Positions 1-64,000 of a DNA stretch of 64,000 nucleotides are shown in pieces. Made by a program: the position numbers and the translations under genes. The DNA comes from Pseudomonadota bacterium (GTDB lineage Bacteria; Bdellovibrionota; FAC87; UBA2466): the NCBI GenBank assembly GCA_043718025.1, contig JAYSWN010000020.1, positions 1 through 64,000 of the forward strand, written 5' to 3'. Position 1 is the first letter of the stretch. Each line of letters begins with the position of its first letter. Below the pieces are notes generated by a model, which ran no database searches, was not told the DNA's origin, and saw only the letters and a list, made by a program, of their open reading frames with translations.

Positions 1-5
1 TACAT
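1..5 (-). CDS. 5' end of a gene running off the left edge (product unknown)
   Basis: Minus strand reads CAAAGGAGACCACCC-ATG-TA: a strong SD (AAGGAG) correctly spaced before an ATG at 5..3. Confidence 0.5.
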
Positions 6-145
6 GGGTGGTCTCCTTTGCTTGTTTGTTGTCTCGCAACTACAAACAACGCATCGGAGTTTCGTAACTCCAGGGCGACCACCTTTTCCAATTTACCGAA
101 GCCGAAGGCTGAAGCAACCTTAGGCCACCTTATCGGCGCCGGTAG

Positions 146-210
146 CCTCTTCGCCTCCTCCGCAATGTCCGCGAGTTCTTATACGTGCCAGCGTCGTCCG
201 GATCCGCAAG
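146..210 (-). repeat. Bipartite intergenic repeat, copy A
   Basis: Minus strand CTTGCGGATCCGGACGACGCT-N26-GCGGAGGAGGCGAAGAGG; matches copies at 346-411 and 9071-9126. Confidence 0.8.
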
Positions 211-345
211 TCGGCTTCTGCTTAATGGCTGATGGCCGGGCGGCGTTGGCCATAAATTCGCCGGGCTTTGCCCCCGCTTGAGCAACTCCGAGCAAACATT
301 GCTGAAATCGCCGGCTACTAATCGTGCTGTAATTCTTGAAACGCC

Positions 346-411
346 CTTGCGAATCCGGACGACCCTCGGCCGCCCGATATGCTACGGACTACCGCGGAGA
401 AGGCGAAGAGG
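346..411 (+). repeat. Bipartite intergenic repeat, copy B (inverted relative to copy A)
   Basis: CTTGCGAATCCGGACGACCCT-N27-GCGGAGAAGGCGAAGAGG. Confidence 0.8.
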
Positions 412-522
412 TATCCCCCGAGATTCCCGGTGAATCCCGGCAAATTAACGCAATCCTTGCCGCCTCTTTCGCCTTGCCTTAAAATTCAGGTGCATAAAAA
501 ATCCCATTGGAGGCACCTTAGA

Positions 523-1296
523 ATGTCGAATTTTAAAGTTTTTGCCCTTGCTGCATCCACGCTATTGGTGGCGGCCTGCACCCCATCCGTTAGCCAGATG
601 AAAAAATTAATTACGGACAATCCCGAGATCATCACCGAAGCCATGGATAAAAATCCGGGCAAGTTCGGCGAAGCTATTCAGAAGGCGGCTTTCGAAGCTC
701 GCCGTCAGGCTCAGGCAAAGCAAGAAGAAGACAAGAAAAAGGAGATGGAAGAGCAGTACAAGAATCCGAAGAAAGTATCGATAGAAAACCGTCCGCTGCG
801 TGGCGATAAAGCCGCCCCAATGGTGTTGGTGGTTTACTCTGACTTTCAATGCCCTTATTGCCAGCGTGGCGCCGCCACCGTGGAAGAGCTAACGAATAAG
901 TTTGGCCAAAAGCTGCAGGTGGTGTTCAAGCATCTGCCTCTGGATTTCCATCCTCTGGCGATGCCCGCCGCAAAACGCTTTGAAGCCATCGCCAAACAGA
1001 GCGCAAAAAAGGCTTGGGAATATCATGATCTGTTGTTCAAAAATCAGCAGCGAATGTCGGAAGGCGAAAAGTTCTTAGACGACGCGGCCAAAAAAGCCGG
1101 AGCTAATATGGCGCAGATGAAGAAAGACATGGAATCTGACGGCATTAAAAAGATTATTGAAGCCGACATGAAAGAGGCGGGAGAGCTGGGCATTCGCGGC
1201 ACGCCCGGATTCTTAATGAACGGCGTGGTGGTGCACGGCGCATTACCGGCCCAAGCCTTTGACGAAATAGTGCAGAAGCGCCCTACGTATAATTAA
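523..1296 (+). CDS. DsbA/DsbG-family thioredoxin-fold thiol-disulfide oxidoreductase, lipoprotein
   Basis: YSDFQCPYC active site, FKHLPL, cis-Pro GTPGF; lipobox LVAAC; GGAGG SD before ATG 523 (the ORF-track start at 379 is too early). Confidence 0.9.
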   Translation: MSNFKVFALAASTLLVAACTPSVSQMKKLITDNPEIITEAMDKNPGKFGEAIQKAAFEARRQAQAKQEEDKKKEMEEQYKNPKKVSIENRPLRGDKAAPMVLVVYSDFQCPYCQRGAATVEELTNKFGQKLQVVFKHLPLDFHPLAMPAAKRFEAIAKQSAKKAWEYHDLLFKNQQRMSEGEKFLDDAAKKAGANMAQMKKDMESDGIKKIIEADMKEAGELGIRGTPGFLMNGVVVHGALPAQAFDEIVQKRPTYN

Positions 1297-1311
1297 ATTC
1301 TGTAGTGTGAA

Positions 1312-3201
1312 TCAGATCGTGGGGTGGGCAATTTTGTCCGCCCCTTTTTTTTGCCCAAAGGATCGCGCCACAGATTCTGTTGGGGTGCCGCTTGCGCCGC
1401 GCAAGACTCCGCCTAACCAGTCCAAAGAACCTAACGAGGCCGCCCGACCCAAATTACCGCCGTGCTGTCCGGGGTTGGTGACCAAAATAGTCGAAGTGGC
1501 GCCAATCACCTTTGGTTCATTTCCGATGCAGGCCACTTGCGGGCCGCCCGAATCGCCTTGAATGACTCTTTGGCCGGCGTTTCCTTGGCTCGTCAGTGAA
1601 AAGCCTCCAAACTCCCCTTGATTCGTAGGCAGGTAGCCACGGGCAAATAGAAAATTGGGCTGACCACTTTGAACATTAACATTTCGGTTTCGAGCAATCA
1701 TTACTGCGGCGTGGTTAATTAATGCGTCGGTGGCCTCGGGATTCGTGGCCGGTTTAATGTACCGAACGTTGGCGGCACTCTCACAGCTCATTACCGTCCG
1801 AATTACCGCGACGTCATCCCCACCGGTGACCGAGGGGTTGTAATTTGCGACCAAAATCTGGGCGTGAGAAATGGGCTCATTCACTCCGCGAATAGATAAG
1901 CTCTCAAGATCGCCCGGTTCAATACAATGTTTGGCGGTCAAGTAGTCCACTTCACATTTGTCTTCGAGCCCTTTTTGTTTTGAGTGTTTGGGGTTACTCC
2001 GACTCTCGATCGGATTTTCAGAAACGGCGGTGCTTGAGCAATGCGTTTGGCTGCCCGGTTTACTGGTGAAACTCAAAATCAACTCAGCATTCTGTACCGA
2101 ATTCTCAAGGCATTGCCTTTCCTCCGCGTTGAGAGCCTGCGGGCTAAACGCATCAATCGCATTGCTAAAGGGAAAGGACGATCCTCGATCGACTTGGTTG
2201 CCTTGCAGCAGGCCAGCGTTTCCACCGCTACCGCCACGGCCACCGTTACCGGGGGCCGATCCGAGGTTGGCAAAAGGCATTAATCGCTTCAGTGGGGCGA
2301 CGCCTTCGTTACGGTCAAACGGGCGCTGGGGAATTTTTGCCTCAAAACGATTGAAAAAATCTTCCACCGTTTTGAGACCACCGCGATCGACCGGGTTCAA
2401 ATTTTTAGCAAAACCGCGGTACAACTGCCGCAACGTTTCGTTAGCTGAAATACCGCCGTCTTGTTGCACCACCGTTGGGGCAAGGCTCGCATTTAACTCC
2501 AACAGTCCGGCCGGGGTCAGCACCAATTTCTTTTTCTTCAAGGCTTTAGACAAGTCAGCGAAGGTGGGTAGGCGATCGATATTCTTTTCTTTAAATTGAC
2601 CTTTTAATGCTTCGTTAATTTTTCTAGTCAACGGGGTACCTTCGCCGGCCAAAACTAAAGCCTCGCGCGGGAGAACCGCTAATTTGCGACGAGCCAATTT
2701 ACTCAAGATCTGTTCGGTGGTGAGTTTGGGTTCTAGCGTTTTTTCGGTTTCCACATCTACGACCACCGCCAACTTACCCATCAACTCTAATTCGGGAGCG
2801 TCTTTAGTCTCGAGTAAAAGTCTTTCAACCTGCGAAAGTTCACCAACCGTCAGCGCCTTTTTGTTTTTGAGTTTTTCTAACTTTGGCTCTTTAGCGATTA
2901 AGTCTCGCAGTAGTTTTTCCACTTCGGGGAAATCTTTAAGCGCTTTCACGTCGCTGGTTTCTTCGGCGGTATTTTGGAGCACCAGCATCGCGCGACGCAG
3001 CAGCATGGCTTCCAAGGAGTAATTTTTCACCAGGGCGGGATCGCTCATCCCGGTCTGAAATCTTTCGAGATTTGGGCGAAACTTCGGAGCCAAGTCATCC
3101 AGTAAATTATCGCCTTGCAACGGCATAGGTTCGGCCCAGGCTTTCATACCGAGGAGCAGAATTCCGGCAATGGCAATGGTGAGATAGCGTTTGGCCAACA
3201 T
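1312..3201 (-). CDS. Secreted protein with C-terminal trypsin-like (S1) serine protease domain and a long uncharacterised N-terminal region
   Basis: Signal peptide MLAKRYLTIAIAGILLLGMKAWA; triad motifs LTAKHC, DDVAV, QGDSGGP; Gly-rich linker. The start could alternatively be GTG 3210. Confidence 0.8.
   Translation of the reverse strand: MLAKRYLTIAIAGILLLGMKAWAEPMPLQGDNLLDDLAPKFRPNLERFQTGMSDPALVKNYSLEAMLLRRAMLVLQNTAEETSDVKALKDFPEVEKLLRDLIAKEPKLEKLKNKKALTVGELSQVERLLLETKDAPELELMGKLAVVVDVETEKTLEPKLTTEQILSKLARRKLAVLPREALVLAGEGTPLTRKINEALKGQFKEKNIDRLPTFADLSKALKKKKLVLTPAGLLELNASLAPTVVQQDGGISANETLRQLYRGFAKNLNPVDRGGLKTVEDFFNRFEAKIPQRPFDRNEGVAPLKRLMPFANLGSAPGNGGRGGSGGNAGLLQGNQVDRGSSFPFSNAIDAFSPQALNAEERQCLENSVQNAELILSFTSKPGSQTHCSSTAVSENPIESRSNPKHSKQKGLEDKCEVDYLTAKHCIEPGDLESLSIRGVNEPISHAQILVANYNPSVTGGDDVAVIRTVMSCESAANVRYIKPATNPEATDALINHAAVMIARNRNVNVQSGQPNFLFARGYLPTNQGEFGGFSLTSQGNAGQRVIQGDSGGPQVACIGNEPKVIGATSTILVTNPGQHGGNLGRAASLGSLDWLGGVLRGASGTPTESVARSFGQKKGADKIAHPTI
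1321..1352 (+). terminator. Rho-independent terminator for the DsbA gene
   Basis: GGGGTGGGCA-ATTT-TGTCCGCCCC 10-bp stem (2 G-U) followed by T8, 25 nt after the stop codon. Confidence 0.75.
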
Positions 3202-3216
3202 ACAACTCACTCAAAT

Positions 3217-3232
3217 TGCAAAGGAAGGACCA
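3217..3232 (-). promoter_or_regulatory. Candidate sigma-54 (-24/-12) promoter of the protease gene
   Basis: Minus strand TGGTCCTTCCTTTGCA has the GG-N10-GC spacing and TTGCA, about 15 nt upstream of the ATG. Confidence 0.4.
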
Positions 3233-3294
3233 GCCCCGGTTTTGAAAAAACCTGGTTTTGGTTAGTAAAATCGAACACTTAAAATAAACCGGCA

Positions 3295-4025
3295 GGCTTC
3301 ACCCGCGGTCAGAATACGCCTTAAAGCTGAGCACTTTGCAGCTCTCTGGCCGTATTCCAGTTGGCGTCAGCCTACGGCTGCGACTCTCTATGATGATTAG
3401 TGGAAGGGGGGGCGTGGCGTCTTTGCTCTCACGCTGCTCGAGGGGGTGGGGCGGCGCTTGCACCCGGGCGTGATTCAGGCGGGCAGTGCAAGGCCGGGCG
3501 TTGGCGGTGTTTCAAGTCGTGCCTTCACCCGCTTTACCTTTTTGTCTTAATCGCTACAACCTCACTTCGGGGCTAGTGCTATTTAGCGGGGGCTAGCCAA
3601 GCGAACTAAATTAAAAGCGTTCCACCCGTTTTCGGAGTTTTTTTTAAACTTTTCTTTCCGGAAAAAGGAGATAAAAAAAATTCAGAGGCATTTCAAAGCC
3701 AGGAAATTTCCATAGGAAACAACCCACTCGACTCGAAGCCTCGCGCAAAAAAGAACCTCCGACGATGACTATAAGACAAGGGAGGGGAACCCAGTGAAAG
3801 GGGTCGTGGCACAATAAGTTTCGCCTCCACGGTACAGCACAACTCGGCAGCACCAGGGTGAAAAGCTAGAGCCTTCCCTTAAGTGAAACGCTAAGAAAAC
3901 CTCCACGCTCCCCACACATCGCCATTTCCACAAGATACTATTTGACGCCCTTTTTCTACAAAATTGAATGCCGAACTCTGCTCCGAGACGTGGCGGTTTT
4001 AACCACCCGCGCAGACGTTAAAGCC
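3295..4025. repeat. ~730-bp degenerate inverted repeat (rod-like hairpin; ncRNA or element-end candidate)
   Basis: Ten complementary blocks share one symmetry axis at ~3660 (coordinate sums 7318-7323), centred on TTTCCGGAAA at 3655-3664. Confidence 0.75.
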
Positions 4026-4146
4026 CCCTCCAGGGCACGGATTGATTACTCTTCGAGGCGCGGTTAGGGCTACGGATAGCCAATCACTCACCGCGGAACG
4101 TGGACGAGAAAAAGGCTCACAAAAAACTCATGGTACTAATTTGTTC

Positions 4147-5079
4147 ATGACGACCACCGCTCAAATCCTAGATGCAAAAGCGAAACAACTGGCAAAAACT
4201 CTTCTTCACACCGAGGGGCTTGTGCTCTCAACCCTTATGGAGATGAGTCGAGCGCGGGTCTTTGCGGAGTTAAATCACTCAGGCGTGTTTGATTACTGCC
4301 TTCGCGCATTGGGCATGAGTAAAGAACAGTCTTACTATTTTAAGAAAGTGGCCGAGGTTTCGATGCATGTGCCGGAACTCAAGGCAGCCATTGTTCAGGG
4401 TGAACTATCTCTCTCTTCGGCTCGCCGCATCGCCCCTATTCTCAATGCGGCAAACCAGGCTGAGTGGATTACCAAGGCTAAGGAGTTGAAACAGAGTGAG
4501 CTTGAAAAGGCGGTGAGCGAAGTGAACCCGCAGGCTCACCCTCGAGATCGGATAAGACCCGTAGCCAAAAACGTATCGGAGCTTCGGGTAGCTATCGATG
4601 ACGTAACGGATGGTAATCTCACCGTGCTCAAAGACCTGCTCTCTTCCAAGCTAAGACGCCCGGCAACGTTGGCCGATGTAATTGCGTGGGCCGCGAAAGA
4701 GACTAGAGAGCGGCATGACCCTGAGGCTAAGGCCAAGCGGGCAAGAAGAGTTTCTCCAGGAAAACCCGAAACACAGGATTTGCTGAGGGCTAACGCCTCA
4801 ATCAACGTTCGGACTCCAGCCGCCGTTATTGGAGCAATGCTAAGGAAACCGCAACGGCTGCCAATCCCCGCCGCCGTTCGTCACGCGGTAGTGCGCCGGC
4901 AAGGAGCGCAGTGTTCTTACGTTTCCCAAGACAACCGGCGTTGTGACCAGAAAAAATGGCTGGATTTGCATCATCGTATTGCGGTGGCACAGGGCGGGCT
5001 TAACCAACTCGAGAATCTAGCGTTTCTTTGTCACCGTCACCACCACGCGCTGCATGGAGCGAAACACTCGCCGTCATAA
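4147..5079 (+). CDS. HNH endonuclease with DUF222-like helical N-terminal region
   Basis: C-terminal IPAAVRHAV..QCSY....RC....LDLHHRIAVAQGG.NQLENLAFLCHRHH; N-terminal FDYC...LGMS...PEL...IVQGELSLS pattern. ATG 4147 preferred over TTG 4042. Confidence 0.85.
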   Translation: MTTTAQILDAKAKQLAKTLLHTEGLVLSTLMEMSRARVFAELNHSGVFDYCLRALGMSKEQSYYFKKVAEVSMHVPELKAAIVQGELSLSSARRIAPILNAANQAEWITKAKELKQSELEKAVSEVNPQAHPRDRIRPVAKNVSELRVAIDDVTDGNLTVLKDLLSSKLRRPATLADVIAWAAKETRERHDPEAKAKRARRVSPGKPETQDLLRANASINVRTPAAVIGAMLRKPQRLPIPAAVRHAVVRRQGAQCSYVSQDNRRCDQKKWLDLHHRIAVAQGGLNQLENLAFLCHRHHHALHGAKHSPS

Positions 5080-5083
5080 AGAA

Positions 5084-6016
5084 TCACGGTTGCGTGAGGG
5101 AAGCCGTAGTGAGCAGCCAGAACGCCGATCCACGGCTGGTGCTAGGTAAGCCTAAGGCCGACCACAGGGGGGTTAGTTTTCGCGCCAGAGATTCCTCAAC
5201 GCCAAAATAGAACATCGGCGCAATCACCCGCGTGTTTCCGCCGCCGCCCAGCAAAAAGGCGGAGAGCAGGTACTGCTCAGAGTAATAACGCTCGGCAACC
5301 TCATTAGGGTAGTCCCACGGAATATTGATGTCGTGAAAACCAACGGCGATGCCCGGCTTTAAACGGGGAAGCACGTCTAAAAATGAAACCGTTACGTCTG
5401 AATTCATAAACGAGCGGTGGGAGTTATCGATAAAGAGCACGTCGCCCGCTTCCAGCTCATCGAAGATTGTTAGGTCCACCGACTCCAGCGGTTGCCGTAG
5501 ACAACGATCGGCCAAGGCGTCGATCTCGGCGCGCGGCTCAGGGTCAATCGAAGTGATTTTAGTCTCCAGCGACCACCGCTTGATTGCCCAATGCACGAAC
5601 TTGGTGGAATTTCCCGAACCCACTTCAAAGTAACGCTTCGGTTTTTGCTGTTTCACGATTGAAAGTAGCGAAATGGCGTCCAGCGGCGGCAGCATCGGGT
5701 TTTGCCAAGCAGGCAAATCGGGACGATTCGCCGCAGAGACATGCGGAATCGCTTTTAATTCAGCGGCCAGGTCCACCAAAAGAGCAATCTGCTTTTCGTA
5801 TTCGTAATGATGGCGGCGCAAAATTGTGGTCAATCCCGAGTGCGGCGGCTTACCATAACCGTAACGTGCTTGCGACTCGAAGCGATACTCCAAAAAAATT
5901 GGATAGCGCTGCCCACGTAACATTAAAAACCAATTGCGTAAGCGGGGATGATTTTCTAAAAAGGTCCACAGAAACCATGCCCAGAGTCTTCGCCAGGGCC
6001 TTAAGATTGCGGTCAT
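5084..6016 (-). CDS. Class I SAM-dependent methyltransferase (Methyltransf_24-like)
   Basis: FEVGSGNST, SIDPEP, LFIDNSH, FHDI motifs. Confidence 0.85.
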   Translation of the reverse strand: MTAILRPWRRLWAWFLWTFLENHPRLRNWFLMLRGQRYPIFLEYRFESQARYGYGKPPHSGLTTILRRHHYEYEKQIALLVDLAAELKAIPHVSAANRPDLPAWQNPMLPPLDAISLLSIVKQQKPKRYFEVGSGNSTKFVHWAIKRWSLETKITSIDPEPRAEIDALADRCLRQPLESVDLTIFDELEAGDVLFIDNSHRSFMNSDVTVSFLDVLPRLKPGIAVGFHDINIPWDYPNEVAERYYSEQYLLSAFLLGGGGNTRVIAPMFYFGVEESLARKLTPLWSALGLPSTSRGSAFWLLTTASLTQP

Positions 6017-6024
6017 CGGTTCCC

Positions 6025-8001
6025 CTACATTTTAATAAATTGGCGGTATTGCGTAACCCAAGACTGAAACATGAGTACGGTCCACAGTGCATGCTGGTGG
6101 TTAGCCAGACCATCACGGTGATCGCACCAGGCTTTGCGAACCACGGCCGCACTCAGAAGGGCCTCGCCCTCTAGTCGATCTTCGCGCAGCAGGTCTTCGG
6201 CCCAGTCTTTAAGCTCGCCTCTCAACCAGTGCTCCACGGGTAGCGAAAAACCCTTTTTGGGGCGCTCGATGAGGGCGCGCGGCACGTGTTTGTCGAGCAC
6301 TTGCCGCATCAAATACTTGGTAACGCCACCGTGCAATTTCCACTCTTTGGGAAAAGACCACGCCAGTTCCACCACCCGGTGGTCCAACAAGGGCACCCGC
6401 ACTTCTAACCCCACCGCCATGCTGGCCCGGTCCACTTTGGTCAGCACGTCGTCACACAGGTAAGTGGCTTGATCCCAGTACATCATTTGATCGATCAGGT
6501 GCTTGGCCTGGGGGGGGATTTCGGCGGCGCGACCGCCGGGCCACACTTCGGTCTTTCCAATCACGTCGCGGGGCGACGGCCACTGGGTGACCAGTGTTCG
6601 GTAAACTTCACGGGGGTTGGTCTCTTTAATCAGCTCGGACAATTTGCGAATTTTTTCTTCCGGGTTGTTGCCGGTGGTGATGCTGGGAAACAGCTCTTTT
6701 GTCGTATCCAACGCGGTTTTCCAAAAGCGCGAGGGAATCGCGTCCAGCCCCTGCCCCATCAAACTGCGGAGTGGGGCGGGAATGAGCGAGGTAAAGTCCG
6801 AAACCTTTTCTCCCCAGGCATAGCGCGGGTAACCGGCAAAGAGTTCATCGCCGCCATCTCCCGAAAGCGCTACCGTCACCGACTGCCGCGCACACCGACT
6901 CACCAAATGGGTGGGAATTTGCGAAGCGTCCCCCAATGGCTCATCAAAGACTTGCGACAGCGTAGGAATTAAATCCAAAGTTTCGCGGGCGTTGAGCTTT
7001 TGCGCGTGGTGATCGGTTCTTAAATGCGCCGCCACGGCCGCGGCATAGGTAGACTCATCGTACTCGGCCTCTTCGAAACCAATCGTAAACGTTTTCACGG
7101 GTGAAGTGCTCTGCTTTTGCATCAACGCCACGATGAGTGATGAGTCGATGCCTCCCGATAAGAACGCCCCCAGAGGAACGTCCGAAAGACGGCGCTTTTG
7201 AATTGAATCACTAAGCAGCGTTTCAAAGGTAGCCTCCGCGTCACGCATCGTCCCCGCAAAAGGGTTCGATAAACCGTGCGCCGCGGCCTGGGCCAGCGAC
7301 CAAAATTCGCCTTCTTTTATTTGAAACTGACGATCGATACGTAACCAGCGGCCCGGCGTGAGTTTCTTAATTTCACGGAAGACCGAATAGGGGGTGGGGA
7401 TATACCCGTAGCGAAAAAGTAAGGCGAGCGCTTCGTAGTCCAACGTGCCGCGAAAACCAGGCGTCGCGAAGAGCGCCTTCAGCTCGGAAGCAAAAAGAAA
7501 CTTTCCGTCGACCACGCCGTAGTAAAGCGGCTTTTCGCCCATGCGATCGCGCGCTAAGAGCAGTTGTTGGGTCTCTCTATCCCAAACGGCCAGCGCGAAC
7601 ATGCCGTTGGCCTTTTTCAACGTCGCTTCGATACCCCACACTTCAAAGCCCGCAAGCAGCACTTCGGTGTCGGAGTGGCCGCGAAAGGCGGATGAGAATT
7701 TTCCGGAAGTTTCGAGTTCTTTCTTGAGCTCCAGGTAGTTGTAGATTTCGCCGTTCAACTCCAACGTGTAGCGACCGCGGCTTGAGTCCATGGGCTGCCG
7801 ACCGTTTGTCGATAGGTCCAAGATTGCCAACCTTCGAAAAGAAAAGGCGACTCCTGCCTTAGGCTCTTGCCACACCAAAAAGTCATCGGGCCCGCGGTGG
7901 GCCAAGGCTTCGCCCATTTTCATGGCGATGGCCTCGCGCTCAGAATTAGGAAAGGCGTTGACGCCGTCGGGAGGGGAGAAAAAGCCTGCTATGCCGCACA
8001 T
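6025..8001 (-). CDS. asnB: Asparagine synthase (glutamine-hydrolysing)-family amidotransferase, glycan-locus type
   Basis: N-terminal MCGIAG (Ntn Cys), HRGPD, NGEIYN, LSGGIDSS, SGDGGDELF, KKGF. Confidence 0.93.
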   Translation of the reverse strand: MCGIAGFFSPPDGVNAFPNSEREAIAMKMGEALAHRGPDDFLVWQEPKAGVAFSFRRLAILDLSTNGRQPMDSSRGRYTLELNGEIYNYLELKKELETSGKFSSAFRGHSDTEVLLAGFEVWGIEATLKKANGMFALAVWDRETQQLLLARDRMGEKPLYYGVVDGKFLFASELKALFATPGFRGTLDYEALALLFRYGYIPTPYSVFREIKKLTPGRWLRIDRQFQIKEGEFWSLAQAAAHGLSNPFAGTMRDAEATFETLLSDSIQKRRLSDVPLGAFLSGGIDSSLIVALMQKQSTSPVKTFTIGFEEAEYDESTYAAAVAAHLRTDHHAQKLNARETLDLIPTLSQVFDEPLGDASQIPTHLVSRCARQSVTVALSGDGGDELFAGYPRYAWGEKVSDFTSLIPAPLRSLMGQGLDAIPSRFWKTALDTTKELFPSITTGNNPEEKIRKLSELIKETNPREVYRTLVTQWPSPRDVIGKTEVWPGGRAAEIPPQAKHLIDQMMYWDQATYLCDDVLTKVDRASMAVGLEVRVPLLDHRVVELAWSFPKEWKLHGGVTKYLMRQVLDKHVPRALIERPKKGFSLPVEHWLRGELKDWAEDLLREDRLEGEALLSAAVVRKAWCDHRDGLANHQHALWTVLMFQSWVTQYRQFIKM

Positions 8002-8048
8002 CTGGCAATTATACCCGTTCCGCGAAAAAGACTGGGCCATGATACAAT
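8002..8048. promoter_or_regulatory. Back-to-back -10 elements between asnB and the Tat lipoprotein gene
   Basis: Minus-strand TATAAT (8013-8008) 6 nt before the asnB ATG; plus-strand extended -10 TGaTACAAT (8040-8048). Confidence 0.55.
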
Positions 8049-8070
8049 TTTTCCAACTTGGGGGGTCACC

Positions 8071-8415
8071 ATGAACCGACGCGAATTCTTGGGTAGAGCG
8101 GCAAAAACTGCGGCGGGCCTGTCGGCTTTGCGCTTTTTGGTGAGCTGCGGCAAAGCCGCCGCGATAGCCGCCGCCACCGGCGATCTAACGATCACCTCAT
8201 CCACTGACTCAGGCCACTCGCACTCTTTTACCCTTACCGCGGCCGAGCTTGCGGCCGGTGCGGCGCTGAGCAAGGCGGATAGCAATTCTCGACACACTCA
8301 CCTGGTTACCGTCAGCGCTCTCCAAATCGCTTCAATCGTCGCCGGTGGCACGGTTACGGTCACAGGTGCCGATAGCGGCGGGCACACTCATACTTACACT
8401 TTAAAGAAGGCTTGA
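8071..8415 (+). CDS. Small Tat-exported lipoprotein with three HxH motifs (putative metal binding)
   Basis: MNRREFL twin-arginine motif, LVSC lipobox, DSGHSH / SRHTH / GGHTH. Confidence 0.75.
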   Translation: MNRREFLGRAAKTAAGLSALRFLVSCGKAAAIAAATGDLTITSSTDSGHSHSFTLTAAELAAGAALSKADSNSRHTHLVTVSALQIASIVAGGTVTVTGADSGGHTHTYTLKKA

Positions 8416-8474
8416 GAACGTTGCCGGCAAAGGCTTTGCAGCCAATAAACTAAGATTGCAGAGAGACCAAACGC

Positions 8475-9068
8475 ATGTCATCTTCACTCGAAATGAGCTC
8501 ACATTCAGAACTTATCCAGAACGCTTTTACCGCCCACCTTGCTTTGGCCAAGACTTTGGCCGAGAGCCATTCCACGCAGATTGCGGAAATCGCGGAACGA
8601 ATCATCGGCTGCCTGCAAAACGGCGGAAAAACTTTGTGGTGCGGTAACGGGGGCAGCGCAGCGGATGCCCAGCATTTGGCGGCGGAGCTAATTGGCCGCT
8701 TTAAGGCCGAGCGCGGACCATTGCCCGCCATTGCCCTCACCACCGATACCTCGATCTTGACTTGCATCGGCAATGATTACGGATTTGATCAAATCTTTTC
8801 CCGCCAGGTTGGCGGACTAATGAGCAACAAGGACATTTTGGTTGTATTTTCCACCTCAGGAAATAGCCCCAACGTTTTGCGCGCGGTAGCCGAAGCAAAG
8901 CGAATAGGTGGTTACGTGGTTGGATTTCTAGGAAACGAAGGCGGTAAGCTTAAGGCCGAGTGCGATCTCCCATTCGTGGTGCCCTCGAATGACACTGCCC
9001 GAATCCAAGAGATGCACATCTTCGCGGGCCACGTGATCTGCGCACTCATCGACAAGCATTACGCATAG
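8475..9068 (+). CDS. gmhA: D-sedoheptulose-7-phosphate isomerase
   Basis: CGNGGSAADAQHLAAE, GNDYG, STSGNSPN, ARIQEMH. Confidence 0.95.
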   Translation: MSSSLEMSSHSELIQNAFTAHLALAKTLAESHSTQIAEIAERIIGCLQNGGKTLWCGNGGSAADAQHLAAELIGRFKAERGPLPAIALTTDTSILTCIGNDYGFDQIFSRQVGGLMSNKDILVVFSTSGNSPNVLRAVAEAKRIGGYVVGFLGNEGGKLKAECDLPFVVPSNDTARIQEMHIFAGHVICALIDKHYA

Positions 9069-9070
9069 TC

Positions 9071-9126
9071 CCGGACGACCCTGCGACAAATTACCAGCTC
9101 GGCCACTCGCGGAGGAGGCGAAGAGG
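9071..9126 (+). repeat. Bipartite intergenic repeat, copy C
   Basis: CCGGACGACCCT-N26-GCGGAGGAGGCGAAGAGG, starting 2 nt after the gmhA stop. Confidence 0.8.
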
Positions 9127-9170
9127 GGATCTAGTTGAGAAGCGCCAAGGGCCAAGTCCTAACAATCACT

Positions 9171-10274
9171 TTACGACAGCGCTTTCTTCACCGCGTCCAC
9201 CACGCGAAGCTGCGTCTGCACATCCATTTCGGGCCAAATCGGTAATGAGATTACTTCGGTCGACGCATGCTCCGTTTCGGGCAGCGTGACTTTCATCCCC
9301 GCGTAAACCGGCAAGCGATGCAGAGGCACCGGATAATAGATCATTGTCGAAATTCCCTGGGCTTCAAGCTCGGCCTGCAGCTTATCCCGTTTTCCGCCCT
9401 TCACGCCGATCGTGTATTGGTGAAAGACGTGTTTGGCGGGTGCCACTTCAGTCGGTACCACCACCGGACTGAAGCCTTTGAACGCCTCCGTATACCGGCG
9501 GGCCACCTGGCGACGGCCTTCGTTCGATTTTTCAAGATACCGTAACTTGACCCGCAAACAGGCTGCCTGCACTTCATCTAAGCGCGAGTTGTAGCCAATC
9601 ACTTCGTTAAAATATTTTTTCTTCGAACCATGGGCGCGCAACATGCGGCAACTCTCGGCAAGTTTATCGTCGTTGGTCACGACCAGGCCACCGTCACCGA
9701 AACCACCCAAATTTTTGGAGGGATAGAAAGAGTAGGTTCCCACGTCGCCCATGGTTCCCACCTTTTTTCCGTGGTACTCGCCGCCCATCGCCTGCGCCGC
9801 ATCTTCCATCACCCTCAAACCTTTGCGTTCTGCCAACGCCAGAATCGGATCCATGTCGGCGGCGTGGCCAAAAAGATGCACCGGAATCAAAGCTTTGGTT
9901 CTATCGGTGACCTTGGCTTCGATTAGCGCCGGGTCGATGTTAAATGTGACGCGATCAATGTCCAAGAATACCGGGGTTGCCCCGACCGCACTCACCGCCT
10001 CAGCGGTGGCAAAAAAGGTAAAGGACGGACAAATCACCTCGTCGCCCGTGCCGATGCCCAGCGCCCGTAACCCAATGATCAGAGCATCGGTGCCGGAGTT
10101 CAAACCAATTGCGTGTTTCACGCCTAGGTAATCCGCTATTTCGACTTCGAACGCCTTTACTTCAGGCCCCATAATGAAGTGGGTGGTTTTCAAGACGCGC
10201 TGAAAGGCCTCCGTAAACTCGCTCAGGTGAGCTTCAATTTCGGGATTTAGATCAAGAATAGGGATGGGATTCAT
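9171..10274 (-). CDS. DegT/DnrJ/EryC1/StrS-family sugar aminotransferase
   Basis: NSGTDAL, VHLFG, EDAAQA, SFYPSKNLG (PLP Lys), GYNSRLD. Confidence 0.93.
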   Translation of the reverse strand: MNPIPILDLNPEIEAHLSEFTEAFQRVLKTTHFIMGPEVKAFEVEIADYLGVKHAIGLNSGTDALIIGLRALGIGTGDEVICPSFTFFATAEAVSAVGATPVFLDIDRVTFNIDPALIEAKVTDRTKALIPVHLFGHAADMDPILALAERKGLRVMEDAAQAMGGEYHGKKVGTMGDVGTYSFYPSKNLGGFGDGGLVVTNDDKLAESCRMLRAHGSKKKYFNEVIGYNSRLDEVQAACLRVKLRYLEKSNEGRRQVARRYTEAFKGFSPVVVPTEVAPAKHVFHQYTIGVKGGKRDKLQAELEAQGISTMIYYPVPLHRLPVYAGMKVTLPETEHASTEVISLPIWPEMDVQTQLRVVDAVKKALS

Positions 10275-10654
10275 TGAAGCTCTCCCGAACGGTCACCAGC
10301 GATGTGCATATCAGCTTATTTGACCGCTAGCCGGGGGATGGCAATAAAATTATTCACTCGAAAACCAGCACGTTCGCGGGCCGCATTGCCCCTTTTTCGG
10401 TCGCCCCTGCCTTCAGCGTAGGTGTTTGAACTAATTGACTAAATCTGGTGCGGCGCGGCGCCGTCAACAACCTCGTGAGCTTAAGGCTAAGGCGTCTGGC
10501 CCGCCGCCCTAGTCTTTAGAACCAATTTGTTGTGGAACAAAATTCTTTCAGGTAAGCAAGGATTTGCCATGAAAGGTGTACAAAAAGTTGCTTTTGGCAA
10601 TACTATCAGCACGAAGAAGGCCTTTTTAGTTTCCTGGTTTGGCCGATCAACCCA

Positions 10655-11914
10655 ATGGTTAATGCCCGAATGAATGCGTTCTCAAAAACAGAAAAATGCC
10701 GCGTCTGTAGCAACCAAAACCTGGTTCCGATTGTCGATCTTGGGCATCAGTTCCTTACAGGAATTTTTCCAAAAACTAAGGACGACCAGATTACCCGCGG
10801 ACCTCTTCGTTTGGTTAAATGCCACGGCGATGGTGACGTATGTGGCTTACTCCAGTTGGAGCACAGCTATGATTTACGCGAAATGTACGGCGAGAACTAT
10901 GGATACCGCTCGGGGTTAAATCCGAGCATGGTGCGCCACCTCGAAAGCAAAGTGGCTCACATCACCGAAATAGCTGCGCTACAAGCGGGCGATTTGGTAG
11001 TCGATATAGGCAGCAATGACGGCACTACGCTGAACGCCTTCAAGCCGGACCTAAAATTGATCGGCGTCGATCCTACCGGAAATAAATTCCGCCGCTACTA
11101 TCGCCCTCACGTTGAGCTTATTGTGGATTTCTTTTCGGCCGACGTTTTAGCGGCGGCCTCTCCCGATCGAAAGGCGAAGGTCGTCACCTCCTTTTCCATG
11201 TTTTACGATCTTGAGAATCCTATCGCCTTTGCTAAAGGGATTGCCGACACGCTTGCTCCCGATGGCATTTGGGTTTTTGAACAAAGCTACATGCCGTTAA
11301 TGCTTGAACGAGGGGCCTACGACACAATCTGCCATGAGCATCTTGAGTACTACGGCCTAAGCCAAATCGTATGGATTGCGGAAAGAGCCGGTTTGAAGAT
11401 CGTTGACGTCGAATTTAACGACATCAACGGAGGAAGTTTCTCCGTCGTGGCGGCACTAAAGGACTCGAAATGGACCGATGAAAAAGGAGTTGTGGCCAGA
11501 GTGCTGAAGGAAGAGTCCGCTAAGAACCTTTCTCAATTGAAGCCGTATCAGGTTTTTGCCGATCATATAAATGAGAGTCGGAATTCTTTGTTGGCGTTTC
11601 TGGCGATGGCTCGCAAGGAAGGCCGGCGCGTTTGCGGATTGGGTGCCTCAACCAAGGGAAACGTGATCCTTCAGTTTTGCGGCCTGACTACCGCGGATAT
11701 CGACGGCATTGGCGACGTAAATCCGGACAAATTCGGCGCCGTCACGCCGGGTACCTGGATTCCCATTGAATCAGAGGCCAAAGTGCTGGCCTCGGCCCCC
11801 TCCTACTTACTAGTTTTCCCATGGCATTTTCGAGAATACTTGGTACGCAATCCCGTCTTGGCGGGCCAAAATTTGGTGTTCCCCCTACCGGCGCTCGAAA
11901 TAGTGAGAGTTTGA
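10655..11914 (+). CDS. NDP-hexose C-methyltransferase (Zn-binding N-terminus, class I MT, C-MT C-terminal domain)
   Basis: CRVC...KC...CGLLQL, YGYRSG, DIGSNDG, YDTICHEH, GASTKGN. Confidence 0.88.
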   Translation: MVNARMNAFSKTEKCRVCSNQNLVPIVDLGHQFLTGIFPKTKDDQITRGPLRLVKCHGDGDVCGLLQLEHSYDLREMYGENYGYRSGLNPSMVRHLESKVAHITEIAALQAGDLVVDIGSNDGTTLNAFKPDLKLIGVDPTGNKFRRYYRPHVELIVDFFSADVLAAASPDRKAKVVTSFSMFYDLENPIAFAKGIADTLAPDGIWVFEQSYMPLMLERGAYDTICHEHLEYYGLSQIVWIAERAGLKIVDVEFNDINGGSFSVVAALKDSKWTDEKGVVARVLKEESAKNLSQLKPYQVFADHINESRNSLLAFLAMARKEGRRVCGLGASTKGNVILQFCGLTTADIDGIGDVNPDKFGAVTPGTWIPIESEAKVLASAPSYLLVFPWHFREYLVRNPVLAGQNLVFPLPALEIVRV

Positions 11915-11920
11915 TCGCCA

Positions 11921-12391
11921 ATGTTCATCAAAGATTCGTTATACGCTGAGATCGTTCAGTCCATGCCGATACCCTGCGTAGATCTCGTCGTAATGGATCG
12001 CTCCGGCCGAATCTTGCTACTTAAACGAAAGAATGAACCCGCGGCCAACCAGTGGTGGTTTCCAGGCGGGCGAGTCTTGTTCGGCGAAATGCGCCTAGAA
12101 GCCGCAAAGCGTAAACTGGTCGAAGAGTGCGGGCTTTCCGCGGAATCGGAACCGGAAGAGCTCGCAACCCTGGATTGCCTCTTGAGTATCGAAGGCAAGA
12201 AACCGTCGCATGGAATCACCACGCTCTACAAAGTTCTCGTGGGCACCTCATCGGTGGCAGCGGTAGATCAGCAGAGTTACGAAGGACGCTGGGGCTATCC
12301 CTCGGAGTGGCAAGCGCACGACCTGCATCCGATGGTTTTGGCCGGGATCGCAAGGGCCGCGAGTCGCGCAGGCGAGTCGAACGATGAATAA
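11921..12391 (+). CDS. NUDIX hydrolase, GDP-mannose mannosyl hydrolase-like
   Basis: PCVDLVV, RKNEPA, WWFPGGRV..GE....AAKRKLVEECGL. Confidence 0.8.
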   Translation: MFIKDSLYAEIVQSMPIPCVDLVVMDRSGRILLLKRKNEPAANQWWFPGGRVLFGEMRLEAAKRKLVEECGLSAESEPEELATLDCLLSIEGKKPSHGITTLYKVLVGTSSVAAVDQQSYEGRWGYPSEWQAHDLHPMVLAGIARAASRAGESNDE

Positions 12392-13031
12392 AGGTTCCTT
12401 TATTCGAACGGAACGGGTCAATCAGCTGCTGAAAGAAATAAAGCTAGAGCCGCTTTCTTCGCACCACCTACCGGATATCGCCAAACTGCATTTCAAACTT
12501 TTGCCTTGGTCGTTTAATGGAAAATTCGGCCTGGAGCACATCCTCTCCCTTTATACGGCGCTGAAGCAGAGCCCCCATTTTTTTGGCTACGTCTATTACA
12601 GTGGCGGCCAGATGGTGGGTTTCGTTACCGCGACCACCAATTTTGAGGAAACACGGAGTCGCCTGACCGCGGTTTACCGCAAGAGACTTTTCAAAGTCCT
12701 TAGCCTGTTTCTTAGCCACCCCACCTTTTTTTGGGCGGCATTTGAATCCAAGTTTCTAGTCCCGCGTTTGTTTCGCCGCCACGCCACGAATGGAGAATGG
12801 CTCACGTTTCTGGCGGATACCACGACCGGCACCGTCGGACCGCTGGTGGCCATGCGTCTCATTGACGAGGTGAAGGCCCACTTTTCGGCATCCGGCCACA
12901 AGGGCTACATGGCGCAAGGCGTGAAGCACAACCCGCCGGCAATGAAGATGTATGAGAAGCTAGGGTGGCGTATCGTTTCCAAATTACCGCTGCACAACAT
13001 TTACTACTACTCGACCGAAGGGGGGATTTAG
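12384..13031 (+). CDS. Putative GNAT-fold acyltransferase
   Basis: IAKLH, MVGFV, V..HNPPAMKMYEKLGW motif-B-like C-terminus. Confidence 0.65.
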   Translation: MNKGSFIRTERVNQLLKEIKLEPLSSHHLPDIAKLHFKLLPWSFNGKFGLEHILSLYTALKQSPHFFGYVYYSGGQMVGFVTATTNFEETRSRLTAVYRKRLFKVLSLFLSHPTFFWAAFESKFLVPRLFRRHATNGEWLTFLADTTTGTVGPLVAMRLIDEVKAHFSASGHKGYMAQGVKHNPPAMKMYEKLGWRIVSKLPLHNIYYYSTEGGI

Positions 13032-13033
13032 CC

Positions 13034-13447
13034 ATGGAGAATCGCCTCGCGTTATTTGAGTTAGGCAAAAGCTTTGAGGTCACCGAGACGATTTCGCCCG
13101 CGCTGATGAAGGCGTTTTGCGAGCTCTCGGGCGACGATAATCCAATTCACCTAGACTCGGCATTTGCGGTTGTGCATGGCTTCCGAGATCGCATTGCCTA
13201 CGGCAATCTGCTGGGCGCGATGTTGTCACGGCTGGTGGGCACCGCCCTGCCTTGCCGCGAAGTCTTGATCGTGAAGCAGTCCTTGGAGTTTCGCCAGCCG
13301 GCCTACGTAGGCGACGAGATTCGTTTGATCGCGGAAGTCGCGGCGATTCACGAGGCGGTCAGCTCGGTGAATTTGAAATTGCAATTTCATTCCAAAGACT
13401 CCGACCGGCTCCTATGTAGCGGCCAGTGTCTGGTGAAAATTTTATGA
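13034..13447 (+). CDS. MaoC-family (hot-dog) dehydratase
   Basis: FCELSGDDNPIHLD, IAYG, FRQPAYVGD; ATG 13034. Confidence 0.88.
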   Translation: MENRLALFELGKSFEVTETISPALMKAFCELSGDDNPIHLDSAFAVVHGFRDRIAYGNLLGAMLSRLVGTALPCREVLIVKQSLEFRQPAYVGDEIRLIAEVAAIHEAVSSVNLKLQFHSKDSDRLLCSGQCLVKIL

Positions 13448-15330
13448 GCGACCAAGCCAAAGTCGATGCATTCGACCAGCTGCTGCGCCCGGGAAGGCTA
13501 TTGGCCCTTGATTCCCGCGAGTTTTTTCTTAAGGCTATGCACTTCGCCCGCGTGGAGCCCGCGCTTCGGGAGCGTCGGAGTGGGCAGGGTGTCCAGGCCT
13601 TCAAAGTCAGCATTCTGTCGACTCTCTCGGCACAGCACTTCGCCGCGGCACTCCGCCTTTCCCTTTATTCGGATGGCCTGTTACCAGAAATTTATTTATC
13701 GGGGTTCGACGGCATCAGTAGTGAAGGCGCCGATCTCAGTTCCCCATTCTGGTCGAGCGCCCCCGATGCGGTGCTGATACTGCCGGCGAGTGAGGACATC
13801 AAGGGCTGGCCCCGAATGTTTGCTCCTACCGAAGAAATCGGCGACTGGGTCAAGAGTTGCGCCGCCCGTTACCTCGGGGTTTGGGAGCAGGCGGGGAAAC
13901 GGCTGCCCGGAATTCGAATTTATCAGGCCCTATTGACGCCGCCATTGGAACGACCGCTGGGAAACCTGGAAAGCCGTTACCCCTTTTCGCGGCAAAAAAC
14001 TTTGGCGGCGCTGAATCAGTACCTCCGCGAAAAAGCGCCGCCGCACGTGACGTTGGTAGATTTTGAAGGCCTAAGTGGACTGGTCGGTCGCCGGCAGTGG
14101 GTCGATGAAACGGCCTACTTTAGCAGCAAGCAACCGTTCTCCCTTCGCGAAATGCCCTTCGTGGCCGCGCAGTTTTCACGGCTCATGGCGGCGGCGCGCG
14201 GCCTGGTGCGCAAGTGCCTGGTGGTGGATCTCGACAACACGCTTTGGGGCGGGGTCGTCGGCGACGATGGTGTCGAAGGCATTCGGCTGGATCCCAACGA
14301 TCCGGTGGGCGAAGCCTTCCTGGCCTTTCAGCGTTACCTTTTGGCGTTGAAAGAGCGAGGGGTTGTTTTGGCCGTATGCAGTAAGAACGATCCCGAGATT
14401 GCCCGCAGCGCCTTCGAACTGAATAAAGACATGTTGCTGAAACTCGATGATTTTGCCGTCTTCGTCGCAAACTGGGAGGACAAAGCAAAAAATCTTCGCA
14501 CCATTGCGCGCCAGCTAAACCTAGGAATGGATTCTCTGGTTTTTTTTGATGATAGCCCGGCCGAAAGATCACTGGTCCAACAATTTGAGCCGCAGGTGCT
14601 GGTGATCGTCGTCCCGGAGGATCCGGCTCTCTTTGTGCGAGCCCTTGATTTGTCCCTGGCCTTCGAGTGGCACGAGCTCACTCCTGAGGATCTGGGACGG
14701 GCCGATACCTACGCGAAAAACCGCGCGCGGCACGAGCTGGAAAGCAAAGCCGACGATTACGAGGGATACCTGCGTTCGTTGGAGATGAAGGCTGCGGTCG
14801 AACCCACGGGGCCAACGGAGCTTCGACGCGTAACCCAACTCGCGAATAAAACCAATCAGTTTAATCTTCGCACCAAGCGCTACAGCGAAGAGGAGTTGGA
14901 TCGTCTCTTAGACTCGAACGATTACGATCTCTTGCACGTCCGATTGCATGACCGTTTCAGTAACTACGGAATAATAGCGTCGGTCATCATTCGGTATTAT
15001 CAAAAGATTGCCTTCATTGAGAACTGGGTGATGAGTTGCCGGATTTTTAATCGAGGCGTCGAAGATGCGACTTTCAACGCCATTGTCACGTCCGCCAAGG
15101 CGCACGGTGCTGAATGGTTGGCTACCGAGTACATCTCGACCGCTAAGAACAACTACGTTGCCGGCCTGCCGGAAAGGTTGGGCTTGCATAAATGGGAAGC
15201 CGGTAATGATCTTCCCGTACCGCCGGCAATTCTGTCCGAATGGAACCTTAACGGCGCGCCATTTTTTATCAATTTGTCAGATACGCTTTCGAGGCCCCAT
15301 TTCATTGAAAACATGGGTTCGTCCCATTGA
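13444..15330 (+). CDS. fkbH: FkbH-family HAD-IIIC glyceryl-ACP forming protein
   Basis: VDLDNTLWGG, CSKND, FFDDSPAER, KTNQFNLRT, DRFSNYG, MSCR; ATGA overlap with MaoC. Confidence 0.92.
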   Translation: MSDQAKVDAFDQLLRPGRLLALDSREFFLKAMHFARVEPALRERRSGQGVQAFKVSILSTLSAQHFAAALRLSLYSDGLLPEIYLSGFDGISSEGADLSSPFWSSAPDAVLILPASEDIKGWPRMFAPTEEIGDWVKSCAARYLGVWEQAGKRLPGIRIYQALLTPPLERPLGNLESRYPFSRQKTLAALNQYLREKAPPHVTLVDFEGLSGLVGRRQWVDETAYFSSKQPFSLREMPFVAAQFSRLMAAARGLVRKCLVVDLDNTLWGGVVGDDGVEGIRLDPNDPVGEAFLAFQRYLLALKERGVVLAVCSKNDPEIARSAFELNKDMLLKLDDFAVFVANWEDKAKNLRTIARQLNLGMDSLVFFDDSPAERSLVQQFEPQVLVIVVPEDPALFVRALDLSLAFEWHELTPEDLGRADTYAKNRARHELESKADDYEGYLRSLEMKAAVEPTGPTELRRVTQLANKTNQFNLRTKRYSEEELDRLLDSNDYDLLHVRLHDRFSNYGIIASVIIRYYQKIAFIENWVMSCRIFNRGVEDATFNAIVTSAKAHGAEWLATEYISTAKNNYVAGLPERLGLHKWEAGNDLPVPPAILSEWNLNGAPFFINLSDTLSRPHFIENMGSSH

Positions 15331-15342
15331 GAGAGTCACAAC

Positions 15343-16263
15343 ATGTCAGAAAATAGTTTACTGAATTACCCCAACCTATCCGCAATTCACCGGACCTTTC
15401 TGGATGAGGCTCCCTATATGGCGGGCGTAATCGAAAAGCAGCGAATTGAATTTGGAGCCCCCTGGACCGAAGATTTTGAGCAAGACGTAGCCACTTTTTT
15501 TCAAGGGGATCTTGAAAAACTACAGCTGGCTACGAAGGGCTACATCAAGTTTGCGCTGGATGGAATGCTACTGCAAAAACGCTTCGATAAAACCGGAAAA
15601 TACGAAGTGAAATCGTACCATCAGGCGGCTGAAGAAGTGTACCAAAACGAGCAATACATGCATTCGCTCTACCTTCCGGGGATTTACCTATCCCATTTTC
15701 TTTGGCGCCATCATTTCATTCAGCATCAATTTTTCTTGGATGAATTTATTCCCCGAGTTAAGGCGCACGGAGGCAAGACCTATTATGACGTAGGAGTTGG
15801 CACCGGCTTTTATCTTCGTGAGATGTTGCGTCGAATTCCTGGGCTTCAGGGGAGCGGCTTTGACTTAAGTCCTAGCTCCTTATCGTATACCAATCGCATG
15901 GTGACGGCCTTTGGGCTCGCCGATCGTTGTACACTGAAACTGCAAGACATCGTGGTGGATCCGCCTACCCCGCCAGCAAGTTTCTTGACGAATATCGAGG
16001 TGTTGGAGCACCTGGAGGATCCCCTTGCCTTTCTTAAGGGGCTATGCAAACTCCTTGAGGTTGGAGGCTTGGGAATGATCACCGCGGCGGTCACCGCTCC
16101 CAATGCGGACCACATCTTTCTCTACAACTCAGTTGATGAACTGATTGCACAGGTAAGAGAAGCAGGTTTCATCGTCATTAATTCCCGAGAAGACAAAGCC
16201 TATGAACCCAGACGTGCCAGCGAAAGCGTTCCCAAAAACGCCGTGGTTATCGTTACAAAATAG
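15343..16263 (+). CDS. Class I SAM-dependent methyltransferase
   Basis: YDVGVGTG, GFDLS, EVLEHLEDP. Confidence 0.85.
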   Translation: MSENSLLNYPNLSAIHRTFLDEAPYMAGVIEKQRIEFGAPWTEDFEQDVATFFQGDLEKLQLATKGYIKFALDGMLLQKRFDKTGKYEVKSYHQAAEEVYQNEQYMHSLYLPGIYLSHFLWRHHFIQHQFFLDEFIPRVKAHGGKTYYDVGVGTGFYLREMLRRIPGLQGSGFDLSPSSLSYTNRMVTAFGLADRCTLKLQDIVVDPPTPPASFLTNIEVLEHLEDPLAFLKGLCKLLEVGGLGMITAAVTAPNADHIFLYNSVDELIAQVREAGFIVINSREDKAYEPRRASESVPKNAVVIVTK

Positions 16264-16275
16264 AAGGTTGTTTTA

Positions 16276-16533
16276 ATGTTAATCGACGTGCATGGCAAAA
16301 TGACTCAGGTCTTTAGACGGGTTTTCGACAATGAGAAGCTCACGCTCAGGGACGAAACCACGGCTCAGAATATTCCCGACTGGGATTCGCTAACGCATAT
16401 CAATCTGATCATTGAGATCGAAGATGAATTTGCGCTCAAATTCACCGTTGAAGACATTACTGGATTGAAGAACGTCGGTGAAATGGTGCAAATGGTCGAT
16501 AGAAAACTTGCCCGAAAGAATCAAAATGCCTGA
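16276..16533 (+). CDS. Acyl carrier protein
   Basis: 85 aa, acidic, DWDSLTH phosphopantetheine site, IEDEF. Confidence 0.9.
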   Translation: MLIDVHGKMTQVFRRVFDNEKLTLRDETTAQNIPDWDSLTHINLIIEIEDEFALKFTVEDITGLKNVGEMVQMVDRKLARKNQNA

Positions 16534-17635
16534 AACCCTACCCTATATTCCATGGGCTCGTCCGGTGCTGTGGGGAGGAGAGGAAACGCGAGTTGCGGAG
16601 GCCTTACGGTCAACCTGGATTTCGGCGGGTCCATTTGTTGACGAGCTAGAGAAAAGATTTTCCGTACTATCCGGCGGTGAGCAGGCACTCGCCGTTTCAA
16701 ACGGCACTACCGCAATCCATCTTGCTTACCTTGCGCTGGGCATTCGGACCGGTGATGAGATTGTGGTCCCGGGGTTTGGTTTCCTCGCCGCCGCTAACGT
16801 GGCGCTTCACTTTTCAGCTCGTCCCGTATTTTGCGAAGTGGATCCCCACACCTGGTGCATGCGAGCCGAAGATATTGCCCCGGTGCTTACTCCCAAAACC
16901 AAGGCGATTGTTGTCGTGCACACTTACGGAAACGTGTGTGACATGGATCCTATTTTGAGTTTGGCCAAAGAACGGGGAATTCCCGTTATTGAAGATGCTG
17001 CGGAAGCCTTCCCTTCTCGTTACCGAGGCAAGCTCGCCGGTACTATGGGAGATATGGGAACCTACAGTTTCCAGGCCACGAAAACGGTGACCACTGGCGA
17101 GGGTGGCCTAGTCCTCACCCGCGATGAAAAGTTGTACGAAAAAATGGTTTTGTACCGTAGCCACGGGCTGCGGCGCAAAAAACATTACTGGCACGAAGTG
17201 CCCGGACATAATTTCCGCCTAACCAACTTGCAAGCCGCCCTCGGCTGCGCCCAATTGGAAGCCCTAGACAAGATTGTGGCCGAGCGCGAGCGTGTTTATA
17301 AAACTTACCGAGATCGACTGATTCGGCTCTCCGGCGTTACGCTGCAAGAGTTCCGGCCCAACGTCGACGCCGTGGTTTGGGCCATCGCCGTGCGACTCGA
17401 CCCCCAGGTCTTTCGCATGGAGCGGGATGTTGTCCTGTCCCGTATGTTGGAAGTGGGCATTGAATGCCGCCCCGGTTTTTATTCTCCAAGCCAGTTGGAT
17501 TACTTCGACTGCCCGCCCTTTGCGAGCTGTGATGATCTGGCGGCTACCATTTTGAGTTTACCCAGCTTCCCTACCTTGGCCGAAGCTGAAATCGATCGCA
17601 TTTGCCTGCAGTTAGGAAAACTAAGTCAGCTATGA
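16526..17635 (+). CDS. Perosamine-synthase-like DegT aminotransferase
   Basis: STWIS, SNGTTAIHLA, VHTYG, EDAAEA, KTVTTGEGG, NFRLTNLQAALG. Confidence 0.88.
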   Translation: MPETLPYIPWARPVLWGGEETRVAEALRSTWISAGPFVDELEKRFSVLSGGEQALAVSNGTTAIHLAYLALGIRTGDEIVVPGFGFLAAANVALHFSARPVFCEVDPHTWCMRAEDIAPVLTPKTKAIVVVHTYGNVCDMDPILSLAKERGIPVIEDAAEAFPSRYRGKLAGTMGDMGTYSFQATKTVTTGEGGLVLTRDEKLYEKMVLYRSHGLRRKKHYWHEVPGHNFRLTNLQAALGCAQLEALDKIVAERERVYKTYRDRLIRLSGVTLQEFRPNVDAVVWAIAVRLDPQVFRMERDVVLSRMLEVGIECRPGFYSPSQLDYFDCPPFASCDDLAATILSLPSFPTLAEAEIDRICLQLGKLSQL

Positions 17636-18465
17636 GCCATCCCTCCATTCCAGTGCGTGAACTAATTCAGACCAATACCAAGGTCTCGTCAAATTACGTC
17701 GCCAAGGCGCCGCTCGCGCTTGCCTTCGAGAGGCTGATGGAATGCCGAATCCTTTCCGAACAGCGCTTCGAACGCCCAATGCTCGACATCGGCTGCGGAG
17801 AAGGACTCTTTGCAAAAATACTGTTTGCCGATCAAATCGACACCGGCATTGATCCAAACCCGCGCGAGCTTTCGCGGGCCCGGGAATTAGGGGCCTATTC
17901 TGAACTGATTGAATGCTACGGCGATGCCATTCCCAAACCTGATAAGAGCTACCGGACCATTCTATCGAACAGCGTCGTGGAACACATTCCTGAGCTCCAG
18001 CCCGTGCTTACTGAAGCCATGCGGTTGTTGGAGCCCGGCGGGCGTCTCTACCTTACGGTGCCCTCTGACCTGTTCGACAAACACACCTGGGTCAGCCAGT
18101 GCCTGCAACTTTTCGGGCTTAAGGGAATGCAGCAACGTTTCACCGTTTTTTTTAACCGTTTTTGGGTGCATTACCATTTTTATACGCCGAAGCGTTGGCA
18201 AGAAATTGTGGCGGCGGCCGGTTTCGAGGTTGTCGAAGTTCGCCAATACGGGCCCAAGCGGGCTTGCCTGATGAATGATTTTCTTGTGCCGTTCAGCGTG
18301 CCCGAGTTCGTTACTAAGAAGTTTCTCAATCGATGGACGCTATTCCCCTCTCTGCGCAAAGTAGTATTGGCGCCGGTCACCTTTTTCGGCTCGCTCGTTC
18401 TGCGCGGGGCCGACAACTGCGAAAACGGCGGTCTGCTCTTTCTCTCCCTACGAAAGGCGGGCTAA
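17632..18465 (+). CDS. Class I SAM-dependent methyltransferase
   Basis: LDIGCGEG, SNSVVEHIP, LEPGG. Confidence 0.85.
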   Translation: MSHPSIPVRELIQTNTKVSSNYVAKAPLALAFERLMECRILSEQRFERPMLDIGCGEGLFAKILFADQIDTGIDPNPRELSRARELGAYSELIECYGDAIPKPDKSYRTILSNSVVEHIPELQPVLTEAMRLLEPGGRLYLTVPSDLFDKHTWVSQCLQLFGLKGMQQRFTVFFNRFWVHYHFYTPKRWQEIVAAAGFEVVEVRQYGPKRACLMNDFLVPFSVPEFVTKKFLNRWTLFPSLRKVVLAPVTFFGSLVLRGADNCENGGLLFLSLRKAG

Positions 18466-19241
18466 TGGAAAACAACTGCGTTTCCATCATCCTGCCTACC
18501 TACAACGAATCGCGAAATATCGTTCGGCTGATCACGGCCATCGCCGAAAATATTCCGGCGGGTTGGGATTACGAGGTTCTCGTGGTGGATGACAACAGCC
18601 CCGACGATACCCTGGGTGAGGTTCGGCGATGTTTCGGCAGCGACCCACGGGTGATTCCGATCTTGCGCACCGAAGATCGCGGCTTTGCCAAATCTATCCG
18701 CGCCGGCATTGAAAAGGCGACCGGTAACCAAGTTGTGGTCATGGATACGGATCTCACTCACGATCCCGTTGAGATTCCGAATTTACTTCACGTTGGAAAG
18801 ACCTACGATTTTGTCAGTGGCTCTCGCTTCTGCGCGGGTGGGCGCATGGTGGATACCAAGCACTACCTTATCTCGATGACCTACAACTGGCTCTTGCGCT
18901 TACTAATCCGCACTCAGGTTCAGGACAACCTGGGCGGATATTACACGACCCGCCGTGTCCTCTTATTGGACTTGCCCCTAGACGAAATTTTCTTCGGGTA
19001 CGGAGATTATTATTTTCGGCTGCTGCATTTTGTGCAAAAGGCCGGCTATACCATCGTCGAGATCCCGGCGGCGTATCTATTGCGCACAGAAGGAAAAAGT
19101 AAGTCGAACTGGGGCCGGATGTTACTCACTTACACTCTGGGCGCACTCCGGCTAAAGCAACGAATTCGTAAACTCGATAAGGGGCGGCTGACCCGAGGCT
19201 CCCACGGCGTTCGCCAGCTCACTCAACAATCTCAAAGCTAG
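18465..19241 (+). CDS. Polyprenol-phosphate glycosyltransferase (DPM1-like GT2)
   Basis: ILPTYNE, VVDDNSPD, MDTDLTHDP, GSRF, R..GKSK. Confidence 0.88.
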   Translation: MENNCVSIILPTYNESRNIVRLITAIAENIPAGWDYEVLVVDDNSPDDTLGEVRRCFGSDPRVIPILRTEDRGFAKSIRAGIEKATGNQVVVMDTDLTHDPVEIPNLLHVGKTYDFVSGSRFCAGGRMVDTKHYLISMTYNWLLRLLIRTQVQDNLGGYYTTRRVLLLDLPLDEIFFGYGDYYFRLLHFVQKAGYTIVEIPAAYLLRTEGKSKSNWGRMLLTYTLGALRLKQRIRKLDKGRLTRGSHGVRQLTQQSQS

Positions 19242-19251
19242 CCTTTTTTCT

Positions 19252-21057
19252 CTAGTGCGGATTCTTCAGTAATGAGTACTGATCATTTTTGTAGACGACC
19301 GACCATTGGGAAAACTTCGGAAGCGGCAATCGAATATTTTCCACAATAACAAAATCTAGCGCATAGTTTGCGTGGCGTGCCTCTTTAGCGCAACGGCGTA
19401 ACCACGCTTCAAGTTGGCGGTGCTCTTTTGCATCAACGAGAGCATTGCTAATGCCTCGAACGTAAGAGCTGTACACCACCAACTCAAGAAAGATTATGGC
19501 GTCGGCAACTTCGCCCCGGTACGGGAGAGGGACTGGTCTCTTTTCTAATAGGTAATTGGTGTAATTTTTTGCGTCATTCTGATTGAGCCTGAGTACCGCA
19601 GCCAAGAGCGATTGATCGCGCTCAAACAGGCTCATGTTATAGAAATAGTGTCGCAGCTCCTCGTCATGGGTTCGCTGAGTAAGCCCGTACATCGTGAACA
19701 GCGGCTTGGACCGGGAGTAGAGGGGCAAAAGGTAAGAATCCTCGATGTCTTCGGAAGCAACAATGGAGCCGGAGGGCAGGTGCGTATCAATCCAATTTAG
19801 CAATTCCCATTTCTCGCGCTCCACAAACCCATTCCACGCGTCAAAATTAGGTTTTTGGATTTGCAAAACCAAAGCGCAAATCAATAGCGCCGGTATGAGG
19901 GACAGCGGCCACCATAACCATTGCTTTCTCCCCTTCAAATGCGACGAACCCCATGCAAAAAAAATACGGGCCCCGCAAAAAACTGCCCCCGACCAGGCGA
20001 AAATGACGGCCCCCCTCACCCACAACCGACTGCCGAGATTATAACTGTCGCAGAACATACCGATTAAGGTCGCAGCTACCACTAGCGCGGCCACAAACAC
20101 TCGCTCTTTCTCGAGCCAGCGCCAGATAACCGGAATGAGAAAAATGAGGAGGAGAAACTGCCAACCCACTACCAATCCCAAAAATTCGCCGTGCCTTAGC
20201 TCCTGGCCCAGCGAAGTCGCCGCGTGCGCCCGTAACTGAAGGTACCCCCAGGCCACACCGGCCAGTCCAGCCAATGCGATACTAATCAAACGCCAGGGCA
20301 TCACTCTTTTGATCAGCACTTCAAATAGAACGCTCAGACCAAGGGCCATGACTAGAGTTGCCCCAACGCTGATGCTGGCCATTCCGGTCAAACCCGTTAA
20401 CAGAATCGCCCCCCAAAAGAATCGGGGTCGGCCCGTTTGCAACCACCGAACTTGAAACGTAGCCGCGGCCAAACCTATTGCCCAAAACATTGACGGGTTA
20501 ACAAAGCGGGTGGGATTTGAACTGTAGGTAAGAAGGTCGTCGGCCCAAAAGGGGCGGCCGAAATAAAAACTATTCCCAAACGCATCAACGAAGACCAGGC
20601 CGACCAAAGTGATCCCAACCGTTAAAAGCCCCCCCGAGAAACTGCCGCCGAGCAAGATCATGAGAAACACCAAAAAACTCAAAGCGAGAAGCGCCGTGTT
20701 TAAAATCGAAGTAACCAACAAAGCGTCACGCGAGGACGGAGTCACCCACGCGGCCACTTGGTAAATGGCGTAACTCGCGTACAAAGCTGCGGCGTACGAA
20801 TTCGATATTGTATTTACGATCCGGTGATCGCCGCCGGCGGGCTCTCCCGAGCGAACCACGGAAGAGGTAAGTCGTTCCGAAGCGTGTCGCAGCATGGAGT
20901 AGTAATAGTAATTATCCCCGGGTTGGGTTCTAGGTCCCGAGATGAGTACCCCAACCTTTTTAGACGACTGGTGAAAATGGCGGGCAATTGCGGCGGAGTG
21001 CAGTAACAATGCAATCGCCAGCGCCGAGAATCCAACCGTTAGCCATTTCATCCGCAT
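19252..21057 (-). CDS. Polytopic membrane protein, possible GT-C glycosyltransferase
   Basis: About 11-13 hydrophobic segments, GDNYYY in the first loop after TM1, soluble C-terminal tail; start ATG 21057 just after the upstream stop. Confidence 0.6.
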   Translation of the reverse strand: MRMKWLTVGFSALAIALLLHSAAIARHFHQSSKKVGVLISGPRTQPGDNYYYYSMLRHASERLTSSVVRSGEPAGGDHRIVNTISNSYAAALYASYAIYQVAAWVTPSSRDALLVTSILNTALLALSFLVFLMILLGGSFSGGLLTVGITLVGLVFVDAFGNSFYFGRPFWADDLLTYSSNPTRFVNPSMFWAIGLAAATFQVRWLQTGRPRFFWGAILLTGLTGMASISVGATLVMALGLSVLFEVLIKRVMPWRLISIALAGLAGVAWGYLQLRAHAATSLGQELRHGEFLGLVVGWQFLLLIFLIPVIWRWLEKERVFVAALVVAATLIGMFCDSYNLGSRLWVRGAVIFAWSGAVFCGARIFFAWGSSHLKGRKQWLWWPLSLIPALLICALVLQIQKPNFDAWNGFVEREKWELLNWIDTHLPSGSIVASEDIEDSYLLPLYSRSKPLFTMYGLTQRTHDEELRHYFYNMSLFERDQSLLAAVLRLNQNDAKNYTNYLLEKRPVPLPYRGEVADAIIFLELVVYSSYVRGISNALVDAKEHRQLEAWLRRCAKEARHANYALDFVIVENIRLPLPKFSQWSVVYKNDQYSLLKNPH

Positions 21058-21059
21058 CG

Positions 21060-22895
21060 TTAGTCCAGCTCGTAGGCATTCTGGTAATCGACGATGAGGT
21101 TTGGATTCTGTTCGTGCTTGAGCACTAGCGAATTTCCAATCGCAAGTAAGTCGAGCTCGGTACCCATTAAGCAGCGAAAGGCATCTTCCGGAGTATTGAC
21201 GATCGGCTCTCCGCGCACGTTGAAGGAGGTGTTCACCAGCACCGGGCATCCGGTAAGCTCTTTGAATTTAGTCAGCAGCCGATGGTAGCGTGGATTGGTA
21301 TCGGCCCGAACGGTTTGTAGGCGAGCCGAATAGTCAACGTGGGTCACCGCCGGAATTTCTGAGCGGGGAACATTTAATTTATCGATCCCGAACAGCGCAC
21401 TTTCCGCTTCGCTCATCGAACGACGTTTCGCGGACGCCACGTCCGCCACGAGCAACATGTACGGGCTTTCGCCGTCGAAGTCGAACCACTCGGCGACGTC
21501 CTCCCGCAAAACGCTGGGCGCGAACGGGCGGAATGACTCACGGTATTTTACTTTGAGGTTGAGCTGTTTCTGCATCTGCGGGGATCGCGCATCCGCGATA
21601 ATCGATCTTCCGCCGAGGGCACGCGGCCCAAACTCCATGCGTCCTTGGTGCCAGCCCACCGCCTTACCGTCGGCCAATGCCTGCGCGGTATTGTTTATGA
21701 GATCGTCATCGGTAAGCGTGTGAAAAACCGCCCCCGCCGAACGCAGACGGCTCTCAATTTCTTCTTGGGAATAGGCGGGCCCGAGGTAACTCCCCGCCAT
21801 GCTATCGCCCGGCGAAGTCACCCGCGGCCCGTTCAGCATGAGGTGGTACGCCGCCAAGGCCGCGCCCACCGCACCACCGGCATCTCCCGCCGCCGGTTGA
21901 ATCCAAATACTGTCGAACACCTTTTCGCGCGCCAAGATTCCGTTCGCCACGCAGTTGAGCGCTACGCCGCCGGCCAAACAGAGATTCTTCTGCCCGGTCG
22001 ACTTACGAATTCCCTTGGCGAGCTTGAGCACCACCTCTTCAGTGATGGCCTGTACCGATGCCGCCAGATCCATTTCCCGCTGCGTCAGTGCGGTCTCCGA
22101 AGTGCGCGCCGGACCGCCAAAGAGTTTGGCGAAACGATCGTTAGTCATCGTCATGCCGGTGCAATAATCGAAATAGGCCATGTTGAGAAAGAAGGAGCCG
22201 TCCTCCTTGATATCGATGAGGTGCTTCTTAATGAGGTCTACGAATCGCGGTACTCCGTAAGGGGCGAGGCCCATCACCTTATACTCGCCGGAATTAACCT
22301 TGAATCCCGTGTAGTAAGTGAACGCCGAATAAAGCAAACCGAGCGAGTGGGGAAAGTGAATTTCCTTTTCCACCGTCAGCGTGTTCTTTTTTCCGACGGC
22401 GACCGACGTGGTCGTCCATTCCCCTACGCCGTCCATCGTTAGCACCGCGGCCTCTTCAAAGGGCGACGGAAAAAAAGCGGACGCCGCGTGGCTCAAATGA
22501 TGTTCCGAGAAGAGCAGCTTCGCGTTCCAATCAATCTCTTTTCCGAGACTCGCGTTGAGCTCTTTCACCAACTGCATCTTTTGGAACAGCTTGTCCTTGA
22601 GCCACACCGGCAGCGAAACGAGAAAAGAGCGAAAGCCCCGCGGGGCAAACGCCAAATAGGTTTCAAAAAGCCGTTCGAATTTGAGAAACGGCTTGTCGTA
22701 AAAAACGACGTAGTCGATTTCGTTACCCGAAATTCCCACCTCGCGCAGACAATAAGCAATGGCCTGATGCGGAAAACCAGCGTCATGCTTTTTGCGCGTG
22801 AAGCGCTCTTCCTGAGCGGCCGCGCGTATGACGCCGTCGGTAACTAAACAGGCTGCGGCGTCATGATAAAAGGCTGAAATTCCCAGAACGTTCAT
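21060..22895 (-). CDS. O-carbamoyltransferase (NodU/CmcH/SxtI family)
   Basis: GISAFYHDAAA, QEERFTRKKH, EHHLSHAASAF, GEYKVMGLAPYG, EFGPRALG, RESFRPFAP, NTSFNVRGEP. Confidence 0.95.
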   Translation of the reverse strand: MNVLGISAFYHDAAACLVTDGVIRAAAQEERFTRKKHDAGFPHQAIAYCLREVGISGNEIDYVVFYDKPFLKFERLFETYLAFAPRGFRSFLVSLPVWLKDKLFQKMQLVKELNASLGKEIDWNAKLLFSEHHLSHAASAFFPSPFEEAAVLTMDGVGEWTTTSVAVGKKNTLTVEKEIHFPHSLGLLYSAFTYYTGFKVNSGEYKVMGLAPYGVPRFVDLIKKHLIDIKEDGSFFLNMAYFDYCTGMTMTNDRFAKLFGGPARTSETALTQREMDLAASVQAITEEVVLKLAKGIRKSTGQKNLCLAGGVALNCVANGILAREKVFDSIWIQPAAGDAGGAVGAALAAYHLMLNGPRVTSPGDSMAGSYLGPAYSQEEIESRLRSAGAVFHTLTDDDLINNTAQALADGKAVGWHQGRMEFGPRALGGRSIIADARSPQMQKQLNLKVKYRESFRPFAPSVLREDVAEWFDFDGESPYMLLVADVASAKRRSMSEAESALFGIDKLNVPRSEIPAVTHVDYSARLQTVRADTNPRYHRLLTKFKELTGCPVLVNTSFNVRGEPIVNTPEDAFRCLMGTELDLLAIGNSLVLKHEQNPNLIVDYQNAYELD

Positions 22896-22898
22896 GGC

Positions 22899-23051
22899 TT
22901 AAAAGAGCGTATAGATAAAAGGGGCCAACACAGAACCCTTCGCGGCCAGCAGCAAAAGTCCAATGAGGACGATGATGATGAGAAAAGGCGCCAGCCACAA
23001 TTTTTTTCTCGCTTTAAGGAATGACCAAAATTCGCCGAAAAAAGAAGTCAT
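22899..23051 (-). CDS. 50-aa SxtK/DUF5989-like membrane peptide (absent from the ORF track)
   Basis: Hand translation: MTSFFGEFWSFLKARKKLWLAPFLIIIVLIGLLLLAAKGSVLAPFIYTLF; GAGG SD upstream. Confidence 0.88.
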   Translation of the reverse strand: MTSFFGEFWSFLKARKKLWLAPFLIIIVLIGLLLLAAKGSVLAPFIYTLF

Positions 23052-23058
23052 AGTTACC

Positions 23059-23457
23059 TCAAAATTGATGCTTGAATGAGTCGGCCGATCGCCCCATCGG
23101 CCGCGGCTTCCAGAAACTCGGACCCTCTACCTTTTTGAGCCGCAGCTCATCACGGCCGAAAATCCGGAGCACAATTCCCAAGGGCGTAATCACCAACAGA
23201 AAGATCACTCCCAGAACAAGGGGGTTCATGAGGCGCCCGAGCCGCTCACCCAATTTCATCCAGGCCCGATTCAACGGGGTCAAAACATTGGGGGCGATCC
23301 AGGTAACGGCGGCCAAAACCAAACCGGCCGCGAGATAGTATCCCGCCGGATTTAAATGGCCGCGGTAAGCCGTCAACCCGGCCAGCGCGCAAAAGGCTCC
23401 GCTCAGGAGCATCCCGAAATGGTGATTAGGCGCTAATTGAAGGGTCGTGGCACTCAT
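23059..23457 (-). CDS. SxtJ-family membrane protein
   Basis: PLNRAWMKLG..LG....P..LG.IF...ITPLG, D.LRL, SFW, terminal HQF. Confidence 0.85.
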   Translation of the reverse strand: MSATTLQLAPNHHFGMLLSGAFCALAGLTAYRGHLNPAGYYLAAGLVLAAVTWIAPNVLTPLNRAWMKLGERLGRLMNPLVLGVIFLLVITPLGIVLRIFGRDELRLKKVEGPSFWKPRPMGRSADSFKHQF

Positions 23458-23524
23458 ATTTTCGTTAATTTCAGACCGCCCAAGTTACCCTCATCGCCCC
23501 AAAACGACCATAGTTTTGTTCCGG

Positions 23525-24583
23525 CTAGGGACGCCCACTGTCCGCCGCGACGCGCCCCTGCAACCACCGCTGGTCACTATCGTAAGGAACGGCGAGCTGG
23601 GCAATCGAACATCCGCAATAAACCAAAGTCAGCACCAGCCACTCCGCCTCACCGGCGCCGGCAAACCTAAAAGCCAACGGTGCCAAAACCGCGAAATTAA
23701 AGACGCCGTAGAGAAGAACCACTTTGCGGTGGCTGCCCCACCGCCGGGAGAGGCGTTGGTAGGCGTGGCTGCGGTGGGGCTCAGTCCACCGTTCCCTGCG
23801 CAGAAACCGTTGAATCAGGGTGGTGGTGGCATCGCAGAGGAACGCCGTGCCCAAAAGAATCCAGGTGGCGTAAGAGACGGTCCCCATCTTTATCGTCATC
23901 AGCGCCAAAGCGAAGAGAACGAATCCCAAGTAGGTACTTCCGACGTCCCCCATAAAAATCCGGGCCGGCGGCCAGTTCAGTATCAGAAAGCCGGCCGTCG
24001 CCCCGATGAGCACCAGGATGCGGAGAAAGATCGGCGAAGGAAATTCGGTGGGCACCGCTCGCCACACGAGCCACGCCGCCGCCGCCAACATAAAGAGGGC
24101 CTGACTCCCGGCGATGCCATCAATGCCATCCATGAAGTTAAATAAATTTATCCACCAAACGCCGGCGATAATAATGACTACCGCCAAAGGCAACCCACTC
24201 ACGCTCAAACCGAAGGGCAGCACCAGATCCGGCAAAGGAGACAACTTCAAAACGATTCCGGACACGACGGCTACCTGGAAAAAAAATCGAGCGCGGGCCT
24301 TTAAGGGGCGAATGTCGTCGATTAAACCCAGGGTGGCCAAGCCTGACCCCAAAACCAGCGTAAAAATCCAATCTGACGAAAGATCTCCCCCGAGCCAGAG
24401 GCTCACCACGATGGCCGCCACTACCATTCCCAACCCACCTCCGACCGCGGTCGGGCGGACGTGGGAGGATCGGTTAACCGGCGTCTGGAGTAGTCCCCAG
24501 CGGGCGGCATTCGCCAGCACAATTTGGATGACTCCCCAAGACAAAAGGGCGCTCGCCGTCATCACGGTGGTGGCGATCAACAT
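23525..24583 (-). CDS. MraY/WecA/WbpL-family polyprenyl-phosphate sugar-1-phosphate transferase
   Basis: RSSH.RPT..GGG, GLIDD, NLFNFMDGIDG, IFMGDVGS, HRSHAYQ; ATG 24583. Confidence 0.92.
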   Translation of the reverse strand: MLIATTVMTASALLSWGVIQIVLANAARWGLLQTPVNRSSHVRPTAVGGGLGMVVAAIVVSLWLGGDLSSDWIFTLVLGSGLATLGLIDDIRPLKARARFFFQVAVVSGIVLKLSPLPDLVLPFGLSVSGLPLAVVIIIAGVWWINLFNFMDGIDGIAGSQALFMLAAAAWLVWRAVPTEFPSPIFLRILVLIGATAGFLILNWPPARIFMGDVGSTYLGFVLFALALMTIKMGTVSYATWILLGTAFLCDATTTLIQRFLRRERWTEPHRSHAYQRLSRRWGSHRKVVLLYGVFNFAVLAPLAFRFAGAGEAEWLVLTLVYCGCSIAQLAVPYDSDQRWLQGRVAADSGRP

Positions 24584-25449
24584 GGAACGTCTTCCTTCGA
24601 CAGTGAGAAAGGGCGCGGAGAATAATCGAGATCCCGCGTGGCACTCCGGTGATCGAAAATAAGATCTTGATTCATTCGCTCGGCCATCGCCGGCGACCAA
24701 TGCCGGAAGGGAGGAAAGCGACGCAGCAGACCGATCGCCACGCGAAAGGCGGGCAGCGGAACGGTCACGAGTCGGGGAGCGCATCCCGCCGCGACGCAAA
24801 CCCGCTCCACCATTTTGCGGTAAGTGAGCGTCTCACCGCCGGAGAGATTGTAGGAGTTCCCCGCGGCGGTTTCGCGAAGGAGCGCCGACACGCAAGCGTC
24901 CGCCACGTCGTCCAAATGCACCGGCTGCCGTCGGCCCGAGGCCGCGCCGAGCACGGGAAAAAAACCAATCCGGCGAATAACCCGCGCCACCTGCGAGATG
25001 TTCTGGTCCTGCCCGCCGCCGTAAATCAGCGTCGGCCTCAAGACAACCCATTCCATACCGCGGACGGTGGCCCAATCGATTAATTTCTCTTCTCCCTCCG
25101 CAAGGAGCGACGCGGTTTTCCGATCCGCCGGATCGGAGGCGTTTTCTTTCGTGAAGCGGCTCGTGGAGGAGAGCGCTACGATCCTTCGGGGCGCCGAATG
25201 AGCGAAAAGCGAAAAATAATCGGGCAAGTTCCAAATGGGAATCAGACTAACCCAATGAGTTATCGGCGCGATCAGCTCGGGCGAAGCAGAAATCGGGAGC
25301 CAGACCGCATTCGAATCTATTGCGGAAGGTGAAGGCGGGTTGCGCGAAAAGGCGCGCACCGACCAACCTCGCTGCGTAAGCCGGGTCATGAGCGCCTGAC
25401 CCGCCGGACTGCTGGCGCCGAGAACTCCAACCACTCCCGACTTACCCAC
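24577..25449 (-). CDS. NAD-dependent epimerase/dehydratase family protein
   Basis: VLGASSPAG, LSSTS, LRPTLIYG, QPVHLDD, YNLSGGE; probable GTG start at 25449. Confidence 0.85.
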   Translation of the reverse strand: MGKSGVVGVLGASSPAGQALMTRLTQRGWSVRAFSRNPPSPSAIDSNAVWLPISASPELIAPITHWVSLIPIWNLPDYFSLFAHSAPRRIVALSSTSRFTKENASDPADRKTASLLAEGEEKLIDWATVRGMEWVVLRPTLIYGGGQDQNISQVARVIRRIGFFPVLGAASGRRQPVHLDDVADACVSALLRETAAGNSYNLSGGETLTYRKMVERVCVAAGCAPRLVTVPLPAFRVAIGLLRRFPPFRHWSPAMAERMNQDLIFDHRSATRDLDYSPRPFSLSKEDVPC

Positions 25450-26347
25450 TTTTTCCCCCGAGCAGCGCCAGCGGCCTTTTGGCCAAATGACGCCCGGCCA
25501 CGAGGACAAATCGGGCGGAGACTCCGATCGCGATCAAACCCACGAAGTACTTGGCTACCCCCGTGCGAAAAAATTTATTGTAGAAGCGAAACATGCCACG
25601 GTGTTTGTGCCATTCGACAAAAATCGGCCGACTTCGACTACACGTCCCTTTGAAGTGCACCATGCGGGCGGCGGGAACAAACAGGATTTTCCAACCGCGA
25701 TTGCGAATTCGCATGCACAGATCCAGATCTTCGCAGTGCATGAAGTAAGCCTCGTCGAACTCGCCGACGCTTTCGAAGTCATCCCGACGCAAGTACATGC
25801 AGGCCCCCGAGATGGCTTCGACCGCCGTCGGTCCAGTGGGTAAAGCCGCATTCGCCAGGTGGTAGTCGGCAAACCATTCGGGGGCAAAGCGGGATAAACG
25901 CCCCAGACCAAAACCCGTTACGAAGGAGCGCCAGGGAGTCGGTATCCGGCGGCGGGCGCCGATTTGTTCGCTGCCATCCTCGTTGAGGAGTAGTCCACCG
26001 ACCATTCCGGCCGCGGGTCCGGCCTCTAGCGCCTGGCGGAGTGTCTCCACGGCGCCGTCTTCAAGCTCACAGTCGGGATTGAGAAAAAGAAGAAACGGCC
26101 CCGCGGCTTCTTCCGCTCCGATATTGCACGCCTTAGAAAACCCCAAATTTTCGCCCGTGCGAATGAGGCGTAACGGTAGGCCCTGGGCCGCAATCAAATC
26201 TAGGGGAGCAAGGCTTCCGTCTTGGGAGCCATTGTCCACGACGATAACCTCGTTGGCTTGCGCCAAGGCTTTTTTCACGCAGACTTCGAGCCCGGGGCCG
26301 GCATTGAAGTTGACGATGACGATCGAAGTCGTTTGTTTTATTTCCAT
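25442..26347 (-). CDS. GT2 glycosyltransferase (WbbL-like)
   Basis: IVNFN, VDNGS, NLGFSKACN, LNPD, SGAC, FDEAYFMHCEDLD. Confidence 0.9.
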   Translation of the reverse strand: MEIKQTTSIVIVNFNAGPGLEVCVKKALAQANEVIVVDNGSQDGSLAPLDLIAAQGLPLRLIRTGENLGFSKACNIGAEEAAGPFLLFLNPDCELEDGAVETLRQALEAGPAAGMVGGLLLNEDGSEQIGARRRIPTPWRSFVTGFGLGRLSRFAPEWFADYHLANAALPTGPTAVEAISGACMYLRRDDFESVGEFDEAYFMHCEDLDLCMRIRNRGWKILFVPAARMVHFKGTCSRSRPIFVEWHKHRGMFRFYNKFFRTGVAKYFVGLIAIGVSARFVLVAGRHLAKRPLALLGGKSG

Positions 26348-27318
26348 AGCGAACTCAAAGCGCGATCTAATCCGGGGATAGGCCTTCTATCCAATGACCT
26401 CAGAATATCCCACGTGCGAACGGTACGCTGCCCCTGAATCGATTGCCGCTTTTTCCATACCGCGGGTAGCCCGCGGATCGCATCGCGCTTAGCGCGCAAT
26501 ACCGTGCGGAGGTGACCACCCAAGGTGTAACGCAAGATGCCCGCCAGGTTCAAGGCGAGGTGAAGCGGTAAAAAGGCCCAAAACAAAGCTCCCGGCATAT
26601 TCTTTACGTAGGCCCAAACGAGGTTGCGCTGGCCGTGGTAGACATAAAACGCACTTCGTTTTCCCGACGTTACCGATCCGACGTGGGCGACCACCGCCGT
26701 GGGGATGATAAGGCAGCGGTGTCCCGCTAGGCGCAGTCGAAATCCTAGGTCGACGTCTTCTAAGTAACAAAAAAAATCTTCATCAAATCCGCCCAGGCTG
26801 CGCAGGATATCGGCGCGGTACAGTGCCGCCGCCGCGCACGGGGAAAACTCCTCCACCGGGTAGGCCGGGATGGTATCGGGAAGCCCCAGCCCCAAACGGG
26901 AGGCGAAACCGCTGACATGGTAGCTATCGCCCCTTCCGTCGAGCAGGCTCGGGTTTTCGGCCTGAACCAGTTTTGCGCCAAACACGGCACAGTCGAGGTG
27001 GGCCTCGGTGGCTTCGACCATGGTGGCAAACCAAGTGGGGGCGGCAATCGTGTCGGGGTTGAGTAAGGCAATCCACTCGGCGTGGGGAAGTAGTCGTAAC
27101 CCTAAGTTATTCCCGGCGGCGAAGCCCAAATTGCTAGGGCTTTTGTGATAGCTAACCCGCGAATAGGGCTTAAGCCGTTCTAAATCGGCCGGCGTAGCGT
27201 CGCCATTATCGATGATCAAAACGTCAAAATCTTTGCGGGTTTGGGCTTCGAGGGCATCGAGGCAACGCAAGAGATGGGGCCAGCAGTTCCAGGCCACGAT
27301 GATGAGTGAAACTTTCAC
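26338..27318 (-). CDS. GT2 glycosyltransferase
   Basis: IVAWN, IDNG, NLGFAAGNN, LNPD, GGFDEDFFCYLEDVD. Confidence 0.9.
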   Translation of the reverse strand: MKVSLIIVAWNCWPHLLRCLDALEAQTRKDFDVLIIDNGDATPADLERLKPYSRVSYHKSPSNLGFAAGNNLGLRLLPHAEWIALLNPDTIAAPTWFATMVEATEAHLDCAVFGAKLVQAENPSLLDGRGDSYHVSGFASRLGLGLPDTIPAYPVEEFSPCAAAALYRADILRSLGGFDEDFFCYLEDVDLGFRLRLAGHRCLIIPTAVVAHVGSVTSGKRSAFYVYHGQRNLVWAYVKNMPGALFWAFLPLHLALNLAGILRYTLGGHLRTVLRAKRDAIRGLPAVWKKRQSIQGQRTVRTWDILRSLDRRPIPGLDRALSSLWK

Positions 27319-27338
27319 GATGAATTCTTCTATCGACT

Positions 27339-27388
27339 CGGGGGGGGCGACGCAACTGGGCTCTTCGCTCGCCCGCCCCCCGTCTTTT
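27339..27388. terminator. GC-rich hairpin in a divergent intergenic region
   Basis: CGGGGGGGGCGA...TCGCCCGCCCCCCG followed by TCTTTT. Confidence 0.4.
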
Positions 27389-27427
27389 CCGGCCTGACTT
27401 AGGGCGTAAAGACTGGGCCCGCTAACC

Positions 27428-27463
27428 TTGACTTCACTTGTCCTTGTTGACTACTTTGTCGCC
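27428..27463 (+). promoter_or_regulatory. Sigma-70-like promoter, probably leaderless
   Basis: TTGACT-N18-TACTTT, then 6 nt, then GTG 27464; no SD. Confidence 0.5.
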
Positions 27464-28882
27464 GTGACTGCCCTGCCCCGTGTTCTCTTTATCGTCAATG
27501 AAGTCGCACACTACGGAGAGTTCAAAAGAATTTTGAACGATCGTAACGTGGCCTCCAAAATCGAAGGCCATCTGCTGTTCGATCGGGACGGCTACGACCC
27601 CGAAATTTTTTTTGCGGGGGCCATTGCCGACTGCAAACGGGCGGGCATTACCTACTTCACAATCCCTTACGGAAGTTTTCGGGAGACGCCAGAACGGGCG
27701 GTTTTCTCCGGGTTGGGGCGACTTCTCCGCGCCCGAAAACTTGCCCGACTGCCCGGCCGAAAAATCCTTACGCTGCTCACCGATGTGGTGAGTGGGACCC
27801 ACCGCCAAGCCTCCTATTACGCACGAAAAATAAAGTGCCTCGCCGACTGGATCGAGGAAGAGAAGTTTGTATCGGTGGTGCTCGGCGAAGAGAATGTGTT
27901 GCTCGATACCTTCGTGTACGCCCGCGCGGCGGGCCAAAAGCGCGTGGTGATCTACCCCTATACCATTCCCAATCCTAAAGAGATGGAGGGCGGCGCTTGT
28001 CTTACCCAGCCATGGAATCGACTTACGGGAAAGGTGCTCTACTTGTTTGGCGGTAAGTGGACACGCCGCTCGGGAGACAAGGTGCTACTCCTATTGGGGC
28101 CCCAAAAAATTATGGCGATGACGCTGCACCGTTATTTTCCCTCGATGCCTTGGGTGCTCAACTCGGAAAAAAATCATACCCTCTGTCTCGAAAGTGAGGC
28201 GATGGCCGCGCTCTACCAACGGCTAGGTGTGGCCCACTCGGGTCTGCAGGTGACGGGTACGGTCAACGACGGGATCGTGGCGGAGATACTGAAACAGCGG
28301 GAGGCACGACGGGGAAAGCTAAACGAACGGTACGGTTTTACGACGTCGCTGCCTCTAGTCGTAGTCGGCTTTCCTCCCAACCAATTTCCCCGGGCGGAAG
28401 CGGAATATGGCTCATTCGATGAGCTGGTGCAGGCGCTAGCCGGCTGTCTCGTCCCCCTAAAAGGCAAATGCCATTTTCTGGTCTGCAAGCATCCGCGGGC
28501 CGATCATCCCTTTACGGCCTTGGCGGAGGGCGGAGTCGCGGTGACGGACGAACCGCTAGTTGAAATTCTCCCATTGGCGGACCTTTACGTGGCGAGCGCA
28601 TCGGCCACCATTCGCTGGGCGATTGCCGCGGGAATTCCCGTTTTAAATTACGATTTGTACCGGTACCACTACGGGGACTACGACTCCGCCCTTGCGGTCG
28701 TCACCGTAACGGATCGCGAGAATTTCTCGAGGGCTTTGCACCGCATGGTGGAAGATCGGGAACATTACGGCGAGCTGAAAAGTCGGCAAGCGACCGATGC
28801 GCGCAAGTGGGGCCACCTCGATGGAGCCTCCGCCGATCGGCTTTTGAAGGTATTTACCGGGTCGGCATTGCCAACCCCCTAG
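27464..28882 (+). CDS. Uncharacterised GT-B-like protein, paralogue 1 (candidate nonulosonate or polyol-phosphate transferase)
   Basis: Shares PW.L.S, TGT.ND, PP, HP, DLYVA.SATIRWAI, NYD.Y.Y.Y.D and LDG motifs with 29891 and 36669. Confidence 0.65.
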   Translation: MTALPRVLFIVNEVAHYGEFKRILNDRNVASKIEGHLLFDRDGYDPEIFFAGAIADCKRAGITYFTIPYGSFRETPERAVFSGLGRLLRARKLARLPGRKILTLLTDVVSGTHRQASYYARKIKCLADWIEEEKFVSVVLGEENVLLDTFVYARAAGQKRVVIYPYTIPNPKEMEGGACLTQPWNRLTGKVLYLFGGKWTRRSGDKVLLLLGPQKIMAMTLHRYFPSMPWVLNSEKNHTLCLESEAMAALYQRLGVAHSGLQVTGTVNDGIVAEILKQREARRGKLNERYGFTTSLPLVVVGFPPNQFPRAEAEYGSFDELVQALAGCLVPLKGKCHFLVCKHPRADHPFTALAEGGVAVTDEPLVEILPLADLYVASASATIRWAIAAGIPVLNYDLYRYHYGDYDSALAVVTVTDRENFSRALHRMVEDREHYGELKSRQATDARKWGHLDGASADRLLKVFTGSALPTP

Positions 28883-28892
28883 GAGAATCGGC

Positions 28893-29894
28893 GTGATTGA
28901 GGAAATTACTTCTGCGGAACCGGAAATGGTCGATAGATTCGCGCGCGACCGCGCCAACGCGGTCGACGTGATCATTCCCGTCATCCATAGCAACGAGCTT
29001 TGGGAGCGCAATCTAAAGAGCATTTTCAGGGAGATCCCAGTCAATCGATTGCTGATTTCCGACGGGGGTTGTATCGATGATTCCTTGGTCATCGCGCGTA
29101 AATTTCCTCGGGTGGAGATTTTCGACCACAAGGCATACACATCACTTGGCTTTTGCCTTCGTGCGCTGATGGAAAAGGTCGAAACCGAACATTTTATTTA
29201 CCTTCACTCCGATGTTTTCCTAACGCCCGGGTGGTTTGACGAGATGTACAAACACCGCGCTAACTACGACTGGTACGAGTCGGGCCAGGTGACGTCTTTC
29301 CTTGTGAATGTGCCTTTTGATTACTCGAACTATGATCGCCCCTTGTCGGGGGGACAGCTTGGCCGGCGCGCCGCCTTCCAAAAAGTTCTGCCCAAGGTCG
29401 ATGATGACTTCCTATACCGAAATGAGGATCTCATATTCGCGGAGCTGATTAAGAACAGCGGGGGAACCTACGGGCGGGTGAAGGAAGCCGTTCTTTACCA
29501 TCAAGTGATGAACAAGCGGTCAAAATGGGAACGTAAGATTACCCAATTCAACATCTCAGTAAGCAAGAGCCGGGAAGAAGAGATTCGGGAAACGAACATG
29601 CAGGCGAGGGGGCTGGTGAAGTACATGCCGCCCACAAACGGCAATCTCACGAATGCGGTGATCTACTCGCTCCGCTCGCTCATTGCGCTCGATCAAACGA
29701 GTTACAAGGATTTCATGGAATGGGTGGCGTCGACTCCTTACGGCCCCGAATGGCACAAGGTGCTAAAACGGGCATTTAGCTATCGCGTGCGCGTGGTCAA
29801 GGAAGTTCGAGAGTTGCGTAGTACCGTTATCGGGGGATGGCGGGCTGGCTTCCGCCAGTGTTTCACTCTCGGCAAGGCTATCTGCGGTCTATGA
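28893..29894 (+). CDS. GT2-family glycosyltransferase
   Basis: DVIIPV, SDGGCIDDS, YLHSDV, NED. Confidence 0.8.
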   Translation: MIEEITSAEPEMVDRFARDRANAVDVIIPVIHSNELWERNLKSIFREIPVNRLLISDGGCIDDSLVIARKFPRVEIFDHKAYTSLGFCLRALMEKVETEHFIYLHSDVFLTPGWFDEMYKHRANYDWYESGQVTSFLVNVPFDYSNYDRPLSGGQLGRRAAFQKVLPKVDDDFLYRNEDLIFAELIKNSGGTYGRVKEAVLYHQVMNKRSKWERKITQFNISVSKSREEEIRETNMQARGLVKYMPPTNGNLTNAVIYSLRSLIALDQTSYKDFMEWVASTPYGPEWHKVLKRAFSYRVRVVKEVRELRSTVIGGWRAGFRQCFTLGKAICGL

Positions 29895-31327
29895 GCGCAC
29901 GGCCCACAAAAAGACGCGTCCTGCTGATGGTGCACACCAACACCTGGTTTACCGAAATGTTCAACCTCGCTCGGTTTTTACGCGACTCGGACCGGTATGA
30001 ACCGGTGGTGCACTTTGCGTATCGCTACCCCACGGCCGGGCGAGATATTGGGCGATTGCGCACCGAAGGAATCGAACACTCCGAGGCCCCGCGCCACGCT
30101 TCGCCGAAAATTTTCGATCGCGCGCTCGGGGCACTGTCACGTCTGCCCCAACGGCCGAGCCTGGCCGCCGTTCCCAATTTTTTGACCCCGGCAGTGCGGG
30201 CTTCACAAAATCTGGCGGTGAGCCTAAAAGAAATCTCTTATTACAAAAAGCTGGTGAAGGACCAAAGGGCCAGATTGGTAGTTCTCGCCGGTGATCTCGT
30301 TGGCTACAACACTCCCGAAATCGTGAGGGCAGCTCACGACACCAGAGTGCCTTGCATCATCATTCCGTCGACGATGTCCGACGGCACAGAGCAAGCCGAA
30401 GCCTATTTCTTCGATGAAAATTTTGGCGAGAACCGCCCCTTTAATCGTCTGGTCGGAGCGCGGTGGCCGCACTGGAAGAAGGAGCACAAGGGAAAGGGTT
30501 TGATTCGTTTGCCCGGCGAACAGATTATCCCCCGCGAGCTATTGAAGATCGCCCCGCCGCTACCGTGGATATCCAGCAGCTCGCTGGCCGATCGGGTGGC
30601 GGTCGAAAGCTCGGCAATGTGGGATTATTATCGCCGCTGCGGAATCGAAGCGGAAAAGCTGCACCGCACGGGGACCCTGGCGAACGACGCGATGGCCAAA
30701 GTCACCGCCGATCAAAAAGAGTTGAGAAGTAGGCTGCTGAAGAACCTCAACTTGGCCCCCCAAAAGGGCGTCGTCCTCACGGCCCTTCCCCCCGACTTTC
30801 TGTACATGGTGGGCGGCCGCCCGAATTGCGAGTTTTCCGATTACAAATCGCTTACCAAGTATTGGACCGACAGCTTAGATCGACTGAAGAACTTCAATAC
30901 GGTGATCAGCCTTCATCCCAGTGTCGAAGCGGAGGATTTCCGCTATCTCGAGACCGAGCGGGTTCGCATCGCCAGCGAGCGAATCGTGGACCTTATCCCG
31001 TTGTGTGACTTGTTCGTGGCTTCGGTGTCGAGTACCATCCGCTGGGCAATTACCTGTTCCAGACCCGTCGTCAATTATGATGTGTATCAGTACCATTACG
31101 CGGACTTTACCGGAGTAAAGGGGGTTGTGTTCGTTGACCGCAAGGAGGTTTTTCAAGAGGTGCTACGGCGGATCGATACCGATCCTGCTTTTCAGCAACA
31201 TTTGAAAACCGAAATCAGCGGCGAAGCTTCTTACTGGGGCTGCTTGGACGGGGCCGAAGGAGCACGTATGTTATTGCTATTCGATGAGGAGATTAGTCGA
31301 TGGACATTACCAACCAAGACATTTTGA
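29891..31327 (+). CDS. Uncharacterised GT-B-like protein, paralogue 2
   Basis: Same motif set as 27464; ATGA overlap with the upstream GT2. Confidence 0.65.
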   Translation: MSARPTKRRVLLMVHTNTWFTEMFNLARFLRDSDRYEPVVHFAYRYPTAGRDIGRLRTEGIEHSEAPRHASPKIFDRALGALSRLPQRPSLAAVPNFLTPAVRASQNLAVSLKEISYYKKLVKDQRARLVVLAGDLVGYNTPEIVRAAHDTRVPCIIIPSTMSDGTEQAEAYFFDENFGENRPFNRLVGARWPHWKKEHKGKGLIRLPGEQIIPRELLKIAPPLPWISSSSLADRVAVESSAMWDYYRRCGIEAEKLHRTGTLANDAMAKVTADQKELRSRLLKNLNLAPQKGVVLTALPPDFLYMVGGRPNCEFSDYKSLTKYWTDSLDRLKNFNTVISLHPSVEAEDFRYLETERVRIASERIVDLIPLCDLFVASVSSTIRWAITCSRPVVNYDVYQYHYADFTGVKGVVFVDRKEVFQEVLRRIDTDPAFQQHLKTEISGEASYWGCLDGAEGARMLLLFDEEISRWTLPTKTF

Positions 31328-32817
31328 TCACCCCCAAAGTGGGGCTCAATTCTGAGACGCGAGTTTCGTTCTTCTTGCTCGCAGTAAATGCGCTGATTTT
31401 CTCGGCATACCTTGCTTTTGAGCCACTCGCTCCCGAGGTTTTTCACCAGGTCTGCCTGATTGGCGGCGCGCTGATCTTGTTGTCAGGGGCTGGAGCCTTA
31501 TTAGGGGGGAAGCTGGGAAAGTTTCTAAGGAGTGTACAATTCTTTCTCCTCCAGGTTGCGATCACTATGGCAGCGGTCCATCTTCTTTTCGTGGCCTTTC
31601 CTCAGTACTGGCCAGCCAACGTGCGCAATCTGGTAATGAACCAGAATTTAGATGAGCTCCGATCGAAGATTGTCGAGTATTTGCCCCGTAGCCCGTACGT
31701 GAAACCAGCTCCGAATGTGAGTTTTATCATTCCGGGCTATTACGGTCCGGCCGACGGTTTCGAATATCAATTCGTCGCGGACCAACGCGGATTCAAGAAC
31801 CTTCGAGAGATCGCCAGCCGGTCACAGTTTGATGTGGTCGCCGTCGGGGATAGTTTCACCGAAGGGCTAGGCGTGTCGGCACAACAAACCTATGTCACAA
31901 ATCTCACCCGACGCGGTCTGTCCGCTTACTCCTTGGGAATACAAGGGTACGCTCCGGCGCAAATGGCCGGAGCCTTCCGGGAATTTGGCTTGGCGCTGAA
32001 GCCCAAATATGTGGTCGTGGGTTATTTGGCTAATATCTATCATCGCGATAAGTTTTTCCGCGAAAACCAGAAGAACCTGGAGGAGGTCGCGGAGGTGCCG
32101 GGTGCAGTCGGCCGATTAATTGAACGCGATCGAATCGCGGGCAAAGTGGTCTATATCAAGACCAAAGAAGGGTACAGTTACCCGGTAACCATAAAGCAGC
32201 AATACCGTTTCTTACCAACGGCTCTAATAGCCCTCGCCTCGGAGTATGTTTATTTCTACCGGTATTTCGATCTTAAAAAGGGAGTGGGAGACCTACATCT
32301 AGACGTGCGTTTTAACCTTCGCGAAAACATTAAGTCAGATGACCTATTCGTTCTGCCCCAGCTGGCTGCCTATAAGGCAGAGGCGCTGAACGCCCTCAAC
32401 AGAATTCTGCGTGAAGAAGATCTTGCCCGGGATCCGAACTGGCAAAGCACGCTCGGAGATTTCCAGCAGATTATAGAGGACGCACGAAAAATCGGCGCCA
32501 AAGTGATCCTTGTGATGTTCCACACTCGCGACGGCATCTATTATGAGGCGGGCACCGGCCGGCGTCTGCCCGCTGATTTCGTCGAGAAGAGCGAGGTAAA
32601 ACTCCTACGCGAATTTGCTAAGCGTCAGCAAGTCGAGTTCTTGGATACCCAAACATCCTTTATGAATTATATCGGTCGGCTTAATAAAGAAGCGCCCTTG
32701 TCGGTTATGCCTTATTTGAAGGTCGATGCCCACCCGAGCCCGGTGGGACATAAGCTCATCGCCGATCTCATATTCGAATGTGTTGAACAAATGCAAAGAG
32801 GTAGGCGATGTCCGTAG
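31300..32817 (+). CDS. Membrane-anchored SGNH/GDSL-fold protein (AlgX/AlgJ-like)
   Basis: Three N-terminal TMs, VGDSFTEG, LGIQGY, DAHPSP.GH. Confidence 0.8.
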   Translation: MDITNQDILITPKVGLNSETRVSFFLLAVNALIFSAYLAFEPLAPEVFHQVCLIGGALILLSGAGALLGGKLGKFLRSVQFFLLQVAITMAAVHLLFVAFPQYWPANVRNLVMNQNLDELRSKIVEYLPRSPYVKPAPNVSFIIPGYYGPADGFEYQFVADQRGFKNLREIASRSQFDVVAVGDSFTEGLGVSAQQTYVTNLTRRGLSAYSLGIQGYAPAQMAGAFREFGLALKPKYVVVGYLANIYHRDKFFRENQKNLEEVAEVPGAVGRLIERDRIAGKVVYIKTKEGYSYPVTIKQQYRFLPTALIALASEYVYFYRYFDLKKGVGDLHLDVRFNLRENIKSDDLFVLPQLAAYKAEALNALNRILREEDLARDPNWQSTLGDFQQIIEDARKIGAKVILVMFHTRDGIYYEAGTGRRLPADFVEKSEVKLLREFAKRQQVEFLDTQTSFMNYIGRLNKEAPLSVMPYLKVDAHPSPVGHKLIADLIFECVEQMQRGRRCP

Positions 32818-33833
32818 AAAGCCTTTTCCCCACCATGCAAACCGACGGCGTTGTGCTTTTGCGCAATTTTTTCGATCCTGCTCAGGTGAGACGCGCGAAC
32901 GAAGAGGTCGAAGCCTTTCTTAAGCGCGACCTCGAAGAACGGAAAGAGGCACAGCTGGAACTGGGTCACTTCAAGGGTTCCGCCGGAAGAACCATTCTGG
33001 ATAAATCCAAACACCTCATCCTCGATTTTTTTGCCAAGAGTCCAACCTTGGATCAGCTCGCGGAAAAGCTCCTCACCCATCCCGACGTCGCGGCGCTTGC
33101 GGAAAAAATGGTGGGCAAGCGTTTGAAACTTCGCGGTTACAATATTCGCCATATGACCGGCACCGCGGATAACTCGGCCATGGAGTGGCACCGCGACAAC
33201 CGGGGCGAGTTCAATTTCGCCATTCTGCTCAACGAAACGGAACCCGAGGGAGATGCCGCCACTTGCTACATTCCCGGCTCGCACCTTTATCCGTATTGCC
33301 CGTTCCAGGCCATTCATCTGGGAACGCCTTACGCTGCGTACAATCCGCAGATGGGCTATTTTTCAAAGCGTCTCGCCGAGCGTGTGACCCGTAATGTAAA
33401 ATCGGCTTACGGGGCTCCCGGAGATGCTTACCTGTTTTTCGGCGATGTGTGGCACGGCCGCCAGCCGAACCTAAAGGGCAAGACCGGTACGGTCCTCTTT
33501 TTCGCCGTCTTTCCTGCCGAAATTCCGTTTCCATCGCATACCACGGTGGAAATTCCCCCGCCGGAGGTGTTGGAAAAACTGCCCCCCGGGCTACGCAAGA
33601 TCGTAGAGCACGACCGCGTCTTGCCGAATGAGGGGGCGTCGACCTATTTCTACACGATGGAGGCCCGCCGAAAAAAAAACACGGGCCTGTGGCGTCTGGC
33701 CATGTGGGAGCGACAGCTCAGCGTTCACACATTTTACCCCAAGCTTTTCATTATGAAGCAAGCGGCAAAACGGAAGGTGAAGTTGACACTTCAACCACTT
33801 ATTACCCTAGCTCGCCGGGTCCGGGGTCACTGA
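32808..33833 (+). CDS. Phytanoyl-CoA dioxygenase (PhyH)-family 2OG-Fe(II) oxygenase
   Basis: DGVVLLRNF, WHRD, IPGSH, GD...F...WHG facial triad. Confidence 0.82.
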   Translation: MSVESLFPTMQTDGVVLLRNFFDPAQVRRANEEVEAFLKRDLEERKEAQLELGHFKGSAGRTILDKSKHLILDFFAKSPTLDQLAEKLLTHPDVAALAEKMVGKRLKLRGYNIRHMTGTADNSAMEWHRDNRGEFNFAILLNETEPEGDAATCYIPGSHLYPYCPFQAIHLGTPYAAYNPQMGYFSKRLAERVTRNVKSAYGAPGDAYLFFGDVWHGRQPNLKGKTGTVLFFAVFPAEIPFPSHTTVEIPPPEVLEKLPPGLRKIVEHDRVLPNEGASTYFYTMEARRKKNTGLWRLAMWERQLSVHTFYPKLFIMKQAAKRKVKLTLQPLITLARRVRGH

Positions 33834-35225
33834 TTGGATTCTCGTCGCATTCTCCTCCTAGCTGCCTTCGTCATCAGTCTGTTCGGCCTTACGCGCTTTT
33901 TGAACGACAGGTATGATGTCTTGATTTTGGATGAACGTTCTGAGTCCGCCAAATACCGGCTGAAGAGAATCGAAGGAAATAAAGTCTTCGCCTACTTTCC
34001 GGCCGAATACATAGATGTTTCTATTCCTAACGCCATTGCCGCAAAATCTAAGCGACGCCTTTGGACGGAAGTTTCAGAATTTGGACTAAGTGCCGCTCTG
34101 GGGATGTTGGAAAATCCAGAAACAATAGATGAATTCCTTCCTGGATTTCCCTCGAAGCTCAAGACCGACTCCACTTTATGGCAAACTTATTTTCAACAGG
34201 AGTTTGATTTTGATCTCTACCTACCCTCGATTCAAAAATTGAGCCCCTTCACGCATCGCACCCTGCTTTCATCCAGTGGATGCGTATTGATCTTTCAGAA
34301 ATACGGCGCCGATGTCGTTGTGCTCGGCAACTCAGAAACAAATCGGGCGATTCTTCCCACGGTGTTAAGCACGAATTTGAAGGTTTACGGGAAACCACCC
34401 TCGACGCTCATGTGTACACAGCATGGCGCAGACATAGCTAATTTCGCGAACATGGCCCGCGCTCTAGCGAATACGAAACGAAAATCGAAGGCGACGATTC
34501 TTGGCGTCAGCCTTTGGCACCTTATACAAATCCCCTTATCTGCGTCTACCCAATCAAAAATGGACCAGATAAAAACCGATCCAAGCTGGATGCACGTTAG
34601 CCTTGCTCAATTACTTCCGGCGCCAAAATGGGAAGACTGGTTACGATTCAGCTGGCAGGCCTTTAAAGAAAAAACTCACGAAAAAAATCGTTGGCTAAAC
34701 TCGAATCTCATCGAAAAACCGATGCCCGAGACGGCGATCTTCGATGCAAATGGCAAGGGTTACATCCCCTTTGCGAAAGCCTTATTTCACGAGGAAACGG
34801 AACTGGAAAAGTTAATGGGTACCGCTGTTCCCTACTACCCCTTGTTGAAAGGAATGACTGAGAAAGACTGTGACACTTCCCTTTTAGAAGAACGACTACA
34901 CGCGCTTACCACTCAGCTTTTGCAGAGCACCGAACACCTGTTTGTTTTTTTAAACACGACTACTCCTATTCAGACCCGGTATGCTCCGGGTTGCGCGTTG
35001 GGGGCGATCCAGAAGGCGCTAAAGAAGGTGGCGAACCGTCGAGTCTCGATACGAACCGATGACTGGCGGGGTTACCAGTTGGGTTGGTCCGACTTCGCGG
35101 TTCAGACCCCGGTGCCCAACCGAATGGTAATTGACGTCAATCACACGAATTTCGGTGGCGCCAACAAGGTTACAAACCATATCGTCAAATGGATGCAGGT
35201 TGAAATACCTGGGGGCGGGACGTGA
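33834..35225 (+). CDS. Membrane-anchored hypothetical protein with SGNH/DltD-like motifs
   Basis: N-terminal TM, VVVLGNSE, DVNHTN.GG; directly upstream of the MBOAT gene. Confidence 0.6.
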   Translation: MDSRRILLLAAFVISLFGLTRFLNDRYDVLILDERSESAKYRLKRIEGNKVFAYFPAEYIDVSIPNAIAAKSKRRLWTEVSEFGLSAALGMLENPETIDEFLPGFPSKLKTDSTLWQTYFQQEFDFDLYLPSIQKLSPFTHRTLLSSSGCVLIFQKYGADVVVLGNSETNRAILPTVLSTNLKVYGKPPSTLMCTQHGADIANFANMARALANTKRKSKATILGVSLWHLIQIPLSASTQSKMDQIKTDPSWMHVSLAQLLPAPKWEDWLRFSWQAFKEKTHEKNRWLNSNLIEKPMPETAIFDANGKGYIPFAKALFHEETELEKLMGTAVPYYPLLKGMTEKDCDTSLLEERLHALTTQLLQSTEHLFVFLNTTTPIQTRYAPGCALGAIQKALKKVANRRVSIRTDDWRGYQLGWSDFAVQTPVPNRMVIDVNHTNFGGANKVTNHIVKWMQVEIPGGGT

Positions 35226-36679
35226 TTTATTCGAGCCCCGAATTCCTAATCCTCTTTTCCCTGACCTTGTTGGTTTACTTACTAAGCCCAACTTACAAGG
35301 CCCGCTTCTACACGCTTCTGACTTCGAGTCTGCTGTTTTATTCGTGGGCTGGTATCTTCGATAGTTGCATATTCTTATTCGTCGTTATTATCTCTTGGTT
35401 GGCCACCTACTTCGCCGCAAGAACCCCCGAACACAAACAGAAGTTCATCACGGGGGGCATCATCGTAATGGCTGTGCACCTCCTGTTTTGGAAGTACGGG
35501 CCGTGGATCACCCGCGAGACTCAAGTTCTATTCCCGGGTTTCTTGCGCGGACATAAGCTCGACCTACCGTTGCCAGTCGGAATTAGCTTCTTTACGCTTC
35601 AGGGCATTGCCTACCTGGTCGATTTGAATCGGGGAGAAGCCTCCTTCATTCCGATGAAGCAGTATCTCCTATTCAAAAGCTTCTTTCCGCAGCTCGTCGC
35701 CGGTCCGATTGTGCGGGTTCCGCAGCTGATGCCGCAGTTGAATGTTTTGAGAAGGCCGACCTTGGCGGATATTGAGCAGGGCCTGTTTCTATTCTGTCTC
35801 GGATTTTTCAAGAAAGTGTTTATTGCCGATCGCTGCGCCCCCTTTGTAGATCCGGTTTTCGAAAATCCTGCGGACTATTCGCGGACCGTCTTGTTCAAGG
35901 CGGTGCTGGGGTACACTGTACAAATTTGGGCCGATTTCAGCGGCTATACCGACATGGGCCGGGGAACGGCCAAAATGCTCGGAATTCAATTGCCCGAGAA
36001 CTTTCTTTCGCCCTATTTCGCCAAAACGCCTTCGGAGTTTTGGCGCCGGTGGCACATCACCCTCAGTGAATGGATCCGCGACTATATCTATATCCCGCTG
36101 GGCGGCAATTCGGGTGGTCTGATTAGAAGTTCGGTCGTGGCTATCACGACCATGTTTATTTCGGGTTTGTGGCACGGCGCAAACTGGACTTTCGTGATTT
36201 GGGGCTTCTTTCACGGGGTCCTGCTGCTACTGGAACGAATGATTAAGAAGGTGGATCCCTTTTCGGCGAAATGGTCTTCGCGGCTGCAAGAATTTGGATC
36301 CCACCTTTTGATGTTCAGTATGATTAGTTTTGGCTGGCTGATTTTTCGGGCCAAGAGTTGGGGCGACGCTCTAATCATGATTAAGGGTTTATTGGTCGAC
36401 TCACATAGTGCCAAGGCGGTGCCCTACATTGAAAACCTGGAATGGTGTCTGGGACTTTGCTTGGGAATTCAGCTGCTCTTTTACTACGACTTCAAGTCCA
36501 AGCGGATGCCGTTCTTAGATCGGGGGCGAACGTTCTGGAATCACCATTTGGGTCGCTTCCCGGCGCTTCAAACTGCCCAACAAATTGCTTTGGGCTTTTT
36601 TCTAGCGGCCATCGTCCTATTCTGCATCTCCTCTAGGGTTTTGGAGAGCTCCCCGGCATTTATTTATTTCAAGTTCTAG
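35222..36679 (+). CDS. MBOAT O-acyltransferase (AlgI/PatA/DltB type)
   Basis: LPVGISFFTLQ, FFPQLVAGPIVR, DFSGYTD, EFWRRWHITLS, GLWHGA, terminal FIYFKF. Confidence 0.93.
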   Translation: MIYSSPEFLILFSLTLLVYLLSPTYKARFYTLLTSSLLFYSWAGIFDSCIFLFVVIISWLATYFAARTPEHKQKFITGGIIVMAVHLLFWKYGPWITRETQVLFPGFLRGHKLDLPLPVGISFFTLQGIAYLVDLNRGEASFIPMKQYLLFKSFFPQLVAGPIVRVPQLMPQLNVLRRPTLADIEQGLFLFCLGFFKKVFIADRCAPFVDPVFENPADYSRTVLFKAVLGYTVQIWADFSGYTDMGRGTAKMLGIQLPENFLSPYFAKTPSEFWRRWHITLSEWIRDYIYIPLGGNSGGLIRSSVVAITTMFISGLWHGANWTFVIWGFFHGVLLLLERMIKKVDPFSAKWSSRLQEFGSHLLMFSMISFGWLIFRAKSWGDALIMIKGLLVDSHSAKAVPYIENLEWCLGLCLGIQLLFYYDFKSKRMPFLDRGRTFWNHHLGRFPALQTAQQIALGFFLAAIVLFCISSRVLESSPAFIYFKF

Positions 36680-38417
36680 CTGTCTCGAGACGGCGTACGA
36701 GTTCGAGCATTCGCGCGCCCGCCTGCCCATCGAGAACCGCAAGGCGGTTTGCATCTCGCTGTTGCGCCTCTTTCAACGAAGTCCAGTAGGCCGGTTCGTG
36801 CAGGAAGCGTTTAACCGCCGCAGCGTACTCCACCTTTGACCTCACCTCGACTACCCCTTTTAAGCCGACGAAATCGTCGTAGTAGTAATGAAAGGCATCA
36901 AAGTTGAGCACGGGAACAGAAGCCGAAATCGCGATTCGAATGGTGGCAGAAACCACGGCAATATAGAGGTCGGCGAGGGGAATCAGCGTTTCCACTGGCT
37001 CATCCACTATCCGCGCGCCCAGCGACTCGATCCATTCCACATCGTGGCGGCGGATTCGCGGGTGAAGGGAGATGAGCACAGCATCGCCCGGGTTCCGGGT
37101 CGCGGTGACGGTCTCGACCAAGAAACGAAGCAGGTCCGGGTATTGTTTGAACTCTCCGCGCCGCTCATTTCCTCTGGTCATTTGGTTTGGGGGCAGGCCG
37201 AACAAGATGAGTTTTCCGGTAACCGCAATCCCTAATTGTTCAGCTAGCCTTTCCCGCAGCTCTTTACGGCGTGGCAAAATCGCGTGCAGCTTATCGTCGG
37301 CCAAAGTCCCCGTGAGGCAGATCTTCTCCTTCTCGATTCCCGCCCGTTCGTAATAGTCGGCCATGTAGGGATTCTCGGCCGCAATCACGTCCGCGTTGCC
37401 ACTGTTGAGCAACCACGGGACCCGAGGCACCATGTTGAAGTACTCGCACGCCAGAACATGGAGGGGGGGCAAAATCAACGCGCGCCCGCGATGCTGCAAA
37501 ACCCAGCCGGGAAAAGCTTTGGAGATCAGCCGATTGACCCCACGATGCGCCTGGAACCGCCGGGATTTATAAAAGGCCTCCGCCCACTCCAGAGTATTAG
37601 CGATGGTGAACGGCACGATCATGACCGGAATCGAATGGGCGTGCGCCGCCCGCACCACGAAGTGGCTGCCGTAAAACAGGTTGGCTTCGGGCAAAATCAA
37701 AATCGAGGGTTTCTCTCGAGCTAGCAACTCATCGACAACTTCGTAGAACCGCCTTTGCGCCGTAATGCCCAGAAAGAGACCATCACTGCCAAGCCGTCTT
37801 AAGGCGCCGCGAAATCCGGTAACGTTCGATGGCAATGCATTATTCCAGGCCGCCGAAAACCGGTCGAGCCAAACGCGCTGAAGAAAGGATCGGGCCTGTG
37901 AGCCAGCGTCGTCCGAAATTGGTTTAGCCGGGGAGAATAGCTGCCGCAAAATGCCGAAGGTCAGGGCGAAATGAAGGGGAATAGCCGCAATTCTCCCTTT
38001 GACGCCGAGTTGAACACGTTTGCCAAAGGCCTGGAATTCCCGCTTGAAAACGGTGCGCTTCTCCCGAAATTCGGCCAACGCTTCTGGCGACGGCAGAAAA
38101 GAAAATTGCTGCCGTAGCTTCAGATAATAGCCCCGGCTCGGCATCCAAATTGGAGCCGCCGGAAGCCGCCGAAAGGTTTCCCGGTGCTGGGCTTTGGGCC
38201 AAAAGGTGACCCCGTTCCAGATCCAAGCTTCGTAGGGTAACTCTTTCGCTTCCAAATAGTGGGCATCGAAAACCCCCGAGGGGTGAAATATTAGAACCGG
38301 ATCATACTCCCCGGACTGCTCCAGAAGCGCCGCCTGGTCGAGCAGCAGACGCAGGTGGGTAGGAATCGTAACCAGTAAAAAGGCTTTCTTTCGCGTGGCG
38401 ATTCCTGACCCTTGCAT
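36669..38417 (-). CDS. Uncharacterised GT-B-like protein, paralogue 3
   Basis: PFTIAN, PWLLNSG, TGTLADD, PPNQ, SLHPR, DLYIAVVSATIRIAI, LDG. Confidence 0.65.
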   Translation of the reverse strand: MQGSGIATRKKAFLLVTIPTHLRLLLDQAALLEQSGEYDPVLIFHPSGVFDAHYLEAKELPYEAWIWNGVTFWPKAQHRETFRRLPAAPIWMPSRGYYLKLRQQFSFLPSPEALAEFREKRTVFKREFQAFGKRVQLGVKGRIAAIPLHFALTFGILRQLFSPAKPISDDAGSQARSFLQRVWLDRFSAAWNNALPSNVTGFRGALRRLGSDGLFLGITAQRRFYEVVDELLAREKPSILILPEANLFYGSHFVVRAAHAHSIPVMIVPFTIANTLEWAEAFYKSRRFQAHRGVNRLISKAFPGWVLQHRGRALILPPLHVLACEYFNMVPRVPWLLNSGNADVIAAENPYMADYYERAGIEKEKICLTGTLADDKLHAILPRRKELRERLAEQLGIAVTGKLILFGLPPNQMTRGNERRGEFKQYPDLLRFLVETVTATRNPGDAVLISLHPRIRRHDVEWIESLGARIVDEPVETLIPLADLYIAVVSATIRIAISASVPVLNFDAFHYYYDDFVGLKGVVEVRSKVEYAAAVKRFLHEPAYWTSLKEAQQRDANRLAVLDGQAGARMLELVRRLETART

Positions 38418-38436
38418 AAATTCTCTTAGAAACCGT

Positions 38437-38982
38437 TTAAGCCGGTCCCGCCGTCGGGAGCTCGACCTTTCTCATTTCCACGTGCATTCCGTCGATCACG
38501 TTGGTTAAGAAATAGGAAAGCTTCAGCATCAGCCATTCGGAGCGGAAGATTTTACGGGCGTAGGTGTCGTAAGTGTATTTGAAGCTCGTGATTTCGAATC
38601 GCGCCCCGGTGTAATATGGCCGCCATTCACCGGTGAAAAACTTGAAGGAGATCTCGGTAAAAAATTTAACGTGGGTGGGATCGCTAAAGGCGTAGCGGTG
38701 ATTCCACGGAACCACCCTAATGTAAACCGTACCGCCTGGCTTGAGCAGACGGTGTATCTCTTCCATGATCTTGATCGTGTTATCAAGATGTTCGATCACG
38801 TCCAGAATTTTGATCTCGTCGAAGGTTCCCGACTCCAAGGGCCAGGGAAGCTGATTGAGATCGTGGACCACATCCACTCCGGGCAGAGGATGAAAATCGA
38901 TGCCCACGGCGCCCGGCGTCTTGCTCGTGCCGCAGCCAACGTCGAGAACCTTCAACCCCCCTTTTAACGGCACCGTGCGCAT
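38437..38982 (-). CDS. Class I SAM-dependent methyltransferase
   Basis: LDVGCG, DVVHDL, DVIEHL, RLLKPGG, DPTH; ATG 38982 follows the wzt stop. Confidence 0.85.
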   Translation of the reverse strand: MRTVPLKGGLKVLDVGCGTSKTPGAVGIDFHPLPGVDVVHDLNQLPWPLESGTFDEIKILDVIEHLDNTIKIMEEIHRLLKPGGTVYIRVVPWNHRYAFSDPTHVKFFTEISFKFFTGEWRPYYTGARFEITSFKYTYDTYARKIFRSEWLMLKLSYFLTNVIDGMHVEMRKVELPTAGPA

Positions 38983-38984
38983 GC

Positions 38985-40289
38985 CTAGTTCATTTCCTCG
39001 CAGCTCCACTGGCTGTCCAAATTCACCAAGGAATTATAGGAGGGGCGCTTGCCTTCCATTACAAAACTATCTATTTCCCGCGACTGCACATGAAACTCGG
39101 CCATCTTTTCGCTATCGAGGTGATGATAGAGCTCCAAAGATTCCGCGTCCCGAATCATAGCATTTAGCCGGTAGACCCCGGGAATTAGATTCGGCTTCGC
39201 AAAAGTAGCGCTAATACGGTAGCGCCGCCCGGCCTTCAAGCTCGGAATCCGAATGGTTTTATTGGAGATATTCGAGTCGTAGACCACGTTCCATGGATAG
39301 ATGCCGGGATGCGACAACCCGAGTCCCACTTGAGGTTTCTTGATGTCGGTATTGGCTTCGAACTCAAAGTAGATTTGGAGATCGTCACCTTCCATAACCT
39401 TCTTTACCGTGTCGCTAGTGCTGTTTTCGAGACCGGCGCCAATAAACGTGACCGATTCGGTCTTAATTCCGCGTTGCATGTCATCGTCGTACATTCTTTT
39501 GAATTCGCGCTGTTCGGCGGCGTGCTCTACGTCCCTACTGAGGGAGCGATAAACCGAAACAACTTCTAGCGGGCTACCCTGGGTATAAATCGCCGCTTCC
39601 CGCAGCAAAATGGCCCGATCGCAAATCGTCTCCATCATATCCATGTTGTGCCCGACGAAAATCACCCCGCGCGCGGCACGCCGTAATTCCGAAATCTTTC
39701 GCAGGCACTTATTTTGAAAGCTCATGTCACCGACCGAGAGCACTTCGTCGATGAGCAAAATGTCGGGCACACAGTGGATGGCAATGGCAAAGGCCAGCCG
39801 GGCATACATGCCAGACGAATAGGTAGCCACCGGCGCTTCTACAAAGTCGCCAATATCCGCAAAGTCGATAATCGCATCTAGCTGTTTTGCGATCTCGGAC
39901 TTCTTCATGCCCAAAATCGTACCGTTGAGGTGAATATTCTCTCTACCGGAGAGGTAAGGATGAAACCCCACTCCCAGCGAGATGAGCCCACCAACGTGTC
40001 CGCGTAACTCCACGCGGCCCGAATCGGGCGGAAGAATTCCGTTTAACACTCTTAGTAGGGTGGATTTTCCGGCGCCATTCGCCCCGATGATTCCGAGAAT
40101 CTCCCCTTTTTCCAAAGTAAAGCTTATGTCCTTGAGCGCCCAGAACTCATCGGGCCGGAGAGAGTCCGAGCTGCGGTTCAGCCCGAATATCGCTCTGCCA
40201 GCGTCGCCCACTCCGTAGGCCATGCTCCGCTTCAAGTTCTTACAGAACTTCTTGTAGACGTGTTCAACTTTTATAAGAGGGTCTGGCAT
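38985..40289 (-). CDS. wzt: Polysaccharide ABC exporter ATP-binding subunit with C-terminal Wzt_C domain
   Basis: FWALKDISF, GANGAGKS, YSSGM.ARLAF, LIDEVLSVGD; about 170-aa C-terminal extension. Confidence 0.92.
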   Translation of the reverse strand: MPDPLIKVEHVYKKFCKNLKRSMAYGVGDAGRAIFGLNRSSDSLRPDEFWALKDISFTLEKGEILGIIGANGAGKSTLLRVLNGILPPDSGRVELRGHVGGLISLGVGFHPYLSGRENIHLNGTILGMKKSEIAKQLDAIIDFADIGDFVEAPVATYSSGMYARLAFAIAIHCVPDILLIDEVLSVGDMSFQNKCLRKISELRRAARGVIFVGHNMDMMETICDRAILLREAAIYTQGSPLEVVSVYRSLSRDVEHAAEQREFKRMYDDDMQRGIKTESVTFIGAGLENSTSDTVKKVMEGDDLQIYFEFEANTDIKKPQVGLGLSHPGIYPWNVVYDSNISNKTIRIPSLKAGRRYRISATFAKPNLIPGVYRLNAMIRDAESLELYHHLDSEKMAEFHVQSREIDSFVMEGKRPSYNSLVNLDSQWSCEEMN

Positions 40290-40302
40290 TAGGTTGTCCG
40301 CC

Positions 40303-41160
40303 CTACAACATCTTCTCGATCACCTTGTCTTCGGTGACGTGAAAAATTCGCCAAGAAATCAGAAACACGGCCATAGAAAACAGAACGGCGTAGAGAAATT
40401 GCGGAAACGCCTCGATGTGACCCCTTACAATGAGATCCCGCGGCGCACTGATCAAATAGGTCAGCGGATTCCACTTAAGGATTGCCTGCAGGTAAGGATT
40501 CTCGAACTTGGGCGAATAGATGACCGGAGTGATCCAGATTAGAAGATTCATGCCTATGTCGGCGATTCGCGTCAGCTCGGGAGCCACCACGGTAAAGATG
40601 GAGGTCACAAGCCCTATTCCCGCGCCCAAAAAAAGCAGAGGAAGCGCAACCGCCGGAAGGAAGATCACTTTCCAACTAGGGATCACCCCCATGCAGGCCA
40701 GTACCACCAGATTAACGGCGATGGCGATGAGCGAATTGGCGATATGCTGGGCCAACTGCTTCACGAGCAGCACTTCGTGTGGGTACTTTACTTGATTGAT
40801 GATTCCCGCACCCGCCGCCAAGGTCCCCTGACCCGCAGTATAGAAGCCCATAAAGAGCGTCCAAAGCGTCGTACTTAGCAGTACGAACGCTGGATACGGC
40901 ATACCAACATCGCCAGGGTTCAAGATGCCGGCCGCGTTAATGAAAATCCAGGAGAGGGCCGCCATTACCGGCGAAACGAAAAGCCAGGTCATTCCCAAAA
41001 AAGATTTCCGGTAGGTCGCAAAAAAATCCCGTTTGAAGAGAACGATGATCATTTCTCGGTAGGCAATAATATTCTTGAAGATAACCGTCGTGGAGACGAG
41101 AAAACCGAGCTTTTCGCGCGAGTTCGGTTCGTAAATGGTAAGGGGTCTGCTATTGGCCAT
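40303..41160 (-). CDS. wzm: Polysaccharide ABC exporter permease
   Basis: RDF...Y..SFLG..W, YP, TPVIY, NPL; six TMs. Confidence 0.92.
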   Translation of the reverse strand: MANSRPLTIYEPNSREKLGFLVSTTVIFKNIIAYREMIIVLFKRDFFATYRKSFLGMTWLFVSPVMAALSWIFINAAGILNPGDVGMPYPAFVLLSTTLWTLFMGFYTAGQGTLAAGAGIINQVKYPHEVLLVKQLAQHIANSLIAIAVNLVVLACMGVIPSWKVIFLPAVALPLLFLGAGIGLVTSIFTVVAPELTRIADIGMNLLIWITPVIYSPKFENPYLQAILKWNPLTYLISAPRDLIVRGHIEAFPQFLYAVLFSMAVFLISWRIFHVTEDKVIEKML

Positions 41161-41196
41161 GGAGACCGTTATCTAAATCACTCGGGGGCATTAGTG

Positions 41197-42381
41197 TCAA
41201 TCGCGTTGCGGGGGCAGACCCGGCGATCCGGGGCCCGCAGAGAGAGCTCTAACTACTTTGATTTGATTGAGATAAAGCTCGTTGCTTTCGTTCATCCACC
41301 GTCGCGAACGGTCGGGAAAGTAAGCATCGATCAACGGCGCATCTAAGGCGTGCAAGACGTTAATCCCGTGCAGTAACGGTAAAGAGACGGATGAGTAGGA
41401 AAACGAAATAACCTTGGTATCTTTCACCAAAAATGGCATCGCTTCGATGGGAATTTCGTCGCTGTTTACGATCGTAACGGGATGCTTTTGCGATAGGGCT
41501 TCGGCAATTCGCGAAATCTTTGCCTCCCCGGAAACGGGATGGGCCTTAAGTGAAATAGTGCTAGTCAGGGGCAACCGACTTGCCACCTCGGTGTACATCG
41601 CCCGTTCTTGTTCCTCGGAGGTCAGCCCCGATTCGGAATAGGAGCCCAGAATCATCACTACGCGGTCCCCCGCAAGCTCAGCGGGCAGCCGCCCCTTTTC
41701 GGTCAGGTGACGGTGGGTCGACCGCGCCATGCGGTCCACAATATCGCCCAGAACCCCGGCATTCACGGGGACCAAAGTTTTGCCCAGCATAAAATCTTTT
41801 CCCGGATCGCAGAGCAAGATGGGCACCACGTACTCGGCGTCGAGAACCGGGCGCACGCTCGGTAGGGTCCACGCCCGTTTAAGCCGGTACAATAAATTTT
41901 GCAACCGACCGGACCGCAGGGGGAACGTCATGCGCGTAAAGTAGGCATTGCTCTGCACCACCCCCAAGGCATCTCCAAAACAAACTCGCGCAGCCCCGGG
42001 AAATGCCTGCATCGCCGCCTGGGCGATAAAATCGGCACTGACGTCGTGCGCGTAGTAGACCGCGGAGAAGTTCTCGTCGGCAAATTTTTTGCGTAGGTAA
42101 CGCGCTTTGCTTAAAACCCGCGTGTTCTGCGACAGGCGTTGTTTAATTTCATCGCGCGAAGGAAAAACCATTCGCACCCACGGAAAGGGTTCGAGCAGTA
42201 ATTTAAATGAATCTAAGCGGCGATCGCAAACCGCGGGCGGGGTCGAGGGTGGAGTCCAAACCAAAACGGTCAGCGGAAGTGTCGCCCCTTCTCCACGCGA
42301 AACTCTAAAGCTCATCACCGCGGCAAGACCGGGCAGGAGCTGCTGCGGGTAATAAACGCACAGGAGTGAAGCTTGGCTCAA
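41197..42381 (-). CDS. Putative sialyltransferase-like (nonulosonate) glycosyltransferase
   Basis: GDALG, LKAHP, PIE and SYSS motifs resemble bacterial GT-B sialyltransferases; lies between the Leg genes and wzm; TTG start. Confidence 0.55.
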   Translation of the reverse strand: MSQASLLCVYYPQQLLPGLAAVMSFRVSRGEGATLPLTVLVWTPPSTPPAVCDRRLDSFKLLLEPFPWVRMVFPSRDEIKQRLSQNTRVLSKARYLRKKFADENFSAVYYAHDVSADFIAQAAMQAFPGAARVCFGDALGVVQSNAYFTRMTFPLRSGRLQNLLYRLKRAWTLPSVRPVLDAEYVVPILLCDPGKDFMLGKTLVPVNAGVLGDIVDRMARSTHRHLTEKGRLPAELAGDRVVMILGSYSESGLTSEEQERAMYTEVASRLPLTSTISLKAHPVSGEAKISRIAEALSQKHPVTIVNSDEIPIEAMPFLVKDTKVISFSYSSVSLPLLHGINVLHALDAPLIDAYFPDRSRRWMNESNELYLNQIKVVRALSAGPGSPGLPPQRD

Positions 42382-42384
42382 AAC

Positions 42385-43344
42385 TTACTTTCTATCGCCG
42401 CGGATTCGCAGGTACCACTCGAGCATCTCGACTTGGTTGGCGATGGTAGGAAGCCTAACGTCGGTCCGTCCGGCCATAAACGCTTCGACCTGCTTAAAGA
42501 GGCCCGGCTTGTACTGGGTATCCAGAGCATCGTCGATTTCCGCGCCTTCGATGGCCACGCTACCAATTTTCTGAATCTGAAGTTTCTCCATCGGACGGAA
42601 AATGAGGCGGTGCTTACGCGTCAGCATTTCCACCGACCAACGGCCGGGGGCTTCCCAATTCGCCTGGTAAGAAAAAAGCGCACCGTTGGTGGCAATTCCG
42701 GCCCCCGCAAAAACCGACGCCGTGGGGTGCCAGGCGACTCCGCCCGACGTGAATGCCGACAGTTCTTTAGGCCTACCGCCCAGGTGAAAGGCCAGGTCCA
42801 TCACGTGGGTAGAGTTAGCGAGCAGCCACTCTTCCTTTACGCCCGCTTCTTTCTCGATGCCGGAAACTACGTGCCCCCATTCCGTAAACTCGAAATTAAA
42901 GGAGGTGACGCCGCCATCCTGCTCAATGATTTTTTTGGCGGCTTCGACCGAAGCGTAGAAACGCCGGTTGTAGCCCACGTTCACCGTCGATTTTCCTTCG
43001 GCCGCTTTTTTGGCGACGGCGCGAATGTCCGTCGCCGTGTGTCCACCCGGCTTCTCTAAAAGCAGATGCCGAACCCCGCGGCTCAGCAGCGCCAATGCCG
43101 TAGTGCCGATCCACTTTTCGCCCACGGCGACCACCGCATAGTCCGGCAAATGATTGGTGGTGTCCGCCAACCACGCATCAATTCCACCCGTCGCCGCCGC
43201 AAAACCGGTTTGCGCGGTGAATTTTTCGGCCGAGGTAGGGCCGCGGCCAACGGTAACCGGATTTAGATTTAGCGCCTTAAAGACTTTGGCGTACTCGACG
43301 GCCATTGGACCAGAGCCGACTAGCAGTACGGATGTTTGACTCAC
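42385..43344 (-). CDS. Gfo/Idh/MocA-family oxidoreductase
   Basis: LVGSGPMA, LLEKPG, VGYNRRF, STHVMD. Confidence 0.88.
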   Translation of the reverse strand: MSQTSVLLVGSGPMAVEYAKVFKALNLNPVTVGRGPTSAEKFTAQTGFAAATGGIDAWLADTTNHLPDYAVVAVGEKWIGTTALALLSRGVRHLLLEKPGGHTATDIRAVAKKAAEGKSTVNVGYNRRFYASVEAAKKIIEQDGGVTSFNFEFTEWGHVVSGIEKEAGVKEEWLLANSTHVMDLAFHLGGRPKELSAFTSGGVAWHPTASVFAGAGIATNGALFSYQANWEAPGRWSVEMLTRKHRLIFRPMEKLQIQKIGSVAIEGAEIDDALDTQYKPGLFKQVEAFMAGRTDVRLPTIANQVEMLEWYLRIRGDRK

Positions 43345-43369
43345 GGCTTAACTCCTGTGGGCATCGGCC

Positions 43370-44335
43370 TCACGTAAAGGGGAACTGACTCATCTCGGGC
43401 GACTGCAATTTCAGCACGTTCAAAAGCGGATTTAAAAGCCTGAGGTGAATTCCCACCGAGCTAGAATACGGCGTCAAACCGCACTGGCCCGTCGCCAGTA
43501 ACCGCTGCACCACGCCGGTCGTAATTTCACTTTGGTAAGGAATGGGCGCTTCGCGCTCTTGCCACGCCCACTGCGATGACTCATCGGCATACCACAGCTT
43601 GCGCTCTGACTCTCTGACCAGGTAACGGCTTTCGGCGCCGAAAATCTCTACGATCACCGGGGCATTTCCCGTCGGGTAGCAGGTCACTTCGCAGCGGCTA
43701 CCGTTGGCAAAACGTGCGATCACCGTACCGTTTAGCTCCGCGAAGCCGGGGCGCTTGCTAGCGATCACCGTGCGGTCGAGTCCGCTAGTGTCTAATTCAA
43801 ACTCTTCGCAGTTGGTTAAGTGCGCCAGATGATCGATGTAATGAATGGCGTTAGTCACCATGCCGTATTGGCTGCCGGTAACCCGGTAAGAAACGGGGGA
43901 GGCCGACAGCTCACGCTTTATCTGCTCGTAGGTCGCCATTACCCGCATGGGGCAATTTACCCACGCCGCGACAGCGCCGTTTTTAATCGGCTGCTCCATC
44001 ACTGCGTAATCGGCGGCATCGTTAAAGAGCAGTTTTTCGAGCACGAGGTACTTATGTTCGCCAGTGGCGAATAAACTCTCCAACGCCTTTCGGCGCACGT
44101 TGGAGCTAGTGGCCACGATGGCAATTTCGGTGGCTGCGGTCGGCTCAAACTTGGTCGTAAACGTAACGTGGTGTTGGTGGGGAGAAGTAACCGCGTCGTA
44201 ACGTTCCTTAGCAACTTTAAGTGAGGCTTCGGAGGGATCGATGACGACGATTTCTAAAGGTTGTGCTATGGCCTTAAGGGCCTGCAAATGCCGGCTACCC
44301 AACTGACCGGCGCCAACAATTTTTATTCTGGCCAT
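43370..44335 (-). CDS. Gfo/Idh/MocA-family oxidoreductase
   Basis: IVGAGQLGSRH, IVAT, VLEK, WVN, NAIHYID. Confidence 0.85.
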   Translation of the reverse strand: MARIKIVGAGQLGSRHLQALKAIAQPLEIVVIDPSEASLKVAKERYDAVTSPHQHHVTFTTKFEPTAATEIAIVATSSNVRRKALESLFATGEHKYLVLEKLLFNDAADYAVMEQPIKNGAVAAWVNCPMRVMATYEQIKRELSASPVSYRVTGSQYGMVTNAIHYIDHLAHLTNCEEFELDTSGLDRTVIASKRPGFAELNGTVIARFANGSRCEVTCYPTGNAPVIVEIFGAESRYLVRESERKLWYADESSQWAWQEREAPIPYQSEITTGVVQRLLATGQCGLTPYSSSVGIHLRLLNPLLNVLKLQSPEMSQFPFT

Positions 44336-44980
44336 TTAGATCTCCAAAAAACCTTTGATAATTCTTAAGCCCGTGGCCCCGCTTTTTTCCGGATGGAACT
44401 GACAGCCGTAAATTTTGCCTTTGGCCACCGCCGCCGAAATGCGGCTGCTTCCGTAATTAGCATCTGACAGCCGGTGCTTTTCGCTAGCCGGCACCGCCGT
44501 AAAGGAGTGTACGAAATAACAGTGCTCTAACTCCGCCACGTGCCGCAATACCGAATCTTTCCACTCGGGCGCTTCACTCGACCGAACCAGTTCGTTCCAG
44601 CCGATATGCGGCACTTTCAAGGGAGCGCCCTCGGGGCCCTTTGGCTCAATGGGCAAAATTTTGCCTTCGATGAGGCCAAGCCCTTCGTAATTGCCGAATT
44701 CGGAGCTCTCCGAAAAAAGCATCTGCATGCCTAAGCAAATGCCCAACAACGGGCGGTCACTGGCCGCGTAAGTTTTGATGGGCCCAATTAAACCGCGGTC
44801 GCGTAGTCCACTCATGCCATTAGAAAAAGCGCCCACGCCCGGCAGCACCAATCGTGTAGCCGCTAAAATGTCAGCGGGTTTATCGGTGACCAGAGTTTCG
44901 GCCCCGCAGTGCTGAAACGCGCGCGCGACGCTAAAGATATTTCCGATTCCGTAGTCGACGATGGTGATGAGATTAGACAT
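44336..44980 (-). CDS. hisH: Glutamine amidotransferase subunit (glycan-locus HisH paralogue)
   Basis: DYGIGN, LPGVGAF, GICLGMQ, YFVHS, QFHPEKS. Confidence 0.9.
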   Translation of the reverse strand: MSNLITIVDYGIGNIFSVARAFQHCGAETLVTDKPADILAATRLVLPGVGAFSNGMSGLRDRGLIGPIKTYAASDRPLLGICLGMQMLFSESSEFGNYEGLGLIEGKILPIEPKGPEGAPLKVPHIGWNELVRSSEAPEWKDSVLRHVAELEHCYFVHSFTAVPASEKHRLSDANYGSSRISAAVAKGKIYGCQFHPEKSGATGLRIIKGFLEI

Positions 44981-44984
44981 AGCG

Positions 44985-45761
44985 TTAAGTTTCCGCCTGC
45001 ATCACGGGCCTTACGGGAATGCCGTTTTGTAAAACTTGCTTTTTAATTTCGCCGAGCTCGAGGCGGCGGTAGTGAAGAACGTCGGCGATACAAACCGCAT
45101 CGGCGTGCCCCTGCTTACATACGTCCAAAAGGTGCTGCATCGAACCCATTCCTCCGCTGGCGATGACCGGAATGGAGACTACGCTAGAAATTGCTTTCAC
45201 CAGCTCCACATCAAAGCCTTTGCGGGTCCCTTCTTGATCCACCGACGTCAGCAGGATCTCCCCCGCTCCCAGCGCCACCACTCGCTTGGCCCACTCGATG
45301 GCATCGAACCCAGAATGCTCGCGTCCGTTGTCGGTAAACACTTCCCACTGACGAGGCCCCATGCGCTTCACCTCGATGGAAGAAACCATGCATTGCGAAC
45401 CGAAGGTGCGTGACACCTCGGTAATCAGTTCGGGACGCTTTACCGCGGCCGTATTGATGGCCACTTTATCCGCTCCGGCCCGCAGTAGCTCGCGCACATC
45501 ATCGACCGATCGCACGCCGCCGCCGACGGTAAGGGGAATAAAAACGTCGCGGGCCGTTCGGCTCACAATGTCGTGCAGGCTATTGCGCCCGTAAAGGCTC
45601 GCCACAATGTCCATGTAAATTAATTCGTCGGCGCCCTGCTCGTAGTACTGCCGCGCAAAAACCTGAGGATCGCCTACCACCCTCAACCCCTCGAGTTGAA
45701 TTCCCTTGATGAGGTTAGGCCCCTTAATGTCGAGCCGGGGGATGATTCGTATCCGTTGCAT
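44985..45761 (-). CDS. hisF: HisF-like cyclase subunit (glycan-locus paralogue)
   Basis: IIPRLD, GADEL, PLTVGGG, GADKV, GAGEILLTS, IASGG. Confidence 0.9.
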   Translation of the reverse strand: MQRIRIIPRLDIKGPNLIKGIQLEGLRVVGDPQVFARQYYEQGADELIYMDIVASLYGRNSLHDIVSRTARDVFIPLTVGGGVRSVDDVRELLRAGADKVAINTAAVKRPELITEVSRTFGSQCMVSSIEVKRMGPRQWEVFTDNGREHSGFDAIEWAKRVVALGAGEILLTSVDQEGTRKGFDVELVKAISSVVSIPVIASGGMGSMQHLLDVCKQGHADAVCIADVLHYRRLELGEIKKQVLQNGIPVRPVMQAET

Positions 45762-45764
45762 GCC

Positions 45765-47087
45765 TTACTTTCCGGAGTGCCAAACTTGGCGACGCAATTT
45801 CCATTCGCCCTCTTCAAATTTCCATAAGTGTGGAGATCGGAAGGTGTCGGCCAAATGCATGAAATATTCGTAGTCCATGATGGGCTGCTCAAACATTTTC
45901 GACGCTTCGGGAAACTCGTTCGCGGGAATACTTAAGTACTTAAAAATTTCGTCGGCAAAACGGTCAGGAAACTCGCCGTCGAAACGCTTGGCCAAAGCCA
46001 CACCCTCATCACGGTTGATGTCGCCCGAGCGAATTTCTTGGGCCGCATCGTACGTGGCGCGGCCAATGCCGAACTTGATAAAGGTAGTGTAGTAATGAAA
46101 ATCATCGATCCTGTCGTCGATACTGTTGTACTTGCTGTACGTTCCCGGCGTCCGTTCCGGTGAGGCCTGAAAGCCACCGTGCTCCACCGAGTAGTAGTAA
46201 CAGCTCTGCGGATGCCACTTCAGGTAATAACCCAAATAGTGCACTTCCACTTTTTGCTCCTCGATGGCGGCGGGATTCGCCGGCAAGTAAGGTTGCAGCT
46301 CGTACTCTTCTACGCCAAACTTGCTCTGAAGCTCAGCCAATGAAGTGCCGCCCAGATAGATTTGCGATTTGTCGCCCGACGTAAAGTAGGACCAGTCGCG
46401 CTTGGCTGACTTGGTATCGGCAATGGGATTGCCGTATTCGGCTTCATTTTCCCCGTAAAAAACTAACGGAATTTTGTGAAGCAACGCCATCTTAGGCGCC
46501 AGTGCTTTTTGCCCGAACATAAAGGGCTGAAACGGGTGAAATAGGTTTTCGACCGCCAGGCGGGTGATCAAACGGTGAATGCGGCCGTTGGGCGTGCACA
46601 AAAAATTATCGAAGCCGGCGTGAATCCAGCTTTGAAAGTTTTTCCAACCCCAGTCGGTATAAACGTGCGGGGCCCAGGTAACGGTAAGCGGGTGCATTCC
46701 GTACTTAGTACGCAGCATGTGGGCGGCGTAAAAACTGTCTTTTCCGCCCGAACCCGGCACCACGCAGTCGTAAGTTCCATCGTTCTTACGGTGCTTATCG
46801 CACAAGGCCATCAACTCTTTTTCACGCTGGGACCAATCGATGGTGCCGTGCTTTTCTTCGGCCAACCGACACGCGTCGCATACTCCGGCAGAGTCAAAGT
46901 GAATCGTTTTTTTCTTACTGTCCTTAGTGTGACCATACTCAACCGCAGAGTTCGGCCGCTGATTTGAAATAACGCATTTAGTGCAAAACGAAACGTCGTG
47001 CGGCAACCCGTATTTGATATCGTGGGTTTCCTGGTCTTTCTCGAAGGGCTCCAGGTCAATATTACGCCGGCGTGGATAGGGAAACAT
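45765..47087 (-). CDS. N-acetyl sugar amidotransferase (WbuX/PseA/PtmG/WbpG family)
   Basis: FCTKC...RP, GVCDAC, PP-loop SGGKDS, YGEN.AEYG, KFGIGRAT. Confidence 0.9.
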   Translation of the reverse strand: MFPYPRRRNIDLEPFEKDQETHDIKYGLPHDVSFCTKCVISNQRPNSAVEYGHTKDSKKKTIHFDSAGVCDACRLAEEKHGTIDWSQREKELMALCDKHRKNDGTYDCVVPGSGGKDSFYAAHMLRTKYGMHPLTVTWAPHVYTDWGWKNFQSWIHAGFDNFLCTPNGRIHRLITRLAVENLFHPFQPFMFGQKALAPKMALLHKIPLVFYGENEAEYGNPIADTKSAKRDWSYFTSGDKSQIYLGGTSLAELQSKFGVEEYELQPYLPANPAAIEEQKVEVHYLGYYLKWHPQSCYYYSVEHGGFQASPERTPGTYSKYNSIDDRIDDFHYYTTFIKFGIGRATYDAAQEIRSGDINRDEGVALAKRFDGEFPDRFADEIFKYLSIPANEFPEASKMFEQPIMDYEYFMHLADTFRSPHLWKFEEGEWKLRRQVWHSGK

Positions 47088-47090
47088 GAC

Positions 47091-47765
47091 TCAATTCTCC
47101 ATTATTTTCTGGACTTGAAGGAAATCGGATACGGTATCAATGTCAAGGGAGCGGTCAGCGGGCATCTCGTAACCAACCGTCTCATTTGACAGAAACTTTT
47201 TCTCCCGTCGCAACCATTCCGACTTCGCCACATAGATAGCACCATTTAGCGAATAAACGGGGGGCAAATCTTGTCGCCGAACCACTGCGGTGTGCGGCAA
47301 CAGAGGAACCAACCGGGCGTCGGGAGCCTGAGTAAACATCCAGTAGGGGCTTTCTTGCGCAAGGCAAACCGAGACGCAGGAGGGCGAGTTGGCTTGGACA
47401 CAGTGCTGAATGGCACGGTCTATATCCTGGGCCGAGCGCAGCGGCGAAGTGGGCTGAAGCAGGACCACCCATTCGTATCCGGGACAGCGATCTAAAGCAT
47501 CTAAAACCACCTCGATAGTTGGGGTTTGATCCTGGGCTAACCGCGATTCCCGAACGAAGGGAACTTCACACCCGTAGGCCTGTGCCACCTCAATGATGCC
47601 GGGGTCGTCGGACGACAAGATGACCCGATCCAGTAACTGAGACGTCTTTGCCGCTTCGATGGTCCAGGCAATTAAAGGCTTACCGCCCACCGGACGAATG
47701 TTTTTTCCGGGCACCCCCTTGGAGCCACCGCGGGCGGGAATAATTCCTAAATAGAGTTGGCTAAT
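47091..47765 (-). CDS. neuA: CMP-nonulosonate synthetase (NeuA/LegF), apparent ATT start
   Basis: IIPARGGSKGVPGKN, LLQPTSPLR, NGAIY, DIDT; the conserved N-terminus lies upstream of the ORF-track start at 47714. Confidence 0.88.
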   Translation of the reverse strand: MSQLYLGIIPARGGSKGVPGKNIRPVGGKPLIAWTIEAAKTSQLLDRVILSSDDPGIIEVAQAYGCEVPFVRESRLAQDQTPTIEVVLDALDRCPGYEWVVLLQPTSPLRSAQDIDRAIQHCVQANSPSCVSVCLAQESPYWMFTQAPDARLVPLLPHTAVVRRQDLPPVYSLNGAIYVAKSEWLRREKKFLSNETVGYEMPADRSLDIDTVSDFLQVQKIMEN

Positions 47766-48858
47766 TGTTTATCTCCCGAGGTCGTACCCGATTTTCGGGC
47801 TCACGGAACAGGTTACCAATGTCGGAATTGGCCTTTTGGTAATCTGGTTGGCGCCCAATATCTAGCCAGTAATCGCGCACCTTATAAGTGCCCGCTTTCA
47901 TCTTGCGGGAGATCATCAGGTCAAAAAGGTTGGGCATATCAAAAAAAGTATCCTTGGGAACCAACGACAGCGTTTCGGGAGAAAGCACGTAAACGCCGGC
48001 ACTAACGAGGGAACGGTGAATCGGTTTCTCGTCGATACTCTGAACCCGGCCATCGACTTCGCGAACCACTCCGTAAGGAATTTGAAACTCGTATTCACTC
48101 ACGCCCATCGTCGCGGCGGAGTCGTTGTCTACGTGCATGCTTAGCATTTGCAGATAATCGATATTAGCCAGCAAATCTCCGTTAGCCACGATCACCGGCT
48201 CCGACGGCAGCTCGGGCAATAAGCTTAAGGCGCCCGCAGTGCCCAAACGTTTGTCTTCGCGCAAATACCTAATGCGGGCGCCAAAACGTTCGCCCTCACC
48301 AAAATGGCTCTCGATCACTTCTGCTTTGTAGTGAACCGAAATGTAAAAGTTCTGGAAACCCTGCTCCAAAAAGTTTTTTAAAATAGTTTCAAGTAGCGGC
48401 CGGTCGCCGACATTTAGCATTGGTTTGGGCGTGGTACGCGTTAGGTCGCCCATCCTAGTTCCCAGTCCCCCGGCCATAAGGATTACCCAGTTTTCCCGGG
48501 CCGACGGCAGCAGGTATTCACTCAAGAACTCCATGCCCACCACGCGGTTGCTGTCGTCTACAATTGGTAGCTGCTGCAGCTTAAGCTTGCGCATTAACGA
48601 CAAAATCGATTCCATGCTCTCTCCCTTGCGGGCGAAGCGAGGATTGATGAACATGACTTTCTCAACGGTATCCGAAAGAGAAAGCCCTTTTAGCAAACCC
48701 CGTCGAATATCGCCGTCAGACAAAGTGCCCAAGAGTTTTCGACTCTCGTCCACCACCAGCACAATCTGCATGCCGTTAGCGTCGATGTTAAGCAACGCAT
48801 CCCGTATCGTGTTGTTCGGGCGGATCAGAATATTTTCCCAACTCTTCATAAATTTCAA
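47761..48858 (-). CDS. CBS-domain sugar-1-phosphate nucleotidyltransferase (PtmE-like)
   Basis: GTLSDGDIRR CBS pair; MAGGLGTR, PKPML, LGTAGAL, NGD, YWLDIG. Confidence 0.9.
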   Translation of the reverse strand: MKFMKSWENILIRPNNTIRDALLNIDANGMQIVLVVDESRKLLGTLSDGDIRRGLLKGLSLSDTVEKVMFINPRFARKGESMESILSLMRKLKLQQLPIVDDSNRVVGMEFLSEYLLPSARENWVILMAGGLGTRMGDLTRTTPKPMLNVGDRPLLETILKNFLEQGFQNFYISVHYKAEVIESHFGEGERFGARIRYLREDKRLGTAGALSLLPELPSEPVIVANGDLLANIDYLQMLSMHVDNDSAATMGVSEYEFQIPYGVVREVDGRVQSIDEKPIHRSLVSAGVYVLSPETLSLVPKDTFFDMPNLFDLMISRKMKAGTYKVRDYWLDIGRQPDYQKANSDIGNLFREPENRVRPREINN

Positions 48859-49490
48859 ATCGCCTTTGCGGGGACTCCGGCGAGTTTTACGCCATCGTCG
48901 TGACTACCAATTACCACTGAGCCTGCTGCCACCAGACAATCCTTACCCAACTTTATTCCCTGAATGAATACGGCGCCGGTTCCAATGTGACTGCGGCTTC
49001 CCACCGAAACACCGCCAGATAGCGTCACTCCAGGCGCCAGGTGGGAATGTTGGGCGATTACGCAGTCGTGGTCAATATTCACGCCGGTATTCACAATAAC
49101 GTTGTCACCCACCCGTACCCCGCACTGAATCACCGCCCCGGCCATAATTTGGGACCCTTCGGCAATTACCGCATGCGCCGATACAAAAGCCGCGGGGTGA
49201 ATTATCGTGGCAAACTGAAACTGCTTTTCTTTCCAGCGCTCAAAAATCTGCTGGCGCAGCTGGGGTAGGCCCACCGAACCGATGCCGTTGGCTAGAAAAA
49301 TCTCGTCGGGAGAAAACTTAGCAATCTCCGCATCCCCACCCAAAATTTTTATACCCAAGCAGCTGGAGCCCCAGCGGCTGGAGTCCGAGTCGGTGAACCC
49401 GATTACGGTTTTTCCTGACTCAATCAAGGCGTCGGCCACCACTCGGCCATGCCCTCCCGCACCAATAATAATAATCGGCCGATCAGCCAT
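48855..49490 (-). CDS. NeuD/PglD-family hexapeptide N-acetyltransferase
   Basis: GAGGHG, IHP, DHDC, hexapeptide repeats, GVPAK. Confidence 0.9.
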   Translation of the reverse strand: MADRPIIIIGAGGHGRVVADALIESGKTVIGFTDSDSSRWGSSCLGIKILGGDAEIAKFSPDEIFLANGIGSVGLPQLRQQIFERWKEKQFQFATIIHPAAFVSAHAVIAEGSQIMAGAVIQCGVRVGDNVIVNTGVNIDHDCVIAQHSHLAPGVTLSGGVSVGSRSHIGTGAVFIQGIKLGKDCLVAAGSVVIGSHDDGVKLAGVPAKAI

Positions 49491-50571
49491 CCAACGCCTC
49501 GTCGGGGTGGTAACTTCGGGAGGCGGGTTTCCCTAGGTAGTTCCAATACTCCATGGGCGAAATGCCGCTACCGGGCCGTTTGCACGACAGGCTGTCGGAA
49601 GAAAAAACTTGGTTCTGCGCCACTTCCCGCAACGCGATCAGACTGCGGCGGGCCACTTGGCGGTTTTTGCGCTCCGACGGCGAAGGCTGCTTAATGCCAT
49701 CGCCAAGCGCGAGATTAATTTCGCGAATCCCGTTCACGAGCTGGGTTAGTTCCGCCGGCTCTAACGAGGCCTTGTGATCGGGCCCTTCAAGATTTCGGTC
49801 GAGGGTGAAGTGTTTCTCGATGACCTTCGCCCCGCGCGCCACGGCGGCCAACGAAATGTGAATGCCTTCGGTATGATCTGAATAGCCTACCGGCAATCCG
49901 AATGCCGCCGCTAAAGTGTCCATGGCTTTTAGATTCACTTCGGACACCGGCGCCGGATACTCGGTGGTGCAATGGAGCACGGTCACCGCTTTAGTCAGCG
50001 CACGGCGCCCCTCGTTCGAACAAAAAGCGGTGATAAAGGCCTCCCGATCCGGCGCGGCGTCGGGGGGCGCGGTTAGGCCAAAGGCCAAAACGCCGAGCGC
50101 GTCCTCGACCTCACCCAGCGTACTCATGCCCGTCGATAAAATAATTTTCGGCGCCGAGCGCGCAATCTCCAGCAAGAAGGGCGCGTTGGTAATATCGCCC
50201 GATGAAACCTTGATGGTTTGCATTCGAAATTGCCGGGTCAGAAGCTGGAGGCTTTCGGAATCAAAAGGGGTCGAAAGAAACTCAATCTGTTTGCCCTTGG
50301 CGTGTTCAATGAGCCGTTCGTGATCGTGCGGAGACAGTTCCAGCTTGCGAATCATTTCCCATTGGCTCTCGGCCGCATCCGTGGTGCGAAGCTGGTACTC
50401 GGCCTTTGGGGCGCCCTGGCTTACCAATTTATCGGCGCGGAAGGTTTGAAACTTCACCGCATCGGCTCCGGCCTGGGCGGCGGCGTCCACGAGCTGAAGC
50501 GCCATCTCCATTGAGCCGTTGTGGTTGACCCCGGCTTCCGCAATAACAAACGTTTTGTTTTTAGAATTCAT
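49483..50571 (-). CDS. neuB: Nonulosonate synthase (NeuB/LegI-like)
   Basis: IAEAGVNHNG, VKFQT, STPFD, LHCTTEYP, GYSDHT, IEKHFTL, C-terminal KRPG.G. Confidence 0.95.
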   Translation of the reverse strand: MNSKNKTFVIAEAGVNHNGSMEMALQLVDAAAQAGADAVKFQTFRADKLVSQGAPKAEYQLRTTDAAESQWEMIRKLELSPHDHERLIEHAKGKQIEFLSTPFDSESLQLLTRQFRMQTIKVSSGDITNAPFLLEIARSAPKIILSTGMSTLGEVEDALGVLAFGLTAPPDAAPDREAFITAFCSNEGRRALTKAVTVLHCTTEYPAPVSEVNLKAMDTLAAAFGLPVGYSDHTEGIHISLAAVARGAKVIEKHFTLDRNLEGPDHKASLEPAELTQLVNGIREINLALGDGIKQPSPSERKNRQVARRSLIALREVAQNQVFSSDSLSCKRPGSGISPMEYWNYLGKPASRSYHPDEALDG

Positions 50572-51730
50572 GTTTCACATCAAAAAAAGATTTGCGGACC
50601 TGCAAGGGTACCGAGCTCAACGTCGATACGATCGCGCGGCTTGCCTCGCCTTGACCATAGAGCGACGTGGTTTGTTTTAGGTGGCCCTGAAATTCCTCGG
50701 ACAAAGCCGTCTTAATCGCGCGCACGATGCTGTCTTGGTTCTCTTCCGCATCCACAATGGAGCTGGCCTTGAGCCGACCCTTTTGACGATCCCCAATATT
50801 TACCGTGGCCCGCTTGAAAACCGGCGCCTCGATCAATCCGCTAGACGAATTTCCAATGACCACGCTGCTCAACCGCAAAAGGCTTAAGTAACGAAGTTGG
50901 CCCAAAGAGACGACCGCGCGGGTGCGTTCGGATCTTTCGCGCGCGAAGTCCTCCAACAGTTTAGAAATGGCGCTGCCCCCCGGATCCGCGTTGGGATGAG
51001 TGAGCACGATGGTGGCCTGAGGAAACTCCCGCAAGGCGTTGAGCAACGTCTTCATCCCCTCTTCGGGGGCGGCCTCGCCCAACGTTACCGGATGGTAGGT
51101 GACCAAGAAAAGTGGACTGCCGAGATCCATGTCCAATTGCCGAGCTAACTCTTCCCGCGACAGCCATGCCAGGCGCGACAGGCTATCCAAACCCGGGGCG
51201 CCAAAATTAAAGACGCGCTCGGGGGCCTCGCCCATTTGTACCACGCGTTTGCGGTAGGCATCGGCCGCTACGAAATGCCACTGGGCCATTTTGGTAATGG
51301 CGTGGCGAATGCCTTCATCAAAGGCCCCTTCGGTGATCTCTCCGCCGTGAATGTGCGCCACCGGAATTTTTGCCAGCATAGCGGCTTGAACCGCGGCCAA
51401 GATTTCAAAGCGGTCGCCGAGTACCACCAGCATATCGGGCTGCAGCTGCTCGAACGCTTCGGCAAATCCCATCACTCCCAGCCCCAACGATTTGGTCACG
51501 GCGGTATTTGTGTCGGAAGTGAGTCCCATATCGACCTTGGCGTCGATCTGAAAACCGTGCGATTCAATTTCTCGGTAGGTTTCCCCAAACTGCGGAGCGA
51601 GGTGCATGCCGGTGGCAACGACCTGTAAGGTGAGACTGGGATTCGCCTGCACTTCGTCCATCACCCAACGCAGCAAACCGTATTCGGCGCGGGAGCCAGT
51701 CACCACGCAAATTTTGCGGTTGGCGCTCAC
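50561..51730 (-). CDS. neuC: Hydrolysing NDP-sugar 2-epimerase (NeuC/LegG-like)
   Basis: TGSRAEYG, TGMHL, LGDRFE, HIHGGE, RHAITK, GNSSSG, RQKGR. Confidence 0.95.
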   Translation of the reverse strand: MSANRKICVVTGSRAEYGLLRWVMDEVQANPSLTLQVVATGMHLAPQFGETYREIESHGFQIDAKVDMGLTSDTNTAVTKSLGLGVMGFAEAFEQLQPDMLVVLGDRFEILAAVQAAMLAKIPVAHIHGGEITEGAFDEGIRHAITKMAQWHFVAADAYRKRVVQMGEAPERVFNFGAPGLDSLSRLAWLSREELARQLDMDLGSPLFLVTYHPVTLGEAAPEEGMKTLLNALREFPQATIVLTHPNADPGGSAISKLLEDFARERSERTRAVVSLGQLRYLSLLRLSSVVIGNSSSGLIEAPVFKRATVNIGDRQKGRLKASSIVDAEENQDSIVRAIKTALSEEFQGHLKQTTSLYGQGEASRAIVSTLSSVPLQVRKSFFDVKHEF

Positions 51731-52935
51731 GGCTGAAGGTCACCTAGTTTGGCGCTACTAGGCAGGTTAATGAGGCTCGACTCAAGCGCTTCGGCCACCG
51801 GCGTTTCGGCGCGCGGGTTAGTGGCGTACATGGGCAGCTTATAAAGCAAGTTCCAAACCGGACGGCACTGGTAACCCAATTCATTGGCAGCGTCCAAAAT
51901 TTGGTTTCGCGTCTCGACATCCGGAGTCGCCAGGCGAACGGCGTTCAGCCAGTAGATACTCTCGGTTCCGCTCGTCTCCGCCACGAAGTGCATTCCGGGA
52001 ACTCCCTGAAAGGCCTCACGGTAGTGGGCGGCAAGCTGGCGTTTGCGCCGAACGAATTCGGGCAGCTTTTCCAGCTGGGCGCAGCCCAGCGCCGCATTCA
52101 AGTTGGGCAGCCGAAAATTATAGGCCACGATGTCGTGGTGGAACTCCCACCGGTGCGGCCGTTTCGCCGTGGTGGTTAAATGCTTGAGCGTGCGGGCCAG
52201 ATCGGAATCGTTGGTCAAGATTGCCCCGCCCCCGCCGGTGGTGACGATTTTGTTGCCGTTGAAACTGAGGCAGCCCATTTGGCCAAACGTACCGGTGTGC
52301 CTTCCGTGATAAAGACTGCCCAACGATTCGGCCGCATCCTCCACAATTGGCAGATTGAATTCCTTACTCACTTCCAACAAAGCATCGAGATCGACCGGAT
52401 GGCCAAAGGTGTGCATCGGCACCACGGCGGCAATTCGCCGGCCGGTGTTCTTGTTGTGCAGGATGCCGCCCTGGACCGAGGCAATTTGCCGAAGGTGCGT
52501 GGCCAACGCGCGCGCGTCCAAACCTAAAGTGGAGAGTTCGCTATCTACGAAATGGGGAGTGGCGCCACAATGGGAAACCGCATTGGCGGAGGCCACAAAC
52601 GAAAGGGCCGGCACGAGCACTTCGTCCCCCGGTTTCACCCCGCTCACCTGGAGCGCCACCTGCAGGGCCACCGTACCGTTCGCCACGACCACCGCGTGTT
52701 TGGCGCCGGTCAGTTCGGCCAGCCGGCGTTCAAATTCATCGACGTACTTGCCGACCGATGAGACCCAACCGGTGTCGATGCATTCTTTTACGTACTTCCA
52801 TTCATTGCCCGTGAACTCGGGTTCGTGCAGGGCCATCACTCCGTTCGGTTTGCCTACGCTGCGTTGAAGTCCCTGCAAAAAATTAGTGCACAACGTTTGC
52901 GTCGTCGTATTCGCCACTTGGATGGTCTTTTCCAT
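51727..52935 (-). CDS. legC: LegC-family aminotransferase
   Basis: ALHEP, GWVSSVG, PMHTFGHP, SFNGNKIVTTGGGG, TTTAK, NFRLPNLNAALG; TAATG overlap with legB. Confidence 0.9.
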   Translation of the reverse strand: MEKTIQVANTTTQTLCTNFLQGLQRSVGKPNGVMALHEPEFTGNEWKYVKECIDTGWVSSVGKYVDEFERRLAELTGAKHAVVVANGTVALQVALQVSGVKPGDEVLVPALSFVASANAVSHCGATPHFVDSELSTLGLDARALATHLRQIASVQGGILHNKNTGRRIAAVVPMHTFGHPVDLDALLEVSKEFNLPIVEDAAESLGSLYHGRHTGTFGQMGCLSFNGNKIVTTGGGGAILTNDSDLARTLKHLTTTAKRPHRWEFHHDIVAYNFRLPNLNAALGCAQLEKLPEFVRRKRQLAAHYREAFQGVPGMHFVAETSGTESIYWLNAVRLATPDVETRNQILDAANELGYQCRPVWNLLYKLPMYATNPRAETPVAEALESSLINLPSSAKLGDLQP

Positions 52936-53930
52936 TAGATGTTGTACCGATCCGTTTTGTATTGGGCCAAGTTGGCCGGGTTCGTAAACCACTCCACCGT
53001 TTCAATGAGTCCTTTACGGAAGCCATCGCGGCCGCCGTAGTCAGGAGCCCAACCCAAAAGATCTTTGGCTTTCTGGTTTGACGCCAACAAACGTTCCACT
53101 TCTGAATTTTTGGGGCGAAACCGATCTTCGTCCGTGGTGATCTGAATCTTGGCGCCCATCACCTCCGCTATAAGTGCGGCGGTCTCTCCGATGGAGATTT
53201 CATACTGGCTGCCGAAGTTGATCACCTCGCCCAAACCCTTTTCACTGCGCAGGGTCGAAATAAATCCCGCGGCGGTGTCTTTCACAAAATTGAAATCGCG
53301 GGTCGGCGTGACCGCCCCCAGCTTTATCTCCCGTTTGCCCGAAGCAATTTGCGTGATGATGGTAGGAATAACCGCCCGCGCCGATTGCCGGGGTCCGTAA
53401 GTGTTAAACGGACGCGCAATCACTACCGGAAGATTGAACGAAGCAAAAAAGGAATAGGCGAGCTGGTCGGCGCCAATTTTGGAAGCCGAGTAGGGTGATT
53501 GCCCCTGCAGCGGATGCTCTTCGGTGATGGGTACGAAACGCGCGGTCCCATAAACTTCACTAGTCGAAGTGTGAATAAAGCGGCGCACTCCGAGCTCGCG
53601 GGCGGCCTGTAATAAGTTGAGCGTGCCCTTCACGTTAGTGTCTACGTAGGTATCCGGCGAATGGTAGGAAAAGGGGATCGCAATCAGCGCAGCCAAATGC
53701 AGCACCGCATCACAGTCTTTTAGAGCCTGCTTCACGCCGTGGGGATCGCGGATGTCGCCTGAAAACACATCGAGGCTTTTTTTAATGCGGGAGGGCGCCT
53801 GATCCAGCCAACCCCAAGAATTGAAGGAATTGTAGAGTACGAATGCCCTGACGTCGTACCCATTTTCAACGAGCGACTCGGTAAGGTGAGAGCCAATAAA
53901 TCCGTCGGCACCGGTTACTAAAACTTTCAA
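52935..53930 (-). CDS. legB: LegB-family NAD-dependent 4,6-dehydratase
   Basis: VTGADGFIGSHL, YNSFNSWGWLD, LAALIAIP, STSEVYG, YSASK, SEVERL; TTG start with GGAGG. Confidence 0.92.
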   Translation of the reverse strand: MKVLVTGADGFIGSHLTESLVENGYDVRAFVLYNSFNSWGWLDQAPSRIKKSLDVFSGDIRDPHGVKQALKDCDAVLHLAALIAIPFSYHSPDTYVDTNVKGTLNLLQAARELGVRRFIHTSTSEVYGTARFVPITEEHPLQGQSPYSASKIGADQLAYSFFASFNLPVVIARPFNTYGPRQSARAVIPTIITQIASGKREIKLGAVTPTRDFNFVKDTAAGFISTLRSEKGLGEVINFGSQYEISIGETAALIAEVMGAKIQITTDEDRFRPKNSEVERLLASNQKAKDLLGWAPDYGGRDGFRKGLIETVEWFTNPANLAQYKTDRYNI

Positions 53931-54109
53931 AATGCCTCCACGAAAGCCCTCAATTCAAACACTTTCCCCAAATTAACAAGATCGTCTAGTAGTAGCCTGC
54001 AGAAGCGGCACTGGCAAGTCGGTCGGGCGAATAGGGTGGCCGCGGAAAGGGAGAAATTAGGGGTTGGTTTTAGCCGAGAAAAAGAGGATCATCAGACCCC
54101 TCACCCGCA

Positions 54110-55918
54110 ATGGAAACCAGGAATCACAAGTGGCGATCGGCTCTCTGCGCGGCGGTCGATAACGTCTGGCCGCTTTTCTTGCCCCAACTTTTCCTTTACC
54201 TACTGGCCTGCCTGGCACCCTTGCCGATCTCCTGGCTAAAACATGCCTTTGGCACGCTGAACGTCGCGTTGGTAGCGATCGCCGGAATCAGAGTTTACCT
54301 CTACCAAATTGAGCACGGCGCGAAAAAAACTGCCGTCGTACTGGCTTGGCTAATGGGGGGACTCCTGTTTTTTAGCTGGTGCGGAGCGTACCTCGAGTAC
54401 CCAGCAGACCCCTGGGAGCATTTGAAACGAATGTCTTCGTTTCACGACCTGACCTTTGTTTCCCAGAGCTACATTAGATTTAAATTCGCCTACTTTTGGG
54501 GCTGGGTCCTAGCGCCGTGGCAATCCCCAGGGTGGATGCGCGGCTTCCTCGATATTTACGGCGGTTTTTGGCAACTGGCGGTCACGTGCCAGTTTTACAG
54601 ACTTAGCCGGGCCCTAGGCGCCCGCCCCCACGAAGCCTTGATTCATACCGTGGGCTGGATCTGTTTTTTTGGCACGAGCCTTTTCGGATTTCGCTACTAT
54701 GCCCTGGCGTCAACTCCGCTCGCCTTTGTGGCCTACTTTAGTCTGTTGAAATACTTAATTTCCGGTGACAAGTCCGCAAACCGGCGCAACTTATTTTGGT
54801 TCGTTACCGGCGCCGCCCTGGTGATGATCTGCAATCACGTTCAAGAGCTACTGCTCACCACGGTCTCCGCCGGCGCCCTTTTGCTTCACCGGCATCACAA
54901 AAACTTTTTTCAAAATCATCGGCGTTATTTTAATTGGTTCGTTGGTTTGGGATTGGCCGTGGGATTAGCGGTTAGCGTATTATCGCCGCTTGTAGCGTCG
55001 CTGCTCGCCAAGGGGATTAGCGAAAAAAGCGCGCAGTGGTGGGTAGATGTCTGCCGCACTCTATCCGCCGTGGGAACCCTTCGCCTCTTCGATCGGAGAA
55101 TTCAGTATTTAGAAACGATGGGAGTCCCGGGGTTATTTGCCATCGGCGTTTCTATCGCCAGATTTAAAAAATACCCTCTGATAGGATTTCTGACTCTGTT
55201 TCCCGTGGGCTTAATGCTTTACCCGCCGGTTGCTTTATTGCTCGTCAGCTCGACCAATCTTTCGAACACCTACCGAATTTTATACGCCTTTCCGTTAACC
55301 TACTCGTTGGTGCAGTGGTTCAACGATGTGGCTCGAGCTTGGTCCGCCAAGCAGGGGGGGATCCCCCGAGGTGTCATCACCTTCGCGCTGATCCTGGTTT
55401 TAATCGGGATTGGAATGGTGAATCGATTTCCGGTTTACGGCCGTTTTTACTTTCAAATTTTTCATCCGCCTCCGGCGCTGCAGATGGCGGGCACGGAAAC
55501 TTTGGCGTTCGATTTAAAACGTAGGATGAGTTGGCCATCGGACTGTTCGTTGGCGAGTGACGAAGCCACCGGATTTGCCATCAGCGCTTGGAACGGTTGG
55601 CGCGTTTCCCACGAGCGGCGCGAAGGCAGTTCCGTGCTCAGACCCAACTTCACCTTCGCGGAATTTAGCGGTGTAATTAAGAACCACAACATTTGCGCCG
55701 TACTGATCCCCCAGAATGCCGAAGTATTCACCGACTCCTCCCTCGGGGAATTGTCGCGCCACTGGTCAAAAAAACATCTGCAATACGCAAGTTATGTGGA
55801 TCCGTCGGCCAAAACCAATTCGGAGCGCCTGGTCGCCGAGCAGGGGTGGAAAGAAATTCTCATTCAAGAAAAATGGCGCTTATTCGTAAAGCCTACCGTT
55901 GCCTTATCCACCAACTAG
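54110..55918 (+). CDS. Polytopic membrane protein, possible GT-C glycosyltransferase
   Basis: More than 12 hydrophobic segments, acidic EYPADPWEH in an early loop, soluble C-terminal tail. Confidence 0.6.
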   Translation: METRNHKWRSALCAAVDNVWPLFLPQLFLYLLACLAPLPISWLKHAFGTLNVALVAIAGIRVYLYQIEHGAKKTAVVLAWLMGGLLFFSWCGAYLEYPADPWEHLKRMSSFHDLTFVSQSYIRFKFAYFWGWVLAPWQSPGWMRGFLDIYGGFWQLAVTCQFYRLSRALGARPHEALIHTVGWICFFGTSLFGFRYYALASTPLAFVAYFSLLKYLISGDKSANRRNLFWFVTGAALVMICNHVQELLLTTVSAGALLLHRHHKNFFQNHRRYFNWFVGLGLAVGLAVSVLSPLVASLLAKGISEKSAQWWVDVCRTLSAVGTLRLFDRRIQYLETMGVPGLFAIGVSIARFKKYPLIGFLTLFPVGLMLYPPVALLLVSSTNLSNTYRILYAFPLTYSLVQWFNDVARAWSAKQGGIPRGVITFALILVLIGIGMVNRFPVYGRFYFQIFHPPPALQMAGTETLAFDLKRRMSWPSDCSLASDEATGFAISAWNGWRVSHERREGSSVLRPNFTFAEFSGVIKNHNICAVLIPQNAEVFTDSSLGELSRHWSKKHLQYASYVDPSAKTNSERLVAEQGWKEILIQEKWRLFVKPTVALSTN

Positions 55919-55980
55919 TTTTTGATAAGAATTCGGCAACTTGACGGACCAGCGACGACAATGGCAGTGACTAGGGATTC

Positions 55981-57897
55981 ATGTTCGCAAAAGTAAAACG
56001 CTTAAATTATCGCCACCTCGTCCCAGACACCCTGGTAATTTTGTTTTCGTTTTACCTAAGCCTTTTGCTTCGCGTCGGACCAGAAGGCTTCTCTCAATAT
56101 CTTCAAGTGCTTAATCGCCACATTCCGCTGTTTCTTATGCTGCGCCTGGGCATTTTTACGGCATTGGGAGTTTACGACATCATTTGGCGGTATATCTCCT
56201 TAGGCGATGCGGCCAAGCTAGCCAAAGCGGTTCTGCTTTCTACCCTGATAACGATCTCCACTACTTACTTGGTCGATATCGGCCGAATTCCGCGGGCCGT
56301 ATTTTTTATTGATGCGTTCTTAGGGCTCCTGCTTTTGGGGGGAGTGAGGTTTTCCCGCCGTTTTCTTTACGAGAAAAAGGGGGAAAGCCAGATGAGTAAC
56401 CCCGGTGAAGCGACCATCATCATTGGCGCGGGTGTCACCGGCCGGGCTTTGGCATCGCGTTTACAAGTGGAAAATGACTCCGGCTACTTGGTGGTTGGTT
56501 TCGTCGACGACGATGCCCAGAAAGTCGGACGGTTCATCGGCGGCCACCGCGTGTTAGGCACCGTGGCCGAGCTCGATCGGATTTTGAAAGACACCGCGGT
56601 AAAGCAGGTGATTATCGGCATCGCCCACCCATCGGGTGCCTTACTCCGCAAGATCGTAAAACAGTGCCGCGCCCATGGCGTAGCGACCCGTTTGGCCCGT
56701 TCGATAGCCAGCCATTTTGGGCAGAGCGGCACCTTGCAGGGACTGCGCGGCATCGAGTTGGCGGATCTATTAAATCGGCCCCGAAAACAAATTGAGCTTT
56801 TAGGAATTAAACAACTTATCGAAGGCCGAACCGTTTTAGTTACGGGCGCCGGCGGCACGATCGGGAGTGAGCTGGCTAGGCAAATTGCCCGAATGGACCC
56901 AGCCCGTTTACTGCTTTTGGACCACGCCGAGTACAATCTCTACGAGATCGACCGTGAACTTCGCGTGGGGGCAAACGCGAACGAGAAAATCATTCCGCTC
57001 CTCATCGACCTCAAGTCTAAGAGCTCGCTACGCAGGGTCTTTCTCGACTACGTTCCCGAGGTGGTGATTCACGCCGCGGCCTACAAACATGTTCACTTAG
57101 TTGAGGTCAATCCCTTAGCCGCTATCCTAAACAATATCGGGGGAACTAAAAACCTAATCGACCTATCACTGAAAAGAGGCGTCGAAACTTTCTTACTTAT
57201 CTCTACCGATAAGGCCGTAAATCCCGTCGGTATCATGGGGGCCACCAAACGGCTGTGTGAGCTGATGATCTCCAGCGCAGGAAAAAAGGGAGGGCGACGC
57301 TACTGTTCCGTACGATTTGGAAATGTTTTGGGGTCGAGCGGCAGTTTGATTCCGCTGCTTACCGAACAAATTACCAAGGGCGAGCCCATCACTATCACTC
57401 ATCCAGAAATGACCCGCTACTTTATGCTAGTCGAAGAGGCCGTGTCTCTGGTGTTAAAAGCCGTTACCGTGGCGAAGCCAGGTGATATTTTACTTTTGGA
57501 CATGGGGGCGCCGGTAAAGATCGTAGACATGGCCAAGAGTTTGTTTGCGTTAGTCGGTACCGGCGATAATGAGCCGGCCATTCTGTACACCGGCCTTCGA
57601 CCGGGCGAAAAACTTTTTGAAGAACTTTATTTGTCGGGCAATGAAACGCCCACCCAATTTTCGGATATTTTGGTGGTTCCTCGCGACGGAATTTTAGCTC
57701 CTCAGGGCGCCGACCAGTTGGACGAACAGGTGAACGCCATCTTTGATTTAGCCGAGACGGGGGATAGCGCCGCCGTAGTACTGCTTCGGGAGGTGGTAAA
57801 AAAACACTCTCTCTCGGCGGAAACTTTGAAAGCCACCGCCTTTTGCCCCGAAAGAGTCGAGACGGCTTCACCGCAACGCCCAGAAGTTTTTCACTGA
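55981..57897 (+). CDS. Membrane-anchored UDP-GlcNAc 4,6-dehydratase (PglF/WbpM/CapD family)
   Basis: Four N-terminal TMs, VTGAGGTIGSEL, HAAAYKHV, ISTDKAV, MGATKR, RFGNVLGS, RPGEKLFEEL. Confidence 0.93.
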   Translation: MFAKVKRLNYRHLVPDTLVILFSFYLSLLLRVGPEGFSQYLQVLNRHIPLFLMLRLGIFTALGVYDIIWRYISLGDAAKLAKAVLLSTLITISTTYLVDIGRIPRAVFFIDAFLGLLLLGGVRFSRRFLYEKKGESQMSNPGEATIIIGAGVTGRALASRLQVENDSGYLVVGFVDDDAQKVGRFIGGHRVLGTVAELDRILKDTAVKQVIIGIAHPSGALLRKIVKQCRAHGVATRLARSIASHFGQSGTLQGLRGIELADLLNRPRKQIELLGIKQLIEGRTVLVTGAGGTIGSELARQIARMDPARLLLLDHAEYNLYEIDRELRVGANANEKIIPLLIDLKSKSSLRRVFLDYVPEVVIHAAAYKHVHLVEVNPLAAILNNIGGTKNLIDLSLKRGVETFLLISTDKAVNPVGIMGATKRLCELMISSAGKKGGRRYCSVRFGNVLGSSGSLIPLLTEQITKGEPITITHPEMTRYFMLVEEAVSLVLKAVTVAKPGDILLLDMGAPVKIVDMAKSLFALVGTGDNEPAILYTGLRPGEKLFEELYLSGNETPTQFSDILVVPRDGILAPQGADQLDEQVNAIFDLAETGDSAAVVLLREVVKKHSLSAETLKATAFCPERVETASPQRPEVFH

Positions 57898-57998
57898 TCT
57901 GAGCACAAGGCTGAAACCGCGCTTACCCATTAGACACCACTTCGCAAATCGCCTAGCCAGCCCTTGATCCAAACATCAAATTTCGTTAAACGAACGAA

Positions 57999-59315
57999 AT
58001 GGCTTTTCGCCGCGCTCTTACCCCGTTTTGCTGGCTTTTACTGTTTTGCCAGTCAGCTCAAGCAGTTAACTCCTACGCCAAACAGTTTCAGGTGACCCTA
58101 AAAGACGGAAAAGTGCTCGAAGCCTACGTGACTAAGCCCGCCGCCCTGGTAGAGGGCGACGATTCGTCGCTATATGGCGCTCTGGCCTTTAGATGGAATC
58201 ACCGCAACAACTCAAGGCTAGCCGCCAAAATGCAGAACCACGCGGCCGATTTCATCGATGCCCGGTCACGCCAGCTCGGTCACGTAAACGATTCGACCCG
58301 AAAAAATCACGAACGGGAGATTTGGCAGCTGCGTACTGGCCAATGGCCCTTAGTCGTAATCACTGAAGCGGGCCACCCCGAAAGAGTGCTCTTTACCGTG
58401 GCCATTGCCGTCTCTTGGGGACGCGATCCGCTGCCGTATCAATACCGTTTTTTCCGTAAGGGAATCGAGGGGCTGCCGCAAACCTGGGGCGGTTACTCCG
58501 TGGGGATACAGAATTTTTTCGATGAGTCGGCAGGCTATTTCCAACCCCTGGTGCTTTTCGACAAAGGGAGTGGCTCGTTTCAGTTTCAGCCCGACCTCTC
58601 CGTAATTTTTTCGCAACTGCCGTGGGCCACGGGCCGGTCGGCCGAAATAAAGTTTTTGATGCAAGCTCCCGGCAGTAGTTTTGAACTGGCGGCAATTGCC
58701 CATACCCTAATCACCGCCTACGGTTTGCATCGTTTCGCGGTTGAATTATTGCCCCGTTGGATGCGGGCGCAGCAAGTGGACTTTATGAGGGATCCAACGA
58801 TCCGCAGGCACTTTGAGAAACAAATTGAAGAGGCGCGGACGGAACGGCTAACCGCACTAGGCAACGACCCGCTGGACCGAGCAACGCAAAAACTGATCGT
58901 CGACCTTTTTTTCGACGCCCTAAAAAAGGTGCTGTGGAGCCCCGAGGGTTTTCAACGCCACTCGGCCGTTTCCAAACTCTACGCCCAGGTGAGTGAAAAA
59001 ATGGACGAAACCAGGGGCAGCCTTTACCGACTCTTTTTAGCACGCTTCAATTTTCCCGAAACTCCGCTCTACGACTTTGCCGAAACCGCCGCCATCGGTA
59101 CGGACGGAGTGCAGACAAAATTTTATGAACTAACGATGGAAAATTTTGATCTCGATATGCTCGAAGGTTTAAATCGGCAGACCAATAGTTTTGCCGAAGG
59201 GGTTCACTTTACCCCCGCTTCTGAGACGGGCGGCAGCTGTCCAGATTTGTTAATCGAAATGATGGGTGCCACCCACGGCGAAGCATTTCGTCGGTTCAAG
59301 CTTGAGCGTCTTTAA
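57999..59315 (+). CDS. Secreted hypothetical protein
   Basis: 438-aa ORF with a signal peptide ending SAQA; no recognised domain. Confidence 0.7.
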   Translation: MAFRRALTPFCWLLLFCQSAQAVNSYAKQFQVTLKDGKVLEAYVTKPAALVEGDDSSLYGALAFRWNHRNNSRLAAKMQNHAADFIDARSRQLGHVNDSTRKNHEREIWQLRTGQWPLVVITEAGHPERVLFTVAIAVSWGRDPLPYQYRFFRKGIEGLPQTWGGYSVGIQNFFDESAGYFQPLVLFDKGSGSFQFQPDLSVIFSQLPWATGRSAEIKFLMQAPGSSFELAAIAHTLITAYGLHRFAVELLPRWMRAQQVDFMRDPTIRRHFEKQIEEARTERLTALGNDPLDRATQKLIVDLFFDALKKVLWSPEGFQRHSAVSKLYAQVSEKMDETRGSLYRLFLARFNFPETPLYDFAETAAIGTDGVQTKFYELTMENFDLDMLEGLNRQTNSFAEGVHFTPASETGGSCPDLLIEMMGATHGEAFRRFKLERL

Positions 59316-59755
59316 CGGCGTGCTAGCAGCCGCCGCCGGCGAAAGTAACGAAAGCGATACAACAGCTGGCTGAAGACCCACACGAAAACATTGGCCAACC
59401 CCGCCTCAAATTCAATAACGTCATGGCAGCTGCAACTATTTCCATCGCGCGGCACGATTCGTAGCTCGTGAATCCAGCTTTTGATATTGGTACCGAACTC
59501 CTTCGATCGGTAAATATACTTTTCGTCGTCTACCGATACAAATTCAATGGTGTGTTGGCCCCAAGGGATAAAACTAAAGAGCTTAAGCCGAGACTTCAAA
59601 ACCAATCCCGAGACATACCTTTTTGAATAGGGATGGCTCAACCGCATCTGGAGCAGAGGGTGAGAAACCGCCAACAAGTCATCTGTATCACAAACAGATT
59701 GCCACACCTGAGGCGCCGGAAAAGGCATGACATGTTTTAATCGTATCGTTGGCAT
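59312..59755 (-). CDS. SRPBCC/START-like ligand-binding protein
   Basis: PAPQVW, W.H, final helix with R-rich tail; TAATG-coupled to TetR. Confidence 0.6.
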   Translation of the reverse strand: MPTIRLKHVMPFPAPQVWQSVCDTDDLLAVSHPLLQMRLSHPYSKRYVSGLVLKSRLKLFSFIPWGQHTIEFVSVDDEKYIYRSKEFGTNIKSWIHELRIVPRDGNSCSCHDVIEFEAGLANVFVWVFSQLLYRFRYFRRRRLLARR

Positions 59756-60408
59756 TAGGGGCTGGCGCTCAGCCAGACTTCGATGACGTCGAGGGTCTCT
59801 TTTCGGCGCTCTTCGAATAAGTTTTTTGCGTTGGTGGTCATCACATCAATTAAATTGCCCGTAACCAGCCCCTGAATCGCTTTGGCCAAAACCCGGATCG
59901 CTTTTTTACTACGCGCCGGCCCCCGCTCGAGAATGGTGCTAATTCTCGCCGTACCCGCGTCGCGAATCTCGGTATTCAACGCACGGTACTGCGGGTGCAG
60001 GCAGGCTTGATAATAGAGCAAAGTATAGACGTTGGCGTGTTGTGGAAACCGCTGAATCCAGTCGAAGTTGCCCTCAACGTAATGGCGAATGGCCAATTTC
60101 CAGGGTTCGTCCTTAACCACGTGCGAATCAATGATATGGGCCGCACTGAACGCCGCAAAGCGAATGGCCGCGGCAACCAGCTCATCTCGGCTGGTGAAAT
60201 AGTAAACCACGTGGGATCGGGCCATCTTGGCCGCTTTACCCACCGTTTCGAAGGTGAGGCTGTCGACCCCGTCGGTAGCCAAGAGGCGCACCACGGCCTG
60301 AAGGATTAGCGCTCGCCGCTGGTCGCTCTTGGATGGACTGCTGGCCAGCGCCTGTTGGTACAAAAAATCTGTTTTGGCGTCTTTTTTCACAATCTGACTA
60401 AAGTCCAC
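59755..60408 (-). CDS. TetR/AcrR-family transcriptional regulator
   Basis: RRALILQA...G...TFETVGKAAKMARSHVVYYFTSRDEL HTH. Confidence 0.9.
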   Translation of the reverse strand: MDFSQIVKKDAKTDFLYQQALASSPSKSDQRRALILQAVVRLLATDGVDSLTFETVGKAAKMARSHVVYYFTSRDELVAAAIRFAAFSAAHIIDSHVVKDEPWKLAIRHYVEGNFDWIQRFPQHANVYTLLYYQACLHPQYRALNTEIRDAGTARISTILERGPARSKKAIRVLAKAIQGLVTGNLIDVMTTNAKNLFEERRKETLDVIEVWLSASP

Positions 60409-60548
60409 GGGTTGTATCTCATCGGCGAAACAAGATCAAACTGTGCGCCCAAGAATCCATTTGACACAAAGCGTTGTCCCGGTATTGAACAAATCATAAA
60501 TCTTTTAGTCTTTTTGTTAAAAACAATATTCGTCGATAGGAGACGGGA

Positions 60549-62636
60549 TTGATCGTTTCGGCAAACTCACGCGGCCCCACGCTAATCCAGCTTTTTATAG
60601 TTGGGCTCGTCGCATTAGTCGTGCCGCAAACCAGCCGCGGCGAGATCCCCGCGAAGAATCATTTCGAAGATCCGACCACCTGCCTACGCTGCCACACCAC
60701 CCAGCATGCAGAGTGGAAGGGCTCGATGATGCACTATTCGGCCGAAAGCCCCGTGTTTCAGGCCTTCGAGCTCACCACACGCAAACTCACCGGGCGATTT
60801 GGCGCGCACGACGCGCAGAACCCCACTTTTTGTCTAAACTGTCATTCGCCGACCGCCGCCTACCAAAACGAAATGCTGGCGTTGAAAAAAAGTCAGCCCA
60901 CCGTAGAAGTGATGAGCCCGCTGTCGAAACAGGGCATCCACTGCACCATGTGCCATTCGGTGCGGGAGCCGGACCTCACCGATAACCAGAACAAAGGGCT
61001 TCTCGGCGATGGCATCGCCAACGCCTCGTTTATTTTTTTTCCCTTCACGCAGTGGGTGGGGCCGACCACCACCGATCCGCTGCCAGAAGCAAACGACTAC
61101 CACGCGGATGGATTCTGGCCAGAAAAGGCGAGTTCTGATTACCTCACCTCTTCAAAGTTCTGCGGCTCTTGCCACAACGTGCACGTGCCCAACACCCCCG
61201 ACACGGTAACCAAAAAGGGCTTTCAAAAAATTGAAAACCTCTACACCGAATGGTTTGAGGGGCCGTACAATTCCAACCACAATCCGCACGGCAAACCGGT
61301 GTCGTGTACCGACTGCCACATGTCCTTGTACGGCGCCGTGGACCCAAAAACTGGCAAGCGGCAACCGCCCGGAACGTTTCCCACGCACCGAGTGGCGACC
61401 GGTTTTAATCGCGAAAGAAAGCACGCCCTGCATTCGTTCACCGCCGTTTCGGTTCCCCTCATCGGCGATGAGGCCAAATTTCCAAACCAGTTTTCAAAAG
61501 AGTTAGACCAATTTGGTTTTCCGGTAGGTCAGGAGCAACGCCGCCAACAGATGCTTGGGGTGGCTTGCGAAATAGAGATTTCGAAACTACCCGCTTTGCT
61601 TGAACCCACCTCAACCGAAATTCCACTAGAAGTCATCGTTACCAATACCGGTACGGGCCACCGGGTGCCCTCTGGCTTTTCGCAAGAGCGCGAAGTGTGG
61701 CTCGAAGTTGTGGTTACCGACTCGAACAAAAAAACCGTCTACGAATCAGGCAGGCTGCACGATAGCCCCCATCCCGAAACTGGAGAAACCACGGTAGATG
61801 GACGTACGTTTGACGAAGACCTAAAAGATGTACCGCTAAAAATCGACCCAACTACTCTCGAAGTGGCCCACTCTGAAATGGGGCCCGATTTTAATCTTAG
61901 GCCGTTTCGAAACTTGGGACTGCCCACCTTCAATAACGCCTTTCTGCGCAAGAAGACCGAAACGAGTTACGAACGCGTCCATTTTTTTACTTTGGCCAAT
62001 CACATCGACAATCAACGTTCGCTGCCGATGCTAACGCCGGTCACCGTGCGCTACGACATTCCCCTGAGCGAGTGGAGTAAAAAGAATCCTCAATACTGCG
62101 GCAACCTTAACGTAAACGTAAAACTCAACTACCGAACGCTGCCCCCAAAATTGTTGCGGGCCCTCATTCAGCGCGAGCCGGCGCTGCTGTCCGAAAGCCT
62201 AATCGATCGCAATCCGCTGGTGGTCATGACCCAACGGTCGCAATTCACCCGCGTCTGCGGGTTGATGCCGCAGCCACAAGGCCCATCCGAAATCGCCGGT
62301 TCGTTTACTTTTTATTCGCAAAAACATCGGTGGCTCAGTTTTCCTACTGCCACATCGTTTGATTCGGCAACGGCCGCGTGCAAGCAACTGAAGTGTGCCC
62401 TACCCACGTTGAGCCAATACGACTCACTGGGCTTAGCCAATTATGTGCCAAAACCGGGCGACAACCACGACGAACTTTGGACCGAGCGCTGGGCGGCCGA
62501 TGCCAACGCCAGTAGCCCCGATAAGGCCACGACCTATTTTTTCACGGGAGCAAACCATCGCCTGGGATCGGCTCCGATCTCGGGAAGTGGCGCGGTAAAA
62601 CTGCCGCACTTTTGTTTTTGTGAGGAAAAGCGCTGA
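60549..62636 (+). CDS. Exported multiheme (5x CXXCH) cytochrome c with Cys-rich C-terminal extension
   Basis: CLRCH, CLNCH, CTMCH, CGSCH, CTDCH; EW.GS.M, Y.EW, NTGTGHRVPSG; signal peptide; AGGAG before TTG. Confidence 0.88.
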   Translation: MIVSANSRGPTLIQLFIVGLVALVVPQTSRGEIPAKNHFEDPTTCLRCHTTQHAEWKGSMMHYSAESPVFQAFELTTRKLTGRFGAHDAQNPTFCLNCHSPTAAYQNEMLALKKSQPTVEVMSPLSKQGIHCTMCHSVREPDLTDNQNKGLLGDGIANASFIFFPFTQWVGPTTTDPLPEANDYHADGFWPEKASSDYLTSSKFCGSCHNVHVPNTPDTVTKKGFQKIENLYTEWFEGPYNSNHNPHGKPVSCTDCHMSLYGAVDPKTGKRQPPGTFPTHRVATGFNRERKHALHSFTAVSVPLIGDEAKFPNQFSKELDQFGFPVGQEQRRQQMLGVACEIEISKLPALLEPTSTEIPLEVIVTNTGTGHRVPSGFSQEREVWLEVVVTDSNKKTVYESGRLHDSPHPETGETTVDGRTFDEDLKDVPLKIDPTTLEVAHSEMGPDFNLRPFRNLGLPTFNNAFLRKKTETSYERVHFFTLANHIDNQRSLPMLTPVTVRYDIPLSEWSKKNPQYCGNLNVNVKLNYRTLPPKLLRALIQREPALLSESLIDRNPLVVMTQRSQFTRVCGLMPQPQGPSEIAGSFTFYSQKHRWLSFPTATSFDSATAACKQLKCALPTLSQYDSLGLANYVPKPGDNHDELWTERWAADANASSPDKATTYFFTGANHRLGSAPISGSGAVKLPHFCFCEEKR

Positions 62637-62689
62637 GGAGAAGGTCTTCTTAAAGCGCCTGAGTAAAGAGAGAGAAAGAGAGTAAAAAG

Positions 62690-62980
62690 ATGAAACGTTA
62701 CCTATTCGCCCTGTTGATGGTTACGGCACTAAACGGTGTCGCCAACGCTGACGAAGACACCCCCGGTCAGTGGGTCTGTTTTGCCCATGACTATATCGAT
62801 GGTCACTCTAAGAGTGACCCGGAAACTGATGACTGCATCCAGTCTTATCACAAGGGCCAAGGCATCTGCCTTAGCCACGCCAAAAGTGCGGCGACTGAGC
62901 GTTGCCTGTCTTATTCGAAAAACAAAGCAACCTGCAAAATCAACACAAGGCTGAACTGCTTTACCGCTAACCAAAAATAG
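62690..62980 (+). CDS. Small secreted six-Cys protein (domain A only)
   Basis: Signal peptide (VANA); W.CFAHD.I.GH...DP..D.C.....KG.G.C...A...A...C...S.N..TC.IN...NCF shared with 63037. Confidence 0.82.
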   Translation: MKRYLFALLMVTALNGVANADEDTPGQWVCFAHDYIDGHSKSDPETDDCIQSYHKGQGICLSHAKSAATERCLSYSKNKATCKINTRLNCFTANQK

Positions 62981-62991
62981 ATCACCAAACG

Positions 62992-63021
62992 GGGAGGAGA
63001 TTCCCAAGTCTCCTCCCTCTT
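62992..63021 (+). terminator. Intergenic hairpin (terminator or stabiliser)
   Basis: GGGAGGAGA-N8-TCTCCTCCC perfect 9-bp stem followed by TCTTT. Confidence 0.55.
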
Positions 63022-63036
63022 TAACCAAGAGGGACC

Positions 63037-63528
63037 ATGAAACTACTAATCACACTATTTACCTTAGCTTTTAGCCTTTGCGTAACCACTTACGGCGACG
63101 ACTTGCCGGAAGGGCATTGGCTAAGCCAGAAGCTGGATAAGACCAATCAGGTGCTCATCACCTATGAAAACTGGTTCGAACAAAACGAATCAGGCGAACG
63201 TGTTTTTCACACCAAGGTTGTGAAAAAAAGCCCTTATACTGAGGCCAACCCAACCGCCCCCGCACTTGCGCCCAAGCCTTTGGCGCCGGCGTCGACGGGA
63301 AAGTGGTACTGCTTTGCGCACGATTTTATAAATGGCCACACCAACGCCGATCCTAAAGACGATTCGTGCGTAGGCGCTCACTTTAAGGGCGCCGGTGCTT
63401 GCCGCGAAGACGCCATTGAGCGCGCCCTGGCGCAGTGTCACGCCCGGTCTTCTAACCACTCGACTTGCGAGATAAACCCTAAGGTAAACTGCTTTTCCGA
63501 AAAAAGTTTACCCCAAACCAATAATTGA
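63037..63528 (+). CDS. Secreted protein: domain B, Pro/Ala linker, six-Cys domain A
   Basis: Signal peptide; LPEGHWLSQ domain shared with 63541; C-terminus paralogous to 62690. Confidence 0.82.
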   Translation: MKLLITLFTLAFSLCVTTYGDDLPEGHWLSQKLDKTNQVLITYENWFEQNESGERVFHTKVVKKSPYTEANPTAPALAPKPLAPASTGKWYCFAHDFINGHTNADPKDDSCVGAHFKGAGACREDAIERALAQCHARSSNHSTCEINPKVNCFSEKSLPQTNN

Positions 63529-63540
63529 AACGGAAACACT

Positions 63541-64000
63541 ATGCGTAAAATCATTTTATTCGCTTTGTCGTCGGTACTCTGTTTAACCGCGGTGCGGGGG
63601 CAAGAAATAGTTAAGGCTAATCCGCCGCGCATTAAATCGACTGCGGAATTGCCACGCTTACCCGAGGGACGTTGGTACTCTCAAATAGTAGATCGCGCAC
63701 GCGGCGTTATTCTTCATCGTGAAACGTTCATGATGATTCAGCCGAACGGAGAATCAAGCTCGCACTTTCTTGTCACCAGAGAGCAACCGCTTCCTGAGGG
63801 CTACCAGCCGGGTGACCTGGAAGCCGCTTTGCCCAAGGTGGAAACCAGTCATTGGTACACCTATTCGGAAACTGAAACGGAAAGGCGCGTTTGGGACACC
63901 TACTACGCTTTTGATTCTTATGGTTTCCGGCACACCCGTACCCGGTTTCTGCTTGAAGAGGGGATCAAAAAGAAGGCCGCCGAACCCGCTCCGATTGCCG
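63541..64000 (+). CDS. Secreted protein with domain B, truncated at the window edge (absent from the ORF track)
   Basis: Open from ATG 63541 to the end: MRKIILFALSSVLCLTAVRG...LPEGRWYSQIVD... Confidence 0.8.
   Translation, partial: MRKIILFALSSVLCLTAVRGQEIVKANPPRIKSTAELPRLPEGRWYSQIVDRARGVILHRETFMMIQPNGESSSHFLVTREQPLPEGYQPGDLEAALPKVETSHWYTYSETETERRVWDTYYAFDSYGFRHTRTRFLLEEGIKKKAAEPAPIA

Follow-up and report, generated by a model that had tools for sequence, protein, structure and literature searches.

Genes of the REP13E12/DUF222-HNH type are dispersed and multi-copy, and their products combine a helical N-terminal domain with a C-terminal HNH domain; we know of no mechanism for them. Insertion sequence (IS) ends without a transposase, flanked by a target duplication, characterize MICs, MITEs and transporter ISs, which occur in many copies with short deleted derivatives and can be moved in trans by a cognate transposase (PMC3129680, PMC4133298). 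For the ISL3 family (PF01610, NF033550), 8-bp target repeats are reported (PMC3469429). An HNH gene within a non-autonomous mobile element, with non-coding DNA upstream, is found in IscB/HEARO-omegaRNA systems and ISC transposons (PMC4810608, PMC13565253), while short binding sites are described for the ParB-parS, Noc-NBS and KorB systems, where one paper gives TTTCC...GGAAA as the NBS consensus and CACGTG as the parS core (PMC7383237).

The locus described here lies at positions 3382-5085 of the window, by which we mean the whole stretch of 64,000 nucleotides that was analysed. We regard it as likely that it represents a transposase-less cassette with ISL3 ends that is probably moved in trans and carries as passenger a maintained gene for an HNH nuclease with predicted ParB-like binding to its own sites. 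The vehicle, a mobile insertion cassette, is conventional and of a known kind, and resembles MICs, MITEs and transporter ISs in its ends, target duplication, copy number and short deleted derivatives. It differs from MICs and MITEs in its passenger, a nuclease under purifying selection with palindromic sites of its own and a 765-bp leader, and in the failure to find a cognate transposase in the assembly. With ISL3 elements it has both ends and the 8-bp duplication in common; it contains no transposase remnant, and the orientation of its HNH gene is the reverse of that of the ancestral transposase. The C-terminal HNH domain and the dispersed, multi-copy gene bear out a likeness to DUF222-HNH dispersed repeats drawn in the original prediction, but the cassette has defined IS ends and its HNH protein has no match to PF02720. 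In contrast to IscB/HEARO, the protein lacks RuvC and the leader shows neither an omegaRNA match nor a conserved fold; and unlike ISC elements, which according to PMC4810608 have IS200/605-type ends without terminal inverted repeats (TIR) or target duplication, the cassette has both. ParB, Noc and KorB have a fold similar to that predicted for aa 19-129, and the short sites of the cassette resemble the NBS/parS consensus, but the HNH protein has no CTPase domain, is fused to HNH and has a predicted 13-bp site with an odd centre. The freely accessible literature searched contained no description of an ISL3-ended HNH cassette or of a ParB-like site for a DUF222-HNH protein.

Boundaries, copies and ends of the cassette

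A BLAST search of the host genome (G000) returned ~49 loci of the element with sharp common ends at 3382 and 5085, and contig depth rises from ~9 in the flanks to up to 257 inside the element. Its features in the window are as follows.

3374..3381, + strand: left copy of the 8-bp target-site duplication (ACGGCTGC), 7/8 identical to 5086-5093
3382-5085: whole element, 1,704 bp; its inverted ends are imperfect and its target duplication measures 8 bp
3382..3407, + strand: left terminal inverted repeat, corresponding to the ISL3 downstream (3') end; copies stop sharply here
3407..3913: faint degenerate mirror repeat, axis 3659/3660, ~507 bp, arms ~54% identical in the majority sequence
3638..3680: central imperfect palindrome of ~43 bp, T-run ... 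TTTCCGGAAA ... A-run, present in most copies
3707..3719: palindrome of 13 bp, TTTCC-N3-GGAAA, which the HNH protein is predicted to bind; in other copies a 184-bp MITE is nested at this point
3906..3946, + strand: CGCTCCCC...TTGAC motif, TTGAC ending 200 nt 5' of the ATG; start zone of most gene-removing deletions
4131..4146, + strand: TGnTA extended -10-like box, 7 nt before the ATG
4147..5079, + strand: HNH gene, 310 aa, its stop codon within the right inverted repeat
4751..4763: degenerate second 13-bp palindrome inside the gene, codon ~202; at the same place in homologs, often perfect
5060..5085, - strand: right terminal inverted repeat, corresponding to the upstream (5') end of the ISL3 element L174; 19/26 identical
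5086..5093, + strand: right copy of the 8-bp target-site duplication (ACGGTTGC)

The 8-bp flanks of the six copies with both ends agree at 7/8 (window), 8/8, 6/8, 6/8, 5/8 and 1/8 (C35) positions, which is at least 6/8 in four of the six. A full HNH gene is carried by three copies (C102, C35, C180), a split and frameshifted one by the copy on C209, and the other copies are fragments or have internal deletions. Gene-removing deletions begin in 8 of 11 cases at 3891-3969, and one in a related genome (G002) starts in the same motif zone. Many copies contain a further insertion, a 184-bp MITE nested at 3712 in both orientations (e.g. C35:14604-14787), which has ~23-bp inverted ends and TNA flanks and whose end matches adjoin a flank resembling the cassette's 13-bp palindrome in 35 of 57 cases; we take this MITE to be IS5-like. 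The possibility of an assembly artefact, raised in the original prediction, was removed by Logan contigs (run X1) that run through the axis and both junctions and differ at 0 positions, all three DNA runs belonging to one study. No empty-site allele was seen among these three runs, a result that carries no weight.

G000 contains the end motif 40 times, each of 400 other genomes from the phylum 0-2 times. Metagenomes contained it at 36 loci, most of which lie within ORFs and look like chance coding matches, while four adjoin ISL3 transposases scoring above the Pfam and NCBIfam cut-offs. The left end of the cassette is identical at 21-24 of 26 positions to the 3' ends of four ISL3 loci (22/26 for L174 and 24/26 for L188). 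L174 is a complete ISL3 element of 1,438 bp (without target duplication in its flanks, 4/8), and both of its ends match the two ends of the cassette, the right end of which has in common with the L174 5' end the inner letters that distinguish the two ends. The similarity between cassette and ISL3 is gone after ~26-30 bp. Ends of this type are also used elsewhere: HNH-free MITEs of 283 and 282 bp in genome G010 have the same ends and duplications of 7/8 and 8/8, and the HNH copy of G002 has the same kind of end ~60 nt past its stop codon. The ISL3-type inverted ends together with the 8-bp duplication, overlooked in the original prediction, point to an ordinary DDE transposition route.

No transposase or transposase remnant was found inside the cassette, and no ISL3 transposase in G000 (92% complete in 234 contigs, in which repeats are often unassembled) or in three genomes of the same genus; we therefore infer movement in trans. 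The G000 assembly also lacks a recA match at E<=1e-50 and a parB match at E<=1e-30, a sign of missing core genes. Other donors searched for in G000 were rejected: IS256 and IS1595 are absent, and the ends of the single IS4/5-type fragment and of the single RAYT-like Y1 gene differ from those of the cassette. ISL3 elements at 30 loci of related genomes have only the general GG-TCTT register in common with it and otherwise differ in their ends. A generic inverted-end detector reached p<=0.01 at 13 of 54 homolog loci with 0 clean duplications, but missed the ends in the window itself, so that its blanks are uninformative. A metagenome scan with the HNH protein as query gave 0 confirmed loci.

We envisage that an HNH gene with its native leader would have been captured between two ISL3 ends, in the orientation opposite to a transposase since lost. 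An ISL3 transposase, now lost or unassembled, would have spread the cassette in trans, and most copies would then have shed the HNH gene by internal deletion.

The HNH gene and its protein

The 310-aa product is predicted to consist of a helical ParB-like/DUF222-like domain (aa 1-130), a beta-helix-helix middle part, a flexible linker and a McrA-type HNH domain (~aa 242-307), in which the HNH/zinc residues C256, C266, H276, C295 and H298 are invariant in 32 homologs. As proposed in the original prediction, it is not an IscB: NF040563 matches aa 243-304 only, with 25.5 bits against a cut-off of 175, and the structural model contains no RuvC fold. PF02720 (DUF222) gave no match for the protein or the genome and weak matches in 4 of 34 homologs (best E 9e-4), and an Atlas look-alike cluster (score 0.95) carries the name DUF222 for 12% of its members.

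The N-terminal domain was modelled with a pLDDT of 96. Its top VIA match is a ParB-parS DNA-binding domain (Z 7.1, rmsd 3.0, 97 aligned residues), with KorB and Spo0J among the top six; Foldseek gave a TM of 0.54-0.56 at E 0.3-0.5 (range E 0.29-0.5), hhalign an E of 6.6e-5 at 64% probability, and HTH_ParB matched weakly in 15 of 34 homolog N-termini, all of these values lying below confident thresholds (VIA Z <8 for a helical domain). The models lend moderate support to a fold like that of the DNA-binding domain of ParB, Noc and KorB. The protein is predicted to bind the 13-bp palindromes of its leader and linker, would do so as a dimer, and would nick or cut nearby.

The gene is under purifying selection between copies, with 54 synonymous versus 16 non-synonymous codons changed in 200; pairs of intact copies show 0-6 differences at 170 second codon positions, and 14/86 to 24/79 at four-fold degenerate sites. 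This counts against a purely neutral passenger. Relatives of the gene are multi-copy in 25 of 41 genomes, with up to 51 matches.

Translation would start at an ATG at position 4147 that has no Shine-Dalgarno (SD) sequence, as the original prediction had noted. The TGnTA box in front of it recurs at 25 of 62 homolog starts versus 24 of 2000 random windows, and a sigma-70 scan did not pick it up before the HNH gene. The box is likely a leaderless promoter, and leaderless transcription would explain the missing SD. Further upstream, the CGCTCCCC...TTGAC motif is found in 23 of 62 homolog leaders, 173-200 nt before the start, versus 3 of 2000 random windows. A small RNA encoded in the ~130-155 nt from TTGAC to the start was considered and rejected: z averages -0.6 on either strand, with 5 of 23 values below -2, and a -10 box is missing. 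Two copies in genome G001 (L031 and L032) agree at ~90% of positions in the gene and 5' of TTGAC, and at only 59% in the ~170 nt from TTGAC to the start, the length of which is kept.

The leader and its mirror repeat

The original prediction interpreted the non-coding stretch upstream of the gene as a rod-like palindrome of ~730 nt, which would form one unit with the HNH gene as an RNA or single-stranded DNA partner. The ten anchor strings on which this was built are present at their positions, with coordinate sums of 7318-7323, and the non-coding gap and the HNH gene do belong to one unit; the rod as functional partner is not supported. The region folds no better than shuffled sequence, with MFE z values of +1.39 (plus) and -0.31 (minus) for 3240-4146, and of +0.2/-0.6 as RNA and -0.9/-0.3 as DNA for 3382-3940. 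Along the anchor diagonals the ungapped Watson-Crick fraction is 0.28-0.33. The extent was overestimated as well: the repeated element begins only at 3382, so that the three outermost anchors have their left halves (3295-3357) in the single-copy flank, where depth is 9 compared with up to 257 inside. A G-U bias on the plus strand could not be confirmed (26 G-U versus 23 A-C mismatches over 3295-4025, and 19 versus 18 inside the element), nor could covariation. Among 58 homolog loci, a long upstream palindrome was detected at a single one, in a crude screen (z>4, at least 150 aligned columns, 12 shuffles per locus) that the window itself passes.

What remains is a faint mirror repeat between 3407 and 3913. 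The mirror score of the window copy (3382-3940) is equalled by 3 of 150 whole shuffles, 10 of 150 half shuffles and 6 of 200 genome windows. A higher score (56.5 versus 43.5 for the window copy) is obtained for the majority sequence of 37 copies, in which 146 of 268 positions are identical over 3407-3913; it is equalled by 1 of 500 half shuffles, or 3 of 500 without the central hairpin; as the region was picked post hoc, all these p-values are optimistic. The greater symmetry of the majority sequence suggests an old inverted duplication rather than chance. The repeat has not been preserved as a helix: variants at paired columns of the majority alignment are one-sided in 117 cases, compensatory in 2 and double-broken in 2, while at mismatch columns pairing is restored by 60 of 158 variants, near the chance expectation of 1/3. 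The G002 leader aligns with the right arm at 145 of 247 positions (reached by 0 of 300 shuffles), and no mirror partner of this arm was found in G002 (272 of 300 shuffles reach the score). That the left arm is an inverted copy of the G002 leader was rejected as not significant (188 of 300 shuffles reach). The mirror repeat appears real but faint, without conservation in homologs, and may be a decayed inverted duplication in the leader, any function of which would be exerted as double-stranded DNA sites and not as an RNA rod.

One could still suppose that the leader is transcribed into a structured RNA, as a rod or in another fold, which acts as partner or regulator of the nuclease. The position upstream of an HNH gene resembles that of omegaRNA, as described in PMC13565253, the mirror symmetry is more pronounced in the majority sequence, and between intact copies the leader diverges by only ~6-18% compared with 16-30% at four-fold sites. 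However, this low divergence could reflect either constraint or gene conversion among the ~40 leader copies, none of the 120-nt alifold windows in the leader exceeds |z| 1.9, Rfam yielded nothing better than E 0.8 for the leader, and the folding z values lie around zero on both strands. Variants at paired columns mostly break pairs, the right arm stands alone in G002, and the nested MITE shifts the axis in many copies. We consider such an RNA highly improbable. The folding comparisons with shuffles, the tests for covariation and G-U bias, the alifold windows and the Rfam search all being negative, the rod is rejected as RNA and as DNA. In place of this false lead stands an anatomy open to testing: the ends are defined, the donor IS family has a name and intact examples, and there is a candidate recognition site.

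Short palindromes and the spread of the gene

Of 61 homolog leaders, 32 contain a perfect palindrome whose arms measure 6 bp or more, versus 13.8 expected. The type of palindrome is associated with the protein clade, TTTCC-N2-4-GGAAA being found upstream of 23 of 33 proteins of one supported clade versus 2 of 22 outside it (88 of 1000 at random), and CACGTG-type palindromes upstream of 0 of the former and 5 of the latter; the comparison comprises 55 rows after duplicates and broken or short-flank loci had been dropped, near-copies inflate the association, and labels shared by kin make it no proof of co-evolution. In the gene itself, some match to the palindrome near codon 202 is present in 21 of 54 ORFs, and copies in genome G017 have one palindrome variant at both places, upstream and in the gene. 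Counts of TTTCC-GGAAA are 25 in G014, 17 in G001 and 10 in G027, with 0-2 for the reversed control. Three TTTCCTGAGGAAA sites with 25-bp spacing lie at G014:C13:104952-105014. If the protein binds and cuts its own palindromes, this would offer a mechanism for a large, unexplained multi-copy HNH family and a set of compact site-specific nucleases with natural specificity variants.

A perfect TTTCCTNAGGAAA site was found ~50 bp inside the 5' end of the intact ISL3 element (L174:3023-3035), and a 13-bp site near another ISL3 fragment. A host factor could explain the palindrome in the L174 end equally well, and on this reading all the palindromes would be host-protein sites, while the gene would be kept by selection at the level of the host, e.g. 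as a stress or defence nuclease, and ride passively. Apart from the sites in an unrelated ISL3 end and near another ISL3 fragment, this would agree with the presence of the lineage's LexA box in 12 homolog leaders, mostly at ~-29, which implies that many family members are host-regulated; no such box was found in the leader in the window. Yet the site type changes with the protein clade, the in-gene copy is kept in frame, PADLOC returned no match for any of three proteins (0/3), and most copies in G000 have no gene, so that we consider host ownership of the sites very unlikely. That the palindrome itself is a LexA box was rejected, as it occurs at lexA in 1 of 30 and at recA in 1 of 28 cases, which is chance level. 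In most genomes of the family, lexA is preceded by a LexA-type box, CATAC-N4-GTATG (L210-L235; dyad in 23 of 30), which is absent in G000 and G003; directly before recA it is not enriched.

The same sites may be read in a different way, namely that the HNH protein drives its own spread or maintenance by cutting cognate palindromes and promoting recombination or gene conversion, either from copy to copy or into sites that bear a palindrome, the ISL3 ends being one vehicle that it colonised. Selection across dispersed copies of the gene, variant blocks common to copies, and a family that is multi-copy in many relatives without ISL3-type ends would all fit such activity, as would the high palindrome counts in several genomes rich in the TTTCC clade; the site in the 5' end of L174 may suggest a route of capture. 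But the 8-bp duplications and ISL3 ends are signatures of DDE transposition, HNH-free MITEs with the same ends move too, and no empty site or homing allele was found. We therefore regard self-driven spread of this cassette as unlikely, and retain transposition in trans between ISL3 ends as the better explanation.

A broader idea, which we put forward tentatively and with more doubt than confidence, concerns the family as a whole. A ParB-like, protein-guided nuclease may recognise palindromes in its own leader and coding sequence, actively maintain or spread its own gene, and colonise IS shells such as ISL3. It would thus serve DDE-type elements in the way that TnpB/IscB serve IS200/605, though with no guide RNA, and its recognition helix and site would have diverged in step across clades. 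Were this true, it would provide natural nuclease-site pairs and a mechanism for the DUF222-HNH family.

Several repeats and genes in the vicinity or in related genomes deserve mention. HNH homologs at L056 (G014:C4), L045/L046 (G004) and L120 (G003:C275) are bracketed by unrelated inverted modules of 37-95 bp, some with CACGTG palindromes and without clear target duplications. The RAYT-like Y1 gene of G000 (C53:11437-12200) lies between inverted REP repeats of 34 bp; many contigs have further copies of these repeats, including a copy at C102:67846, just past the window. Divergent from the cassette, the window encodes at 1312-3210 (- strand) a protein of 632 aa that is probably secreted and whose C-terminal domain is weakly trypsin-like, and a similar serine-protease-like ORF is located inside the both-ended copy on C3.
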